Source of the DNA: a virus
Direction: 5' to 3' (one strand)
IMG/VR virus record: IMGVR_UViG_3300014720_000003
Coordinates: 64,001 to 128,000 of that record
Length of the DNA stretch: 64,000 nt
Shown here: piece after piece, positions 1 to 64,000 of the stretch
Layout: each line of letters begins with the position of its first letter
How positions within the stretch are numbered: position 1 is the stretch's first letter
The notes under the pieces: generated by a model
Seen by the model: only the letters and a program-made list of their open reading frames with translations
Told to the model about the DNA's origin: nothing
Database searches by the model: none
Translations under genes and position numbers: made by a program

Positions 1-1163
1 AAAAAGGTTTAGTTGAAGCCAGAACTAGTTTAATGGAGTCTCAACAAGAACAAGCAGCAACAAACCAACAAATCGGTCCCGCACAACCCACAGATAATAG
101 AGCAGCATCTTTAATGGCACCATACCAAGAGCCATTAACAGGAACCCTATCACCATCATCAACACCTTCTCCACCCGCCACAACAACCCAGCCTAATGGC
201 ACTGATATGGCCCGTAAAAGATTTGAGGAACGAGCCGCGTATCTTAGAAGTTGGGGTATGCCAACAGAGCCACTCCCCGATAATGCCCCATCAACTCCGG
301 CCTCACCAGGAATGGAACCAGATATTTTTGTAAGAAAAAGAGCAGAAGCAGAAGCTCAAGCATTACAAGAAGAAATTAGTAGAATGGAATCTTCAATTAG
401 TGGTAAACAAAGTGAAATATCGGGTTTTGAAAAGAAGGCCGTATACGAAAGACGCGCCAAAATGGGTGCTGGTACATATAAAAAGGGTGTGCCAACAACT
501 TCCGAAGCGGCCGCAGCATCCGCCAAAGCTGATATTGAAACTATTAATGCTGAGATGGAAGAAAAACGTAAACAGCTAAAGGCTGCTCAAGACAGAGCAT
601 CTAGTGCTATGAGGCCAGTCGCTAAACCCGTGGAAACATCATCGACTACTACAACCAATCCAGAATTTGCCGCTTTCGCAGCAGATTCGGCCGCTAGAAG
701 ACAGCAGCCTGCGTCCGATATGTTAACCACAATCAGACAAGCACAACCCACAACCGCTCTTGCTACACAAGGACCAATACCAGCACCACTAGGGACCACG
801 CCAGTAGCCAGAACAGCAACAGCATCCGCCGGAACTCAACAGGGTGATACTCAACAAATGATGGCTAATGTATTAACATTAGATGATCAATCAAGACAAT
901 TTTTAGAGAGTTTTGGTACTATACTTAATAATTTTGGAACTTATGTGGATAAACTAGCTACTATTAATATTCCTAAGATTCCAGAAAAAATAGAGATGCA
1001 AGGCAATCATGTGGTGGATGTTCGTATCACTGGAGCAGCAGCTTTTGAGGGATTAAAGAAAGATTTTGGCAATATGATTCAAGCTGAAATTAGTAAAAAG
1101 ATGAATAAAATATGGGTTCAATCTAATGGTCAGTATGGAGAAGCAGAAGGACAGAAAACATAA
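1..1163 (+). CDS. 3' part of a long tail protein, probably tape measure (5'-truncated by window)
   Basis: Frame is open from position 3 (KGLVEARTSL) into the ATG at 33. Ala/Gln/Thr-rich with coiled-coil segments; lies directly upstream of tail-like genes. Confidence 0.5.
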   Translation, partial: KGLVEARTSLMESQQEQAATNQQIGPAQPTDNRAASLMAPYQEPLTGTLSPSSTPSPPATTTQPNGTDMARKRFEERAAYLRSWGMPTEPLPDNAPSTPASPGMEPDIFVRKRAEAEAQALQEEISRMESSISGKQSEISGFEKKAVYERRAKMGAGTYKKGVPTTSEAAAASAKADIETINAEMEEKRKQLKAAQDRASSAMRPVAKPVETSSTTTTNPEFAAFAADSAARRQQPASDMLTTIRQAQPTTALATQGPIPAPLGTTPVARTATASAGTQQGDTQQMMANVLTLDDQSRQFLESFGTILNNFGTYVDKLATINIPKIPEKIEMQGNHVVDVRITGAAAFEGLKKDFGNMIQAEISKKMNKIWVQSNGQYGEAEGQKT

Positions 1164-2923
1164 TGGCATACGAAAGCAATCTTAAAGTATACTACTGTGC
1201 TCAGTCTAGTAGTCCGAGCGACTCTAATAGAATTGTTCCGGCTCCTATGCTCACTATTAATCCTGAAATTTATTATGCTAATGATAGTGTTATAGGATAT
1301 ACTTATATTATTACTCTCAAAGGATACGCCAATGCCTTAAGATTAGAAGATAATTCTAGACCAGTTGGACAACCTAATTATGGCGCTAATCAAACCATAG
1401 GTCACATGGATGATATTAGAAATATTTTTAATTTTAATGGTGGAAATTTGCATGTTAAGAGTGGATCTTCCACAGTATTATTAGCTAAGGGTGGTACTAT
1501 TAAAAGTATAAATTTTGATCAGTCAGACAATTTTTGGGTAAATTATTCTCAATTCACCATAGAGATTGAATTTAATGAAATTGATATGACTGGTTGTTCT
1601 AATAATTCAGCTATAGCATGTAACAGTAGTTTTTTTCATACCCCAAATCAATCAAATAATGAATATACATCCGATAATTTAGTGGATATGAAAAAATTTA
1701 AGATCAAAGAGTTTTCTGATAAATGGTCAATATCTATTGATGATCAAATCTATGATAACTACCAAGACTTTTATAATAGTAACTTTAAAGTAACATATAC
1801 TCTATCTGCTACTGGTAAAAATTACTATAATAACGATCAGTTTGTGCCAGCTTGGGAACAAGCTAAATTATTTGTCCAAGATAGGCTATATACCCAAGTC
1901 AATGGATTAATTAATGGTATACTAGTAATGACTGGTCAATCTAACACCAATTATGATGGATGTCTTCCAGGTAAAAAGCTATCTGAAATTCATGCTGTGT
2001 CAACAGATGGTGGCATTATGGATGCTTTTGATACTCCTAAAAACGGAGGTAATAAATATCAGGTTCATAATGAGATTATAACTTGTGAAACATCAGAATC
2101 CGATGGATCTTTTTCTATTACATATAATGCTATTTTAAAAAGACATAATCCATCATTTAGTAAATCTCAAAATTCATGCATACATACTTATACAAAAAGT
2201 ATTAGTTATGATGCTTCTAATCAGGTTACTATTAATATTCAGGGTACTTTACAAGGATTAGTACAAGGTGGATTTATATATGAAAAAGATGTTGAATTTA
2301 CTCTACCTAAAAACGGCACTTTTATTACGAGACACGATGGAGAAGAAACCAAATATAGCAATGCTTTAGCTTTTTATAATTCTAGGATAGGAATTATTGG
2401 TGGAGATCTAATGGATAGCTTAAAACAAACACTCAATATTACTAAAAGTGCTTTGCTTATAAGTAACCCAACCACTGGCTATCCAGTTGCTCAAAGCTTT
2501 ACACTAGATCATGATTATCATGAAGGATCAATAACATATACTGCTGTTTATGATACTAAATCAACGGAAAGTAATGATATGGGTTATACAAATATTAGTA
2601 TAGTAAGAAAAGATCCTGTTCAAATGACCCAAGAATTTATTATACCTGGTAGGGTTAGTGGTCCTATTATTCAAAAATTAAGAATGTTTACACCACTCAC
2701 AATTTCTATTAATATAGATGGTGCTCATCCTAGCAATAAAAGTTGTGGTACTGGATGGTGTAATGCTGATCCTATTAATACTATTGCTAATATTGCATCA
2801 CTAAGAACACTCACAGGAGATACTTGGATCAAAACTAAAGATGATACAACTGTTAATTCTATCGATGGATCTTTTAGTATTAATTTAGAGTATATGTGCA
2901 AAAATAATCAACCTCTATGTTAG
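1163..2923 (+). CDS. putative virion tail/baseplate protein, paralog 1 (586 aa)
   Basis: Beta-rich, Asn/Ser/Thr-rich. TAATG overlap with upstream gene; clear paralog of next ORF. Confidence 0.55.
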   Translation: MAYESNLKVYYCAQSSSPSDSNRIVPAPMLTINPEIYYANDSVIGYTYIITLKGYANALRLEDNSRPVGQPNYGANQTIGHMDDIRNIFNFNGGNLHVKSGSSTVLLAKGGTIKSINFDQSDNFWVNYSQFTIEIEFNEIDMTGCSNNSAIACNSSFFHTPNQSNNEYTSDNLVDMKKFKIKEFSDKWSISIDDQIYDNYQDFYNSNFKVTYTLSATGKNYYNNDQFVPAWEQAKLFVQDRLYTQVNGLINGILVMTGQSNTNYDGCLPGKKLSEIHAVSTDGGIMDAFDTPKNGGNKYQVHNEIITCETSESDGSFSITYNAILKRHNPSFSKSQNSCIHTYTKSISYDASNQVTINIQGTLQGLVQGGFIYEKDVEFTLPKNGTFITRHDGEETKYSNALAFYNSRIGIIGGDLMDSLKQTLNITKSALLISNPTTGYPVAQSFTLDHDYHEGSITYTAVYDTKSTESNDMGYTNISIVRKDPVQMTQEFIIPGRVSGPIIQKLRMFTPLTISINIDGAHPSNKSCGTGWCNADPINTIANIASLRTLTGDTWIKTKDDTTVNSIDGSFSINLEYMCKNNQPLC

Positions 2924-2932
2924 TGATATATT

Positions 2933-4768
2933 ATGAGTTATATATATAGTCCTGAAACTAAAATGTTCTATGGTCCACAAGATGCTGATCATAGATTAGT
3001 TCCAGCCCCAATGATTAGTATCAATAAAGAAAATATATATAGTAACGATACAATTATAGGATTTACATACACTATAGACTTTACAGGTTATGCTACCGCA
3101 CTGGACTTAAGGAATATTAATGGCTCATACGACCCCAATTCTTTACCGTATAATACGGGAAGTGTTGTTGATCATATTCATAAATTACGCAAAATCCTGA
3201 GTCAAAATGGTAATATTCTAGTAGTAGTAGATAGTAGTAGTAATATTATGCTCAAAGCAAAGGGAGGTATATTAAGATCATTTAATATTGATGAATCAAA
3301 TAATAACTGGATCCACTTTGCCAACTATACAGCATCTATCGAATTTAGTTCAGTAGAATTTCTGGGTGCTTCATGGCAAACTTATACAACAGAAGATTGT
3401 GGTAGTATACATCTTAAGGATGGATCATATCCAGATAATAATGACGATGGTACAGTTAATATTCAAAAATTTAAAATCAAAAGCTATACTGATAGTTGGT
3501 CAATTAATTTTGATGAAAACGCAGCTTTTAATAGGGTGAAGAAAAGAGACGATGCTTCTACTATGTTAAATATTGATAATCATGGTTTTGATATTGAGTA
3601 TACTATTTCTGCTGTTGGTAAACACCATTTTGTTTATAGTAATGAAACCACCAATGCATCTAAATTATTACCAGCATGGGAACAAGCTAAAAATTTTGTT
3701 CAGTATAGATTATATAATCAGGTCACTAATCTATTAGATAAAGTATTAAAGAATACTGCTAATGATGGTTGTGACTCTACATCCACCCCCAGCACAGCGC
3801 ATGTTCCAGGATCAGCCGTGGGTAATAATGGATTATTAAAAAATATAGGAGATAGTAAATATAAAATATTTAATGAGAATATATCGTGTGATGTTTCAGA
3901 ATCAGATGGCTCTTTTTCTGCAACATATAGTGCAACTATTAAAAATAACACTGTATCAGATTATAGTACCGCAGAAACTAAACACACAGTTAAAAAATCA
4001 TTCAATATTACTAATCAAAATAATACCAAAGCTGTTGGACTAACTATTAGTGGTACTATAGAGGGTCTACTAGAGGGTGGTATTATTAATAGCTCATCAC
4101 CCATTGAGTTGCCTGATAGTGGTTCTATTCTAATATATAAAAATAATAATGATACTAAATATGATAATGCTAAAGTACTTCTAGATAAAATATTTAAAGA
4201 AACAGAATATAATGCAGGTTTTGGTGCTAGTGGTAAAAAAGATTTGATCAAAGCATTTAAAGATAGTCTCGGTGTAACACTAACAGCTCTGGGTCTAAGT
4301 CCTGCTCCCGATGATCCTGTTAGTGATCCTCCTCACCCAATATCATTTAACTTGACACATGACTATAATACTGGTACTATAAATTATACGGTAGAGTATA
4401 GTAGTGATACTTTGGCGTGTGGTCGTAAATACCAAGAAATTAGTATTCAAACTAATAATCCGGTCAAAGTTATAGCTCCATTTAATATACCATTAAGTGA
4501 TAAAGGCCCATTAATACAAGAATTAGGAACACAAACAGCAAAAACTGTAACAGTAACTATCAACGGTTCGGATCTATCAGCACAAGGAAAACCAAGACCA
4601 ATGGATTTATTGAGTGAATTAAATTGTAATGCTAATTATTTACCAATTACTCTACCTAATATTAATGGTATAAAAACTAATCAAGAATATACTAGAAATA
4701 TTCTAGATGGGTCGTATACTATTAATTTATCATATATTTGTGATAATAATGGATGTTTAATATCTTAG
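2933..4768 (+). CDS. putative virion tail/baseplate protein, paralog 2 (611 aa)
   Basis: Shares motifs with previous ORF (RLVPAPM, PAWEQAK.FVQ.RLY.QV, SESDGSFS, L.HDY..G.I.Y). Confidence 0.55.
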   Translation: MSYIYSPETKMFYGPQDADHRLVPAPMISINKENIYSNDTIIGFTYTIDFTGYATALDLRNINGSYDPNSLPYNTGSVVDHIHKLRKILSQNGNILVVVDSSSNIMLKAKGGILRSFNIDESNNNWIHFANYTASIEFSSVEFLGASWQTYTTEDCGSIHLKDGSYPDNNDDGTVNIQKFKIKSYTDSWSINFDENAAFNRVKKRDDASTMLNIDNHGFDIEYTISAVGKHHFVYSNETTNASKLLPAWEQAKNFVQYRLYNQVTNLLDKVLKNTANDGCDSTSTPSTAHVPGSAVGNNGLLKNIGDSKYKIFNENISCDVSESDGSFSATYSATIKNNTVSDYSTAETKHTVKKSFNITNQNNTKAVGLTISGTIEGLLEGGIINSSSPIELPDSGSILIYKNNNDTKYDNAKVLLDKIFKETEYNAGFGASGKKDLIKAFKDSLGVTLTALGLSPAPDDPVSDPPHPISFNLTHDYNTGTINYTVEYSSDTLACGRKYQEISIQTNNPVKVIAPFNIPLSDKGPLIQELGTQTAKTVTVTINGSDLSAQGKPRPMDLLSELNCNANYLPITLPNINGIKTNQEYTRNILDGSYTINLSYICDNNGCLIS

Positions 4769-4777
4769 GAAACTATT

Positions 4778-6484
4778 ATGGCAGATATTATCAACGCACC
4801 AATTAAGTTTTTAGGCGCTACAGTTTTATCAACTAGTACTAGTATAGGTTACGGATCATCCAGTGAGAGCACCCTATCTGTAGAACTAGTAGAAGACTGT
4901 GATGCTAATGATCAATTTTTACCATCAGAAGTTGGTGCTCCTATTTATTTTAACTGTGGATCGTTTATATTTGGAGGTATTCTAACAGGATGGACTGAAA
5001 ATATTAGTCAATCTGGTAAAACTTTTAGTGTTAGAGCATCAGACCCTAGGCAATTATTAGATAATTTTACAATATTGGTGGATACTCAGATAGGTGCGGG
5101 AGTAGGAGAAAATAATGTATTTGATATCTGGGGTTATTGGGATAGTACAACACAAGCAGATTCCGACCAAGGTACTATTGCCACAAGAAAAGTTGGTAAT
5201 GAGTGCGATGATTATCCACAGTTTAATGTGCAAAAAGACAATATTAATGATCCAAAAAAGGGTCAATTCGGTAGAGCACAAAGCAGTGAAAGAGGTATGA
5301 AATACCGTCAAATAATAGATGCTTTAGAATGTAAAAATCCTTCTGTGTATAGTAACACTGGTTATGAATACAGTGTTGATTTCACAACCTTTCCCGCCAA
5401 AGCTCTAGTTCCTGATTTTTATAGAATACAAGGACCTACCACACTACTACAACTATTACAAAACATATGTGATATTTTAGGTCAAGAATTTTATGTTTAT
5501 TTAGAAGAAGTAGGCGTAAAACATACTATAAAAATAGGTCTTATTGATTTAACGCAAGAGCCAGGAACATTTAATGGCATAGTTACCCAATTCAAGGGTT
5601 GCGCTACAGACTTATCTTATGGTCAAGAATTGCGTCACGATAAAATTAAAACTGCAATATTTGGAGAAAATTATCATACAAACGAAGAATATCAAGATTG
5701 TTATTTTTATTTTGGTGCTGAACTTTATGAAACAGCTCCAAATGCAAATCAAATACTGAGACACATAGTACCACAAAAAGCTGGAGATGATGGATGTGGA
5801 TTTTGGATATTTAAAAGTATAACAGAACTTAATGCAACACTTCATAAACCTATCGCCCCATTAGCTGGTGGACAAAAAAATGGACCATATTCTATAAGCG
5901 AACTAGACCTAAGAGCTGCTATGAGTGGATTTAAAGTTTGGAAAAATAGAACTTTTTCAAAAGATATTCCAGGTAGTTTTAATAGAGCAGTTAGAAATAC
6001 ATATCCTATTTATGAAGATAGTGTGAGAGATACTATTAATGGTTTAGAGGGGGCAGCAACCGCAGCCACAGTAGGTAGAGCACTCCCAGACGCTGCTGTA
6101 CAGCCAACTAAATCAGATCAAAATATTACCCGTTTCAATGAAGAAACACAAGATGTAGAAAAGGTTTATGCCTGGATCAAACAGCTTGCTGATACTTATT
6201 ATGGTCGTCAGTTTTTAGTACCAATGAAAAATATTAGTTATTATTTAGAAGATGACAATGTTACCACTATGCCAAATCCAGAGCAGTCACAATTTATGTT
6301 TACTAAAGTTCCCACCAATGCTGGTGGTTGGACCGATCCTATTAATGGTAAAGTCACTGTGCTAGGACTAAGCGATCCAGCATTACAGTTTTTTAAGCAA
6401 GATGATGGGAGGGTTAGTAGTTTTGCTTCATTTCCTATAGAAATAAATAAAGAAACTGGTTGTAACGATAGTTTAGCAAATTAA
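4778..6484 (+). CDS. putative baseplate hub/tail protein (568 aa)
   Basis: N-terminal hub-like pattern (F.FGGIL..W...SGKTFSV...DPR.LL); position in tail module; AGGA RBS. Confidence 0.45.
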   Translation: MADIINAPIKFLGATVLSTSTSIGYGSSSESTLSVELVEDCDANDQFLPSEVGAPIYFNCGSFIFGGILTGWTENISQSGKTFSVRASDPRQLLDNFTILVDTQIGAGVGENNVFDIWGYWDSTTQADSDQGTIATRKVGNECDDYPQFNVQKDNINDPKKGQFGRAQSSERGMKYRQIIDALECKNPSVYSNTGYEYSVDFTTFPAKALVPDFYRIQGPTTLLQLLQNICDILGQEFYVYLEEVGVKHTIKIGLIDLTQEPGTFNGIVTQFKGCATDLSYGQELRHDKIKTAIFGENYHTNEEYQDCYFYFGAELYETAPNANQILRHIVPQKAGDDGCGFWIFKSITELNATLHKPIAPLAGGQKNGPYSISELDLRAAMSGFKVWKNRTFSKDIPGSFNRAVRNTYPIYEDSVRDTINGLEGAATAATVGRALPDAAVQPTKSDQNITRFNEETQDVEKVYAWIKQLADTYYGRQFLVPMKNISYYLEDDNVTTMPNPEQSQFMFTKVPTNAGGWTDPINGKVTVLGLSDPALQFFKQDDGRVSSFASFPIEINKETGCNDSLAN

Positions 6485-6497
6485 ATGGAGATATATA

Positions 6498-8840
6498 ATG
6501 CCAGCAGATAGAAATTGTGGAAAAATTGATCTTACAAAAATATCTTCTGATGAACTAATAACAGATGTTACATTTAATGGAGATACCACTTCTGGTACTG
6601 CATATATTAGGTGCGAAGTTGATGAAAATTTAGTAGTTGTATTACCAGGTAGAAGCGGAGATGTTCCTGCTGGTGTTTATGCTGTAATTAAATTTAATGA
6701 GGGATGTTTTGCCGATCTTTGTAAAGACTCTGCTGATTATAATCCAGCATTATCATTATTATCAAACTTACTAGATACCGCAGCTAAGTCGGAGGACGGT
6801 AGTATACCTACTCCAGAAACAGCACCAAATTTAATTAAGAATGCCAATAATAACCCTCCAACTAATTCTAGAACCAGCGATAGCAGTTGCGCTGAAAAAA
6901 GATCAACACCACCCAGCATTTGTGGAATAAATCCTGAAAGATTATTGGCAGCAACAAAAAGTGTTGATTCAGCAGAAACCAATATTCATGGTTTTCAACC
7001 AGCAGCAATTTTTCCTAATAAATTTAATATTCCATTAAAAGATAATACTGAAAGATATGGTCCGTATAAAAGTAATAATTTTGATAATATCAAAGGTGCT
7101 GCTGATATAATTATTAATACTGATTTATCACCCTGGAATTTTGGTAGTTTCGATAAAATGGGTCAGGCTGGTAATCAACTAGTAAGCAATCTTGCTACAG
7201 GATTACGCAAAGCGGAAACAGGGTCAGTAACAGTTCCAGGATTGCCAACACTAGCCAGACTAGGAGCTGCTATAAACAACGGACCACTACTAAGTAATGT
7301 TAGTATTAGTTTTGGTTCTTCGGGTATTACTACCACCTATGAGTTTAGAACTTTTAATCCCAAAGCTGGTGGATTAGCTCGTATGGGTGTTGAGAGATTC
7401 AAAGAATTAAGAGAAGCTAGACAACAACAACTGAGATTACTAAAAAGCGATCAAATTAATCAATATCGTATTAATCAAAAACTAAATAGAATTCGTAATC
7501 AACACAATATGGATGCTTTAAGACATGCTCGTGTTAATCAACAAGCATCATTACAACGAGTTTTGGTTGGAGAAATCTATAATTTTTCCTTGGAAACACA
7601 GGATGTAAACCAATTAGGACAAAGAACAGTTGTTGGCATATCAACTCTAGCAAAATCTGTTGCTGAGATGACTTATGACTATGAGAGAAAAGCATATATG
7701 AGTTTGGATGGCTTATTTGGACCCATTTCCAAAAATGGTGGTGGTACTGATAGTGGTGGTAATTTTCGTTTACCTCAATATGCTGGCTATGGGGATGATA
7801 GTTATATAACTAGTTCTCATAAAGCTTCTCCCATATCTCCTCAGCCCCCATTTATAAAAAACGGTGGATGTAGTGATACAAATTTAACGTATACTGTATA
7901 TAATTTAGATTTAAGCCAAAATTATTTTGATCCTTTAACTAATAAGTTTGAAACTCATACTTATCATTATGGTGCTGGTGCTGGTCACGTTGTTGATTTA
8001 TTGGGAAGACAAGAAGAAGTATATACAGAAGGACTTATTACTAATTTATTTAAAACAACTGATAATAAAAGATATAGTGAGGATTATCGATTCTTAGCTC
8101 TTAGAGGTCCTCTAATGCTTCATAGTTGGGGCTATGATCTGGATGGTAAACCAATTCCTAATGAAGCTGATACTGTCGAAGAGACTAAAATGGGTAACTT
8201 TAAGGTTGACCATCTTAAAGATCGTTTTATGAAAGACTGGTTACAAAAACCATTTTCTTGGCCAGCAGCACCAGTGGATCTAAGATTTGATCGTAAGCGT
8301 GGAGTATGGGTAAGCCCACAACCTTATAAGATTATTGTTGCTAAAATCGTTAAAGAGGTTCCTGCTTTCGGCCAAGGTTTAGGTGTGTTAGTAAATTATG
8401 GTAATAAACTATATGATGCTGATGGTAATGAAATAAATGCTGGTCCTGGCACAGAAAATAATGCGTGCTGTGAAACTCTAGCACCAAGTGGAACATGTTT
8501 TGGTAATTGGATAGATGTAGTAACAAATGTTTGCTTAACGCCATCAGGACTGGTTGTTAAAAAAGTCAAGGTTAGAGTATTAGATGCCGAGTATGATGAC
8601 TGCTGTACTGATATAATACCAACCGAATCATGTAGCAGTAGTACGGGCGGAAATTCAAATTGTGATTGTTTTACTGTAGATTGTTCATCTTCGTCATCAT
8701 CATCGTCCAGTTGCACAGAATCTACTGATATGAATCTAATAGAAATTGTGGATCGTATAGGACATAGACACAAAGCTGGATGTTATGTTTATGCTTATTA
8801 TGATACCACAACAGCTAAATATATAGTATTACAGAACTAA
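6498..8840 (+). CDS. putative tail structural protein (780 aa) with Cys/Ser-rich C-terminal insert
   Basis: GGAG RBS; GSVTVPGLP..NVSISFGSSGITTTYEF hub-like segment; last gene of the + strand module. Confidence 0.45.
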   Translation: MPADRNCGKIDLTKISSDELITDVTFNGDTTSGTAYIRCEVDENLVVVLPGRSGDVPAGVYAVIKFNEGCFADLCKDSADYNPALSLLSNLLDTAAKSEDGSIPTPETAPNLIKNANNNPPTNSRTSDSSCAEKRSTPPSICGINPERLLAATKSVDSAETNIHGFQPAAIFPNKFNIPLKDNTERYGPYKSNNFDNIKGAADIIINTDLSPWNFGSFDKMGQAGNQLVSNLATGLRKAETGSVTVPGLPTLARLGAAINNGPLLSNVSISFGSSGITTTYEFRTFNPKAGGLARMGVERFKELREARQQQLRLLKSDQINQYRINQKLNRIRNQHNMDALRHARVNQQASLQRVLVGEIYNFSLETQDVNQLGQRTVVGISTLAKSVAEMTYDYERKAYMSLDGLFGPISKNGGGTDSGGNFRLPQYAGYGDDSYITSSHKASPISPQPPFIKNGGCSDTNLTYTVYNLDLSQNYFDPLTNKFETHTYHYGAGAGHVVDLLGRQEEVYTEGLITNLFKTTDNKRYSEDYRFLALRGPLMLHSWGYDLDGKPIPNEADTVEETKMGNFKVDHLKDRFMKDWLQKPFSWPAAPVDLRFDRKRGVWVSPQPYKIIVAKIVKEVPAFGQGLGVLVNYGNKLYDADGNEINAGPGTENNACCETLAPSGTCFGNWIDVVTNVCLTPSGLVVKKVKVRVLDAEYDDCCTDIIPTESCSSSTGGNSNCDCFTVDCSSSSSSSSSCTESTDMNLIEIVDRIGHRHKAGCYVYAYYDTTTAKYIVLQN

Positions 8841-9869
8841 TCAGAGATTGCTCAGTTCCCAACTATTGAAAATATTTTCCCAACACTTGGAACTATTTTC
8901 TTTTCCCCATTGTTGGTCTATCTTATTTCTAGCATTAATTCTCAACTCTTGAGTTTCTGTACTTTCGAAAGCTGATCTTGATGCCTTATAAACAAATTCA
9001 CGATGATCGGCGCATAACCAACCTGTTTTACCATCATCCACTAAAACTTCCCATCCTCCTTTTTTATCAACAATTAATAGTGAACCAGAACTCATCGCCT
9101 CAAAACCTACTCGTGGTAAGTTCTCAAATGTATCTGTGGTCATAATAATAACATCACAAAATGCATATAATTCTTGTTGCGTTATTTGTCCTTCATGTAG
9201 ACCCAGGATATATGAAGGTAATTTACCTAATTTTTTTTCTGCTCTTTGATCCCAACCTAATATCATACCTCTTTTTAATATGGGAGAGGTCATAGTTTCA
9301 TAGATCCACAATTGTAAACCACCATATTTGTCAGCATCACCTCTAGAGATTCTACCAAAATTGAATGTTTCTGAGGTTTTTCTTTCGACAAACGGAAATG
9401 GATCGGTGTCGAAATACGGATTAAAAAATAATGGTCTATATGGTTTACCAGTCTCTATTAATCTAGGACTCACTCTATTATATTGGTGCTTGGTTTGATA
9501 TAGGTGAAAGTCTAACAGTCCTCTGCTTTGAGCCTCTATTTCTTTTGGAAAATTCCATGTCATGCAATTTACAAACGTGGTACTTTTAGCGTACTTTTTT
9601 ATTTCTTCTATATTTTTTAGGAATTCACCGTTACAAAAAGATATAGTATGAAAACCAGCACAATCCCTCCATGATCTGCTATCAATATATTTACATCCAA
9701 TATCTAGCATGGATTTTTTCATTTTATTCAAATTATCATCAAACCCACCCGTATGACAAATATATACATCGATGCCCATCTCTCTCCATAATCTTATCTG
9801 ATGATCCAACTCAGTATCCGCCCCACCTAATCTGGACGGATGTCCTATAACACACAATTCCTTGATCAT
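8841..9869 (-). CDS. GT-B (GT4-like) glycosyltransferase
   Basis: ENLPRVGFEAMSSG (Ex7E) motif, VDDGKTGWL. Confidence 0.8.
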   Translation of the reverse strand: MIKELCVIGHPSRLGGADTELDHQIRLWREMGIDVYICHTGGFDDNLNKMKKSMLDIGCKYIDSRSWRDCAGFHTISFCNGEFLKNIEEIKKYAKSTTFVNCMTWNFPKEIEAQSRGLLDFHLYQTKHQYNRVSPRLIETGKPYRPLFFNPYFDTDPFPFVERKTSETFNFGRISRGDADKYGGLQLWIYETMTSPILKRGMILGWDQRAEKKLGKLPSYILGLHEGQITQQELYAFCDVIIMTTDTFENLPRVGFEAMSSGSLLIVDKKGGWEVLVDDGKTGWLCADHREFVYKASRSAFESTETQELRINARNKIDQQWGKENSSKCWENIFNSWELSNL

Positions 9870-10039
9870 ACCTTTTTCCTACATACCCATACCACAGATG
9901 TGGCAAAGTCTTTCATAGATTCTAGTAATCTAATGAAATTATTTATATAATATTCAAACGATCTTTTCCATCCATCTGACAGATCATCTCTATCAAGATC
10001 CCGTATTCCTGTTACAAAAGATATTTGAGTATTTATCAT
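9866..10039 (-). CDS. 57-aa ORF not in track, resembling the N-terminus of HtrL/YibB-like proteins (possible remnant)
   Basis: Manual translation MINTQISFVTGIRDLDRDDLSDGWKRSFEYYINNFIRLLESMKDF...; fills the gap exactly, with ATGA overlap. Confidence 0.5.
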   Translation of the reverse strand: MINTQISFVTGIRDLDRDDLSDGWKRSFEYYINNFIRLLESMKDFATSVVWVCRKKV

Positions 10040-10040
10040 T

Positions 10041-10496
10041 TTAACAAAAACTCCCCGCAGTAATATCTATAACTTGACATGTTCCAAGGGTTACGTGCCA
10101 TGAGACTATGGTATAATCACAATAGTCCCCAGCACCTTGACAATCACAATCGGGAAAATTACTTAGTAAAAAAGTTACCATTACTCTACAGGACTGCGGA
10201 TAGCAGTTCTCAAAATACAAATCATATTCTGCCTCATAAAGACAAGGATTATTCGATATATTAAGTCTGTTTAGATAAGATCCATTTAAATAATTAACTA
10301 AGCTGTTGCTCATACATTTTGAGCACACTATATTGTTATTCAGTGTGAAGGTCAGCTCTTGTGTGTTACCTCCCCACGGCACATACTGAGGACAATCACA
10401 GCCGCCGCCGCCCTCTCCGCAACAACACGAAAGGTCACTAGCTAATTTACCATTTACGGTTAATAGTTTACCATTATATGAGATTAGTGGAGCCAC
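10041..10496 (-). CDS. Cys-rich hypothetical protein
   Basis: ORF track; GKLL..NGKLA...SCCC..CDC and many further Cys. Confidence 0.6.
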   Translation of the reverse strand: MAPLISYNGKLLTVNGKLASDLSCCCGEGGGGCDCPQYVPWGGNTQELTFTLNNNIVCSKCMSNSLVNYLNGSYLNRLNISNNPCLYEAEYDLYFENCYPQSCRVMVTFLLSNFPDCDCQGAGDYCDYTIVSWHVTLGTCQVIDITAGSFC

Positions 10497-10822
10497 TATT
10501 TATCCTTTTCTTTACTCCATTTATGCCATCCTTTATTGGGCAAATAGTTTCCTTCATCATCTTTGCGTTTTGGAAATAATGTTCCACCTTTTTTATGTTG
10601 ACCAAAAGCCAGTATTGCTCCACAATCACCACACCTTAATTCATAGTAATCGTTGCCTTCAACATTTCTTACTATAAACTTTAGATTGGTACTACCACAT
10701 AATCCGCACTTTTCTTCTCCAAAGATTTCTTGTATAATAGCCAGTTCTTTGAAGATTTCTTTTTGACCTGATCCTTCAACCTCGAACTCTAATCTATCAC
10801 TGACCTTATACTTAACTTTCAT
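10496..10822 (-). CDS. Zn-ribbon protein
   Basis: CGLCGS...CGDCG. Confidence 0.65.
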   Translation of the reverse strand: MKVKYKVSDRLEFEVEGSGQKEIFKELAIIQEIFGEEKCGLCGSTNLKFIVRNVEGNDYYELRCGDCGAILAFGQHKKGGTLFPKRKDDEGNYLPNKGWHKWSKEKDK

Positions 10823-10829
10823 AAATCAC

Positions 10830-11567
10830 CTATTTCCAGTTATTATCATACCCAAGTATATTATCCGGTATGGAGTTTGTTTGTTGGTAACTAGATAACG
10901 ATGTTACAATTTTTACAGCATCGTCATGCGATATATGATAGATATTTTTGGAGTCTATAGCAAGAGATTCTAGTAATTTAGTCACATTAATATTAATACG
11001 TTTAGCTAATACGTCTATAAAATTAATCTGATTATTCGTGATCTTGTCCACAGTATTATGATCAGGATGATCCTCAATATCTTTGGCCAATTCTTCAGCG
11101 GCCACAACTTTTCGTAGTTTTAGTGCTCGTCTTAATGCTCGTCCTTCTGCTCTTGTTTCTGCCACAGCAACCGGGTGGTTGCGATAAACCTTGTCACAAT
11201 TACCCCAATAAACGTCCGCAGCGCCACTAACAGAGCGATGATTTAAATTATGGTCCTTGGACTCATCCCTATTTAAATAGTAGCTCAGTTTGTGAACAAC
11301 TGTGGCTCTTTTTTCGTTATCTGGAGATGGACTCTGAACCACCTCTGAATTAGAATCCAGAATTGTACAGTTAAGGGCTATCTCAAAAATTCTTCGTAAT
11401 CCATCTGTTGTTGGATTGCCCATTATTTTTTCATCTTCTGATAGTAAACTCAGCACATAGTCTGTCCACTCTAAATCATTGGGTGTGAGATTAGCATTTG
11501 TAATTTCAACACTCACAGTAGCATTGATAGTTTCTGTCGTGGTTTCCTTTTTTGATCTAGCCATCAT
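10830..11567 (-). CDS. putative single-strand annealing protein (Rad52/ERF-like)
   Basis: VSGAADV...AVAETRAEGRALRRAL helix motif; C-terminal ITNNQI.FI..L small domain. Confidence 0.45.
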   Translation of the reverse strand: MMARSKKETTTETINATVSVEITNANLTPNDLEWTDYVLSLLSEDEKIMGNPTTDGLRRIFEIALNCTILDSNSEVVQSPSPDNEKRATVVHKLSYYLNRDESKDHNLNHRSVSGAADVYWGNCDKVYRNHPVAVAETRAEGRALRRALKLRKVVAAEELAKDIEDHPDHNTVDKITNNQINFIDVLAKRININVTKLLESLAIDSKNIYHISHDDAVKIVTSLSSYQQTNSIPDNILGYDNNWK

Positions 11568-12355
11568 TCGTCTCCTAGATTAATAATTTTACTATTGGGC
11601 ATGTTTTTTCCTTTGATACTATCTAATATCTCTAGTAATTGGTTAAATATAATAAGTCCTCTTGATGGAGAAAAGTCTTTTGTTTGTTTGATTCTGATTA
11701 AATATAGACCTTTACCTAGAATTAATCCTGTTTTTTTATCATCATACTTTTTATTACGTTTTAGAGCATCATCGCCCCACACTGGTTCAAAATGCGATGG
11801 ACCATCAACTTCAATGGCCGCATTTAGTTTAGGTAGAAACAGATCAATTTGCAACTTTGTATTTAGTATGCTTTGCTCTTTGTGGAATTCAACAGAAAAT
11901 CCCTTTGATAATAACTTAGTATGTAAAAATTTTTCTAATTTGGATCCTGTTTTGCTACTTTGTCTCACAGCATCATTAGCTTGTTTTAACATATACTGTT
12001 TTTCATCATCGCTTTTCTTTTCCCAATTCAAACGAGCTTTAGTTTTTCTGTCTTTAATTTCTTTATCATCCATTCCCTCCCAAACCTGTAAAACAGATAA
12101 TCCTATCTTGGATTTGGTTTCATTAGATCTTTGTTTGCCTTGTGTCGGATGCTGAGTTTTACCCAAAGCCAAAGCATTCTTTTGTGCTTCGCTTTTATTA
12201 CGAATCTTAATCTTATATTTTATAGCATCTCTGCGTAATTTATTAGCATAAGTCCCGCATTCACTAGCTATATCTTGAAAACTTTTATTATTTTTTTCGT
12301 ATTCTTTTATTAAGAAGTTTTTTTTGTCATTATCAGATAGCTTATCATATTTCAT
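11564..12355 (-). CDS. Vsr/DUF559-like PD-(D/E)xK endonuclease with NUMOD3-like DNA-binding segment (homing endonuclease-like)
   Basis: GKQRSNETKSKIG; IDLFLPKLNAAIEVDGPSH..D..K. Confidence 0.7.
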   Translation of the reverse strand: MKYDKLSDNDKKNFLIKEYEKNNKSFQDIASECGTYANKLRRDAIKYKIKIRNKSEAQKNALALGKTQHPTQGKQRSNETKSKIGLSVLQVWEGMDDKEIKDRKTKARLNWEKKSDDEKQYMLKQANDAVRQSSKTGSKLEKFLHTKLLSKGFSVEFHKEQSILNTKLQIDLFLPKLNAAIEVDGPSHFEPVWGDDALKRNKKYDDKKTGLILGKGLYLIRIKQTKDFSPSRGLIIFNQLLEILDSIKGKNMPNSKIINLGDE

Positions 12356-12714
12356 AGTTGAATCTCTTCTATCTTTGCGTTGTTATTAGTTAATAGTTTA
12401 TATTGATTCAATGTTTTTCTATCAAGTTTTTGTGAAACACAATCATTAATATCAACATACAGATATATATCTTTTGATAAGAGATTATCGTGTTGTATAA
12501 GATCTTGATAATTTAAAAAAACTATAGTGCCATCATAATTATGCATATAATAGTCTAGAAGAACAGCATATTTTTGATTTTCCCATCCGTCACTATTCGT
12601 AAATATATTGAAATCAATCAAACTATATTTTTGTGTAAAAAATACTTTAATTAATTCTATAATAGAAGCATTTTCGAGAAAACTATTAGTAAAAATAGAT
12701 ATTTTATGTTTCAT
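12352..12714 (-). CDS. hypothetical protein
   Basis: ORF track; ATGA-coupled on both sides. Confidence 0.6.
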   Translation of the reverse strand: MKHKISIFTNSFLENASIIELIKVFFTQKYSLIDFNIFTNSDGWENQKYAVLLDYYMHNYDGTIVFLNYQDLIQHDNLLSKDIYLYVDINDCVSQKLDRKTLNQYKLLTNNNAKIEEIQL

Positions 12715-13355
12715 ATTCTTTGATAGGTTGTTGGTTTAAGATTAATATTGAATGGTTTGACTATACAATTATTAGACACTGTAAGTTTATTAATTAGTTC
12801 AAAAATAAAATAGTTGTGTACGATATTGGTTTCTAATACTGTTTTCATATATGAGGCATGATCTTTAGACAAGTAATAGATGTCATATAGGTAATTATCT
12901 AAATCATAACTAATATTCTCAATAATTTTGTTGTTAATAATACAACCTAATTTATTCTTAGTGTGCTTATTAATAAAAATCTGAGTACCATCAGATGTAT
13001 CAAATTTATTAAATAGCCTAACACTCAAATTACTATCACCAAACAATATCAAACAATCACTATCTAAATAATCTTTAGCCAAATATAAACTATGAGCATA
13101 ATTATATTGATCATATTCAGAATTATAAATTAAATTGACGTTTTTTAATAAGTGATCATGCTTAGAGATAAAACTCAGAAATTTTTTATTATCAAATCCG
13201 TATACATATGCTATAGTGGGGTTGTCGAATACTGTATTAATAATTCCTAGCTGATTTTGTAAAATAGTTTGATGGTTGGAGGTTTTTAATAAACCCACAC
13301 ACCCTTTGGATTTCATTCGCTTTTGAAATTTATCTCCCAGTATAATAATATTCAT
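12711..13355 (-). CDS. nucleotidyltransferase-fold protein (LicC/GlmU-like), degenerate signature
   Basis: IIILG...RMKS, TILQNQL, YVYGF, LIYN.EY..YN..HSL.LA, LILFGD. Confidence 0.6.
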   Translation of the reverse strand: MNIIILGDKFQKRMKSKGCVGLLKTSNHQTILQNQLGIINTVFDNPTIAYVYGFDNKKFLSFISKHDHLLKNVNLIYNSEYDQYNYAHSLYLAKDYLDSDCLILFGDSNLSVRLFNKFDTSDGTQIFINKHTKNKLGCIINNKIIENISYDLDNYLYDIYYLSKDHASYMKTVLETNIVHNYFIFELINKLTVSNNCIVKPFNINLKPTTYQRI

Positions 13356-14110
13356 ACAAACATATATTTAGTATCATCATTTAGTAGATTGGTATTTTCT
13401 ATTTTCCTAACATATCGATATACTGATGCACTATATACTATACATGTCTTATTTTTATCTGAAACCACCATTATCTGTCCCATATCTTTATGTACAATCT
13501 CATTTGTTTTAATAATTGGATTGAGATTACTCACAGGACCACTTATCTGAACAATAAACCTAGATTTAATATTTGTGTATAGAATACTATTAATAATTGA
13601 CTCATCAGTAACATCTTCATCTAAAATACTCTGTATGCGCCAACCACAAGATATATTACATTCATCTATCAAACTATTCATCATACCAAAGGTATAAATT
13701 AATGATTGTGATTTACGACGTAAGAAAATGATTTTTTTTGGAGGACCGACCGTATTATCCATAAGGTTGGAGCATAAAGTTTTTAAGTCGGATGGGTTCT
13801 CAAATCCATGTAAACTAATAATCACAGTATAATGTAATCTATTTGTCTCTGTAAATTTAGTGATTTTATCATCCAAGCACGCATCCGCTAGACCAAATTG
13901 TTCAAACCATTTGTTTTCCCTATATCCAATACATTTTTTATTATTGATAATATAAAATTCTTTCTCATTATCATATGCTTCGATAATTTCAACATTATTC
14001 TGTCGTAATTTATTAATAAAATCTAATGAGCAGTTTGTTTGTGTATTTTCATCATATTTGGCGAATACACAATTTTTGCATGAAGTATGAATAGCGCTGA
14101 TGGTTGTCAT
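13352..14110 (-). CDS. hypothetical protein with N-terminal Cys motif
   Basis: HTSCKNCVFA...C...C; coupled ORF. Confidence 0.6.
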   Translation of the reverse strand: MTTISAIHTSCKNCVFAKYDENTQTNCSLDFINKLRQNNVEIIEAYDNEKEFYIINNKKCIGYRENKWFEQFGLADACLDDKITKFTETNRLHYTVIISLHGFENPSDLKTLCSNLMDNTVGPPKKIIFLRRKSQSLIYTFGMMNSLIDECNISCGWRIQSILDEDVTDESIINSILYTNIKSRFIVQISGPVSNLNPIIKTNEIVHKDMGQIMVVSDKNKTCIVYSASVYRYVRKIENTNLLNDDTKYMFV

Positions 14111-15726
14111 GGAATAAAATCCTCTTTGGCTATAGAATTTTTGTTTGTTCTCATCTGTTCACAAACAATTTTATTATTTAGGAATGATTCTAGAATAGCA
14201 ATAACATCTTGATGACCAAAGGTTTTAAAATGACCATTCTGAACTATTACACTATTAATAAAATCCTTGATTAACATTTGTATTGGTGCTGTATTAATTA
14301 AGTATGGTTCATTAATTACATGAGAACACATGAATTCAACAAATTCTTTTTTTGATATTGTGGATGGAATCGATACATTCGTATGGTTTGTTGTATATTT
14401 TTCTGATGTATCCCAATTTGTTTTCTGATTATTTTTTATATGATCAAAGGCAGCATTCCATGTTTGATAAACATTATCCCAAGAATATTTTTCAATACAT
14501 TTCTCTCTGATATGATCACTATTAGGAATAGTAATAGTCTTATTAAAGAATTGAGTTAGTAAATTGATAGTATAGTTGTTATCTGGAAGTGCTCTTAAAG
14601 CATTACTTTCCATTTCCCTAAATAGGGAACACGGTATTTTATACCCTAATAAATTATCAGCAATTTCGGACATAGCACTATAATCCACAACCATAATAGG
14701 AATGCCACAAGATGCAGCCTCTATTTGTGGAATACCAAATCCTTCACATATAGCATATTGTAGATAAACATCGAACAGATTATATATCTCACTCAATTGT
14801 GAAGTAGACACCGAATTAGTTGTACTAGTAAATCGTGCATTATAAGATCCACAACTTGTACACTTTGTCGTAATCCCATTAAATTTAGAAGGGAAAAAAC
14901 TATTACATGATTTACACAAATAGGTAAAATAAACCCTATCAGCAACACCATATTCTAAAAGAAGCGAGGGAATATCCCACCCAGCCTCTTCTGGATAACT
15001 AGTATGAAGATATAATACTGTATTTGTTGAATTACTAGGATTCTTAATAAATTCATTTAATACTAATATAAGATCAGCTAGTAATTTACGCTTTTGATTA
15101 CGCATTACTGTGCCAATCACATTAATTTTGTTTGTACCTAAATATTTGGTTTTGTGTTCATCTTTATTATATATTGGTTTAAATATATTGTAATCTACTC
15201 CAGCATTAGCGATTTGTGGGAATAGATTAATAGTATCTCCACACTCTTGTATTAGGGTGTCTTTGGCCCATTGAGTATATGGAACTACTAAATCACTATT
15301 TTTAAATGTAATTTTCCAATCTATGCGCTGAGGAGCAGAATCTACTGTTGGCATTATTACCCAATTATAAAATCTACGATATGGGCTGGTTTCTTGATAC
15401 GCGCTCATCCAATAGTCTCTAACATCAAAAACTATATCAGGATTAAAGTCTGCTAAAACCCTATTAAATCTCCAAAGACCAAACTGATTAAGGTTGTTAC
15501 TTTTATAAGTGTTGTATCTTTCGTCATTAACAGGCACAGCATTAGCATAGAACCGCCAGGGAATATCTTTAATTCTGGTATTTAAATGATCAACAAAACA
15601 ACCTAATTCTGCTACTTCATACTCTTCGTTTTTATGTAGTCGTGAGAGAATTTCCTTACCATAAATACCATAACCGGTATCTAAAAAACTAGCATCGTTA
15701 CATAGTAAAATTTTTGTTTTTTTCAT
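14107..15726 (-). CDS. GT-B (GT4-like) glycosyltransferase with Zn-ribbon insertion
   Basis: TGYG, RNQKRK, EGFGIPQIEAASCG; CKSC...CTSC insert. Confidence 0.85.
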   Translation of the reverse strand: MKKTKILLCNDASFLDTGYGIYGKEILSRLHKNEEYEVAELGCFVDHLNTRIKDIPWRFYANAVPVNDERYNTYKSNNLNQFGLWRFNRVLADFNPDIVFDVRDYWMSAYQETSPYRRFYNWVIMPTVDSAPQRIDWKITFKNSDLVVPYTQWAKDTLIQECGDTINLFPQIANAGVDYNIFKPIYNKDEHKTKYLGTNKINVIGTVMRNQKRKLLADLILVLNEFIKNPSNSTNTVLYLHTSYPEEAGWDIPSLLLEYGVADRVYFTYLCKSCNSFFPSKFNGITTKCTSCGSYNARFTSTTNSVSTSQLSEIYNLFDVYLQYAICEGFGIPQIEAASCGIPIMVVDYSAMSEIADNLLGYKIPCSLFREMESNALRALPDNNYTINLLTQFFNKTITIPNSDHIREKCIEKYSWDNVYQTWNAAFDHIKNNQKTNWDTSEKYTTNHTNVSIPSTISKKEFVEFMCSHVINEPYLINTAPIQMLIKDFINSVIVQNGHFKTFGHQDVIAILESFLNNKIVCEQMRTNKNSIAKEDFIP

Positions 15727-15742
15727 GTTATAGAATACAGAC

Positions 15743-15767
15743 CCCTGGCACCATTGAGATGCCAGGG
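15743..15767 (-). terminator. hairpin downstream of ssb (possible terminator/processing stem)
   Basis: CCCTGGCA-9nt-TGCCAGGG perfect 8-bp GC-rich stem; only a weak U-tract. Confidence 0.55.
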
Positions 15768-15790
15768 ATCTATATTAGAGATACTTAAAA

Positions 15791-16162
15791 TCAGAACGCA
15801 ACAGCGTCGGCTGTTTTTTCTGATCTTTTGGTTTTTGAGATTTTACCAAAATTATTAACTCTGACCTTTAGAGTATTATGTTTTACTCCATCCTTTTCCC
15901 AACTGTCATTACGTAATGATCCTTCGATAATTACTAGATCTCCCTTCTTCAACGAAGATGAAATGGCCTCAGCGCCACTATCCCATGCTTCACACTGAAT
16001 AAATGAGGTAATTTTATCTTGTGTACCATTAGCCTTGGTGAATTCTCTTGATGTGGCAACAGTAAAATTAACCACATAAGTTTGTTTATCACCAGTTGTA
16101 ATAACTCTGAGTTCCGGATCCCTAGCTAAATTACCTTTAATCATAACAATATTCATATACAT
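15791..16162 (-). CDS. ssb: single-stranded DNA-binding protein
   Basis: GNLARDPELR, KGDLVIIEGSL..DSWEKDG; short C-tail ending AF. Confidence 0.95.
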   Translation of the reverse strand: MYMNIVMIKGNLARDPELRVITTGDKQTYVVNFTVATSREFTKANGTQDKITSFIQCEAWDSGAEAISSSLKKGDLVIIEGSLRNDSWEKDGVKHNTLKVRVNNFGKISKTKRSEKTADAVAF

Positions 16163-16198
16163 CTCCTTGTTAATTTAAAACCAAACCTGACCTGACAT

Positions 16199-16226
16199 AT
16201 TGTAAGCTCGACGGGACACAAGTCAA
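16199..16226 (-). promoter_or_regulatory. sigma70-type promoter upstream of ssb
   Basis: TTGACT-16nt-TACAAT followed by AAGGAG RBS. Confidence 0.7.
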
Positions 16227-17848
16227 GCCCTTGGAATATAAGCCTTTTCCACAATTAGGCCATCACCAGTTTTTGATTTATTTCCCTTTAATATGATAAC
16301 ATTACCAACGAATAATATATTCTTATATTCTTTATACTTTTCTGGAAACATTATAACCGAATCCAAAGAGCCTGTGCTATCAATTATTGTAAGAAATGCC
16401 ATCTCTGATCCTGGATTTTTTCCTGATTTTGTTTTTGTTACACTAATAAAATCTATTTCTCCACCGATAATTAAATTATCTTTCATAGTAGTTGTTTTAA
16501 ACTCTTTACATGTAATATTTGTCATACTAATATCATACATGTCTATTTTTGAGCAAGAGATTGAGTATCCTAGTAAGGAATCTTCACAGTCAGATATCCA
16601 TTCAGGACTATCTTGTAAAGAATACGGGGGATTTTTTAATGAATTGATCATATCTTGTATAGCATTTTTTCTATTTTTATTAATTTTAGACTGACCAAGA
16701 ACTAATGATAATAGTTCACTGAGCTTGTGTTTATCTTTAAATTCTTTCACATAACTACTTAAAATTTCTAACTCCTTTTTTGTCAAACCACTCACGGTGT
16801 TGTATTCGAACAACATTTTGTTTCTGGATATTTTAAAAAATCCAAGAGATCCACTTTGAATTAATGCTTTCGATGCTGTACTATTAATATTAATTAAGAC
16901 AAATAATAAACACTCAAACCAACACATAGAGTTAAAATCTATTTGTGTAGATAATTTAGTAATCTTATCAAACACAGAAGATCCAACACCCTTGATATCA
17001 GTTAAACCAAAATAAATTTTATTATCATGCAGAATGAAAAATTCGTTTTTTAATCTCAAATCCGGATTATGTACAGAAATATCCATCTCGCTGGCATTAA
17101 GTATTAACTCCTTAATTTCTGCTTGAGGGTCTATTTTATCTTTAGCAAATCGCAGATACGAAGCAAAGAATATTTTCGGAAAGTGTGCTTTAGCATATGC
17201 CGATAAATAAGCATTAACAGCATAACTTACAGCATGACTTTTATTAAAAGAATATCTCTGACTTTTTTCGATCCATCCAAAAATTTGTTCAGCCTGTTCT
17301 TGAGTAACTAGGCTCATAGCACTAGCGCCATCCATAAATTTGGATTTAACTTTGGCCATTTCTTCTGGTTTCTTTTTACCAATAGCTTTGCGCAACATAT
17401 CTGCTTCTTGAAGATTGAAACCGGCGACTACCTTAACAATCTCCATTGCTTGTTCTTGATAAACCATCTCTCCATATGTATTCTCTAATACTTCTTTCAA
17501 GCAAGGATGAAAATAATCTACTGATTCTAGTCCATTTTTTTTATCTATATAATGATGACTAACACTTTTACCATCTCTAATAGCTTCCAAACAACCAGGA
17601 CGCATAATGCTTATGAGCGCTGATAGTTGTTCTATATTAGATGGTTTCAATTTCTTAGCCATAGATCTACCAAGGCGACTCTCTAATTGAAAGCACCCTT
17701 TTGTATTTCCATCTGATATAAGATCCCAGGTTCTTTGACAGTCTAGGGTTATATGATCTATAGAAGGATCAAAAGTGATCTGTGTGGAACCATTGTTTTC
17801 TACAATAGGAAACTTACACCCACACGAATATGAAAAATGTTTAGACAT
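16223..17848 (-). CDS. dnaE: DNA polymerase III alpha, C-terminal half (fingers, HhH, OB-fold)
   Basis: GCFQLES, MRPG, YQEQAM, ADMLRKAIGKKK, YSFNKSHAVSY, GLTDIKGVG, MAFLTIIDSTG. Confidence 0.92.
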   Translation of the reverse strand: MSKHFSYSCGCKFPIVENNGSTQITFDPSIDHITLDCQRTWDLISDGNTKGCFQLESRLGRSMAKKLKPSNIEQLSALISIMRPGCLEAIRDGKSVSHHYIDKKNGLESVDYFHPCLKEVLENTYGEMVYQEQAMEIVKVVAGFNLQEADMLRKAIGKKKPEEMAKVKSKFMDGASAMSLVTQEQAEQIFGWIEKSQRYSFNKSHAVSYAVNAYLSAYAKAHFPKIFFASYLRFAKDKIDPQAEIKELILNASEMDISVHNPDLRLKNEFFILHDNKIYFGLTDIKGVGSSVFDKITKLSTQIDFNSMCWFECLLFVLININSTASKALIQSGSLGFFKISRNKMLFEYNTVSGLTKKELEILSSYVKEFKDKHKLSELLSLVLGQSKINKNRKNAIQDMINSLKNPPYSLQDSPEWISDCEDSLLGYSISCSKIDMYDISMTNITCKEFKTTTMKDNLIIGGEIDFISVTKTKSGKNPGSEMAFLTIIDSTGSLDSVIMFPEKYKEYKNILFVGNVIILKGNKSKTGDGLIVEKAYIPRA

Positions 17849-18539
17849 TACTGCTTGAGAATGCGTTTCTAAATTTAACTTTCTGTCCTAGATTTCTATG
17901 TAACTTAAGAAAACGCACAATAATTTGAGCGGTATCCTTTACATCTTGCAAAGCATCATGAGCATTATCCTTGGATAACCCAAAATAATCTCTCACATTA
18001 TCTAGTGTGTAGTTTTTTAAATCGTTATTGTTTTCAAACCAATAAAACATCAAATTCATACCATCAACAACATCTCGTGGATAGAATAAATTGGTCCTAT
18101 GTTCTTTATTTAGGTTACCATATTTACGGCTTAATCTATCAATAATATGTAAATCAAACCGATTAATATTATATCCAGCAGCTATTGGTGCTGTAAATTG
18201 ACTTTTTTTGGATGATCTAGTATGATATTTTTCTAAATAATTTACAAATATCTTCCAAGAGTGATCCTGTTTAGGATATTTATACCATGACTTTAGGACC
18301 TCTTCTTTGGAACACCCCTTAACCTTTGAATGAAAGTCCAGAATATCAGTTTCATAAGTGTAGTTCTCTGTATTTTCTAGAACCTCTGGCTTAAAGTGGA
18401 TATTTAATTCTGAATCATCTATTACTTCTAAACTAATAGGATCTATAATAATAGCAGCCAGTTGCACGGGACTGCATACCGATGGATCAGAGCCATCTGT
18501 TTCAAAATCAAAAACACAAATTTTGTTATAGTTAATCAT
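17841..18539 (-). CDS. DEDDh 3'-5' exonuclease (DnaQ/epsilon-like)
   Basis: VFDFETDG, GYNINRFD, AHDALQDV. Confidence 0.9.
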   Translation of the reverse strand: MINYNKICVFDFETDGSDPSVCSPVQLAAIIIDPISLEVIDDSELNIHFKPEVLENTENYTYETDILDFHSKVKGCSKEEVLKSWYKYPKQDHSWKIFVNYLEKYHTRSSKKSQFTAPIAAGYNINRFDLHIIDRLSRKYGNLNKEHRTNLFYPRDVVDGMNLMFYWFENNNDLKNYTLDNVRDYFGLSKDNAHDALQDVKDTAQIIVRFLKLHRNLGQKVKFRNAFSSSNV

Positions 18540-18715
18540 TCAGAGACCACTACCTCTTGAGTTGGTTGTACAAAAATTCTATTCTGCACATTCTGTACAG
18601 CTATTGCATTTATAGATTTGCAACAACTAACCTTTGCAGTATCGACCTTTTTATATTGTGTTTCATTTAGAGTAAATACCGAACCAACGGATACTTCTTG
18701 AAACTGCTTATTCAT
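18536..18715 (-). CDS. 59-aa small protein not in track
   Basis: Manual translation MNKQFQEVSVGSVFTLNETQYKKVDTAKVSCCKSINAIAVQNVQNRIFVQPTQEVVVSE; ATGA overlaps at both ends, AAGGAG RBS. Confidence 0.75.
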   Translation of the reverse strand: MNKQFQEVSVGSVFTLNETQYKKVDTAKVSCCKSINAIAVQNVQNRIFVQPTQEVVVSE

Positions 18716-20586
18716 ATATTAACTCCTTTACTAAGTAAATTTTGAATAGTCATAATCTTATCTAACATTGCAACACCGAGAATATCGAATTTAATTATAC
18801 CAATATTTTCTAGATCTTGCATTTCCATACCAGCAATCATTTGTTCGTTCTTGGTGTCATAAATCATTGGACATATTTGATGCAAAGGCTCCGAGCTAAT
18901 AGCGATACCAGCGGCGTGTTTTGATTGATTCGACTTTGTTCCTTCTAATCTTATAGCCTGTTCGAATCTTTTGGCCAGTGGTCCCTGAAGCTCGCCATTA
19001 TCGTCGATGTAACACCATTCTCTAAGTTTATCTCCATTATTTTCCAATGCCCATCTAATAATTGATGCCTCACCTGTCTCTTCTTTCATTTCCTGAAGAT
19101 CATCAGCTATTTTAGCTTCGTCCGGAATATTTTTAGTTATACGATTCATTTCTTCGAAACCAATATTACCATATACTCTTAAAACATCCTTAAGAGCACC
19201 CCTACCCTTTATAGTATTGAAGGTAATCATTTGTGCAACTTTATCCACACCATATTTATTTTTTATGTATTCTATGATATATTCTCTTTTATCTATAGGC
19301 ACATCCACATCAATATCTGGCATACTTATTCTATCCTTCGTATTCCTACCAGAATTATAAAATCTATCAAAAAATAAGTTATATTTGATAGGATCTATAT
19401 TTGTAATACCAATAAGATAAGATACTAAACAACCAGCCGCAGAACCCCTACCAGGACCGGGTAACCAACTATTGTCCTTCACATATTTTACAATATCTTG
19501 AACTATTAAAAAATAGCTACTGAGATCAGCACCCTGTAAAACATCTAACTCATATTTTATGCGATCCACATATTGCTGCTGATGTTCTTTTGGTATATTA
19601 TTGGCAATTTTATCTTTCCAGCCCTTTCTACAAAGCTCTCTTAAATATTCAGCATCATCATATCCTGTTGGACACTGAAATGGTGGCAACCTAGGTTTGC
19701 TCAAAATATCATAATCCTCTATTAAATTTGCTACATAATTTGTATTACTGATTTCCTCTAGTGTATGCAGATCGTTAATTTCTTCTTGAGATGGAATATG
19801 GTAATTTTCAGAAATAAAGAAACACCCCAGTGGAACCTGTTCGTCGTTGCTGAGTTTGCGACTAATTTCTGGAAATGTTGTTTTTAAATTATTGCATAAT
19901 AATATACGTTGATCAACAGCGTCTTCTTTTTTACAGTAGTGAGCATCCGGGGTGCAAATAACCTTAGTGTCGGTTTCTTTACCTATGGTCCTAATAGCAT
20001 CAGTTAATAGAATTTGTACTGGAAGATTATCTTTATCAATTAATTGTGCTTCTAAAAACACATGATTATTGAATATCTTTTTAAGATATCTCACATGTTC
20101 TATTCCTAGAGATAACCAATTGTCTTTTAGATTATAGTTATCCAAAATTAGATCGGCTAAAGTTGAGCCCAAATGCCCTGTGATCGCTACTAAATGACCA
20201 TTGTTGAGTTTGGCTAAAGTTTGCAGATCTAATCTGGGTTTATGATAATAATATTCTGGTTTATTAGATTCTGATACTATTCTAATTAGGTCTTTCCATC
20301 CGTTATAGTTACGAGCAAGCACAATAAAATGAGATAGAGATCTATTTTCTTTATCCTTAAATGATGGGTCTTGATCACATATGTATAGTTCACACCCCAA
20401 AATGGGCTTAATACCAGCTGCCTTCATGGCAGTGTAAAACTTTATTGCACCAGCAATATTACCATGATCAGTAAGAGCACAAGCAGATGCTCCAATTTCT
20501 TTACATCTTTCTGCCATTGATTTTGGCTGAGATAAACCATCCAATAAACTATACATGGAATGGCAATGTAATGGTATATAGTTCAT
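18712..20586 (-). CDS. dnaE: DNA polymerase III alpha, N-terminal half (PHP + palm/thumb)
   Basis: LHCHSMYSLLDG, LTDHGN, GPGRGSAAGCLV, MPDIDVD, HAAGI, IKFDILG. Confidence 0.95.
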   Translation of the reverse strand: MNYIPLHCHSMYSLLDGLSQPKSMAERCKEIGASACALTDHGNIAGAIKFYTAMKAAGIKPILGCELYICDQDPSFKDKENRSLSHFIVLARNYNGWKDLIRIVSESNKPEYYYHKPRLDLQTLAKLNNGHLVAITGHLGSTLADLILDNYNLKDNWLSLGIEHVRYLKKIFNNHVFLEAQLIDKDNLPVQILLTDAIRTIGKETDTKVICTPDAHYCKKEDAVDQRILLCNNLKTTFPEISRKLSNDEQVPLGCFFISENYHIPSQEEINDLHTLEEISNTNYVANLIEDYDILSKPRLPPFQCPTGYDDAEYLRELCRKGWKDKIANNIPKEHQQQYVDRIKYELDVLQGADLSSYFLIVQDIVKYVKDNSWLPGPGRGSAAGCLVSYLIGITNIDPIKYNLFFDRFYNSGRNTKDRISMPDIDVDVPIDKREYIIEYIKNKYGVDKVAQMITFNTIKGRGALKDVLRVYGNIGFEEMNRITKNIPDEAKIADDLQEMKEETGEASIIRWALENNGDKLREWCYIDDNGELQGPLAKRFEQAIRLEGTKSNQSKHAAGIAISSEPLHQICPMIYDTKNEQMIAGMEMQDLENIGIIKFDILGVAMLDKIMTIQNLLSKGVNI

Positions 20587-21620
20587 TCTGTGCTGCCGGG
20601 TGCTTTGTACTTACCTACAGTATACCCTGGTGTTGTATATTCGTCAAGTACCTTGTTGACACCCTTGATTTCAATATCGTGTTTGATTTGTTCGCATTTT
20701 GTCATGGTACTATCTATAGCACACACTTGATTGGGTCTATATTCCACTATTGGTAGCATACTACTATTGTCAAAAGTACTTTTACCAAAGTGACATAATT
20801 TATTACATTTCCAGGTTTTATTCAGTTGCGGAATTTTAGTGTGTTTTATCGTCTCGAATTTAGATCGTAGCATTTCTTCTGTTTTGATAAGATCTTTTTT
20901 ATCATAACAAATGGTGAAAGCACCACCATCATTAATGAAGTTAATACTAACCATAACATGATCATACTCAGGATATAGTGAGCTAACAGCATAATGATAT
21001 ATTCTTAGTTGAGGATCGTCTTGTAATTTTGCTAAGGTTTTTTCCTGACCCGTGGCCCAATCCAATCTTTTACCAGTTTTCCAATCTATGATTTCTAATG
21101 TATTATCGTTAACTCTTGTGATAAGATCTATGGTTCCTTTAATAGCCAAATACCCCTCTAAATTATCTCTATCATATTTATAATAGGCCCATTTCCGTTT
21201 AATCTCTATATCGAATCTTTGCTCTGGTTGCACAATGTCTCTGGAGCGAGGATCAAACGATCCATTGTGGTCTGTAATCGCTTTGTGAACCCAGGCGTGG
21301 CAGTCTTTATAGTCTTTAGCTTCCCATTCATGATGTTTAAACTGAGACGAATAGTACTTGTAAACTCTTTCTATAATAGTGGTCAAATTATAAGAATCTA
21401 TAGATATTGAACCTAAAATATCATCGATATATACGGATAAATTATTTTGTTGACATAATTTAATATGCGCTAATATTTCTAGAACTTTGTGACAAATGGT
21501 GCCTTTATCGGCCTTCTTATTAGATGGGCTTTTAAGTCCTAAATTATATTCGATAAAATATTGCATAGGACACATACTGTGTGTGCCGTATGAACTACTT
21601 CTAAGATATGTAATAATTAT
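20583..21620 (-). CDS. PD-(D/E)xK exonuclease (Cas4/RecB/AddB-like); start probably upstream of track ATG
   Basis: GTICH..LE, IKGTIDL..IIDWKTG, QLRIY, N- and C-terminal Cys. Frame extends to ATA at 21620, adding the YLRSSSY motif. Confidence 0.8.
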   Translation of the reverse strand: MIITYLRSSSYGTHSMCPMQYFIEYNLGLKSPSNKKADKGTICHKVLEILAHIKLCQQNNLSVYIDDILGSISIDSYNLTTIIERVYKYYSSQFKHHEWEAKDYKDCHAWVHKAITDHNGSFDPRSRDIVQPEQRFDIEIKRKWAYYKYDRDNLEGYLAIKGTIDLITRVNDNTLEIIDWKTGKRLDWATGQEKTLAKLQDDPQLRIYHYAVSSLYPEYDHVMVSINFINDGGAFTICYDKKDLIKTEEMLRSKFETIKHTKIPQLNKTWKCNKLCHFGKSTFDNSSMLPIVEYRPNQVCAIDSTMTKCEQIKHDIEIKGVNKVLDEYTTPGYTVGKYKAPGSTE

Positions 21621-22210
21621 GTCAGCACCTTTTTCTTCTTTAGGAAGCTAATGACCATGTTGTTTTGCTCATCAATAGAAATGTTCTCATTGTATATGAC
21701 CAAGTCAAAATTCTTAATAGAGTAATTTTCTTCATCCAAAGCTGTTTCGCTAGCATGATTAGAATTATGTGGATTTCTATTTAGCTTGATTACTATGCCC
21801 CCAACCTCTTTTACTGCCTCTACCTCATTAGGAAATCTACAATCGGCAATGATAGCTAGAGCAGGCTTATCATTATTTATTTTTTGAATAGTAGCATTCG
21901 CCCAAACATCGTGTTTCATTTTTCTAAACACATCCGTCCCCACAAACTGCATGACTTCTCTGGCGGTTAATTGTTTGCCATCCCATACTAACTGTGTTGG
22001 AGTGTTTTTGTCGATATCTTCTCCGTAGCACTGACTATATGATAGTCCAAGAATATTCATACAAATATCTTGTTTGAGAGGATCGGCAAAGTTATAAATC
22101 TTGGAACTATTAAATGGCTCAGTAGTACCATTATGGTATTTTGCCACAAATTCTGAACAGGTGGTTTTTCCGGACTGTTTACGACCAGCGAATGCTATTA
22201 TTTTTGTCAT
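21617..22210 (-). CDS. deoxynucleoside monophosphate kinase
   Basis: GRKQSGKTT, FADPLK, REVMQFVGTD, IADCRFPNE, HASE. Confidence 0.9.
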   Translation of the reverse strand: MTKIIAFAGRKQSGKTTCSEFVAKYHNGTTEPFNSSKIYNFADPLKQDICMNILGLSYSQCYGEDIDKNTPTQLVWDGKQLTAREVMQFVGTDVFRKMKHDVWANATIQKINNDKPALAIIADCRFPNEVEAVKEVGGIVIKLNRNPHNSNHASETALDEENYSIKNFDLVIYNENISIDEQNNMVISFLKKKKVLT

Positions 22211-23367
22211 ATAATTTTATTGATATATTCCTTAATTTCTACATCTATTTCTGATGATGTCATTTCTCCAATATCATTTTTAGAAATCTGAGGACTAAAA
22301 ATCCTATAGGTGTTTTGACACTTAATTTTAATTTGATCTGCCGCCTTGCGACCAGCCTCATCATTATCTGTTAATATAATAATATTCATAGCTCCAGACG
22401 AATCTAATAATATTTTTTGTCGATCACTTAATGAGGAACCAAATATAGCAACACTATTATGAATACCGTTTTCTTCTAATCTCCAAACATTACCTGGGCT
22501 TTCCACAATAATAACTGTTGCTGTGCTTAGAATATGTTGTTTAGCAAACCAGAAATTATAGAGATGGTTTTGACTTTTGAAGCCGCTGCTGTGTTTCCAT
22601 TTTGAATATTTCCAACCATCATCATTGTTTGGACAATTTGTATTTGTATCGTGATGTGATTTACATAAGCCGCATTTTTCAAAAATGCTACGACCAGAAC
22701 AACCAATCATATACTTATAATCATTATCATATACTGGTACAACAATTCTTTTATACATTTCTTTGTCTGGTTTGTCACATAAACCAACATCGTATTTGCT
22801 GAGTATTTCAGCAGAATATTTTCTATCGAGATAATATTGTGATGGTATGATTAAAGATCTAACTATTTGTGATCTGATAATTTTTTTTGTGGTATTCTCA
22901 TTATCAGAATTATTGAGATAACCTATCACGCTGGTGAACTGTTTTTTTTCTTTATCTTTTCTATTTATTTTAATATCAGACAGATCTTTATTAATAATAG
23001 ATGTTGCATATTCTACAGCTTCTTTAAATGAGCAACTATTATCTCCATTCTTGGTCCATCCATATTTTTGATGAGAAATAACACCACGAATAAAACCCAA
23101 TACTGATGCTTTAAAAATATTTTCACAATTATGTGTTCTACACTTCCAATTACCTCTGTAGTTGTCTCCAGTAGGATAGAGATTTAATGCGGACTGGTTA
23201 TCTCCACCATGAATAGGACAACTCATAGTAATCATCTTATTATTTAACTTATAATCAAGACCCAAGGAGTCTAATAATAGTTCAATATTATCACAAACCT
23301 CATCACAAACTATTTTTAGCTTAGCTTGATCATTCAAATGGGATTGTCGTATCATTGTTGTCATCAA
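22207..23367 (-). CDS. dnaG: DnaG-type primase (Zn finger + TOPRIM)
   Basis: CPIHGGDN..WKCRTH; RIVVPV; IIVES; TDNDEAGRKA; adjacent to helicase. Confidence 0.85.
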   Translation of the reverse strand: MMTTMIRQSHLNDQAKLKIVCDEVCDNIELLLDSLGLDYKLNNKMITMSCPIHGGDNQSALNLYPTGDNYRGNWKCRTHNCENIFKASVLGFIRGVISHQKYGWTKNGDNSCSFKEAVEYATSIINKDLSDIKINRKDKEKKQFTSVIGYLNNSDNENTTKKIIRSQIVRSLIIPSQYYLDRKYSAEILSKYDVGLCDKPDKEMYKRIVVPVYDNDYKYMIGCSGRSIFEKCGLCKSHHDTNTNCPNNDDGWKYSKWKHSSGFKSQNHLYNFWFAKQHILSTATVIIVESPGNVWRLEENGIHNSVAIFGSSLSDRQKILLDSSGAMNIIILTDNDEAGRKAADQIKIKCQNTYRIFSPQISKNDIGEMTSSEIDVEIKEYINKII

Positions 23368-24784
23368 CTATGAAACCCTTTTCATCTGATTTGTTATTAT
23401 GAATAATTTCTAGTCTAGTTTTACCTTCTGTAATTTTTGCACACCAACCCTTCATATTACAATTTATATAATCATTATCGTCTAATCCACCACCATGACG
23501 ACTGATCAATGGTACTAATTTTCTATTCCCATTATCTGAACCATCCTCAGCGATTTCTTCGTCACTTTTCCTTTTAAATATTGTGAAATTACTACATAGC
23601 CATATGATTCTGTCTGAACCACTAGCGGTGTCTGTGCTTTCTTTGGTGATGCCATCTCTATTTAATTGTATAAAACCAACGATTGGTACTTTATATCTCA
23701 CAGCAAAATTATGTAAACTGGTCATCATAAAGCCCAATAACTGATATTCTTTCAGATCCTGACTAATACCAGCGCTATCCATTAGTTTTAGATAATCATA
23801 AAAAATAACACAATCTTTCGCAGTACCATCATCGTTGAGTCCCACTTCTTTAACCAACCATCTTCTCATGATAGATAATTGATCTTCAAATGGTTTACCA
23901 GCAATGCTTTTATAAAATAGTTTGGTTTTCTTCAATGACTCTACCGCTTCTGATATCTTGTTTTGTTTTTCTGGTGATTCGACAAATCTGCCTGTTTCGA
24001 TATCGTTTATCTCAACCTCGGTCATCATTGCTAAAACTCTATTGATATGATCTTCTTTTGCCATTTCCGTATCCATATTTAAAACTGGTATATTCAGTTT
24101 ATTAGCAATATAAAAACCAATATTATCTGATAGTAATGTTTTACCTGTTTTGGGTCTAGCCGCTATAATATTCACTGTTCCTCTTCGTAAACCACCACCT
24201 ATAGCTTTATCATAAATAGGAAAACCTGTAGGTATGCCGACTTGATCTATAGGATTATCTATGAGATTCTGTATATAATTATCTAGTCCTTCGCCTATCT
24301 TAGCAGGTTTGTCATCGGCATCATTCAATAAAGATGTAAAATTAAAAATACCGTCTTCTGCCATGCCAATAATTGATGAGACAGGTTCCGTGCCGTTAAC
24401 ATCAAGGAGCTTGTCTTGAACTAGTTCTAGTTGTTTACGTAGTAATCTAGCTATTTCTAGCTTTCTTATCTTAGCGGCAAATTTTCTAACATTATCTAGT
24501 TCTACAGGAAAATCTATTATGGCTTTTAGGTGTTGTGTTTCTTCTTTTTTGGATAAAACATGAGACAACCCCAACTCTTCAGCAGCAGAGTATATAGAAG
24601 CTATGTCTAGCTTAGTGTTATTGCTATCAAATAGTCTTTTGATACATTTGAATATTAGAACATTACTATCTATAGTGAATGATGATTCTTGGATAATATC
24701 GGCTATATCCAGATAGGCTTCATCTCCATAATTATAGATTCCAGCTAAAACTGCTCTTTCAGCAGCAGGATCACATAAGATCAT
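23330..24784 (-). CDS. dnaB: replicative DNA helicase
   Basis: AERAVL, GIPTGF, AARPKTGKT, DYLKLM, QLNR, SRHG. Confidence 0.92.
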   Translation of the reverse strand: MILCDPAAERAVLAGIYNYGDEAYLDIADIIQESSFTIDSNVLIFKCIKRLFDSNNTKLDIASIYSAAEELGLSHVLSKKEETQHLKAIIDFPVELDNVRKFAAKIRKLEIARLLRKQLELVQDKLLDVNGTEPVSSIIGMAEDGIFNFTSLLNDADDKPAKIGEGLDNYIQNLIDNPIDQVGIPTGFPIYDKAIGGGLRRGTVNIIAARPKTGKTLLSDNIGFYIANKLNIPVLNMDTEMAKEDHINRVLAMMTEVEINDIETGRFVESPEKQNKISEAVESLKKTKLFYKSIAGKPFEDQLSIMRRWLVKEVGLNDDGTAKDCVIFYDYLKLMDSAGISQDLKEYQLLGFMMTSLHNFAVRYKVPIVGFIQLNRDGITKESTDTASGSDRIIWLCSNFTIFKRKSDEEIAEDGSDNGNRKLVPLISRHGGGLDDNDYINCNMKGWCAKITEGKTRLEIIHNNKSDEKGFIVDDNNDTTIPFE

Positions 24785-24787
24785 CTA

Positions 24788-25150
24788 TCACCCCGCTCCA
24801 GTCGAACACTTGTTACACTTGTATCTTTCTTTAGACTCTACCAAGACCGGAGGAACCTTATCTTTTTTTCCACACACCCTACATTGAACATTGATATAAT
24901 CAAAATCTCTATTTCTGGCGGATGGTGGTGGTTTTCTAATTTTTCTATCAAATTCCACATCCTCTTTACACATATTAAATTCTGCCATTTGATCAAACTT
25001 ATTGATACGATTAGTTTTCTTTTTTGTGGATGTGCTATTTTTCGTTTTGTTAGATCTCGGCTTATCTACAGTATCATCGTCGTTGTCATCTGTTAATCCT
25101 TTTTGCAGAATAGCTATCAAAGCTTTGATATCATCTTTATCAAGTCCCAT
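24788..25150 (-). CDS. hypothetical protein with C-terminal Zn ribbon
   Basis: CRVCG...CNKC. Confidence 0.6.
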   Translation of the reverse strand: MGLDKDDIKALIAILQKGLTDDNDDDTVDKPRSNKTKNSTSTKKKTNRINKFDQMAEFNMCKEDVEFDRKIRKPPPSARNRDFDYINVQCRVCGKKDKVPPVLVESKERYKCNKCSTGAG

Positions 25151-25643
25151 GCTTCACCTTTGTTTTTTGTATAGACAATAATATATCAGAAAGATTTTTT
25201 ATTCCATTAGCTAAATATGATAATCTATCACTACGTTGTTTGGCATACACCTTAATTTTATTTAATGATGAGGCTTTATCATTGTGTTTAATTGCCTGTC
25301 CAGATTTTTCTAGATATCCATATCCTTTGTAGTTATTTATTTCGTCTGCAATCGTTTCTTTGATAACTTCATCAGCCCAGTTAAATCTTGCTAACTCCCT
25401 GTTGACTGTTCTTTGTATATGAAAAGCAAACTGACCTAATCTATAAGAAATTTGAGCGCAGTCTTCTGGACCAAGTTTTTCTATACTATCTCTGTTCATA
25501 GTAAGATAAATATTTAGCTCATCAGATCCCAAGACATCTTCTTTGTATTCTGGCAAACCAATTGATTGTTCATATTCGTCTAAAATATCATCCCAATATT
25601 TAATTTCTTCTTTTGATGTTTTAAGCATTGTTAATCCTTTCAA
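25140..25643 (-). CDS. helical hypothetical protein (possible UvsY-like recombination mediator); start may be MLKTSK
   Basis: Coiled-coil character and position between recA and dnaB; function is inference only. Confidence 0.4.
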   Translation of the reverse strand: MKGLTMLKTSKEEIKYWDDILDEYEQSIGLPEYKEDVLGSDELNIYLTMNRDSIEKLGPEDCAQISYRLGQFAFHIQRTVNRELARFNWADEVIKETIADEINNYKGYGYLEKSGQAIKHNDKASSLNKIKVYAKQRSDRLSYLANGIKNLSDILLSIQKTKVKHGT

Positions 25644-26028
25644 ACCATGACTCTATAGATTCGTTATAGGGTAAAGCAATATAGGTTATCTGGTTAAGAT
25701 CACACCACTCCTTTTTTTCTCTATCTCTTTTTTGCGATTTTAAAAAATTCAGTAAGTTGTGATGGTAGAATTGCACAAACTTATAGTGTTGTTCTCCATG
25801 CGCCTCTATGCAAGTTTTTTTTAGGGGTAAATAAAAATCTAAGTACAAAACCTCACTCTTTCTTAAAGAGATAGGTACTTCTTCCAAAACTTGGAGTGTG
25901 GGATATGTTTTAGATATCAGTTCTCTGGCCTGCAAATGCAAAGATGATCTATTTACAGTTCTACCCTTTGCCATATTACCACTAAGTAACCAGTTATGTG
26001 AATTACCATCTAAATCAACTATTAACAT
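25621..26028 (-). CDS. small PD-(D/E)xK / DUF559-like endonuclease
   Basis: LYLDFYLP..CIEAHGEQHY..RD..K..WC. Confidence 0.7.
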   Translation of the reverse strand: MLIVDLDGNSHNWLLSGNMAKGRTVNRSSLHLQARELISKTYPTLQVLEEVPISLRKSEVLYLDFYLPLKKTCIEAHGEQHYKFVQFYHHNLLNFLKSQKRDREKKEWCDLNQITYIALPYNESIESWFERINNA

Positions 26029-27035
26029 TTAATACCCATTGTATCTTTTATGCTTTTCACCAAATTTTCATATGCTTCTGGATGATCTAATAGATAATGA
26101 CGCACTTTTTCGGCTCCTTGAAATTTTGGTTTATCTTCTAGAGCCGTTAGAGTATACCATGCTCCACCCTTATGTATAATACCAATATCTGAAGCAAGGT
26201 TTATGGCCTCCATATACTTATCAATACCTTGTCCATATCTAATATAACTAGTAATATTACCACCCGGTGGCCCAAGAGCAGAGCATACAACTTGCCATTC
26301 TATCTCTTGTCCTATTTGATTACTGTCAGCACTAAGTACCCACGGTTTAAAACTCTTAGCCCTCAATTTGATATCTGTTTGATATGCAATGGCCTGCCCA
26401 CTCTTTTCTTTAAACTCCGCACCATATCCTGTTGGATTACCCATCAAATGAGTAATACCAATTACAATATTTTTATTAACAGGAATCACATTAGCTACTT
26501 TACGACAGAATTTAGCTAATAATTTTGCACCATCTGCTCGCTGCATCTTATCCATTTCACTAGTAATTTCTGCTTCGGTACACAGTGCTGAATAAGAATC
26601 TATAATAAGGATACTTCCCGGTATCTCATTAATGATTTTTTCTGCTATTTGTAAATATTCTTCTGCGTGTAAGATCTTACCCTCTTGGCTTCCTATAACA
26701 TGAAATCTTGATAAATCCAGATCTTTGATGCCTTCTAAATCTCTTTTCTTTAATCTACCTTCAATGTTTAGATAGTACACTTCTCTAGGGCCTTTTAGGG
26801 TTCCTTGATATTGAGATTTTTGAGCAGTAGATGCGAAGTCTAAAGATGTTGTGGTTTTACCGCATTTGGGTTGTCCTGTAAGAACAACGAAACTACCCTC
26901 TGGTATTCCTCCATTCAATACAATGTCTAGTGATGGACTTACTGGTATAGTAATGCTCTTTCTGTCTACAACAGCATTTCCATTTAATATGATATTGTCG
27001 CCAAAGGTTTTTATTACATCTTCTTTTAGACTCAT
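26022..27035 (-). CDS. recA: RecA/UvsX recombinase
   Basis: SLDIVLNGGIPEG, GQPKCGKTT, IIDS, GAWY, KFQG. Confidence 0.9.
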   Translation of the reverse strand: MSLKEDVIKTFGDNIILNGNAVVDRKSITIPVSPSLDIVLNGGIPEGSFVVLTGQPKCGKTTTSLDFASTAQKSQYQGTLKGPREVYYLNIEGRLKKRDLEGIKDLDLSRFHVIGSQEGKILHAEEYLQIAEKIINEIPGSILIIDSYSALCTEAEITSEMDKMQRADGAKLLAKFCRKVANVIPVNKNIVIGITHLMGNPTGYGAEFKEKSGQAIAYQTDIKLRAKSFKPWVLSADSNQIGQEIEWQVVCSALGPPGGNITSYIRYGQGIDKYMEAINLASDIGIIHKGGAWYTLTALEDKPKFQGAEKVRHYLLDHPEAYENLVKSIKDTMGIKC

Positions 27036-27466
27036 TATTCTAGATCCTTAAGTTTGGAAATGATATTCTTTGTTGGTTGTGGCTTACTATAATTGATATC
27101 TTGTTTTCTTGACAAATCAACAGATAAATTTTGATTTTGTTGACTTAGCTTGATCTGTTCTTGTTCTATGATAGGTACGAGGTGAGGTGCTCGCAGCGAA
27201 TATATTTTTGTTGCTTTGCTGTTGTTGAGCGCTCTGACTATAGCAATATCGGAATACTTTTTAAGTAATTTATGAGCTGAAGATATTTGATTTCGATAAA
27301 ATTTTTCCCATTCTGGAGTAAGCCAAAATCTATAATGTAAATCTTGCTTATTAATAATAGCCATTTTCTCACAAATCATTTCTGTGATATATTGTGCGGC
27401 TGATACTTCTTTACCATTCGAATATTTAGAAGGATATTTTTTCTTCATTATATTGTATTTTTCCAT
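27035..27466 (-). CDS. hypothetical protein
   Basis: ORF track; coupled to recA. Confidence 0.6.
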   Translation of the reverse strand: MEKYNIMKKKYPSKYSNGKEVSAAQYITEMICEKMAIINKQDLHYRFWLTPEWEKFYRNQISSAHKLLKKYSDIAIVRALNNSKATKIYSLRAPHLVPIIEQEQIKLSQQNQNLSVDLSRKQDINYSKPQPTKNIISKLKDLE

Positions 27467-28095
27467 ATGTCTTCATAATAACCCCACCCAGGATAATTTT
27501 TATAAGCTAGGTTTTGATATGTTTTATAATGGGTAGTAAAATGATGTCCATGATTAATATGTATACAAGCTTTTGAGGATGTCCATGTTGTTCTATTGTC
27601 GTCTGGTTCTAGATTGAGCACAACATCTTTGATGGCTGTTTTGATTCTTTGTTCAAAATGATGTACAGCCTCATCAAATATCATTATCATTTGATGTAAT
27701 GGTTGGTGATTTGGTGCTGACAATTGAAAACCAGTATCACATAAACCTATATAGTTAGCATTGCATAAACATCCAGTATCAAATTCAGGAAATAAAAAAT
27801 ATTCTTCTGGATATATTACATCATGTTCCAAAAAACAAACATACTTATATTGGTTTGGATCCACACTATACAACAGTTGTAGTATTTGAATAATAATATT
27901 TAGATGGTTTTTACTATTTGTTAATGCTCTTTTACTATCAAAAGGATTATTATTAATTTTGAACCAAGAGCATGTTTTTATATCTACTAGATGCTTGTTT
28001 AAAGAAATATCACGCAAACTATTTAGTGTATATTCTATAATTTTTGGAATAGAATTATCAGTGTAATATACTCCTAATTTATTGGTTGTAGACAT
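27448..28095 (-). CDS. GT-A-like glycosyltransferase
   Basis: YYTDN, VCFLEHDVIY (DxD-equivalent), HINHG. Confidence 0.5.
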   Translation of the reverse strand: MSTTNKLGVYYTDNSIPKIIEYTLNSLRDISLNKHLVDIKTCSWFKINNNPFDSKRALTNSKNHLNIIIQILQLLYSVDPNQYKYVCFLEHDVIYPEEYFLFPEFDTGCLCNANYIGLCDTGFQLSAPNHQPLHQMIMIFDEAVHHFEQRIKTAIKDVVLNLEPDDNRTTWTSSKACIHINHGHHFTTHYKTYQNLAYKNYPGWGYYEDIWKNTI

Positions 28096-28741
28096 TTTTA
28101 TTTACAAACCAGCTATCAAAATCAGTTATCTCTGGAAATACATTAATAAAGTTGTTTTGTTCCAATAGTTGTATAATCTTAGATTTGTTCTCTGTATGGT
28201 TGTGTTCAACAGACATTGTGAGGATATCATATGAGAAATTAAAACTATTTAGTATATCAAATTCAGAACCCTCTGTATCTATTGAAACATAATCTATAGT
28301 TTGTGGCGCATTATATTGAGATAATAGATCATTTAATGAAACAGATTCAACGTCGTAGATTTTAGCGTCTACTCTATTCCAAGCCCAAAAATCATTGTTA
28401 GTATAACTATCTATACAAGATAATTCTCCAAATTTGCAATCTCTAAATGATAGATTTTGTCCTGTTGAAGAAGATACACATCTAAAATCTTTGCGGCATG
28501 ACCGATTAGCTAATAAAGATTCGTGGTATTGTTTGGCTGGTTCACAAAGTATACCAGACCACGAATATTCTTTTTCCAACAAGAATGTATTAGATTTTTC
28601 TATACCATCTGTGGCACCAAACTCAACAAAATATCCATTTGTTTTTTCTCCAAGAATAAATAATACAAACAAATCTTGTCCTAATTGAGAATATTTAGAT
28701 TTATTCTGTTGATATTCTAAAAATCTATTTATATCTAGCAT
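28079..28741 (-). CDS. FkbM-family SAM methyltransferase
   Basis: SQLGQD, FVEFGATDG..SNT, GILCEP, IDYVSIDTEGSE. Confidence 0.9.
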   Translation of the reverse strand: MLDINRFLEYQQNKSKYSQLGQDLFVLFILGEKTNGYFVEFGATDGIEKSNTFLLEKEYSWSGILCEPAKQYHESLLANRSCRKDFRCVSSSTGQNLSFRDCKFGELSCIDSYTNNDFWAWNRVDAKIYDVESVSLNDLLSQYNAPQTIDYVSIDTEGSEFDILNSFNFSYDILTMSVEHNHTENKSKIIQLLEQNNFINVFPEITDFDSWFVNKNVYNQ

Positions 28742-28749
28742 AATTAATT

Positions 28750-29052
28750 TTAGCTATTTTTAGGTCTATATATACAATCTTGTGTTCTATTGGTGGTATT
28801 CATATTTTTTATCAGTTCATCATTTTGCATAGATGCTGCTTGTGTCATGATGCTAACATTTTTGCTTTTTTTAGCACTAGTTTCATTGATCATTAGGTTT
28901 TTAGTGGATGATTGTTTGTTTGTGGGATTTTTATCCAAAATTTTAGACACATCAGATTCTTTGAGCTTTAGTTCTTTCGCTATTGTAGCATTATCCATTT
29001 TCATGGTGTCGTGTAAATATTTAACGGCGTATTCTTGGATTTTTGTGCTCAT
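28750..29052 (-). CDS. hypothetical protein with HTH-like N-terminus
   Basis: IAKELKLKESDV. Confidence 0.5.
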   Translation of the reverse strand: MSTKIQEYAVKYLHDTMKMDNATIAKELKLKESDVSKILDKNPTNKQSSTKNLMINETSAKKSKNVSIMTQAASMQNDELIKNMNTTNRTQDCIYRPKNS

Positions 29053-29456
29053 TAGGACATCTCTCTTTCTGCATTATTTATCCATGCTATGTTTTTTGTG
29101 GTAAGAAAATTAGAATATAGATCGAAGATTTGTTGATTTACCTCTTTGAATTCCCATTCTTTTCTACCAATCTTACTCATGAATTTATTGTTATTGCCCT
29201 CACTATATAGCCCTATTGGATTATACAGTTTGCCGTGTGCTCCAACTTTTACAAAATATCTTTTAGGATTAGTTCCATACTGGGAGGATTTTGCTACCAC
29301 TAATTCATTCTCTTTGTTTGCTCTTGGTTTTTTATTTTCGTCTATAAAGTCGTGATCACCTAATATGGTATAAAAACACTCTATACGATTAGTGTCCGTA
29401 GATGTTGTATTTTGACGATAGATAAATTGATCGGTATCTGTTGTTAATTTGGCCAT
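29052..29456 (-). CDS. hypothetical protein
   Basis: ORF track. Confidence 0.6.
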   Translation of the reverse strand: MAKLTTDTDQFIYRQNTTSTDTNRIECFYTILGDHDFIDENKKPRANKENELVVAKSSQYGTNPKRYFVKVGAHGKLYNPIGLYSEGNNNKFMSKIGRKEWEFKEVNQQIFDLYSNFLTTKNIAWINNAEREMS

Positions 29457-29830
29457 ATGGTTTTTGGTCCTTTCTTTATTCTTGACATTCCTTTTGGTAG
29501 GGGTTTTTCCGACTGTTTTTCTTTGTAATCATTATGTTTGGAGTATAATGATGTTTTTTGATCATCGCTCATTCTGTCTCTATTTCTATTAGCTAAATCT
29601 CCTATGGTTTTTAGTTCACTATCTGATTTTCTTACCGATGCTGATTGTGTGGCTAAATCAAGCATATAATCTCTGTGTGTATCCGTATTTTTACAGAATG
29701 TGCATTTGGGTGATTGCTCGTAATCTTTGATGTAAAAAAACAACTCGAACTGTTTATGACAATGATTACAATGATATGAATAGGTTGGCATATCTACACA
29801 ATATAAGAATCTGGTAAATAGATAGACCAT
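29444..29830 (-). CDS. FmdB-like zinc-ribbon protein (true start probably MPTYSY)
   Basis: MPTYSYHCNHC..FE...PKCTFC. Confidence 0.75.
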   Translation of the reverse strand: MVYLFTRFLYCVDMPTYSYHCNHCHKQFELFFYIKDYEQSPKCTFCKNTDTHRDYMLDLATQSASVRKSDSELKTIGDLANRNRDRMSDDQKTSLYSKHNDYKEKQSEKPLPKGMSRIKKGPKTIWPN

Positions 29831-30378
29831 TCTGGTGGTAGGTCTGTTTTTATTTTAGATAGGTGGTACGAGATTGGCAAGTATTTGGGACTCTTATTTG
29901 GCTTGAATGGTAGCCCTAATAAGGACATATGCGCCTGTTTGGGGGTTCGGTTTCCCTTTTTACGATTACATGATATGCAAGATGTTACAATATTGGTCCA
30001 ACAAGTGGGAGAACCATTATCGTTATTCCATATAGATTTCGGAATCACATGATCATAAGTTAATTCATTGTATGTAAAAACACTAGAACAATATTGACAC
30101 GTAAAATTATCTCGTATAAAAATGTTCTTACGAGAGAATGTAACATTTTGTTTATCTATTTTAAAGTATCGTTTGGTCCTAGCAACTGCTGGTACTGGAT
30201 ATTTTCTGTTGTTTGTTCCATTTATATGATCATCTTTATAGAAATCAATCACATCAATACCATACCTTGGATTGTGTTCGTATTTCATATACCAAACTAT
30301 AGCTTTTTGCCAATCAATAATTGATAATGGGCTATAATCAGCATTGAGCAGTAGACATTTACTGTTTTTTAGTCTCAT
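29794..30378 (-). CDS. HNH endonuclease (McrA-like)
   Basis: LLLNADYSPL, RDNFTCQYC, LTYDHVIPKS, WTNIVTSC.SCNRKKG. Confidence 0.9.
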   Translation of the reverse strand: MRLKNSKCLLLNADYSPLSIIDWQKAIVWYMKYEHNPRYGIDVIDFYKDDHINGTNNRKYPVPAVARTKRYFKIDKQNVTFSRKNIFIRDNFTCQYCSSVFTYNELTYDHVIPKSIWNNDNGSPTCWTNIVTSCISCNRKKGNRTPKQAHMSLLGLPFKPNKSPKYLPISYHLSKIKTDLPPEWSIYLPDSYIV

Positions 30379-31090
30379 CTTCTAAAAACTCTAATCTTAG
30401 TAGAATCTTAGCAATAATTGGATTTCTAACAATATCCCCATATTCTAGTCTGGAAAGTCCTATGCTGTCCACACCATCGAGGGCTTTAATTAAATCCAAA
30501 AATCCGCCACGGAAATTCCTTGGCAAATCAGACTGACTAATATCTCCTGTTAATACCATTTTACTGTTGTTTCCTATGCGTGTCAACAACATTTTTAATT
30601 GATCATACGAAGCATTCTGGCACTCATCTGCTACTATAAAGCTATTGTGAAAGTTTCGTCCTCTCATTAATCCCAAGGGGACTATCTCAATTTTATTATT
30701 AAGCTTTAATGCCGCATAATGACTCACAGGAATAAAATGCAATATTTCATCTAGTATTGGCAATAGGTAAGGATGTAATTTTTCCTCTGCTGTACCAGGA
30801 AGATATCCTATTTTCTCTCCGCTCTCTACTACTGGTCTGGTTATAATAATTTTTTTTATTTTATCATCTAATAGATATTCCAGAGCCATACCTATAGCAA
30901 TATGTGTTTTACCACTTCCAGCCACGCCCTGACAAAACGTGATAGTATTTTCTGCTACTGTTCTTATATAATCTTTTTGATTATCTGATCGTGGTCTTAA
31001 TCTATTACGATATAGTGGACCACTCGATTCAATATCGTTTGTAGCATCTATAACCTTAGACTTTCTCTTATCTTTGTTGTTCTTTCTCAA
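30359..31090 (-). CDS. phoH: PhoH-family ATPase
   Basis: GVAGSGKT, ITRPVVE, GYLPG, MRGRNF, DECQN, LTRIG, GDISQSD. Confidence 0.95.
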   Translation of the reverse strand: MRKNNKDKRKSKVIDATNDIESSGPLYRNRLRPRSDNQKDYIRTVAENTITFCQGVAGSGKTHIAIGMALEYLLDDKIKKIIITRPVVESGEKIGYLPGTAEEKLHPYLLPILDEILHFIPVSHYAALKLNNKIEIVPLGLMRGRNFHNSFIVADECQNASYDQLKMLLTRIGNNSKMVLTGDISQSDLPRNFRGGFLDLIKALDGVDSIGLSRLEYGDIVRNPIIAKILLRLEFLEDETKKQ

Positions 31091-31114
31091 TGGGATACCT
31101 CGCTGAAAATGGGA

Positions 31115-34100
31115 TTAAATTAAGCAAGCGCCGCCGGCACAACTAATCTCTTCTATTCCAGCAGTATTATCCTCTGTTTCTAATAGTTGTGTATAATCAA
31201 CCTTTTTATAGCTGTCATATAAATCACAATATATTTTCCAGTTATAAACATCCTTCATACAGTAAGTCAATCTCCTTACATCCCCATTAAAATATTTACC
31301 AGCAAAATTCTTCATCTTTGTGGTGAATAATAGCTTTTCCTTAGTGTCGTTTTCTTTAGCTTGATTCATATTCACATAATCACAAGCAGCCCAAAGATTA
31401 TTATCAAAAGCATTTAGTCCAAGTTCTATTAATCCAGAGCACCATAACGCAGCATCTCCGTATTCTTTTACTATTTCTCTGCTTGTGTAAACAGTGGTGA
31501 ACGGTGCTTGAGGGTAATCTTTATCTCCGCTTTGTGGAATTAAACTAATACCAGCAAAATATTTACGATTATCATAAATATATTTTGTTACCTGTTCCCA
31601 TTCATCTGGTTTTACTGTAACAGTATTACTAACATTATGACTAAGATAATCTTGAGTACATAATGATTTATTCTTACCAGAGTGTACCCAATTCTTTTGA
31701 GTATCCTTTACGATAGAGAGCATATCCACAGCGGGAAGTTGATTCTTGGTTTTGGCTCCGTCGGGAACTTCAATTGGAAATTTAACTACCTCATCAGTAT
31801 TATTTGCTGACCAGCGAGATTTTTCGCACGCTTGTGGGTTATAATTCTTAAAGTGCTGGTATGGTGCTTCTAAAACATTAGCCTGCACATGGCGTATATA
31901 GCGTTTAGCGTGATGAGGATGGATGCCAGAACTAGTCCCGAGCATACTGCTGCTTGTGCCCTCTGGTTTTAAACACGTTACTCTAGCAGCTTGATTAATA
32001 CCGAGTTTTTTAGCAAATTCTTTATTGGTTTCTATGGTCATTTTAGCACCAGCCTTTAGAACCTTTTCTGATAAAACTAGATCATATTTTTCCATAGTGC
32101 CAGTTAACGAAACGCCCAATAAAGATTCTCTTTCAAAGATGCGGCAACTAATATCGCCTAGATAATCTAACTTTGTAAAGCCTGCTTGTAATGTTCCTAT
32201 AATCGCAGCAGCTTTACATCTTTCATAAAAATCAGATTCATCCTCTATAGATGAACAATTAATAGTAGATAGATTACACCCTTGCCATCCACTCTTACCG
32301 CTCTCCTCATCAACAGGCCACATACCCACTTCCACACACCTTCGTGATGTTATGCCATTAACTATCATGGTGCGTCTACTATTTTCTGTTAAACAATAAA
32401 CGTCTTGCTTTCCGATGTAAGTTATTTTTTTTACAAATGAACTAAATCTATTCGTTAATCTAAATGTTTGCCTATCTTTAAGAACCTCCTTAATTCTATT
32501 TATGTCTTTTATATGCAAACTAGCAAAACCTATCAAATTATAACAATTATTTTGTCCACCAATAATAAGCCTATAACTAGTTTGTGTAGAATAATATTTA
32601 TTGTTTCTGTCGCCATCTGGCAAAAGCGCTTTACCTGCTTTTCTAGATATATTTATTCTGGCAAATACCCCAAGCTCCTGTAAAATTAATTGTATATCCA
32701 TCAATGCGCTTATGTTAACAGACGATAATCTCATACTTAGAGATTTTGATTTTTCATTATATTCAGAATGCCCATCGGAATAAAGCATTCCAGAAACAAA
32801 TCCAGCTTTAAAGTTTTTAGATGTTTTATGTATAAAACTAATATCGTCTTTGATGGACGGAATTCCTTTTGTGTTTAAATATTTATTTAGAGCGGTACTT
32901 TCTAGGGACCATTTTGGCTTTGATCCATAAATTTTATCTTCTAAACAAGAAAATTTTGGTTCAAGATTTTGATTATATGTCAATAAGTCTTTATCTAATT
33001 GGCTAATGAAGTATTTTACATAGGTTTCGGTTTCTGATATTTGAGACTCTAGTTCCGCCGCCGTACCCCAAAAATTTATTCTGCAAGAACTATATTTAGA
33101 AATAAAACAACCGTCTCCATGAATAAGACCAACTAAATAACCCAATTTAAAATCGTCGCTATTTTTATCAGAAGTATATGGTTCAGAGATTGGGATTAAG
33201 ATTTCATCTTCACTTGTTAGGTCTTTTAATTCCACCATTCCGTGTCTTGTTGCAAAATGATGGTTGCTTGTAGCTTTTACTTTTCTTCCACAAGTCAGTT
33301 CTAACTCATAAACGTCTCTATCAATGCCGGTTTTTCTGGCGTTAGAAGCTGTATTAATAATATTAGCGTTTGGAATATCCATATTAACAGCCCAGTGTTC
33401 CTGACCATCTTGCATATATCCAAATACACGACTGTCTTGCTCTATATCAAATGATTGTGTGTCTAAAAGATCTTTAAATTCAGTCCAGCCATGAGTTGTC
33501 AAAACTTTTGTGTCAATTGTTACGCACGGATTGAAAGTCATCTCTGTAGAATCGCTCCAAATAAATCCAGGTTCACCAAACTCTTTAACACTTTCCATTA
33601 AGGTTTGAAATTCTTCGTATGTGGTAGAATCTTTTAATAAAAGAGCAGAGTTGTTGCTTCGTGCTCTTTGGGGATTTTCCAGATACCAGTTACCAGTTTT
33701 AGCCTTGGCCATTTCTTCATCATCATGACTAAACAACGCTAAACTAGCAGATCGTCTAACCCCACCACTCAACACAGCATCACTACTGTGCATCACTATA
33801 TCATAAGCATCAATTGGTCGTAGTTTCTTTTGACCATTGGATACACAACGATCTAACAATACTCTTATTTTTTCTAATCCTTTAGCAAGAGGTTCGAATC
33901 CTGGGGCTTTTCCAACACCAGAACTAAGATTTGATCCTTGTGGACGAATATTACTATAATCAAATAGTATATGACAATTTTTGTATTGTTTAAATTCTTC
34001 TACTGGTTTACTAAAATAACTACTTAATAAGACTCCTAGAGCATCCGCCCACCCTTCTATGCTATCTTCTATAACATAAACAGTGCCTTTATCCTCTGGA

Positions 34101-34495
34101 GGATTGTGTTCCAGAGTTGGTAATTTGGAAACGTGGTGTTTTTGCACACTAAATCCTGTGCCACTACCACACAATAATAACCAAAAGCATTCTTGAAAAA
34201 ATCGTAATCTATCACAATAGGAACTTGTGCAATTATAGATTTTGGCGTGACGTTTTAGAATTGGTTCGCCACCAAATTGCAATCCTCTTTGTGAGCCAAG
34301 AACTTTTTTCTTATACATCATATCATATGCCCAATCAATATCTGTTGATATTCCTTTGTCGGCATACATAGAGTGCATCATATTTCGCACACGATCAACA
34401 GCTTCTTTCCAAGTTTCTCTGCGATTTTTATCTTCTAACCAACGAGCATATTTACTAACAAATGTATAATTCTGAAGTTCTTGAAGTGCTGACAT
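31115..34495 (-). CDS. nrdJ: class II (B12-dependent) ribonucleotide reductase, intein-containing
   Basis: RRETW.E, YNC, GGVRRSA, RARSNNS, GEPG, NPC|VE, CNL, KPEGT.S, C-terminal CAGGAC. Confidence 0.92.
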   Translation of the reverse strand: MSALQELQNYTFVSKYARWLEDKNRRETWKEAVDRVRNMMHSMYADKGISTDIDWAYDMMYKKKVLGSQRGLQFGGEPILKRHAKIYNCTSSYCDRLRFFQECFWLLLCGSGTGFSVQKHHVSKLPTLEHNPPEDKGTVYVIEDSIEGWADALGVLLSSYFSKPVEEFKQYKNCHILFDYSNIRPQGSNLSSGVGKAPGFEPLAKGLEKIRVLLDRCVSNGQKKLRPIDAYDIVMHSSDAVLSGGVRRSASLALFSHDDEEMAKAKTGNWYLENPQRARSNNSALLLKDSTTYEEFQTLMESVKEFGEPGFIWSDSTEMTFNPCVTIDTKVLTTHGWTEFKDLLDTQSFDIEQDSRVFGYMQDGQEHWAVNMDIPNANIINTASNARKTGIDRDVYELELTCGRKVKATSNHHFATRHGMVELKDLTSEDEILIPISEPYTSDKNSDDFKLGYLVGLIHGDGCFISKYSSCRINFWGTAAELESQISETETYVKYFISQLDKDLLTYNQNLEPKFSCLEDKIYGSKPKWSLESTALNKYLNTKGIPSIKDDISFIHKTSKNFKAGFVSGMLYSDGHSEYNEKSKSLSMRLSSVNISALMDIQLILQELGVFARINISRKAGKALLPDGDRNNKYYSTQTSYRLIIGGQNNCYNLIGFASLHIKDINRIKEVLKDRQTFRLTNRFSSFVKKITYIGKQDVYCLTENSRRTMIVNGITSRRCVEVGMWPVDEESGKSGWQGCNLSTINCSSIEDESDFYERCKAAAIIGTLQAGFTKLDYLGDISCRIFERESLLGVSLTGTMEKYDLVLSEKVLKAGAKMTIETNKEFAKKLGINQAARVTCLKPEGTSSSMLGTSSGIHPHHAKRYIRHVQANVLEAPYQHFKNYNPQACEKSRWSANNTDEVVKFPIEVPDGAKTKNQLPAVDMLSIVKDTQKNWVHSGKNKSLCTQDYLSHNVSNTVTVKPDEWEQVTKYIYDNRKYFAGISLIPQSGDKDYPQAPFTTVYTSREIVKEYGDAALWCSGLIELGLNAFDNNLWAACDYVNMNQAKENDTKEKLLFTTKMKNFAGKYFNGDVRRLTYCMKDVYNWKIYCDLYDSYKKVDYTQLLETEDNTAGIEEISCAGGACLI
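32339..33526 (-). mobile_element. 396-aa intein with dodecapeptide (LAGLIDADG) homing endonuclease; atypical Arg C-terminus
   Basis: Block A CVTIDTKVLT, block B VKATSNH, endonuclease motifs LVGLIHGDG and VSGMLYSDG, block F DVYCLT, block G NGITSRR/C. Removal restores FNPCVEVG. Confidence 0.92.
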
Positions 34496-34496
34496 C

Positions 34497-34637
34497 TTAT
34501 CTCCTATTGAGCATTATTAACGAAAATATCCCCAACACTACAACACTTTCAAATGATTGTTGTTGCATATGGGGGTTCTGAGTTATGAGACTATAAACAT
34601 AAATACCTAATGAAACATAAAACGATATTAATATCAT
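34497..34637 (-). CDS. 46-aa hydrophobic (two-TM) microprotein not in track
   Basis: Manual translation MILISFYVSLGIYVYSLITQNPHMQQQSFESVVVLGIFSLIMLNRR; ATGA overlap, fills the gap before nrdJ. Confidence 0.6.
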   Translation of the reverse strand: MILISFYVSLGIYVYSLITQNPHMQQQSFESVVVLGIFSLIMLNRR

Positions 34638-35104
34638 AATACACCGCACAGTTGTTTCAGCCACGAAAGATCTGGTTCAACATATTCTATTTCTATACCA
34701 CTCATACTAACAAAAGTATCAAATATTTTTTGAGCTTTTTCATCAAAAAGGTGTGTGCCGTGATTGTTTGTCATAACTACTTTTCTAACTCCTTCTTGCC
34801 ATAGGGCCATAATGCAATCGTTACACGATTGACCAGTAACATATGCTATCCCATTTTCTGGTCGTATAGTACAATTAGATAGAGCATTACGTTCAGCGTG
34901 AATCATCCACGGATATTTGTCTGGTCTACTGTTTGGTAATAGGGTATCATCCAAACCGCGAGGAAATCCGTTGTATCCTAATCCTAAAATCCTATTATTA
35001 GAATCTGTGATTACACAACCGTGTTGTGTTTGAACATCATGGCTACGTTGAGAAACAACTTTAGCCAATCCTAAAAAATAATCTGTCCAGATGGGTCTGC
35101 TCAT
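34634..35104 (-). CDS. dCMP deaminase
   Basis: GYNGFPRG, HAERNAL, SCNDC. Confidence 0.93.
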   Translation of the reverse strand: MSRPIWTDYFLGLAKVVSQRSHDVQTQHGCVITDSNNRILGLGYNGFPRGLDDTLLPNSRPDKYPWMIHAERNALSNCTIRPENGIAYVTGQSCNDCIMALWQEGVRKVVMTNNHGTHLFDEKAQKIFDTFVSMSGIEIEYVEPDLSWLKQLCGVL

Positions 35105-35110
35105 AAGAGT

Positions 35111-35138
35111 ATTATATCAGACCACCCGTGTATGTCAA
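35111..35138 (-). promoter_or_regulatory. consensus sigma70 promoter, likely leaderless transcript
   Basis: TTGACA-16nt-TATAAT with TGn extension; ATG begins 7 nt after the -10; no SD. Confidence 0.85.
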
Positions 35139-35139
35139 C

Positions 35140-35388
35140 TCACTTTGTTGTAAGTTTGTTATATAGTACAAGACTTATAACACCACCAGCAACGCCCATG
35201 ATTAGTCCTGCTGGACTCAAACTGTTGTATTGGCCCAGCATATACAATATGGCACCACCCATATAAGATCCGGCTACTCCGAGTGCTACTGTTTTAACAA
35301 AGCCAAAATTCTCTTCGCCAGGAACCAGGGTTTTAGCCACACTACCCACGAAAAAGCCGTATACGGCCCATACTAGAATATTAAACAT
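35140..35388 (-). CDS. GlsB/YeaQ/YmgE (transglycosylase-associated) membrane protein
   Basis: W..G..VG.VAK.LVPG...G...T..LGVAGS..GG; three TM segments. Confidence 0.85.
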   Translation of the reverse strand: MFNILVWAVYGFFVGSVAKTLVPGEENFGFVKTVALGVAGSYMGGAILYMLGQYNSLSPAGLIMGVAGGVISLVLYNKLTTK

Positions 35389-35767
35389 TTGCCGCCTCCA
35401 TTAGTGTTAATGTTTCATCCTCCGTGAGTTTGGTGCCACATTCCAATATGGCGTTCATGATACTAACACCATAGGTATTGTAATCTTCTGGTGTTAATTC
35501 TTTTTTGAGTAATTTTTTAATAGTACGCTTTGTAAACCATCCGCGAGTTAAACTAATATCTTTAATTTCAGCATGATATAGTGAGCATTTTTCTTTTTCG
35601 TCGCCACACATTTTGATTCTGTTCTTGCGACACTGTTGAATAATACGAATGAGTGTTAGTATAATGCTAATTACCATTAGTATTGCTATTATATTACCAA
35701 ACTTTTCTGGAGCGTTTGGAACAGTATTTAAAACTTTTTGTGCTAGTTTTTTGATTTTTTCGTTCAT
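35381..35767 (-). CDS. single-TM hypothetical protein
   Basis: IIAILMVISIILTLI segment. Confidence 0.6.
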   Translation of the reverse strand: MNEKIKKLAQKVLNTVPNAPEKFGNIIAILMVISIILTLIRIIQQCRKNRIKMCGDEKEKCSLYHAEIKDISLTRGWFTKRTIKKLLKKELTPEDYNTYGVSIMNAILECGTKLTEDETLTLMEAANV

Positions 35768-36075
35768 CTTCGGAAGATCCTTGTTTTACAATCTGGCTGA
35801 ATAATCACTGGTGGGTGAGTAATTTCTGATGGAGCGTCACCGTTTTCTGGTTCACAATAACCACACTCTACCTTTTTTATACCATCGCCACTAATATACC
35901 AACCCTTACCCTTACAAACAGGACATTCTTTTCTTTTATATTTCTTTACGTTTTCTGTTTGATGAGATTTGATTATGCTTCCTACTACTGTAACAACACC
36001 TGTGGATGATCCATTATATCCATAGGCTCCGAATATGATGGATGTTAGTAGAACGAAAGCAACAATCTTATTCAT
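35764..36075 (-). CDS. signal-anchored protein with DnaJ-type Zn finger (true start MNKIV at 36075)
   Basis: GGAG RBS before ATG 36075; CPVCKGKG...CGYC. Confidence 0.65.
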   Translation of the reverse strand: MNKIVAFVLLTSIIFGAYGYNGSSTGVVTVVGSIIKSHQTENVKKYKRKECPVCKGKGWYISGDGIKKVECGYCEPENGDAPSEITHPPVIIQPDCKTRIFRR

Positions 36076-36214
36076 TTCGCTTTCTCCATCGTGGTCTTGG
36101 TTTGGGAGTATCATCACCCTTTGGACTTGGACTCCACAATTTAATAATCTTGTATAGAAAATCCAAGAACATTTGAATAGCACGACCTAATGATATTCTA
36201 TCAATGAGTTTCAT
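36068..36214 (-). CDS. 48-aa amphipathic/basic microprotein not in track
   Basis: Manual translation MKLIDRISLGRAIQMFLDFLYKIIKLWSPSPKGDDTPKPRPRWRKRNE; overlaps both neighbours. Confidence 0.65.
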   Translation of the reverse strand: MKLIDRISLGRAIQMFLDFLYKIIKLWSPSPKGDDTPKPRPRWRKRNE

Positions 36215-37137
36215 AAGTATTTCTCGAAATCATAGGATGGAAGTTTTTGAACAGGAAAACCATCAAAATTACTAAAAGCATAACTACCATTTTGAGCCAA
36301 CATTTGACCAGCAACATCGGATCGAATTAAAAATGAGCCGTCTGGAATTGGACCCCATTCTGGATGACCACCATCATTCCACTTACCCCAACTATTTTGC
36401 ACAAGAAACAATGGTTCGCTTCCAGTATCATCACATGCTATCCAAGCCATACAATGAGCCCAACTACCACTAACATTAGTTACACCGTTCTTATCTCGTT
36501 TGTTACTAAAGCCAAAACTAGAGCATACGGCTAATCCATAACCATTAGCCAGAGCGTCTCGTGCTTCATCTACTGTGCGTACCAAACTTACTGTTTTTAT
36601 TTGATGATCATTGGCCAGATCTATTACTTTATCTGGTAATCCTCGACCACCCCAGTTTGTGCCAATAGTACTATTATATTTGGTAAAATCGGCTATTCCC
36701 TTGTAATCTTTACGAACCAGAATGCCACCATTTTTACTCACAAATTCGGCCGCTCTAGCACAACTCATTCCCTGACCACTATGGCCTCTAGCACCATAAA
36801 TAGCTTCTGTTGCGCCTCGTGCTACCCAACCCTCTCTTTGTTTATGAATATCAATCTCTACTGCTCGACTAACATCACACGCATTTCGTGTTCCGTGTGA
36901 AACACAATCTCCAACTGTTTGTCTTTCGTTATAGGGACTCTTATCAAACTTTAACACACTTTTGTACGGAGTACTTAGTTTGCCCTTACCACTATTCTTA
37001 ATCTTTCTTGCTCCATCAGAGAAATAACCATATTTTGAATGTTCTAATAGTTGTTCATAAATATGTTGTTCAAATAAACAACCAGAGAATCCTTTTTTAT
37101 ATAATTGATAAAGATCATTAGGACTAAATTTTGGCAT
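36211..37137 (-). CDS. papain-like (C1A) cysteine peptidase
   Basis: QTVGDCVSH (Gln, Cys), WAHCM (His), VQNSWG (Asn). Confidence 0.85.
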   Translation of the reverse strand: MPKFSPNDLYQLYKKGFSGCLFEQHIYEQLLEHSKYGYFSDGARKIKNSGKGKLSTPYKSVLKFDKSPYNERQTVGDCVSHGTRNACDVSRAVEIDIHKQREGWVARGATEAIYGARGHSGQGMSCARAAEFVSKNGGILVRKDYKGIADFTKYNSTIGTNWGGRGLPDKVIDLANDHQIKTVSLVRTVDEARDALANGYGLAVCSSFGFSNKRDKNGVTNVSGSWAHCMAWIACDDTGSEPLFLVQNSWGKWNDGGHPEWGPIPDGSFLIRSDVAGQMLAQNGSYAFSNFDGFPVQKLPSYDFEKYL

Positions 37138-37675
37138 AATTTTTATTCTTTCTTAAATTATCTATCGCCCATAACGGCTGTAGATTACTATAATGACATA
37201 GCTTTTCTAGTTCTTCTTTTGTTTTTGCAGTAGACAATGGGATTATGTGATCGATATGCCATTCTCCGTAATTATCTAAAGTCATTTTATCATCAAACTT
37301 ATTTATTAAATAATTCATCAGTTCTTGTTGACCACAACCCAATAATTTTTTCGTTGTTTGATCTTTATAAAATCCTAAAAACGCTTTTCTAGTTCTACTC
37401 CTTAAGTTATGCATAATTTTAATGAGTAGATTTGAATCTCTTTTAATTTTGTCTTTAATATTTCTTCTGTTTTTAAATTCAGATGTTTTTTTATAAATCC
37501 TTGTGGCTTCTAATTTTTTTTGAAGATTATTACCGGTCTGTTCCCATTTCTTTCTTCGTATTTTTCTACAGATTTTACAATAATATTCTCTACCGCCAGA
37601 CATGTGTTTATTCTTACTGAAGTCAGTTTGTAGATTTTTTTCTATTTTGCAATCTGGGCAGGTTCTTAACATCAT
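37124..37675 (-). CDS. HNH homing endonuclease-like protein
   Basis: CPDC..EK....F.....YCKIC N-domain; NYGEWHIDHIIP..CHYSNLQPLWA.DN..K. Confidence 0.85.
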   Translation of the reverse strand: MMLRTCPDCKIEKNLQTDFSKNKHMSGGREYYCKICRKIRRKKWEQTGNNLQKKLEATRIYKKTSEFKNRRNIKDKIKRDSNLLIKIMHNLRSRTRKAFLGFYKDQTTKKLLGCGQQELMNYLINKFDDKMTLDNYGEWHIDHIIPLSTAKTKEELEKLCHYSNLQPLWAIDNLRKNKNYAKI

Positions 37676-38169
37676 TTACTCCCTTCGTTACAAGCCCAAG
37701 CAAGAGCCTTAAAACTCTCCACAATTTTTTCTCTTAGATCCTTATCTAGAGGCACATTATCATCTCCAACACCAGCCACAATAACAGCTTGTGCCGACTT
37801 TGCTAAGTCTGGATATTTGCCTTTGATATCCATTCGCAACATTGGTCCAGCAAGACCGTTAGCGTATCTAACCTCATCAGTATTCTTGATGACCATATCT
37901 TCACCATCTAATTCTATTAATCTCGCAATATCCATATATAGATTAGCTAATCTTTTACCATCTTGAGATCGTGATGATGGTCCGCTTTTTAAGGAATCTA
38001 TTACCGGACCACATGCTTCTCGTAATTTGCTATCTGATGGTGGAGTTACCACAACTATTTCATCTACATTAATTCTACCACCACCGCCAATATTGCTAAA
38101 GTCTGGTTTAACAAGACCCACAAAAATTAAAACTGCTGCTAATCCTAATAGTAAAATTTTCTTATTCAT
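37672..38169 (-). CDS. signal-anchored hypothetical protein
   Basis: N-terminal KK plus hydrophobic stretch. Confidence 0.6.
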   Translation of the reverse strand: MNKKILLLGLAAVLIFVGLVKPDFSNIGGGGRINVDEIVVVTPPSDSKLREACGPVIDSLKSGPSSRSQDGKRLANLYMDIARLIELDGEDMVIKNTDEVRYANGLAGPMLRMDIKGKYPDLAKSAQAVIVAGVGDDNVPLDKDLREKIVESFKALAWACNEGSK

Positions 38170-38542
38170 TATTTTGACCCTTGCAAACTGTTGGACTTAG
38201 ATATGGAAACATTTGATCAGCCACCTTTACTGCCTCAACGCAACCGCTTTTCACGGCCAGATCTCGCGTTTGCTTCCAAGATGCTACCAACTGGAAAAAT
38301 ACATCTTCGTTTGTTCCCCTATTAGTGGTTACAACTGGAACAACATTAGGAGCAGAATTTTTTCTAACATCACTCACTAAACCCTTAACCTTGTCCACTA
38401 ATGATAATACCAAATTTTGAACCGGACTTAATTTGTCCTTAAATAGAACCCAAAGGACTAAACCCACACCAGCATATAAAGCCAGATCAATTGGTTTGAC
38501 TGATCTTGAAAATTCCTCGAAACTTTGAGCATAATCTAACAT
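38162..38542 (-). CDS. single-TM hypothetical protein
   Basis: LALYAGVGLVLWVLF. Confidence 0.6.
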   Translation of the reverse strand: MLDYAQSFEEFSRSVKPIDLALYAGVGLVLWVLFKDKLSPVQNLVLSLVDKVKGLVSDVRKNSAPNVVPVVTTNRGTNEDVFFQLVASWKQTRDLAVKSGCVEAVKVADQMFPYLSPTVCKGQNNE

Positions 38543-38925
38543 TATACGTTTCCTTTCTTTAAGAAAACACCAGTTTGTCTAAAAATAGTTACCATAGCAT
38601 CTATTGAGGATGATACCATAATCATCAGAATAGATTTGATATACCTATGTATAATAGGTTCTATGAGATTTGGAACAAGAGGAATATCCACGATTAAAAA
38701 AACTTTATCGTAGAAAGTGTTAATATATTCTATTGCTAGTTGTTTTTTCTCTGATCCACTAAGATTATCCGCAACAGTCTCTATAATCTGAACCGTGCTA
38801 GCGGTTACTAATTGTAGAGCTTTCCACGCTTCACTTAGTGCTACGCTTTTTAGGTTGGTTAACGACTTTTTTAGTTCTTGGTGAAGTTTTTCGGCTTGTT
38901 CTAGAACTAGTTCTCGTGGATTCAT
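38542..38925 (-). CDS. helical hypothetical protein
   Basis: LSGSEKKQLA..DIPLVP motif. Confidence 0.55.
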   Translation of the reverse strand: MNPRELVLEQAEKLHQELKKSLTNLKSVALSEAWKALQLVTASTVQIIETVADNLSGSEKKQLAIEYINTFYDKVFLIVDIPLVPNLIEPIIHRYIKSILMIMVSSSIDAMVTIFRQTGVFLKKGNV

Positions 38926-39163
38926 TTTTTTTCTTCTCCTCTTGTGCTATTTTTTTAACTTCGTTTCTGCCTCTTATATATCTAGCCAATATCCAAACCT
39001 GACCACCAATTAGTATTACACTTTCCACAGCATGAGATACTACTGTGATTAATTCTTCTTTTTGTTCATTCTCTGTTAAAATACCAGTTAAATATAGTCC
39101 GCTAAATATGAAGCTTACTACCGTAAACCAAAATTCGCTTGTTTTATAGCCTGATTTGATCAT
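38831..39163 (-). CDS. holin-like two-TM protein
   Basis: KSGYKTSEFW N-terminus, two hydrophobic segments, YIRGR, very basic C-tail. Confidence 0.5.
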   Translation of the reverse strand: MIKSGYKTSEFWFTVVSFIFSGLYLTGILTENEQKEELITVVSHAVESVILIGGQVWILARYIRGRNEVKKIAQEEKKKNESTRTSSRTSRKTSPRTKKVVNQPKKRSTK

Positions 39164-39179
39164 AATAAATTACTCACTA

Positions 39180-40820
39180 TCATGCCCAGGCTGGAACATA
39201 ACTTGTACTATCAGTGCCACCATCATTACTCAACGGACCCATATAATACGCATTAGCTGCGCTACCACCAGTACTATGTTTAGAAAATCCATTGAATACA
39301 GCATCACCAGTAATATCTCCAGTATTAATACTCCAATCATCAAAATTAGCACTTCCACTTATATTAAGATTATTTTCAGACCTATCATTAAAAGATGCAT
39401 CGTAACTAATAGTACCCTCGTTAGCGCTCCAACCTTTGAAGAAAGCAAAATGTGAACCTATAGTTCCATTATTGGTTGTGTAATCAGTCATAACCACATG
39501 ACTACCATTGCTTATACTACAACCAGCGTCGATGGTGCTTCTATGGTGGAATATGGCTATTGCTGTATTATCATCTCCAAGAGTTAATGTTGAGCTATTA
39601 GTAATCTTTGAATCATCATAGAATTCTACAAAACAATTATTAGCCACCGTTAAACTTCCATATAGTCTAGAACTATTAAAGAACTGAATCTTTTTCATAA
39701 TGCTACTACTAAGAGTTGGCATACTATTAGCTCCAAAACTAACATCATTAAATACTTTAAGGGTTCCACAATAAATATTACCACTAAAACCATTACCAGT
39801 ATTTGTACGAAATTCCACGGTAGTATAATCATCTCCATTAATTGTGACACTACTGCCATTACTTATATCACCATCAGTATTCATTATTAGTGTGCCGCCA
39901 TACATATTAATATAAGAATTACTAGCAAAATAACTATCAGTATTGAGAGTTAATTTAATATTTGGATAATCAGCCTCACTTCCTGAACTATATGAATAAA
40001 AATAATTACTACTACTACCTTCTATCATGCTGCCCTCATTAAGAGTAACATCATTATAAAAGTATACATTATCATCAATAATACAGCTATCGGTTAAGGT
40101 TACAGGCCCATAAAATCCATATGAACCTCCAGGACAATCCATGATTTTCACATTTTGAAACAATTCTGTTTTTCCTAAAACCTTTACATATCGTATAGTT
40201 GTGAGATTACTGCTATTGCCCACAACTCTTAAGTCTCCTAATATTGTTAATCCATATGAGTTATTAAAATAAATAGGTTGGTAATTACTATTTCCACCAC
40301 TAGAAGTTACAACAACATTTCCTTCTATAGTTACAGATTGACTACTACTATCAATATAACTAGTTTCGTGAAAATTCACATCACCATAGATGGTTGTGCT
40401 GCTATTAAAATACAATTTAGAATTATCATATAGATCTATTTGTACTCTGGTTCCAGTACTACTACCAATAGTTCCATTGCCCGCAAGTTGCTGACCATTT
40501 ATAAGTATAATACGGCGCACTTCACTAATAGAATAGCCATTAAAACTATTGCTTAGGTTACCGTTATCAAAAATTATAGTATCAGCAATGAAACTACCAC
40601 CATTACTACTAATATCACTTAAAATTACAGCAGTATCTTCATCAGTAGGCAAACTATCTGATGATAGTGTATGATCTCTATCAACAAACCAATTACCCAA
40701 AGTGTTCCAGTCATTATTAACAGCATTATAAAAATATAGGGTGCGGCCAACGCTCTGACCATCACCACCAATGATCCTACCAGACGACTTTACACTATTA
40801 GTTCCATAATTGATTGCCAT
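39180..40820 (-). CDS. beta-helix virion/fibre protein
   Basis: DWNTLGNW motif, repeated F.D.S.N.G.I rungs, Asn/Gly/Ser-rich. Confidence 0.6.
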   Translation of the reverse strand: MAINYGTNSVKSSGRIIGGDGQSVGRTLYFYNAVNNDWNTLGNWFVDRDHTLSSDSLPTDEDTAVILSDISSNGGSFIADTIIFDNGNLSNSFNGYSISEVRRIILINGQQLAGNGTIGSSTGTRVQIDLYDNSKLYFNSSTTIYGDVNFHETSYIDSSSQSVTIEGNVVVTSSGGNSNYQPIYFNNSYGLTILGDLRVVGNSSNLTTIRYVKVLGKTELFQNVKIMDCPGGSYGFYGPVTLTDSCIIDDNVYFYNDVTLNEGSMIEGSSSNYFYSYSSGSEADYPNIKLTLNTDSYFASNSYINMYGGTLIMNTDGDISNGSSVTINGDDYTTVEFRTNTGNGFSGNIYCGTLKVFNDVSFGANSMPTLSSSIMKKIQFFNSSRLYGSLTVANNCFVEFYDDSKITNSSTLTLGDDNTAIAIFHHRSTIDAGCSISNGSHVVMTDYTTNNGTIGSHFAFFKGWSANEGTISYDASFNDRSENNLNISGSANFDDWSINTGDITGDAVFNGFSKHSTGGSAANAYYMGPLSNDGGTDSTSYVPAWA

Positions 40821-40824
40821 GTTT

Positions 40825-41172
40825 TCAGCCCTCTGGAGTTGGTTCTGGAACGATTATGCTTACGGTTCCATCATCATTCATTGTGAAATTTCCCACAACG
40901 CTAGATCCACTAGCTATACTTTGTGGTTTAATGCTAGCTAATAGCGCTCCCAATTGACCATGAAGTTCAAAAACTTCTTTGGCATCACTTCCTAATGCTT
41001 CGGCTATTTCACTGGGTGAAGCGGCACCATTTTGCCAAAAGATTTTGGCCCCATCATTAAAAGCGTTAACCATATTTTGAAATGTAACCCTGGTTTGTCG
41101 TTTGATTCTCTCAGCAACTATATTTGCTGGTGGAATAACATTGGGAATATTGTTGTTATCTAATACTGACAT
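40825..41172 (-). CDS. hypothetical protein (fibre-associated)
   Basis: AAGGAG RBS; lies between two fibre-like genes. Confidence 0.55.
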   Translation of the reverse strand: MSVLDNNNIPNVIPPANIVAERIKRQTRVTFQNMVNAFNDGAKIFWQNGAASPSEIAEALGSDAKEVFELHGQLGALLASIKPQSIASGSSVVGNFTMNDDGTVSIIVPEPTPEG

Positions 41173-41187
41173 AAATATACTCCTTCA

Positions 41188-42816
41188 TTATACTTTTACT
41201 CTTGAAATTTGTACGCTTGCTACCCAGTATACAGTACCACTAACACCACTAGAACCTTGATCAACCTGAATCACTAAACCACTACTACTAGTACTAATTT
41301 GAGCATTCGCTGTTGCAAAATTACTATTTAAAAATGATTCTATGATAGGACTACCAACCAATGATACTGTGCTGGAATATTTTTTTACACATCCACGAAT
41401 AACGAATCCGGCACTATCACCATTGCTAGCTCGTCCACCAATATGAATAGAAAATGTTGCCGTTGTATCGTCTATTGTTATAGTATCATCACTATTAGTA
41501 GGATAGTCTAGGTATAAACTATTCCATCCACTACTACTAGTAGTACGCTTTAGAACATATGACGAAAATCTAGCATCTCCATCAAGACTAAAATTACCAT
41601 TAGCAAAACTTAATTCTTGAGGATCGCTAGCACTATTTTGTTTACCTAAAATTATTTGACCAGATCCATTTGGAGAAATAGTAATATCATTATTAGCACC
41701 ATCTTCAATTGTTATGCTTCCACTATTTGTTCCACTATTAGTATTAAGTATAAGATCTCCAGTTCCGTTAGTTGTGACAGTGGCATTACTATTACTATCG
41801 CCAACTCTTAAAGTATCAGCATCCGCTTGCACATCGCCAGTACCATTTGGGGCTAATATTAGATTACCATTGGCGTTGGTGCTACTAATAGTATTACCGT
41901 CTATTGTTATGTTATCAATAACCAATTTATTAGCAGTAACATCACTATTAACTGTTAAACCAGTACTATCAAGAGTTGCTTGTACAGTAGATGCAGAGGT
42001 ACCAACTCTTAAATATATAGCACCATTATTATCAGTTGCTTTAATATCAATACTATAATCGTATTCTACATCAAGAGTGGTATTATCACCAATTTTTCTT
42101 ATATAGTTGGTATTAATATATGCAGAAGAAACAACCCCTGATGCTGGAGATATACTTAATTTATTCCCATCCCACGTTAAATTACTCTCAGCATCTATAC
42201 CAGTTGTTGAACTATCTCTGCTAGAGAGTAGTCTATTATTTGCAGGATTATTAATCAAACCACTAGTACTAACAGTTAAGGAATTTGCTCCATCGTTATA
42301 GGTTACATTAATACCAGTACCAGCTACTACTAATGATCCTACTCTATCATCCACACTCTCAGCAAAATTAACAACTTGATAAACATTATTACCAGACGCT
42401 AGAATAAAATCACCACTAGCAGTGGTCAAAAGTTCTGCTAAACCAACAAGACTAGCTGGTTTGCTAGTAATTTGAATCCATGCGGGGCTAATATCAGCTA
42501 ATTCAATATAAGATGCTTCTAGCGTTTTGTCTCCGCTTCCGATATAAACCCAACGGGATCCATCTGTTGTTAATACAATAGTACCTTCCACAATATCATT
42601 TTGTTGAGGCACTGTTAAATTAGCAATACCTCCAGATGATACTATATTAATAAAATCTGGAGTTAAGTATCCTAAATCGTTCCAAGTTGAAGTACCATCA
42701 CCTAATTTAAGTTTATTGGTATCAGTCTCAAATCCCGGTTCACCTAAAAATAATACTGGATTTCTTGTCGACCAATTAGAGGAGGTATCTCTGCGAAGTT
42801 GAATTTTTACTGGCAT
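41188..42816 (-). CDS. tail fibre-like protein with Mtd N-terminal-type domain
   Basis: IQLRRDT..NW...NPVL..GEPGFETDT.KLKLGDG..W..L.Y; internal (N/G)DL.L.PNG.G repeats. Confidence 0.8.
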   Translation of the reverse strand: MPVKIQLRRDTSSNWSTRNPVLFLGEPGFETDTNKLKLGDGTSTWNDLGYLTPDFINIVSSGGIANLTVPQQNDIVEGTIVLTTDGSRWVYIGSGDKTLEASYIELADISPAWIQITSKPASLVGLAELLTTASGDFILASGNNVYQVVNFAESVDDRVGSLVVAGTGINVTYNDGANSLTVSTSGLINNPANNRLLSSRDSSTTGIDAESNLTWDGNKLSISPASGVVSSAYINTNYIRKIGDNTTLDVEYDYSIDIKATDNNGAIYLRVGTSASTVQATLDSTGLTVNSDVTANKLVIDNITIDGNTISSTNANGNLILAPNGTGDVQADADTLRVGDSNSNATVTTNGTGDLILNTNSGTNSGSITIEDGANNDITISPNGSGQIILGKQNSASDPQELSFANGNFSLDGDARFSSYVLKRTTSSSGWNSLYLDYPTNSDDTITIDDTTATFSIHIGGRASNGDSAGFVIRGCVKKYSSTVSLVGSPIIESFLNSNFATANAQISTSSSGLVIQVDQGSSGVSGTVYWVASVQISRVKV

Positions 42817-42833
42817 ATTAGTGTTTCCTTTAA

Positions 42834-43061
42834 TTAAGCATTACCGCCATTTACACTATTAATAAAGATACCATTATAAAAACGATATCCATACTTATCA
42901 TCAATATCAGATAATATAGGAGTATTTAGCACATAACGATCATAAACAATGGTGCCAGCATCCGGAAAACCGGTTCTAGCACAAGTTACAACCATTGTGC
43001 CGTTTTTAATATTGTTAGCCGAAATTGCTTTGGTAATATCTGTAAATGGTCTAGTAGCCAT
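42834..43061 (-). CDS. hypothetical protein
   Basis: GGAG RBS; ORF track. Confidence 0.6.
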   Translation of the reverse strand: MATRPFTDITKAISANNIKNGTMVVTCARTGFPDAGTIVYDRYVLNTPILSDIDDKYGYRFYNGIFINSVNGGNA

Positions 43062-43109
43062 AAATTTCTCCGGTATAAGAATGTGTTAATATTTGATACA
43101 CCACTATTA

Positions 43110-43427
43110 TTACTTATCTATACGTTCCTCAAGAGCTTCTAGGGTTTTACCCAGTGTGGCTATTTGAATTTTTAATTCTGTCATTACTTCTGTGTTTCGT
43201 TGCAAAGCACTAGCAAATGCCGCTTGAGTTTCTTTATTAGTAGCTAATCTTTCCATAATAAATTGACGATCAATATTATATGGACTTTGAGTTTCAATCA
43301 TATAGGCCACCTCACTTTTAGTAGCCATATTACGACCTATTGCAACCCAAAACCCAACCATTGTTACTATTATTCCAATACTAGTGGTAGCAATATTTTC
43401 CCAAAAATGAATTATAGTTTCGCTCAT
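43110..43427 (-). CDS. TM + coiled-coil protein
   Basis: IGIIVTMVGFWVAI followed by heptad C-terminus. Confidence 0.6.
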   Translation of the reverse strand: MSETIIHFWENIATTSIGIIVTMVGFWVAIGRNMATKSEVAYMIETQSPYNIDRQFIMERLATNKETQAAFASALQRNTEVMTELKIQIATLGKTLEALEERIDK

Positions 43428-43440
43428 AGTTATCTCCCAT

Positions 43441-43476
43441 AAAAAAAAGCCACCGCACCTTGCGGCACGATGGCTT
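43441..43476 (-). terminator. Rho-independent terminator
   Basis: Minus strand AAGCCATCGTGCC-GCAA-GGTGCGGTGGC followed by T8; GNRA loop with G-U pairs in the stem. Confidence 0.88.
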
Positions 43477-43502
43477 GTTAGTAATCGAAAACCTTTCAGA
43501 TA

Positions 43503-44105
43503 TCAATAATTGCTTTTGGCTTTGTAGTTATCATTATAAGGAACTGTTGATCCTCTCATATACGTTAGTTCGCCAGGAACAGTTTGACTGGGATTAGCAG
43601 CATCATCACTAGTACCACTACCTGTTGCATTAGTAGTTTGATTCCAAGGAGTTATAGTTTGAGTAGCAGGGTATCCTGCGTCAAATTCTCCGGTATAACG
43701 ATTGTATTTGTTTTCTCTTATTGCTTTGGTAAATAATACAGATTTTTGATTTTCTGCTTTATTGATACTACGAATAACATCATTATCATTACCTGGAGTT
43801 TTGATAGCATTAGTAGAAACACCGGCTAATTCATCTGTAATTAAACTACTAATTGGTTTAACATTGTTGTAAGCAAATGTGCCAGCAGAAACAGCTTTAC
43901 CAGCATAATCTTTTTGTGTAACACTATCTTCGACAACCTTGGAACCAAAAGCGTCAACAGTAGGTACAACTGTTTTTACACCCTCCATTTTATTGGATGT
44001 AATCGTACCGTTGGCTTTCATTGTACCATCATTATTGTCTGCTTCAACAATATAACCATAAGGTGAAACCGTTGTTGCACTACCATTAATTTGAGCTGTG
44101 GCCAT
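43503..44105 (-). CDS. probable abundant virion protein (start MATAQ)
   Basis: GGAG RBS, Thr/Asn/Ala-rich, DDAANP..TVPGELTY; own terminator. Confidence 0.55.
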   Translation of the reverse strand: MATAQINGSATTVSPYGYIVEADNNDGTMKANGTITSNKMEGVKTVVPTVDAFGSKVVEDSVTQKDYAGKAVSAGTFAYNNVKPISSLITDELAGVSTNAIKTPGNDNDVIRSINKAENQKSVLFTKAIRENKYNRYTGEFDAGYPATQTITPWNQTTNATGSGTSDDAANPSQTVPGELTYMRGSTVPYNDNYKAKSNY

Positions 44106-44115
44106 ATTTAACTCC

Positions 44116-44131
44116 ATATATATATATATAT
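44116..44131. repeat. (AT)8 microsatellite
   Basis: atatatatatatatat immediately upstream (minus sense) of the GGAG RBS. Confidence 0.9.
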
Positions 44132-44142
44132 TATTGGATAGA

Positions 44143-44156
44143 TGTCTTATAAGACA
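44143..44156. promoter_or_regulatory. perfect 14-bp palindrome, candidate operator
   Basis: TGTCTTATAAGACA, intergenic. Confidence 0.5.
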
Positions 44157-44170
44157 AATACACCATATTT

Positions 44171-44830
44171 TTACTTATGTGTCAGATTAAATTTTACGAA
44201 ATTCTTTAAGCTATTTAGTGAGTTGGTTCTAAAGCCAGATAGGCCGGATTTAGATAGTGTGAAAAAATGCTTATCTAGCCACATATTACCGGTACATAAT
44301 ATTTGAAGATTCTTCGAATTTTCATGCAAAAAGATAGATGCTAAGATATTATCGGCTAAATTATCTATAAAATATCCAGTAGATGGAAAAACCTGAATAA
44401 CATTATTACTTTCTAATATTTCGCAAATTTTTTTTAAACAATGGTGGTCGAACATGCGATATTCCAAAACATATCTAGCTTTGATACCAAAAGAACCACA
44501 CAGCTCCGCACAACTTTTAACATCATCACGAATTTTATCATATTTTCGATTGGAAGCTAAATTTTGAGGCATAGAGATATCAACAATATTAGCTCCTGCT
44601 TTGTGAGATTGTTGTATAGCACATAAACGGGTTTTTAAATCAGAAATTCCCAGGGGATAATCTATTGAACAAGACAATTCTATATTTTGTGATAGACTAG
44701 CTTTAGTTGTTTTGACCAGATAATAGGGAACTGTGATGCTATGAATATTGTACACGCATAGTTCTTTAACCATGTCTCTGGCTAAAGCATCACTGGTTTC
44801 AGTATCTGTGATTGCAAAATCTATAAACAT
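44171..44830 (-). CDS. DeoC (deoxyribose-phosphate aldolase)-like TIM barrel, catalytic lysines missing
   Basis: V.PY.V, IDYPLG, GA..VD, YVLE, PSTG. Confidence 0.75.
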   Translation of the reverse strand: MFIDFAITDTETSDALARDMVKELCVYNIHSITVPYYLVKTTKASLSQNIELSCSIDYPLGISDLKTRLCAIQQSHKAGANIVDISMPQNLASNRKYDKIRDDVKSCAELCGSFGIKARYVLEYRMFDHHCLKKICEILESNNVIQVFPSTGYFIDNLADNILASIFLHENSKNLQILCTGNMWLDKHFFTLSKSGLSGFRTNSLNSLKNFVKFNLTHK

Positions 44831-44831
44831 T

Positions 44832-45515
44832 TTATTTTTTCATCAAGTTTTTGATATAGTCTATGTTTGGATATTTTTTACTACCTAAAATACCATCTGC
44901 AAAACCATAATCAACAGCTTCTTCTGCTGTAAGAATCCAATCTCGTTTTGTCGCCAATTGAGTAACAATATGTTTTCTAACCATTAATCTTTTCCAGTTT
45001 TTTTCTTTACAAATCTTACTATTCATACACTTTTCTGTGAATATATCAATCATCTTCTCGCTTTCTTTTTCGCTCCATTGAACCATGCTCAAGGCCGCTT
45101 TGTGTTCATTATCCACACTAATAGAACCATAATGAATAAGAAAATTAGTATTAGGAGTAAGTATCCTAAGATGAGCAGCCTGTAGTAATACAGTGCTGCT
45201 GGATTCTACTTTAGCATTAGCAACAATTATAATTTTGCTTTTACTACTTTTAATAGTATCATATATGCCTAAACAATCTTGCCAATCACCTCCCGGCATA
45301 TGCATGTGAACTAATATTGGTTCTAAAGAAAGTAGATTAAGATATCTTATATTTTTTTGAAATACTATTGCTGATCTATAATCCACACCAGATTCATTAT
45401 CATCAGAAAAATAAGAATGTAAATATATTTCTCTATTTTCTACATCAATATTATATGAATGTATATCGTTAAGAGAATTATTACTATTATCAATTTTATT
45501 TTTGTGACTCGTCAT
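44832..45515 (-). CDS. clpP: ClpP-like protease
   Basis: REIYL, PGG, VESSS (Ser), LIHYG (His), RDWILTAEEAVDYGFADGI (Asp). Confidence 0.85.
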   Translation of the reverse strand: MTSHKNKIDNSNNSLNDIHSYNIDVENREIYLHSYFSDDNESGVDYRSAIVFQKNIRYLNLLSLEPILVHMHMPGGDWQDCLGIYDTIKSSKSKIIIVANAKVESSSTVLLQAAHLRILTPNTNFLIHYGSISVDNEHKAALSMVQWSEKESEKMIDIFTEKCMNSKICKEKNWKRLMVRKHIVTQLATKRDWILTAEEAVDYGFADGILGSKKYPNIDYIKNLMKK

Positions 45516-45954
45516 ACATTAAATTTATATGGTTATATATTATATCGTTAATATTCTTCATTACTTCTGAATCATTAAAACATTTACCAATAGCAATTCT
45601 AAAACGATATCTTGTAAAAATATCTAGTATCTCAATTCCGGGTATATTTTCTAGTATATTCTTAATTTGTTCGGAGATATTAAAATTACTATGACCCAGC
45701 CAGAAATTAAAAATTTTACTAGATGCTGTATATTCATTATATGGAATTAAACCCATAGGAGAAGCAATAACTCTTATTGGAGATGAGGTTCTAATTTTAG
45801 GTTGATCTATATTTTCTTCATTATCTTCATCGTGATCAATAAAATCCGAATCTCCTATAGTATTATTATAGTCAGTCCATTTGGCTTCATCCATATCTCC
45901 ACCAAAAGGATCATTCCATTTTTCCCATATTATTAATGGTTTAATTCTAGTCAT
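45496..45954 (-). CDS. hypothetical protein
   Basis: FNFWLGHSNFNI..GIEIL.IFTRYRFRIAIGK. Confidence 0.65.
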   Translation of the reverse strand: MTRIKPLIIWEKWNDPFGGDMDEAKWTDYNNTIGDSDFIDHDEDNEENIDQPKIRTSSPIRVIASPMGLIPYNEYTASSKIFNFWLGHSNFNISEQIKNILENIPGIEILDIFTRYRFRIAIGKCFNDSEVMKNINDIIYNHINLMYDESQK

Positions 45955-46334
45955 TATTTACCAGAAAAACTAGTTGGTTTTATTACTGGAGAATTGGCAC
46001 ACTCATCAGATTTTTGTGTTTTTAAACTTGATAAGGTTTTAAGACTAATATCTAAATATGAGGATAAAGCATAACAAAACTGGTGATACTCTGGCCCCCT
46101 TTCAGATAATTCTTCAATGAGATCAGTTAGGTCTGTGTAATAGACCCCGTAGTGCAAAAATATCATTGCTTTAGCAAACTTTTCCGCTCCTTCCAAAGAA
46201 GTGTCATTAATATTGATTTGAATTTTAGGAATAGAAGCATCAGGTTCTATATACAGACTAAAACTATTAATGTGATGATGTTCTTGTTTAGAACCATTCT
46301 TCTTTTCAAAGAATTTAGCAAATATGTTCTTCAT
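45954..46334 (-). CDS. hypothetical protein
   Basis: Coupled ORF. Confidence 0.55.
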   Translation of the reverse strand: MKNIFAKFFEKKNGSKQEHHHINSFSLYIEPDASIPKIQININDTSLEGAEKFAKAMIFLHYGVYYTDLTDLIEELSERGPEYHQFCYALSSYLDISLKTLSSLKTQKSDECANSPVIKPTSFSGK

Positions 46335-46726
46335 TGTAGTTTTTGAATTACTTCATAAAGTAGGTTATAATGAATAGAATCAACAATAGAATCCATAGAT
46401 ATCCAATAACTATTATTGATATTGTTTGTGTATTGAACAAAAAAACCATAAACTAGATCTATTGATTCTGTATTATCTAGTTGAGTTACTGAAATTAATT
46501 GCGGGATTAGATATATATAGTTAGTAATTATATGTTGTTTCAGAGTATCAATGATTTTTTCATTTATATTCAGAATATTATTGCTATAAATAGGTATTTT
46601 TGGAAATATAAGATTTTCTTTATCTAGAGATAGAATCTTGGTTGAATCTATGCTATTGGTATTGTTCTCAAAAGATATAACAACACAATTAGCATTAACC
46701 AAGAATTTATTACTATTTTCAGACAT
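46331..46726 (-). CDS. hypothetical protein
   Basis: Coupled ORF. Confidence 0.55.
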   Translation of the reverse strand: MSENSNKFLVNANCVVISFENNTNSIDSTKILSLDKENLIFPKIPIYSNNILNINEKIIDTLKQHIITNYIYLIPQLISVTQLDNTESIDLVYGFFVQYTNNINNSYWISMDSIVDSIHYNLLYEVIQKLQ

Positions 46727-47378
46727 TTACAGCATTCCTAATGATATCTATAGCCTTATTCAAGCCCTGTCTCACAGCCTCTCTTGTTATACCATATTTT
46801 TGGCCAATTTTTTCAAAAGTGTATGACTCAAAATAATATAGTCGGATATAGTCTTTTTGTCTATCTGTTAGATAATCTGTTGATAAAAGTTTATCAATAA
46901 GATCGGTCAAATTCTGTTTATTTTCATTTTCTATAGAAATTTCTTCTGGATCTTTTACCCTAGTGTCTTCTGTTAAATCATGAGCCGATGAACTATCATG
47001 GCTCTCATCTAGCATAAAATCAAGTGAGTATGTTTTTATGTGTTTTTTATTCAGTTTCTTGTTCTTTGTTACTAAAGTTTGAATTGCCCACAACGCACAC
47101 TGATTACGATATGAGTATTTTGTTTTTTTGGTTCCTTTCTCATTTTGGTAATTATCATCCCAACGCCAATCCGCCATCATAATAGCATTAGCCACAGAAG
47201 CAATAGCATCCTCATCTTTTAGCATTTTTGTTGCTAGACCATTATAAAATTGATTAGCAAATTTTGAAATAGCTTTTTTTGCTAATAATAAATAGGTTTC
47301 TAGACTATCAAACTCAATCGAATTATGATCCTTGTAGGCAATCTTATGATTACCTACTCCATGTATTTGTAATAGCAT
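46719..47378 (-). CDS. sigma70-family sigma factor
   Basis: Region 2-like AIMMADWRWD..KYSYR; region 4 LTDRQK.YI.LYY...TFEKIG...GITREAVRQ. Confidence 0.8.
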   Translation of the reverse strand: MLLQIHGVGNHKIAYKDHNSIEFDSLETYLLLAKKAISKFANQFYNGLATKMLKDEDAIASVANAIMMADWRWDDNYQNEKGTKKTKYSYRNQCALWAIQTLVTKNKKLNKKHIKTYSLDFMLDESHDSSSAHDLTEDTRVKDPEEISIENENKQNLTDLIDKLLSTDYLTDRQKDYIRLYYFESYTFEKIGQKYGITREAVRQGLNKAIDIIRNAVNV

Positions 47379-47410
47379 ATGTCCTCTATAATGTGTCCTA
47401 AAAAAAATAA

Positions 47411-48139
47411 TTACTTAGTTAACTTTTTCCACTGTTCTGTATCTGGTCTATCCTTATCTCCTGGTTTAGCGGGTTTGTACCTTTTCCCCATTCTTTCTTT
47501 TTTCTTACGAATATTTTCCCATAAGCCTGGAAGATTTTTTCCTGCTTCTGCTCCTTCTGTATCGGTTTCGCTTTCACCGAACATGAGAAAATTGTGAATG
47601 GTCAGCATGTAATCTTCTGTTACTGCGATTTTACCTTGTAACCAACTTTCTGTCAAGCCTTCTTTTACGGATGGATTGTCTATAGCATCCACTATTGCTT
47701 GAGCGTGTATCGCTATAGATTTGATAGATCCTAGACTCATTTCATAAAAATCATACTTGTACTCCATCAATTCCATCTCTGGACTTTCTTCTTCCATATC
47801 CTCAACCTCTGTAAAATCACCATCTTCTGCTTTAGTTGTAATACCTAATTGATCTTTTGTGGCTTTCGGTAAGGCAGCAACAAACTCTGGACCTTTACGC
47901 TTAGCCATATTATATAACTTTTTTAGAAATGCATCATAAGTCATTGGGCCTTTCATGCGACCAAAATTACTAATAGCATCTGGTATATCTGCTGGTGTTA
48001 CAATTGGAAAAGATCGTGTTTCAGGAAAAAGGAAATCGCTATCTTTGAGTTCACTACGTTTTTTTCCCTTATAAGTCTTTTGAGCGGCGCTAACGAGTTC
48101 GTCATTAACTGCATTTAAAATATCATTTATACGATCCAT
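47411..48139 (-). CDS. modular phage protein (possible internal head protein)
   Basis: LKDSDF.FP..RSFPI, SW.QGKI...DY, GLWENIRKK modules. Confidence 0.5.
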   Translation of the reverse strand: MDRINDILNAVNDELVSAAQKTYKGKKRSELKDSDFLFPETRSFPIVTPADIPDAISNFGRMKGPMTYDAFLKKLYNMAKRKGPEFVAALPKATKDQLGITTKAEDGDFTEVEDMEEESPEMELMEYKYDFYEMSLGSIKSIAIHAQAIVDAIDNPSVKEGLTESWLQGKIAVTEDYMLTIHNFLMFGESETDTEGAEAGKNLPGLWENIRKKKERMGKRYKPAKPGDKDRPDTEQWKKLTK

Positions 48140-48812
48140 TATATTGCCTCTTTAATCTAGGATGTAAAACCTTAAAAAGATAATCACTTAAAAGTATACC
48201 AGCATCACAATCCGATTGATAGTGAACCCCTTGCATAATTCTTGATTTGGTTGTTTCTCCAACTATTTGTGATAATAAATATTTATATTGAGGATACATA
48301 TCGGCTAAAATATTAGCACCAAGATTAGTATACACCACATGGCCAGAAGGATATGATGGGGTGTGGTGAGTTTTTGTTTGTATAACATCAATATCCAAAT
48401 TATAAATTTGGGCCAAATTATATGGTCTAATTCTATTAAAGTAGAATTTAGTGTTAAAAATAAAGGGCTTTACAATATTGTAAAATTCTTTGAAATAATT
48501 GAATGGAAACTGTATCCCGAGTTTATCTACTAAATTATATATAAGATAATTAGGACTATCGTCTATATCATAGATAAGTTTAATACTGTCTGTGGAACGA
48601 TTGTGTGTCTGCTTAACAACATAATTAAGTTCTCTAAATGTGGATGAACTAGAGTTCAATAAAGGAGGATCTAATATGTTCTTCCATTCGATATCTTTGG
48701 CAATATCGGGAATAGTATATTCTATATTGTAGTCAACATAAACTAGACTATCAATATCTTTAGAAATATATATTTGATTAATTTCTGATAATATTTTATA
48801 GTGGCGATCCAT
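48123..48812 (-). CDS. PAP2/haloperoxidase-superfamily phosphatase
   Basis: KFYFNRIRP, PSYPSGH, SRIMQGVHYQSD. Confidence 0.85.
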   Translation of the reverse strand: MDRHYKILSEINQIYISKDIDSLVYVDYNIEYTIPDIAKDIEWKNILDPPLLNSSSSTFRELNYVVKQTHNRSTDSIKLIYDIDDSPNYLIYNLVDKLGIQFPFNYFKEFYNIVKPFIFNTKFYFNRIRPYNLAQIYNLDIDVIQTKTHHTPSYPSGHVVYTNLGANILADMYPQYKYLLSQIVGETTKSRIMQGVHYQSDCDAGILLSDYLFKVLHPRLKRQYNGSYK

Positions 48813-49348
48813 TATACTTGAATGCTAAGGAAATTATCTAATCCCATTTGTTCAATTAGTTTTAGATAAGACTCATATAATACAATTCCGTCTTCACTCC
48901 CTTGAAGTAGTGGTATCATTATATTTGCTGTCATTTCATCTCCAACTGCTCTCGCAGCAACAATTGTTTCTCTTTCAGCAGCAGAGGCTTCTCTGACAGA
49001 ATTAAGATTATATTGAATCAGAGCAACCATATCGTGTCTTGTCCAACTTGGGGCAGAGATGGTTAGGGGTTGATAATCCACATCGAAAAATTCTAGTCTT
49101 TTTACATTTTCCATAGCGTGTTGATGTTCTTGTTCAGCATCGGCTTTGATTATATCTGCTAATTTTTTGTAACCCCATCTTTCTAGATGAATAGCCTGGG
49201 CAGTTAATACGGTTGTTTGTTGCCAATGAATATTTAATGATTTCTTTAGGCATTCAATAACAGTATTACTAGAATAACCATCAATATTTTGGGCTTTACT
49301 TTGCATTTTAACCTCTGATTGCTTTAATAAATCATTAATAGTTGTCAT
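48812..49348 (-). CDS. bacterioferritin-like protein with altered metal centre
   Basis: WGYKKLA, EHQHA..R, GD, LIEQMGLDNFL C-terminus. Confidence 0.8.
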   Translation of the reverse strand: MTTINDLLKQSEVKMQSKAQNIDGYSSNTVIECLKKSLNIHWQQTTVLTAQAIHLERWGYKKLADIIKADAEQEHQHAMENVKRLEFFDVDYQPLTISAPSWTRHDMVALIQYNLNSVREASAAERETIVAARAVGDEMTANIMIPLLQGSEDGIVLYESYLKLIEQMGLDNFLSIQV

Positions 49349-49362
49349 GATCTCTCCTTATA

Positions 49363-50031
49363 TTACCATGCTTTGCAAGACCAGTATCTTGCTTTCCATT
49401 TTGGACCAGGATTAGCACAATTATGTCTTGCCCTAAATGAACGTCTTCTTTCTGGAATATTTTTTTTGATTTTCATATTCGGATCACCAAAATTTACTTT
49501 AACAATATTTCCTTTTTCATTTTTTACATAAACGCTAAATTTCTTAGGGCCGTCTGGAGTTCTAAATGGTTTGTTCAGGGTTACTTTTCTACCCTGATAT
49601 TCAGAGGCCCTACCTTGATAAACTAAATATCTTTCATTTTTCTTATAATTACCTAGTCTGTCAAAATAGAACAATTCAAAAGTTTTTGGATCCATGTAAG
49701 TGAATTTGGCATCGCTATCTAGATCTGATAAATCTATTATCTCTACTTCTTCTTCGGTATCTATGTACTGATTGCTTTCTGGAATAATAATATTTGATGC
49801 AGTTACCTCTTCAACAGAGCCACAATCGTCACAATCTTCGAAAGCAATAGAAAAACCTAAAATATCTAACACATGATCCAGTAAAGAATTTTTAGACTTA
49901 CGGGTTTGTCCAATACAGATTGCAACTCTTTGCTTTGAATCTGGATATTCTTTTTTCATAGTTTCGTTTCCCATGCAACGAGAAACAAATTTTTTCTTAT
50001 CTTCATTTTTTTCTGGATTAGGAATTGGCAT
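49363..50031 (-). CDS. modular phage protein
   Basis: F.SRCM...YPD.KQR.AIC; GRKVTLNKP..KKF.VYV..VNFGDP..RR.SFRARHNC..YWSC. Confidence 0.6.
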   Translation of the reverse strand: MPIPNPEKNEDKKKFVSRCMGNETMKKEYPDSKQRVAICIGQTRKSKNSLLDHVLDILGFSIAFEDCDDCGSVEEVTASNIIIPESNQYIDTEEEVEIIDLSDLDSDAKFTYMDPKTFELFYFDRLGNYKKNERYLVYQGRASEYQGRKVTLNKPFRTPDGPKKFSVYVKNEKGNIVKVNFGDPNMKIKKNIPERRRSFRARHNCANPGPKWKARYWSCKAW

Positions 50032-51154
50032 GATAGCTATTATTTAGTAATAAGGTTTCGTTAATAATATTAGCAGTATTAGTCCAGCTATATTTCTGTG
50101 CTGTAGCTAATCCTCCTGGATTTGATCTGATGTTATTCTGATACACATATTTCATATAATGCACAGTTTGTTCTAGTTGATCGTCTCCCAATTTGGCCCA
50201 ATTACCTTGACCAAAAAACCATTTTCCATCATTAGCTGGTTCTGTTTCATCAACAGAAATTAAAAAAGCATTATTATCATTACAATATTCTGTATGAGCA
50301 GAATAGAAGGTCGTGATGATTGGTTTATCTAAAGCCATACTTTCCAGAATTTCATTGTTCCAGCCCTCTGCTCTAGATAGGAAAACACCACAATCGCACC
50401 TATATATAAATTCAGCCAAATGATATTGTGTGGGTAGTTTACTATATACTTTAATTTTATCTTTTAGTTTAGATTGTTCTACCAAATTTAGCCACTGATT
50501 AGTTTCTTCATCGTTCAAAAATGGGTTGTGAGGCAATAACCATAATTCTACATCGTCCTGTTCATTAAACGATAAATCAAAAGCCTTTATTAGGAGATCG
50601 TGACCTTTTCTTAGTTCCCATTTACCAATATGAAAAAATATATACTTATTATTATTGAATCTAATTTTTGGTGGACTATTAAAGATTGTCAAATCAACCG
50701 CTAAAGGAGACACATAAATCGGAGTGTTTATACCGTTGTTCTCTAGTATTGTTTTACCCCATGTCGATGCTGTAAAAATAAAATCAGGATATTTTAAATG
50801 ATGTTTTTCTCTATCTGTAAAAGTATCCAGTTCGAAAAATGGAAACGCATAATAATGCCCCTTACCTATTCTGGAAGCAAGATCATGTTGGTGCCATATT
50901 TTTAAACACGGGGCATCATAATCGAATTCGCTACTATTTTTCAGATAATTTTGTACAATAGACTTATCTGTTTCTGAATTAACTTCGACATTTGTTCCTA
51001 TGGGGAATAATGCTATATTATTATTGAGATTCTTCATAATGTTTAGTGAAGTAATCCCATACCCAGTACTATTAATTGGACAATTTAAATTAAGATTTTT
51101 CATATATTTTATTGTGAGTGTTGTTAACTTGAATGAATGTTGTTTTTTTACCAA
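50018..51154 (-). CDS. GT-B (GT4-like) glycosyltransferase (start probably MKNLN)
   Basis: TGYG, GKWELRKG, SRAEGWNNEILESMA. Confidence 0.85.
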   Translation of the reverse strand: MVKKQHSFKLTTLTIKYMKNLNLNCPINSTGYGITSLNIMKNLNNNIALFPIGTNVEVNSETDKSIVQNYLKNSSEFDYDAPCLKIWHQHDLASRIGKGHYYAFPFFELDTFTDREKHHLKYPDFIFTASTWGKTILENNGINTPIYVSPLAVDLTIFNSPPKIRFNNNKYIFFHIGKWELRKGHDLLIKAFDLSFNEQDDVELWLLPHNPFLNDEETNQWLNLVEQSKLKDKIKVYSKLPTQYHLAEFIYRCDCGVFLSRAEGWNNEILESMALDKPIITTFYSAHTEYCNDNNAFLISVDETEPANDGKWFFGQGNWAKLGDDQLEQTVHYMKYVYQNNIRSNPGGLATAQKYSWTNTANIINETLLLNNSYHANS

Positions 51155-52193
51155 AGTCTTTAATTTTATTTGCTCCTATGTATGTACAAGCGCTACGAAT
51201 GCCACCATAAATATCTTGTATAATTTCTGATACTAATCCTTTGTATGGTACAATAACAGATTTACCTTCTGCTGTTCTATAATTTGCAACTCCATCATGG
51301 TGTTTATCCATAGCGTCTTTACTACTCATTCCATAGTATTTTAAGGATATCTTTCGCTTTATATTATTATCTTGAGGATCTATTGGTTGCCAAGTTCCTA
51401 GACTAGTTTTATATTCATAAAACCATTCTCCTTCACATTCGTCGCATCCTGCAAACATACTTCCTAACATTACAAAATCACTATTCGCTCCAAACGCTTT
51501 ACAAACATCTCCAACGGTTTTGCATCCTCCATCGCTGCAAATGTGTCCACCAAGACCATGAGCAGCGTCCGTACATTCCATCACAGCGCTCAGTTGAGGA
51601 TATCCCACGCCCGTTTTTAAACGAGTGGTGCATACGCTACCTGACCCTATACCAACCTTGACTATATCGGCCTTGCCGTGAATAATAAGTTCTTCCACCA
51701 TTTCAGGCGTTACCACATTTCCTGCCATTATAATAATTTCTGGAAATAGTTTGCGAATATGTGCGGCTGTTTTCACAAATTGTTCGGTATATCCATTTGC
51801 AACATCCAAACACACATTGGGAATATAGCCTCTGCTAAGTTCTACGGTTTTAAAAACACGCTCTAGTTTTTCTATATCTTTTTTGGATGTGCCTGTTGAA
51901 TACCAAATATAATCAGTTCGTTTAAGAAATAAATTAACTAATACGTCTTCATCATAGTGTTTGTGTAAGCACGTTATCGCTTTATGAACCAATAATGATT
52001 GCGCCATATTAATGGTTCCAACAGTATCCATGTTGGCCGCAATGATTGGAACACAACTTAATTCTCGGGGACTATGAACAAATCTGAATGAACGATGTAA
52101 ATCAACTTCTGATCGACTCTTTAATACTGAGCGCTTTGGTCGAATCAAAACATCATCAAAATCTAACTTAATTTCATTAATTATTTTTTGCAT
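51090..52193 (-). CDS. guaC: GMP reductase
   Basis: LDFDDVLIRPKRS, IIAANMDTVG, LDVANGY, KVGIGSGSVCTTR, CSDGGC, YRTAEGK. Confidence 0.95.
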   Translation of the reverse strand: MQKIINEIKLDFDDVLIRPKRSVLKSRSEVDLHRSFRFVHSPRELSCVPIIAANMDTVGTINMAQSLLVHKAITCLHKHYDEDVLVNLFLKRTDYIWYSTGTSKKDIEKLERVFKTVELSRGYIPNVCLDVANGYTEQFVKTAAHIRKLFPEIIIMAGNVVTPEMVEELIIHGKADIVKVGIGSGSVCTTRLKTGVGYPQLSAVMECTDAAHGLGGHICSDGGCKTVGDVCKAFGANSDFVMLGSMFAGCDECEGEWFYEYKTSLGTWQPIDPQDNNIKRKISLKYYGMSSKDAMDKHHDGVANYRTAEGKSVIVPYKGLVSEIIQDIYGGIRSACTYIGANKIKDFGKKTTFIQVNNTHNKIYEKS

Positions 52194-52716
52194 TGAAGAA
52201 ATACCATCTATTGTGAGAATTTATTTCTGACCATGAATTAATATGTATTACATACTCTTTGACTTGATCCCACGAAGAAAATATCATTTCATGAGGAATA
52301 GTTCCAAATAGCCAATCTGGAGCGTGTTGCTTACCCTGCACCATATGTATGATAATAGGTTTTTTCTGTCTATTTGCCCAAAAAATTTCTTCGTATGTGC
52401 CACACGGATGAATATCTAGATCTAAATTAACTATTAAAAAATCACTAATATCTACGAGTCTTAAGTCTACGGATCGTATAACTTTCATTAACTGGGACAG
52501 TTCATCATAGTTTTTTTCTAGTTTGAGTTTGATCTTGTGTTTATGGGTTTGTTCATCTTCTTGACCAACAATAGTAGGTTTTTTAATAGGATTGAAAACA
52601 ATGACTCCTAAATCTTGTAAGAATGGAGTAATATCATCTCTCCATCCACTCCCCCTATCATGAACACGATCCATAGCGCCAGCTAAATAGACTCTTTGAT
52701 TTTTTAAACGATTCAT
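52177..52716 (-). CDS. nucleoside 2-deoxyribosyltransferase-like / nucleotide N-hydrolase
   Basis: VYLAGAM, WR, VFNP, DL..VD.SD, GTYEE. Confidence 0.75.
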   Translation of the reverse strand: MNRLKNQRVYLAGAMDRVHDRGSGWRDDITPFLQDLGVIVFNPIKKPTIVGQEDEQTHKHKIKLKLEKNYDELSQLMKVIRSVDLRLVDISDFLIVNLDLDIHPCGTYEEIFWANRQKKPIIIHMVQGKQHAPDWLFGTIPHEMIFSSWDQVKEYVIHINSWSEINSHNRWYFFNAKNN

Positions 52717-52719
52717 ATT

Positions 52720-52788
52720 TTACTTGTTAATCTGTGCCAAACCATTAAAGATACCAACTATTATAGCTAAAGCAACTAGAATTGTCAT
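52720..52788 (-). CDS. 22-aa hydrophobic micropeptide not in track
   Basis: MTILVALAIIVGIFNGLAQINK; ATGA overlap, fills gap. Confidence 0.45.
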   Translation of the reverse strand: MTILVALAIIVGIFNGLAQINK

Positions 52789-53663
52789 GCGACACTCTCT
52801 ATGTGTTCTGATGAAAGTAACATAGTTTGAGAGGGATTTAGAAAAAGATTAAAATTGTTATCTTTAGAAAATATATCGTGATGAAACATCACATGCTCAC
52901 AATCATGTCCACTATAATTACCCATTAAAAAAAAATTAGTTTTATAGATCGCCATGCCTCCAAATCCACTATTTATTCTAATAGGATCGGAACCGACCGG
53001 CAAGATATGTATTCCAAACCACATCATTGGGTCATATCTGATATCTGCGCCGTTATGTGTTTGTAGGTTATTCCACCAAGTTCCCCTATAAGCCCAAGAG
53101 TCATAATTCCATAATGATTTATGTTCTTTAGAAAATATATGTTTGTATTCAAAACTATTGCCACATATTGCTCCTATAGTTGGTATTGATGCTAACCAGC
53201 CAAAAGAATTATAGATACCATTAAGACTAATACTTTCAAAATCAGTATCTGTTACAATTACATAATCATAATTAGCATACTGTTCTTGAATATACTGTTT
53301 TAGTTTATTTCTATATTCAGATAATGCTTTTGTCCTCTCTGTAGATTGTACTTGACCAAACTGAGGTCTGTTATATTGTTCAGAAATGAGGGAGATATTA
53401 GGATTGTTTTTGATTCTATTTTCAATAGTAGTTTTAGTATGATCTGTGGAATCATTTTCGAATAATACTATTTTGTAGTTTTTGGCATTTGAACCAATAT
53501 TTACAAATGTATTAAGAGTATTATCGATAATATTAGCTGTATTTCTAGTTAAACCAACTATACAAATATTTTGTGTTTGTAGGTATTTTATGCCTCTTTT
53601 AATATAAAAGTGGTATTTACTGACAAACTCCCTGGTTGGGCGCAACAATTCTTCTATGTTCAT
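52785..53663 (-). CDS. GT-A glycosyltransferase (CAP59/Anp1-like)
   Basis: LFENDSTD.T, LSEYRN, IVTDTD, YDSWAYR, SGFGGMAIY, CEHV.FH. Confidence 0.75.
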   Translation of the reverse strand: MNIEELLRPTREFVSKYHFYIKRGIKYLQTQNICIVGLTRNTANIIDNTLNTFVNIGSNAKNYKIVLFENDSTDHTKTTIENRIKNNPNISLISEQYNRPQFGQVQSTERTKALSEYRNKLKQYIQEQYANYDYVIVTDTDFESISLNGIYNSFGWLASIPTIGAICGNSFEYKHIFSKEHKSLWNYDSWAYRGTWWNNLQTHNGADIRYDPMMWFGIHILPVGSDPIRINSGFGGMAIYKTNFFLMGNYSGHDCEHVMFHHDIFSKDNNFNLFLNPSQTMLLSSEHIESVA

Positions 53664-53690
53664 AGAATAATCATTTCTATGTCAAAAAGA

Positions 53691-54689
53691 TTATTTGTTA
53701 ACATTTATTTGTTCTTCTATCCAATGATATGTTTTTGTTAAACCATCAATTAAACTCAATGATGGTTTCCATCCTAATTTTTCTCCTATTAGATTATTAT
53801 CAGAATTTCTTCCATTTACCCCAACAGGTCCATCAATATTATTGATTAAGATATTTTTACCAGATATTGTAATAATCATTTTGGCAAAATCATTGATACT
53901 CACCATTTCTTCTGAACCAATATTAACTGGTCCAGTGAAGTTTGATCTCATTAATCTTATTGTTCCTTCCACACATTCATCAATATATAGAAAAGATCTA
54001 GTTTGTGTGCCACTACCCCATACCTCAATACTAGAATTATCTTGTGCTAGAATAACTTTTCTACAAAGTGCCGCCGGTGCTTTTTCTCTGCCTCCATCAT
54101 AAGTTCCTTCTGGTCCAAAAATATTATGATATCTTGCAATTCTAATTGTTAAATTATAGTTTCTAGCAAATGCCATAAACATTCTCTCGCTTAGTAGTTT
54201 TTCCCAGCCATACTCACTATCTGGTGCGGCAGGGTAGGCGCTATCTTCATTACATTTTGGATTATCTGGATCCTCTTGATTATATGCCGGGTATATACAA
54301 GCACTACTACTATAAAATAATCTTTTAACAGATTTCTTAACTGCTTCGTGCGCAACATTAAGATTGATTAGTGCGGAGTTGTGCATCACATTAGCATCGT
54401 TATCTCCTGTAAAAATATATCCTGCTCCACCCATATCAGCAGCTAATTGATATACTTCATCAAAACCATTATCTTTATTTTGTTCTGTGACTTGATTTGG
54501 AGCAAGCATAATACTAGCCACAACACTTGGATCTCTTAAATCTCCTAACACCATATCATCCGCTACAGAAGGCGAAAAATCTGGAAGTTTAATATCAACA
54601 GCCCTTACCCAAAAACCTTCATTTTTTAATCTTCTAACTAAATGAGATCCGATAAATCCACCACCACCCATAACTAATGCTGTTTTCAT
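53691..54689 (-). CDS. NAD-dependent epimerase, GDP-mannose 3,5-epimerase-like
   Basis: GGGGFIG, YQLAADMGGAGYI, SSSACIYP, YGWEK, GGREKAPAA.CRK, GVNGRNSDN. Confidence 0.9.
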   Translation of the reverse strand: MKTALVMGGGGFIGSHLVRRLKNEGFWVRAVDIKLPDFSPSVADDMVLGDLRDPSVVASIMLAPNQVTEQNKDNGFDEVYQLAADMGGAGYIFTGDNDANVMHNSALINLNVAHEAVKKSVKRLFYSSSACIYPAYNQEDPDNPKCNEDSAYPAAPDSEYGWEKLLSERMFMAFARNYNLTIRIARYHNIFGPEGTYDGGREKAPAALCRKVILAQDNSSIEVWGSGTQTRSFLYIDECVEGTIRLMRSNFTGPVNIGSEEMVSINDFAKMIITISGKNILINNIDGPVGVNGRNSDNNLIGEKLGWKPSLSLIDGLTKTYHWIEEQINVNK

Positions 54690-54710
54690 TTTTAATTATC
54701 TTTCTATTTT

Positions 54711-56315
54711 TTAGTGCCATGCTTCGCCATAAATAGGTAGATCAGCATGATAGGCGATTGATCCTCTATCCATAAAAACTTTACCACCATTCGCTCTCAG
54801 AGCAGCACAAACTGTAAAATGATCAGTAAAACATGGATGATCTTCATACTGAACTTTATCTTCATTAACTTTATGGTTTGTAACACCCGCTATATTAAAA
54901 GTGTCTATGAGTTCATTTTTCATATCTCCATACGATAATGAAAAAACTTTTGATGGTACAACATATGTGCATCCGACACAATCAATTTCTACTAACCTTG
55001 AATTATCATCAACATATGGGGGCGTTAAATTGAAGTTTCGTTCTTGAACAGAGAGGTTCTTTATATATTTCCCATAGGGTCCATATAAGGATGTATTCCC
55101 CTTCTTTTGAAATCCACACCAATCATAAAACACTATTGAATTTTGTATCAATGCTACTGGTGCTGTTATACCTTCAGGATTTAGTCCTATGGCTCTTGTT
55201 AAGAAATTATGGGGATAGTCTATCATATCACTATCTATAATGTAGAGATAGTCATAATTAGATATTGGATATTTTTCTATCATCATATTGCGTATTCGTT
55301 TTACTCTTGACCAAGGTGTATAATCCGTTGGTTCTTTACCTACTCTATCATTATCTAGAGCAAAATCTATATTTAAATTACGATTAACTTCTTTAAGTTT
55401 TTCACAATGATAGAGCATAGTATTTAAGAAATAGGGGTTTTGAGTTTCTAGATATGCTATCATCACTAATACTGATGGTTTTTTATTAAACTTACTGAAT
55501 GTTTTTGCTATTTTCTGTTCTTCTTCATTTTTATCAATGGACGTTAGATCTGATAAATAGTTAATAAATTTTTGAGACTCGTTTTCTTTTACATAATTAT
55601 AAGCAATATCTTTTTCTTGAACGCTTAATAAACGTCCAACAATTCTGATACTAAAGTACGAAATAAAAAAATCTTGTACACTATCAATCAATTCCTTGAA
55701 AGTTTTTAATTTAGGATTTAGAGACTCTACAAATGTTTTTGTTCCGCAGGTATTAACTTGTTTATTAAATAATGTTTTCCATATGTTGGATATAGTCATA
55801 TAGATAATATAGTATTGTAAATTTTTGATATTTTTGATAGATTCATTAAATTTATCTGTATTGAAACAATATTCTAGATGAGGAAATATTGTAAATGGTA
55901 AATTATTTGTACCTATATGAATAAGAGATTTTTTAACTGTATTTATTCTAGCTATTAGCTGATCTTTAGTATAAGAATCATTATCAATTTTAATTATTAA
56001 TTCTATTAAATTTGTTAGTAATTCTTTGTATGGAGAATTATCAATTATAGATAAATCATCTGATTTTATATAGGCTACTCTATCACCAGTCAAGGAATTG
56101 AAGTTCTCAGCATTAATTATTTTTAGGTATTCTTCTGATGATAAAAGTTGATTCTCTATATATATATGCCCATTAGGACGGTCTAGTTCCTTTATATATG
56201 TTGCTATTCCAGACGGATCAGCATCTCTTTTGAGAATTTTATTATATATGACATTTAATTGAGATAATTTCTTAAGGCGATTTGCTAATTCTATTTGCTG
56301 TGTAGTTGTAGACAT
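54711..56315 (-). CDS. multi-domain protein: DUF4214-like N-terminus + GT-A (Anp1-like) domain
   Basis: Y..IL.R.ADP.G...Y...SEEY; RVKRIRN, IIDSD, EIDCVG, TDH..VC. Confidence 0.6.
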   Translation of the reverse strand: MSTTTQQIELANRLKKLSQLNVIYNKILKRDADPSGIATYIKELDRPNGHIYIENQLLSSEEYLKIINAENFNSLTGDRVAYIKSDDLSIIDNSPYKELLTNLIELIIKIDNDSYTKDQLIARINTVKKSLIHIGTNNLPFTIFPHLEYCFNTDKFNESIKNIKNLQYYIIYMTISNIWKTLFNKQVNTCGTKTFVESLNPKLKTFKELIDSVQDFFISYFSIRIVGRLLSVQEKDIAYNYVKENESQKFINYLSDLTSIDKNEEEQKIAKTFSKFNKKPSVLVMIAYLETQNPYFLNTMLYHCEKLKEVNRNLNIDFALDNDRVGKEPTDYTPWSRVKRIRNMMIEKYPISNYDYLYIIDSDMIDYPHNFLTRAIGLNPEGITAPVALIQNSIVFYDWCGFQKKGNTSLYGPYGKYIKNLSVQERNFNLTPPYVDDNSRLVEIDCVGCTYVVPSKVFSLSYGDMKNELIDTFNIAGVTNHKVNEDKVQYEDHPCFTDHFTVCAALRANGGKVFMDRGSIAYHADLPIYGEAWH

Positions 56316-56319
56316 TGAA

Positions 56320-56556
56320 TTACCATTTATTAATAGGACATTTTTGATCGGACCACGCTAATTTATTGAGAAATTGTTTTTTTTGATTAATATTACATCC
56401 GCACATATTACATAACTGATTTATAGTATCATATTTTTCACACCTTATACATATATCATATCTTCTATATATCTCTTTTTGTGTGCTTTTTGGCAGTCCT
56501 CTCGATATATGCCAAAATAAAGATTTAAGAAAAGTTTGAAACCTAATAAATATCAT
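56320..56556 (-). CDS. small Cys-rich protein
   Basis: R..IC..C...C..CGC...K......CP..KW. Confidence 0.65.
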   Translation of the reverse strand: MIFIRFQTFLKSLFWHISRGLPKSTQKEIYRRYDICIRCEKYDTINQLCNMCGCNINQKKQFLNKLAWSDQKCPINKW

Positions 56557-56777
56557 GTTTTTGGAGTTACTTTTATAGGTATGACATTGTTATCTTTATC
56601 TAAATAATAGATTGGATTAATATCTATAACAACATTAGGTTTTAACCAGAATGGGTTTCCGTTATCCAATCTATAAGATAATCTATCTCCACTCTTCTTA
56701 AAATCTGTTGTTAAGATAAATAATTTATTTTCAAATACAAAACAATCACCGGGACTAATTTCCTCCAAATATTTCAT
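56553..56777 (-). CDS. hypothetical protein
   Basis: Coupled ORF. Confidence 0.55.
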   Translation of the reverse strand: MKYLEEISPGDCFVFENKLFILTTDFKKSGDRLSYRLDNGNPFWLKPNVVIDINPIYYLDKDNNVIPIKVTPKT

Positions 56778-56965
56778 TAGTATTTCCCATAATAATCAAT
56801 ATCATCTAGAATCTCATCCTCGATAATCTCTCTCATTTTATTCTTGAATGCTTTTTTAGCTTTATTGGCAAACTTTTGATCATCACTTATATGATCTTTA
56901 TTCTTCTGTTTATTACCAATAGGTTTACGAGATTTTCTTTTATCTCTATCAAAATCATCGGCCAT
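56777..56965 (-). CDS. small charged protein
   Basis: ORF downstream of a promoter. Confidence 0.55.
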   Translation of the reverse strand: MADDFDRDKRKSRKPIGNKQKNKDHISDDQKFANKAKKAFKNKMREIIEDEILDDIDYYGKY

Positions 56966-56989
56966 TTATACCATATCTCCGTTTTCTTT

Positions 56990-57018
56990 AATATAGGTGT
57001 GAAGACAGTTTCGGTCAA
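56990..57018 (-). promoter_or_regulatory. sigma70-type promoter
   Basis: TTGACC-17nt-TATATT, intergenic, then GGAG. Confidence 0.6.
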
Positions 57019-57021
57019 GTT

Positions 57022-57780
57022 TTATCGTTTTTTATTTTTTCGGATCCAGTCAATAAATCTAGATACTCTAGTATGACCAGACTCATCGCCGTATCCAGAG
57101 TTTGTATTTTTATCAGCGGCCATAACACAAGAATTTATTCCAACTAATTCATTGCCCCAATACATTGGACCACCACTATCTCCACTTGCTATGAGAAATT
57201 CTAGCGATGTTCTATTTGGATTATCATATCTAGAAGGAGAACATATTAACATATCTTTAAACACACCATCAATAACATTAGATCCTGCTCTTTTTTTACC
57301 ATCACAAGTTCTTTCGCTCCCAGTAAAAGTTCCAGTAAATCCGTATCCCGCTATTGAAACTGTTTGACCCACCTCATCATCTCCTTCATAAAGTTTTGGA
57401 TAAAAATCCAATCTAAATGGTTTTTCTGAATAACCCAATGCTATATCTGCTATTCCAAAACTATCTTCATTATAGTTCTCGTGAATAATAATTTCAGAAA
57501 TACAGTATTTTTTACCATTTACCGTGAAGATACAATTACTAGCATTTGTCGCAACGTGAGCAGCGGTCAGAATATGGTGATCATCTATGGCAACAGCGGA
57601 TGCTCCAAAAAATTTGAAAGTATCATCTCCGTAATTACCAGACAGTGTACCAGTATGAACAAATTGATTGCCATACTCTATATATTTTGAATCTGGTACG
57701 TTGGGGTCAATTGTTCCAGCAATACCGAATGGGATGATTGTGATAAATAATATTAACAGTATATATTTGAGTTTATACAT
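57022..57780 (-). CDS. trypsin-like (S1) serine protease with signal peptide
   Basis: LTAAH, DIAL, GDSGGP. Confidence 0.92.
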   Translation of the reverse strand: MYKLKYILLILFITIIPFGIAGTIDPNVPDSKYIEYGNQFVHTGTLSGNYGDDTFKFFGASAVAIDDHHILTAAHVATNASNCIFTVNGKKYCISEIIIHENYNEDSFGIADIALGYSEKPFRLDFYPKLYEGDDEVGQTVSIAGYGFTGTFTGSERTCDGKKRAGSNVIDGVFKDMLICSPSRYDNPNRTSLEFLIASGDSGGPMYWGNELVGINSCVMAADKNTNSGYGDESGHTRVSRFIDWIRKNKKR

Positions 57781-57790
57781 CTTATCACCT

Positions 57791-58105
57791 TTAAGAAAAG
57801 CTAGGTTTATTTTTAACCTTATTTAAATACACTTTACAATCTTTTACTACGTCTTTATTCCAACTTTTATAATCCATTAAGTGGCCAAATAAGAAATGAC
57901 AAGGATCATCACACAAAGTAATAAGATTAGTTGGGTCTAATTCCCTATCTGGATTACAATGAACCGGCTCTATATGGTGAACCTCTAATTTTTTATTTCT
58001 TCCACAAGCCGCACAAGTTGGCTGACTATTGAGATGCTCTTTCCTAACGCTGCTCCATTTTGGAGAACGATACGCGAATCTTAGAAATTTTTTAAATCCA
58101 AACAT
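57791..58105 (-). CDS. small HNH endonuclease
   Basis: CAACG...EVHHI.P...NLITLC..CH. Confidence 0.85.
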   Translation of the reverse strand: MFGFKKFLRFAYRSPKWSSVRKEHLNSQPTCAACGRNKKLEVHHIEPVHCNPDRELDPTNLITLCDDPCHFLFGHLMDYKSWNKDVVKDCKVYLNKVKNKPSFS

Positions 58106-58111
58106 TGTTTT

Positions 58112-59113
58112 TTATAATACTTTGGATGCTATCAAACAACCCTTAGATACAGCGTGTAGTGGATCACTAGCATGGGCTACTTCTCTTATTGGTAGGGGAA
58201 AATCGTTGTCTTTGAGTTTTGCTGTAAAATGTTCTATATATCCTTTGGCTTGTGATGTGCCTCCAGCAACCACAATTTTAAGCGGACTTTTGAATTTGGG
58301 CAATGATTTATGATTGGTTAATGCAAAAGCTAATTGTTTAGCCGTATAATCTATAAGTCTTTCATAATAAGCAGACACGGCGGATAACACAGGATTATCA
58401 TTGGGTTCACCGATTTTAAAATCGCCCCCCTCCTTCTCTGCCTGAACAACACTGTCTGGCTCCCCGGTTGCTACAGCGCTCATACGATCAATCCAGTCGC
58501 CGCTCTTGGTGGTACTAAAAACTACTGTTGGTTCGCCGTTAAGCATCACACAAACATTTGTCATACCAGCACCACAACTAATAGCAACGCCGGTATAATC
58601 ATCGCTCTCTAGTTCCGCATAGCATAATGCTTCTGCTTCGTTGATTGAGCGAGCATCATAACCACACTCTGCTAATACAGTTTTTACCACATCCTCATGA
58701 TATCCCACATCAAAATCCTCATCTTCTTGGTCTACTGGTTGAGCAGGAACGCAGAACACTAACTTTTCTCCTGACTCCGATGCTGTTCCGACTACTTCTT
58801 TGAGAATAAAAGCAAGGATGCGTTTTGCATCTTTTTCTTTTGCTGATACAACACCCCTATACATGGGCCGTTTTGCCGCATCATTTCTTTCAACGGCTTT
58901 TTCTATAGCATCTTTACCCAGAATAATAAATGATCCGTCAGAATCTTTGATAAAAATCTTGCCAGACAAACCTTTCTCGATCATTTTGGTGGCTACTGGG
59001 GTGGTGGGTTTGATAATATAAAATGCGTCTCTAAAATCTTTGTATTGTATATTACCATCAACTTCTTGTGATAATACAATAAAACTTGTGCCCACATCTA
59101 ATCCACGACTCAT
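58112..59113 (-). CDS. actin-fold ATPase (MreB/MamK/volactin-like)
   Basis: GLDVGT, RPM..G, INEAEA, ISCGAGMTN, GDWID, VAGGTS, AVSKG. Confidence 0.85.
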   Translation of the reverse strand: MSRGLDVGTSFIVLSQEVDGNIQYKDFRDAFYIIKPTTPVATKMIEKGLSGKIFIKDSDGSFIILGKDAIEKAVERNDAAKRPMYRGVVSAKEKDAKRILAFILKEVVGTASESGEKLVFCVPAQPVDQEDEDFDVGYHEDVVKTVLAECGYDARSINEAEALCYAELESDDYTGVAISCGAGMTNVCVMLNGEPTVVFSTTKSGDWIDRMSAVATGEPDSVVQAEKEGGDFKIGEPNDNPVLSAVSAYYERLIDYTAKQLAFALTNHKSLPKFKSPLKIVVAGGTSQAKGYIEHFTAKLKDNDFPLPIREVAHASDPLHAVSKGCLIASKVL

Positions 59114-59117
59114 AATA

Positions 59118-59444
59118 TTACCTCTTTAAGTTTTTCAGTTTGTTGACCGAGTTAGAAATATTTTCTGTTGTTTGCTTGACATCTCCAAGATTATCGTATT
59201 TACGCTCCATACCGTCTGTTTTAATATCTACCACAAATTTTTTATCATCAATAGATAAATTACTAATTATTTTTTCTGGTCTATCCTTTTGTTGTTTAAA
59301 AAAAGATTGTGGACTATTATATACACCTCTAGAGGTAAAGATTCCTATAAAATAGCCAATAAAACCACAAATCAGATTGATTATGATTAGTATAGAAACT
59401 ATGATAGCATCATTTGATAGATACATTTGATAACCATTGTTCAT
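59118..59444 (-). CDS. single-TM protein upstream of actin
   Basis: IIVSILIIINLICGFIGYFIG; helical C-terminus. Confidence 0.6.
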   Translation of the reverse strand: MNNGYQMYLSNDAIIVSILIIINLICGFIGYFIGIFTSRGVYNSPQSFFKQQKDRPEKIISNLSIDDKKFVVDIKTDGMERKYDNLGDVKQTTENISNSVNKLKNLKR

Positions 59445-59805
59445 ATTTTTTTCTTTCGTATCCTATTATAGAGGCTTTCTGTTTACCATCAACAATATAT
59501 CTTGTATCTGGTAAACTCTTAATTTTATATTTATCTCTTAGTTCTTTTTCTTTAGTAATATCAATATAACATACAATTTTACTATCTAATAAAGTGAGAA
59601 AATATCCATCGTCTATATCCTGTTTTAAGAGTCCACAGGCAGAACAAGATTTTGCACCAAATATAAGCACTATTGGTTGATCAGTGGATTCTGATAGTGA
59701 TTCTGCTATGTGTAAATCATTTACTACTGGAAAATCTGCGAATGATATTGGTATGGTAAGAGTTGATATAAAAATCATGATGCATATAAGTAATAACTTT
59801 TTCAT
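59410..59805 (-). CDS. exported thioredoxin-fold protein
   Basis: Signal peptide, F.AKSCSAC..LK, cis-Pro segment SLP. Confidence 0.8.
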   Translation of the reverse strand: MKKLLLICIMIFISTLTIPISFADFPVVNDLHIAESLSESTDQPIVLIFGAKSCSACGLLKQDIDDGYFLTLLDSKIVCYIDITKEKELRDKYKIKSLPDTRYIVDGKQKASIIGYERKKYEQWLSNVSIK

Positions 59806-59814
59806 AAAATCCCT

Positions 59815-60678
59815 TTAAGTTTGATTAGTTAATATATGTAATGGTTTATCAAAATAATGAAAATACATAGGATCATATTCTGGATTCCATAATCCTTCTT
59901 TTGATGTGTGTCCCCAAGGATCAAAAAACAACTCATGATTATTTACTGAATAACAGTATTCATTCCAATATTTTTTTATCATATATGCTGGTGAAGAATG
60001 ATACCATGATATAAAACAAGATCTATTAAAATTTGCACCAATATAAGCATGATAGCTTTTTCTTGATATTTCGAAGATAAACAATCTATTATTTAGTGGT
60101 AAAACAGATTTGTATAATGAACCATCTAGATTTTCATAAACACCAGTTCCGCCCCCATCGTTTTCAGTAATATTTTCTGGATGATCGAAATAATATAATA
60201 GAGCAACACTTCTACATAATTTATTAGTATTTGGTTGTAGATCCTGACTATCATCTTCGTATACACAATTAGGAGTCGCTATATCTGCATTCGTATTAGC
60301 AAATGAACATATTGATAAGTCTCTATGTATAAAACCACTTTTGGATGGAGCTTTATGTAAATGTATAGCCGGTGCGATGTATGGTGATGTAATTATATCA
60401 AACGTGTTTTCTACAAAACTTTTAAGAGTTTGAGATGCAAATAAATCAAATCCATTAATACATTCTTGTAATTTTAAACCCTTAATATATGCTTCATAAT
60501 TACTACTATTTCTAGTTGTTTGATTATATGGTATAGTGTTTTGTATTAGAAATGAAAAATATGGAATAATCTGATTGTATATATTATTTTTAAGTAGATT
60601 ATCTATAATAATATGTTTATATGGCTTTGTATAATGCTTAACGTCCAGATTATCTGATATATGAGGATGATCTAGCAT
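59815..60678 (-). CDS. 2OG-Fe(II) oxygenase
   Basis: HRD, GGGT, P.NNRL.IFE...SYH, R.. Confidence 0.8.
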   Translation of the reverse strand: MLDHPHISDNLDVKHYTKPYKHIIIDNLLKNNIYNQIIPYFSFLIQNTIPYNQTTRNSSNYEAYIKGLKLQECINGFDLFASQTLKSFVENTFDIITSPYIAPAIHLHKAPSKSGFIHRDLSICSFANTNADIATPNCVYEDDSQDLQPNTNKLCRSVALLYYFDHPENITENDGGGTGVYENLDGSLYKSVLPLNNRLFIFEISRKSYHAYIGANFNRSCFISWYHSSPAYMIKKYWNEYCYSVNNHELFFDPWGHTSKEGLWNPEYDPMYFHYFDKPLHILTNQT

Positions 60679-61303
60679 TTTTTACAGTCTCGATAGTATC
60701 GTGATAAAATGTTATGCTTCTTATAGAAGTATCAAAATTAATATTTTCCAATAGACATTTAGAAAAATTTCTTACATGAGAATGAAAATGGTCGGGATAT
60801 ACTCTCTGATTGTTGTGTTTCCAATATATAATATTGTTTTCCTCATAAAATCTATTGGTATAGTCATTGCTTCCATATAATACACATGGCCTAAATATAA
60901 GTACATTTTTTATATTTGTAGAGATAATTAAATTTTCGATCTCTTTTTTATTTTGACCATATGAGTATAGTGGATCATTAATTTCAAAACCACCAAATAC
61001 TGCTAAAGTAGAAATAAAAATATATCTATGAAAAGATACAGTTTGTATAATGTTTAGGAAATGATTAATATTATAGCAAGAGAAGTCTATGATTGTGTCG
61101 TAGTATTTATTTCTTAATAACTGACATTTATGTATATCTTCTCTATCTAGTTTAATCCAATTTAAATAAGGAAATAGATTCTTATTTGTTAAACCCCTAT
61201 TAGCGAGATCTGGATAAATATTATTCTCCATACATAATTCTACAAAATCTCTACCAACCATCTGTGTGCCGCCAAGAACCAGCATATGTTTATCATTTTC
61301 CAT
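60650..61303 (-). CDS. short NAD-binding epimerase/reductase (SDR)
   Basis: LVLGGT..VG, NRG, DR, YIFIST, YGQNK. Confidence 0.75.
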   Translation of the reverse strand: MENDKHMLVLGGTQMVGRDFVELCMENNIYPDLANRGLTNKNLFPYLNWIKLDREDIHKCQLLRNKYYDTIIDFSCYNINHFLNIIQTVSFHRYIFISTLAVFGGFEINDPLYSYGQNKKEIENLIISTNIKNVLIFRPCVLYGSNDYTNRFYEENNIIYWKHNNQRVYPDHFHSHVRNFSKCLLENINFDTSIRSITFYHDTIETVKNARSSSYIR

Positions 61304-62204
61304 TAGTGTGTCCTAATACCCTACCTTTCTGAGTTCTTAATACAAAACCCATACGAATAAGATATGGTTCTATACTATTCTCTATCGTTTCTAGTGCTAT
61401 TCCAGTTACAGATGATATAGACTTTAATCCGAGTGGATTACCCCTATTCTTCTTTAGTACATCCAAGTATATTCTATCATAGGCATCCAGACCATTTTTA
61501 TCAATACCTTGAAGATTGAAAATATCGTCTACAGATGAATGTTTACCAGTACATGAAATATAGTTCTGATACCATTGTAATCTAGCATTTAAAATACGAG
61601 GAGTCCCTTTACTCCTTTGTGCTATTTCTAATAAATCAGAATCACTTATCATTAGTCCGAGCTTTTGGGCGTTCAATCCTGCTAGTTTGGCTAACTCATC
61701 GTCACTATAAAAACTCAAATGTTCCTTGATAGTAAATCGGTCATAAAATGGTTGACTCAAACTACCACCACTAGTTGTTGCTCCTACTAGAGTAAATGCT
61801 GGAATCTCTATTTCTTCTGGCTCTTTATCCATAACTATACTAAACTTGAAATCCTCCATCACAGGATAGAGAAATTCTTCAACCAGTTTGGGTAGTCTAT
61901 GGATTTCGTCTATAAAAAATACTGATCGTTTGGTCATCCTAAACATATAGGGCAAAATTGCTTTTACGCTTCTAAGATTAGCAGCATTTGCCGTATACAG
62001 ATTAACATCCATCTCGGAGGCTATAGCACCCGCCAGGGTTGTTTTACCAAGGCCAGGAGGGCCGTCTATTAAAACATGAGGGAGGATGCTGTCGTTTTTT
62101 TTACAGCCCGCTGTGCTTATCTTTAACCGGCTAATCACATCGTTCTGACCAATAATTTCATCAAAAGAAACTGGACGTTTTACCAATGTCATTGTATTCT
62201 CCAA
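61293..62204 (-). CDS. ruvB: Holliday junction branch-migration ATPase
   Basis: RP.SFDEIIGQ, GPPGLGKTT, FIDEIHRL, LYPVMED, FTLVGATT, GTPRI, IEPYL, RTQKGR. Confidence 0.93.
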   Translation of the reverse strand: MENTMTLVKRPVSFDEIIGQNDVISRLKISTAGCKKNDSILPHVLIDGPPGLGKTTLAGAIASEMDVNLYTANAANLRSVKAILPYMFRMTKRSVFFIDEIHRLPKLVEEFLYPVMEDFKFSIVMDKEPEEIEIPAFTLVGATTSGGSLSQPFYDRFTIKEHLSFYSDDELAKLAGLNAQKLGLMISDSDLLEIAQRSKGTPRILNARLQWYQNYISCTGKHSSVDDIFNLQGIDKNGLDAYDRIYLDVLKKNRGNPLGLKSISSVTGIALETIENSIEPYLIRMGFVLRTQKGRVLGHTNGK

Positions 62205-62603
62205 TTAGTCGTTTTTATCTTTTACCCAAAACACAAAATCATTTGACTTTTCATCATAAGCCATATCAACCAGACCCTTTTTTACTAAGCCGTTAAGAAT
62301 ATTACTAACCATTCGGCTATTTATTTTTTCCAGAACATCAGCAAATATTTTCTCGTTTAGAGTATATCTGGTTCGCTTTTTGTTTTTGCTGACCCGTATC
62401 TTAACAGACTCTTTCACGATAAGCAAACACTCTTGGTGAGATATTATCTTATCAAATTCTGCTTGTTCGCTTTGCTTAACGGTATCTATAAGAGAATCTA
62501 ATTCGTCCGCTTTATCCCATGCTCCAAAATTATTAAAGACTATTGCTCTAACTTTGTCTGTGAATTCATCTATATCGTTAATAATAAACCATTCTTCTTC
62601 CAT
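62205..62603 (-). CDS. hypothetical protein
   Basis: GGAG RBS; winged-helix-like C-terminus (L..LV.KG.V...YD). Confidence 0.55.
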   Translation of the reverse strand: MEEEWFIINDIDEFTDKVRAIVFNNFGAWDKADELDSLIDTVKQSEQAEFDKIISHQECLLIVKESVKIRVSKNKKRTRYTLNEKIFADVLEKINSRMVSNILNGLVKKGLVDMAYDEKSNDFVFWVKDKND

Positions 62604-62612
62604 TTTCTACTC

Positions 62613-62996
62613 CTAGTTTAAGATATCGAATAACCCTTTGTAATATTTGGGCTGTTGTATAAAATGAGAAGCATTGGCTTGTATGTGTTGTTTATATTGG
62701 TTATAGATAGGATCATAAACAAAATACTTGCTTTTCCATATACCTTCACCTAAATAATTGGATCCCAAATACTGGAACTTTTTATCGTTCACAGTATTGG
62801 GATTCCAACTATTCACAGGAAACTCAACCGACGGAAAACTATTGATATTATTCATGATATCCGTCATCCATTCTGAGAACGGAGAATCATGTCCAAAATC
62901 AAATGTAAAATACCATTTGTAGGGATCAACATTATTATCATAATCATGATCATCGTTGTATCCATCATCTTCATCATCATGATCTTGATCGCTCAA
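62613..62996 (-). CDS. acidic hypothetical protein
   Basis: Asp-rich N-terminus; TTG start. Confidence 0.5.
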   Translation of the reverse strand: MSDQDHDDEDDGYNDDHDYDNNVDPYKWYFTFDFGHDSPFSEWMTDIMNNINSFPSVEFPVNSWNPNTVNDKKFQYLGSNYLGEGIWKSKYFVYDPIYNQYKQHIQANASHFIQQPKYYKGLFDILN

Positions 62997-62999
62997 TGT

Positions 63000-64000
63000 T
63001 CACCCCACACAAAACTGATCACTAAGTTTCGCAGCCAAATCCTTTGCGGCACTACTCAGGAATCGGTTGTTGCTGAAATACAACGCTGTGGACGCTTGGT
63101 TGAGGTACTCCACGACCGTTTTTAAGAGTCTGGTCTGCTCACTGGTCAAGTTTAAACCATATAATCCACAATCGGTTGGCACACCATACGCTTTGGACTG
63201 AATATTAAGGTTGTCTTTTGGTAGATTACCATCTTCTTCATCACTATCATCATACAAATCAACAGATGGTAAACTATTTTTCTGACCACAAGCACCCCAC
63301 TGTTTCCAAACATCGACTGATGTGTTGCTGATCTTAATATTCTGATTTTGTAGATCATTCAAAATACTTTTAGCAACATCAATTGATACTGGAACACCAT
63401 TCTGGTCAGCATTTTTATATGCCTTAGCATAACCCTTGTACCAATCGTCGCTGCATTTAGATGGATCAATTGTTACTGTGGCTGGCTGACCAGTTAATGC
63501 ACTCTGTAATTCTACCACATTAACTTTCTGCCCTGTTGATCCTTGAAGAATACTGGTAAAGTATGGAGCCTTTTTCTCCCAGTTCTTTCTCCACCAAGTA
63601 TAAGGCACACGATAAATTTGATTGGCCTTGATCGCTCTTGGATCACCACTAAAGTAGTTGACTAACTTCTTTTGTAATCCATTCCAATAAGTCTTATTCT
63701 TACCAATCATCTTCACTGACTGGTCATCAAAAATCCAATAGCATTGATAACCATTACGAGTATCCACAACCCAAGTTGGAGGAACAGCAAAATTATTGAT
63801 CCTCTCTAGGAAAGTCTTTTTCTTTTGCATCACAACGCTAGGCTTAAAATACTTACCATCACTATCTCGACCAGCATCGATATCACGAAAACAGCAAGTA
63901 AAGTTATTGATTGCGTATAGTTTGCGACCACCATTTACATAGAAATAAACATCGGAACCACTATGAGCATTTGCTTCAATAGCAGTATCCAGAGTATCTG
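63000..64000 (-). CDS. RepB/AEP-type primase-like protein (5'-truncated by window)
   Basis: Frame stays open to the window end: DVYFYVN, FRDID (DxD), PTWVVDT.NGYQCYW, GDP....RVP. Confidence 0.7.
   Translation of the reverse strand, partial: DTLDTAIEANAHSGSDVYFYVNGGRKLYAINNFTCCFRDIDAGRDSDGKYFKPSVVMQKKKTFLERINNFAVPPTWVVDTRNGYQCYWIFDDQSVKMIGKNKTYWNGLQKKLVNYFSGDPRAIKANQIYRVPYTWWRKNWEKKAPYFTSILQGSTGQKVNVVELQSALTGQPATVTIDPSKCSDDWYKGYAKAYKNADQNGVPVSIDVAKSILNDLQNQNIKISNTSVDVWKQWGACGQKNSLPSVDLYDDSDEEDGNLPKDNLNIQSKAYGVPTDCGLYGLNLTSEQTRLLKTVVEYLNQASTALYFSNNRFLSSAAKDLAAKLSDQFCVG

Follow-up and report, generated by a model that had tools for sequence, protein, structure and literature searches.

Arginine-ending inteins in phage ribonucleotide reductases, a candidate variant of class 1 protein splicing

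To our knowledge, all described classes of protein splicing conclude with the cyclisation of Asn or, rarely, of Gln, Asp or Glu. The ribonucleotide reductase (RNR) gene of a lake phage carries an insert that looks like an intein and ends in Arg-Arg, which raises the question of whether such an element can still splice and, if so, how its branched intermediate is resolved. The gene was analysed within the window, by which we mean the whole 64,000-nt stretch of DNA under study (positions 64,001 to 128,000 of IMG/VR record IMGVR_UViG_3300014720_000003).

The intein and its host gene

The RNR precursor gene is located on the minus strand (31115..34495) and encodes 1126 aa plus a stop codon in one uninterrupted ORF. 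On the same strand, it is made up of an N-extein (33527..34495, 323 codons, C-terminal end ...EMTFNP), an insert of 396 codons between NP and CVE (32339..33526), and a C-extein (31118..32338, 407 codons, CVEVGMWP...GCNLSTIN...CAGGACLI). The host protein was assigned to the monomeric, RTPR-like, B12-type class II RNRs from its similarity to RTPR and from the N-P-C-x-E motif that was read in it. RNR_Alpha scored above the Pfam cut-off, RNR-II_ins_dom fell just under it (25.7 vs 27 bits), and the barrel match was weak. The closest solved RNR was RTPR 1l1l (E 4.7e-26, in a HMMER alignment that does not include the intein junction), and intein-less phage RTPR genes were matched by tblastn in two pieces, one on each side of the insert. 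Residue 1 of the C-extein, Cys+1 (TGT, 32336..32338, minus strand), lies inside the N-P-C-x-E motif and is followed by VEVGM; this motif, known from L. leichmannii RTPR, makes it the probable thiyl-radical Cys. The host phage genome is complete (138 kb, with terminal repeats), and a single RNR large-subunit match (one PF02867) was found in its 138,480-bp record. Searches of the phage's own genome for NrdD and R2 found neither.

The insert was identified as an intein from its Hint fold, its blocks A, B, F and G, its in-frame position and its exact absence from empty alleles. Its Hint splicing domain is interrupted by a predicted double-motif LAGLIDADG homing endonuclease, for which two motifs with acidic residues and a matching fold argue. 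All of its parts lie on the minus strand. Block A (CVTIDTKVLTTHG, 33488..33526) begins with Cys1 (TGC, 33524-33526), preceded by Pro (CCG), and block B (GRKVKATSNHHFAT, 33248..33289) holds TSNH as residues 86-89, with Thr86 and His89. Between them lies a Glu43-x-Trp45 segment (33392..33400), which is conserved in Arg-ending relatives (0.92 and 0.97) and falls in a gap in most Asn/Gln-ending ones. The two LAGLIDADG motifs (LGYLVGLIHGDGC, 33107..33145, residues 128-140; KAGFVSGMLYSDGH, 32768..32809, residues 240-253) carry Asp138 and Asp251, each conserved at 0.97. Block F (DVYCLTENSRRTMIVNG, 32354..32404, residues 375-391) includes Cys378 at F:4, Glu381, and Arg385 at the usual position of the block-F His. 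Block G (ITSRR, 32339..32353, residues 392-396) ends with the penultimate Arg395 (CGA, 32342-32344) and the terminal Arg396 (AGG, 32339-32341), so that the insert reads ...NGITSRR and then Cys+1. Block numbering was counted from Thr86 as B:7, His89 as B:10 and Arg396 as G:7.

Pfam matched the insert to Intein_splicing (E 2.9e-11) and LAGLIDADG_3 (E 2.8e-12). The AF2 model of the intein (pLDDT 86.8, pTM 0.88) was matched best by Foldseek to the TliVMA intein 7qss (E 5.4e-16), PI-PfuI and PI-SceI, and to I-DmoI as well. The original prediction, a 396-aa insertion at the NP/CVE boundary with Cys1, TSNH, two LAGLIDADG motifs, DVYCLT and a final Arg-Arg ahead of Cys, was therefore confirmed in sequence, Pfam and fold. 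It had also proposed that Arg replaces both His positions and the terminal Asn, and alignment to the Npu DnaB mini-intein 4o1r agreed: DVYCLT was placed over VFDLT (F:4 Asp to Cys), the second Arg of SRRT over the block-F His and, when the alignment was extended by eye, SRR over VHN. The F:4 Cys and the co-variation of Glu381 and Arg385 had been missed. The class 1 features of the N-terminal side (Cys1, block B TSNH, Cys+1) are all present. Where class 1 inteins end in Asn (or Gln, Asp or Glu) this one has Arg396, and Cys378, Arg385 and Arg395 occupy the places of the F:4 Asp, the block-F His and the penultimate His. BIL domains of type A or B have no +1 nucleophile and no homing endonuclease, and this assignment was rejected, as the intein has both Cys+1 and a LAGLIDADG domain.

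The intein boundaries are fixed independently at the DNA level. Contigs from lake metagenomes (runs X3 and X5) join 32336 to 33525 and omit exactly 1188 bases, a joint that is ambiguous by 3 bases because the Cys codon is repeated. This empty allele is about 98% identical to the intein-bearing one (1+13 differences in 584 nt in record 19 of X5). One further allele carries a canonical intein ending in ...VYVHN ahead of the Cys at the same site (translated by hand from the loose end of a contig at 32338). Across the lake metagenomes the NP/C site is thus polymorphic, being empty or filled by an Arg-ending or a ...VYVHN intein. No RNA data set appeared among the listed matching samples.

The Arg-Arg codons were spanned by a 13,122-nt contig of run X1 with 0 differences and a depth of 33.1. 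A sequencing or assembly artefact at the junction would be in keeping with support that consists of contigs, the sole full-length one of which may come from the source sample, and the allele comparison was indeed made on assembled contigs, with X1 the one listed record across 32336-32347. However, an intein from another sample (locus L008), with 89% aa identity to the window intein, has the identical TCA CGA AGG TGT at its junction, and the Arg ending recurs in 66 cluster representatives from many sources. Further support comes from the cluster of protein P0002, which includes nine member sequences on two contigs. An artefact is therefore scarcely credible.

The Arg-ending family

Among 180 related RNR inteins whose junction could be read, 66 had Arg as the terminal residue, in a pooled set of 184 (4 without a readable junction) that included the best 150 of 446 profile matches at E ≤1e-30. 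In the alignment of 44 protein matches from the homologue search, from which P0046 (no NPC motif) was excluded, 33 ended in Arg. Spacing was non-standard in 7 of the 180, and 50 of the 180 were not full length and were excluded from the tree. The intein identity of Arg-enders to the window intein falls to about 26-32%. The original prediction had treated a diverged family keeping Arg-Arg under purifying selection as a sign of function, and a singleton among N/Q-ending homologues as its refutation; a family keeping the terminal Arg was found, and the window intein is no singleton.

Every Arg-ender carries Cys at F:4, Glu at 381 and Arg or Lys at 385 (66/66 for each), and this full signature occurs in no Asn/Gln-ender of the pooled set. 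F:4 Cys (54/114) and Glu381 (0.39 of non-Arg-enders) are also frequent in Asn/Gln-enders, so these two residues are not specific to the family. Arg at 385 was found in 1 of 107 Asn/Gln-enders with standard spacing. The Arg-enders occupy at least eight kinds of extein context (CGE 20, CVE 15, CFE 14, CAE 5, and others).

FastTree recovered a split with support 99 that comprises 59 Arg-enders and four nested Asn/Gln-enders (P0071, ending ...TRQ, and P0082, P0083 and P0087, ending ...N), and judged by this tree the Arg-enders are one supported group. Their nearest relatives occupy the same site in RNRs and end in ...TGQ or ...TGN before the Cys. In each of 4 independent pairs, the terminal residue and position 385 had changed together (p 0.125, too few for significance). 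The nested Asn/Gln-enders and the paired changes suggest that Arg sits at a position where, on a shared scaffold, it can be swapped for cyclising residues.

In the window and 30 Arg-ender loci (some contigs being present in both collections) the terminal codon was AGA 20 times, AGG 7 times and CGA 4 times. The first 13 sequences (the window and 12 loci) had all read AGA or AGG, and the idea of a nucleotide-level AGR constraint was dropped because the metagenome loci added the 4 CGA codons. The same codon data bear on the possibility that the Arg residues never reach the protein, whether because an intron is removed, the ribosome bypasses the insert, a frameshift brings back His-Asn or the last codon is decoded in a non-standard way. 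A shifted frame of the window does read His-Asn just upstream of the junction (by eye), but this frame holds stops, is not conserved and runs into a TAG in L009 (also by eye). Terminal Arg is encoded by all three codons, and relatives have CGN Arg codons opposite the AGA of position 384. No Rfam family was found in 30900-34700 at E up to 1, save a chance match to the mir-287 microRNA, and ARAGORN, run on the window only, found 0 tRNA genes there. Conservation follows the pattern of a folded Hint domain. Removal or recoding ahead of the protein is therefore very improbable.

Compared with L008, at a dS of about 0.6, Hint-N had a dN/dS of 0.097, the endonuclease one of 0.086 and Hint-C one of 0.071. 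The exteins of the same pair had a dS of at least 1.9 and a dN/dS of 0.03-0.07 (C-extein 0.032). The lower dS of the intein indicates that the element has moved, being more recent than the genes that host it. These ratios were usable for two close pairs, since dS was saturated in most other comparisons, and a C-extein dN/dS of 0.64 (L013 vs L015) was traced to an alignment artefact from a second insertion. Conservation among the Arg-enders was 1.00 for Cys1 (59/59 full-length members), 0.98 for Thr86 and 1.00 for His89; by this alignment, splicing residues that are dispensable to a pure endonuclease parasite are kept.

All contigs on which the lineage was seen are viral or metagenomic. Among 185,579 prokaryote species genomes, scanned twice, no Arg-ender was found: a peptide-pattern scan returned 12 stretches, none of which was confirmed, and a DNA signature scan returned one (L040), which lacks an intein-like frame and was judged a chance match. 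Among 50,697 isolated-phage records tblastn found no close relative of the intein; 278 records matched, the best at 29% identity, and an Arg-ender of low identity may be among these. With no member in a prokaryote genome and no close relative in an isolate, the lineage has no host known to depend on the RNR.

This distribution is part of the case for a splicing-dead selfish element, in which the homing endonuclease drives an insert that inactivates the RNR while the phage manages on host-supplied dNTPs. Phage RNRs can be dispensable. The residue required by known chemistry is missing, empty alleles coexist with intein-bearing ones, the catalytic Asp residues of the endonuclease are as well conserved as noted above, and one family member (L019, excluded from the locus set) is frameshifted within the intein. 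Against this, the residues that serve splicing only are conserved at 0.98-1.00, matching the endonuclease, and both Hint lobes have a dN/dS of 0.07-0.10. All 66 representatives share the terminal Arg and its partners despite synonymous codon turnover, the retrieved proteins cover both exteins, which are themselves under strong constraint, and the element has persisted across its many extein contexts. We consider a dead element unlikely. Of the two readings left by the original prediction, a non-canonical class gained from the Arg-ending family and its purifying selection, and a recently dead element became improbable because a diverged family keeps the terminal Arg, in three codons, under such selection.

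Candidate chemistry and comparison with known inteins

We regard it as likely, from these sequence comparisons, that the Arg-enders are a live, mobile and splicing-competent phage-borne lineage, a variant of class 1 inteins in which the branch is resolved without Asn, Gln or Asp. If so, they probably finish splicing by chemistry that has not previously been described. The block B Thr and His are the machinery of the N-S acyl shift. Because Cys1, the block B Thr/His and Cys+1 are kept, the first two steps, in which this shift takes place and the N-extein is passed on to Cys+1, most likely proceed in the standard way. The third step would be cleavage of the bond that links the last intein residue to Cys+1, for which cyclisation of Asn, Gln or Asp is impossible because the terminal residue is Arg. 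The co-evolved Cys378 (F:4), Glu381, Arg385 and Arg396 may stand in for the usual Asp, His and His-Asn; their proximity is suggested by the block positions alone. Homing, driven by the LAGLIDADG domain, would carry the element into empty RNR alleles and so spread it.

The route that we favour, tentatively, is that Arg396 itself cyclises. Its N-epsilon would attack its own backbone carbonyl to give a six-membered delta-lactam, helped by the F:4 Cys and by a Glu381/Arg385 pair that activates the guanidinium or polarises the carbonyl, and Cys+1 would be freed for ligation. In atom position, the N-epsilon of Arg corresponds to the amide N of terminal Gln, whose cyclisation gives a six-membered glutarimide, and the formation of a delta-lactam by activated arginine is a known reaction in peptide chemistry. 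Counting against Arg cyclisation, guanidinium is a very poor nucleophile with a very high pKa, and we know of no enzyme precedent for peptide-bond cleavage by this means. As second choices, Cys378 may attack the Arg396 carbonyl to form a protease-like thioester, or Glu381 may activate water for direct hydrolysis.

Resolution could also be assisted, with the intein forming the branch and a trans-acting protease or another host or phage factor cutting after Arg to release Cys+1. A terminal basic residue would suit trypsin-like specificity, and the penultimate residue is mostly Arg (50 of 59 full-length members). That residue is variable, however, and can also be A, K, V, Q, S or E, so that there is no dibasic site; the factor would have to be universal, because extein types and sample sources are diverse; and the tight co-variation sits within the intein. 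Such assistance is quite improbable, somewhat more so than a dead element. A 308-aa ORF (36211-37137), papain-like by eye, was considered as a protease helper and was rejected, as neither Pfam nor PHROG matched it. Flanks of 1.5-4 kb at 39 loci showed no conserved neighbour, a weak test in which this upstream ORF gave one partial tblastn match. Of the mechanisms put forward in the original prediction (Arg-assisted resolution, protease-assisted resolution or a conditional switch), the protease gained no support from this search.

Set beside known systems, self-contained splicing by the Arg-enders would be closest to the Gln-ending class 1 inteins (Chilo iridescent virus RNR and Pyrococcus abyssi Pol II; others end in Asp), with which the window intein shares Cys1, the block B Thr/His, the +1 nucleophile and the loss of the penultimate His. 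A ring of six members results when terminal Gln cyclises, and Arg could form one of equal size. In this comparison of class features, the window intein differs in that its block-F His position is also Arg. It also differs in ending in Arg, outside the cyclisers Asn, Gln, Asp and Glu reported in PMC4031507. The same review gives Gln, Asp and Glu as the intein ends known besides Asn, and describes the penultimate His as dispensable in some inteins. A full-text literature search of the main texts of openly available articles found no description of an Arg-terminated intein, and the 'non-canonical' inteins in 10.1101/2025.01.02.630785 are so called for their endonuclease architecture.

Class 3 inteins (mycobacteriophage, Deinococcus Snf2) likewise have a Cys at F:4 and an association with phages. 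Their motif sets Trp B:12 and Thr G:5 beside Cys F:4. They lack a nucleophile at position 1 and end in Asn, whereas the window intein has Cys1 and ends in Arg. Membership in class 3 was rejected on the Cys1 of all full-length Arg-enders (59/59), on Phe91 at B:12 and on Ser394 at G:5. In class 3 the F:4 Cys was shown to attack a splice-junction bond (Tori et al. 2010, as cited in PMC4031507).

The canonical intein of sister phages (P0035-P0041, ending ...VYVHN before Cys) occupies the same NP/C site with the same architecture, is present in the same lake sample, and is flanked by extein segments that are identical or nearly so (IWSDSTEMTFNP ... CVEVGMWPVDEES). It has only 28-30% identity to the window intein and the textbook set of F:4 Asp, block-F His and His-Asn. 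The best matches among the isolated-phage records were the inteins of Staphylococcus SPbeta-like phage nrdE and of Bacillus phage SPbeta (SPBc2) bnrdE, which also carry LAGLIDADG motifs in an RNR large subunit. Their RNR is of class Ib, and the identity is 25-29% in an alignment that ends at residue 394 of 396.

Implications for splicing and intein evolution

Automated intein finders, and pipelines that use RNR as a marker gene, will mis-call Arg-ending inserts if they rely on His-Asn. If functional, a lineage that always ends in Arg implies another route by which the branched intermediate is resolved. For enzyme chemistry, this would mean an arginine, or a Cys/Glu set, performing the job of a lyase or a protease, and Arg cyclisation, if true, would be a natural case of arginine acting as an intramolecular nucleophile in peptide-bond cleavage. 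Protein engineering may gain further rules for splice junctions and perhaps novel means of control. The same extein is known with an Arg-ender, with the canonical sister intein or as an empty allele, which makes it a directly testable system. For intein evolution, the step from Gln/Asn-enders to Arg-enders may be traceable on one scaffold.

Host gene and anatomy of the insertion

The virus record (138,480 bp, direct terminal repeats, rated complete) comes from lake-water metagenomes, and G+C is 33% across its positions 64001-128000. The RNR gene (31115-34495, minus strand) is a single open frame of 1126 codons whose ends, on both sides of the insert, match B12-dependent ribonucleoside-triphosphate reductase (RTPR; Pfam RNR_Alpha and RNR-II_ins_dom). 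The nearest solved protein is the Lactobacillus leichmannii RTPR (1l1l, E 4.7e-26), and with phage RTPR genes that have no intein the alignment, at 46-48% identity, falls into two pieces flanking the insert. No second RNR large subunit, NrdD or R2 was found in searches of the phage's own genome; host dNTPs can sustain phages.

A dCMP deaminase gene (34634-35104, minus strand, Pfam E 2.2e-15) adjoins the RNR gene and a PhoH-like ATPase gene (30359-31090, minus strand, E 8.1e-67) follows it, and together the three make up a nucleotide-metabolism block of the usual phage kind. The PhoH-like gene is followed directly downstream by an ORF (29794-30378, minus strand, Pfam HNH E 1.7e-11) for a free-standing HNH endonuclease, a second mobile-element-type nuclease near the RNR gene. 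A 308-aa ORF (36211-37137, minus strand) with Cys/His/Asn-Ser-Trp-Gly motifs looks papain-like by eye; neither Pfam nor PHROG matched it, and 39 related loci yielded a single partial match.

The intein (32339-33526, minus strand) occupies 396 codons between ...EMTFNP and CVEVGMWP.... Pfam returned Intein_splicing and LAGLIDADG_3 for this insert, and its AlphaFold2 model (pLDDT 86.8, pTM 0.88) consists of a Hint domain and a double-motif endonuclease, with the TliVMA, PI-PfuI and PI-SceI inteins as top PDB matches. Cys1, TSNH (86-89), two LAGLIDADG motifs and DVYCLT lie where the original prediction had placed them, and the sequence bears out the end that it read, ITSRR and then Cys (codons CGA AGG TGT). 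When aligned with the Npu DnaB mini-intein, the insert has Cys378 where that intein has the block F:4 Asp, and Arg385 in place of the block-F His; by eye, the alignment extends to place Arg395-Arg396 over His-Asn. By our reading of the sequence, the intein is built like a class 1 LAGLIDADG intein and would work like one, but it lacks the C-terminal feature that defines class 1. Assignment to class 3 was rejected (Cys1 is present, the Trp/Thr partners and the Asn are absent), as was a BIL domain.

Relatives with a terminal arginine

A word-seeded search with query residues 324-735 recovered 45 proteins, and the 44 with an NPC motif were aligned. Of these, 33 (P0002-P0034, intein identity 89% to about 32%) end in (S/A)(R/K/A)R-C, seven in VHN-C, three in HN-C and one in TGQ-C. 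A profile of nine Arg-ending inteins (Arg-enders) was then searched against 1.84 billion cluster representatives, yielding 6248 proteins at E ≤ 1e-3 and 446 at E ≤ 1e-30. The word-seeded proteins were pooled with the best 150 of these 446; 184 proteins extended as far as the profile's C-terminus, and the junction was readable in 180. Relatives ending like (S/A)RR-C, for which the original prediction had proposed a search, were found: in this pool of best matches the residues at F:4 and the terminus were Cys/Arg in 66 of 180, Cys/Gln in 31, Cys/Asn in 23, Asp/Gln in 18 and Asp/Asn in 42, with Asp/Arg in none of the 180. These alignments indicate that the Arg-ending intein is a family and no singleton.

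Glu381 is present in 66/66 pooled Arg-enders, and position 385 is Arg in 65 and Lys in one; among 107 other relatives with standard spacing it is nearly always Asn or His (Arg in one). This Cys378/Glu381/Arg385/Arg396 signature, with its counts, is apparently new here. The penultimate residue is not fixed: in 59 full-length Arg-enders it is R 50 times, A four times, K twice and Q, V and S once each, and it is E in the Arg-ender of locus L034. Cys1, Thr86, His89 and the two endonuclease Asp are conserved in Arg-enders and other relatives alike; Leu9, Ile28, Glu43, Trp45, Ala92, Met97 and Leu280 are kept only in the former. Glu43-x-Trp45 (33392-33400, minus strand; conservation 0.92 and 0.97) lies in a short segment that about 70-77% of the Asn/Gln-ending relatives lack, and may be part of an altered active site.

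From 130 full-length inteins, trimmed of their two final residues, a FastTree tree was built that splits at support 99 into 67 rows, all ending in Gln or Asn, and 63 rows comprising 59 Arg-enders, P0071 (...TRQ-C) and P0082, P0083 and P0087 (...N-C). The last four are nested behind starred branches; they are apparently a new observation, and because of them "always Arg" does not hold strictly for the clade. Four changes of the terminal-residue label suffice on the tree, where shuffled labels take 42.9 on average. Position 385 in the four is again His or Asn; in 4/4 independent pairs it changes jointly with the terminal residue (sign test p 0.125, four pairs being too few to reach significance). 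On this unrooted tree, the Arg ending probably had one origin, in a scaffold that already had the F:4 Cys and lacked the penultimate His, followed by a few returns to Asn or Gln.

Possible further insertions were seen in the host RNRs of Arg-enders. At locus L013 (4650-5800) and, in the same arrangement, L014, the C-extein is additionally fractured: the RNR frame closes with a brief intein-like stretch (...NHKLLTDKGWKLVKDL...), next comes a 278-aa ORF that stands alone and has a GIY-YIG-like start by eye, and the RNR remainder resumes in another frame. Locus L015 lacks this roughly 1.28-kb insert. The arrangement resembles the split-intein "fractured genes" of PMC2677866. The longer RNRs P0020 and P0193 (1374-1710 aa) read CVTGDTNLITK... 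rather than CNL after ...GYQF, a likely sign that another intein sits ~20 residues beyond the first site, at the conserved Cys that comes next. In P0007, P0010, P0011 and P0029 the NPC site lies ~300 residues further in (618-682 of about 1420-1490 aa), suggesting another N-extein insertion, possibly an intein.

Site polymorphism, mobility and selection

Logan contigs of four lake metagenome runs were compared with 31900-34000. In run X1, possibly the source, one contig (depth 33) shows 0 differences. Contigs in runs X3 and X5 join 32336 to 33525, skipping exactly 1188 bases (3-base ambiguity at the joint, Cys codon at both junctions); the X5 contig has 1+13 differences in 584 positions, and in X3 a further contig, of greater divergence, leaves out 1195 bases but has 7 between the two joined ends (net 1188). 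These are empty alleles reading NP-C-VE. A minor X1 contig (depth 4.3) departs from the window sequence at 32338 and continues by hand translation as ...FDNDSVYVHN, an end shared with the canonical same-site intein of P0035-P0041, whose extein flanks are identical or nearly identical to those of the window. One site therefore occurs in three natural states, empty, with a textbook His-Asn intein or with the Arg-Arg intein, a polymorphism that is apparently new here for lake metagenomes. Between the window and L008, a locus from another sample with an 89%-identical intein, dS is ~0.6 in the intein versus at least 1.9 in the exteins; the intein is thus younger than the divergence of the host genes, as expected under homing. 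These comparisons confirm the intein boundaries and show that the element moves. At least eight extein starts occur beside Arg-enders (CGE 20, CVE 15, CFE 14, CAE 5, CYE 2, and CHE, CFQ and CSE once each), which implies repeated moves between RNR lineages with the Arg ending retained.

The terminal codon is AGA or AGG in the window and 12 IMG/VR loci, and AGA (11), AGG (3) or CGA (4) in 18 Arg-ender metagenome loci. Both Arg codon families are thus in use, the CGA codons being apparently new here, and selection acts on the terminal amino acid. The original prediction held that a diverged family conserving Arg-Arg under purifying selection would support function, and the family does keep its terminal Arg under such selection: besides the codon usage, dN/dS against L008 is 0.097 in the Hint N-lobe, 0.086 in the endonuclease and 0.071 in the Hint C-lobe. 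It is 0.03-0.09 in the close pair L013/L015; the exteins are likewise constrained (0.03-0.07). At locus L019 (3001-4192), an Arg-ender of 26% identity ending TARR-CGEIPL has a frameshifted endonuclease region (frame 0 to 3897, frame 1 from 3722), which reflects either decay of this copy or faulty assembly. This frameshift counts against splicing competence.

Two scans of species-representative genomes gave no true match to the Arg-ender lineage in prokaryotes, a negative result apparently new here, and no close relative of the intein was found among isolated phages. The argument that an essential RNR must splice falls, since the lineage was found only in viral or metagenomic DNA. A selfish dead element is nevertheless an unlikely reading: Cys1, Thr-x-x-His and the fixed C-terminal set are kept under purifying selection, and an endonuclease-only parasite would not be expected to retain them under such pressure.

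Proposed splicing of the arginine-ending intein

The case for splicing of the Arg-enders rests on comparative evidence. The first two steps retain all their residues and would follow the standard course: Cys1, with help from Thr86 and His89, would undergo an N-S shift, and transfer to Cys+1, the first C-extein residue, would come next. The terminal residues listed in reviews are confined to Asn, Gln, Asp and Glu (PMC4031507), and the block-F and block-G His are assigned to Asn activation and scissile-bond polarisation (PMC7765530). No report of an Arg-terminated intein was found in the literature covered, which left out most subscription journals and all supplements.

For the third step, cyclisation of the terminal Arg is the likeliest single mechanism, though a tentative one. 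Arg N-epsilon would attack its own carbonyl to give a six-membered delta-lactam instead of a glutarimide, the ring size following because N-epsilon comes after C-delta exactly like the Gln amide N. In peptide chemistry, activated arginine is known to form delta-lactams, and the closest relatives of the Arg-enders are inteins with a terminal Gln or Asn. Guanidinium groups make poor nucleophiles; Glu381 and Arg385 could lower the pKa of this one or take a proton from it. Alternatively, Glu381 might activate water, or Cys378 (F:4) might attack the Arg396 carbonyl; an F:4 Cys can attack a junction in class 3 inteins (PMC4031507). Help from a trans-acting factor is improbable, somewhat more so than a dead element, removal or recoding at the RNA level is very improbable, and an artefact at the junction even more so.

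Across the tree, the terminal position alternates between Arg and residues that are known to cyclise, and helper residue 385 changes along with it. This joint exchange at the terminal position and position 385 is what matters for function.
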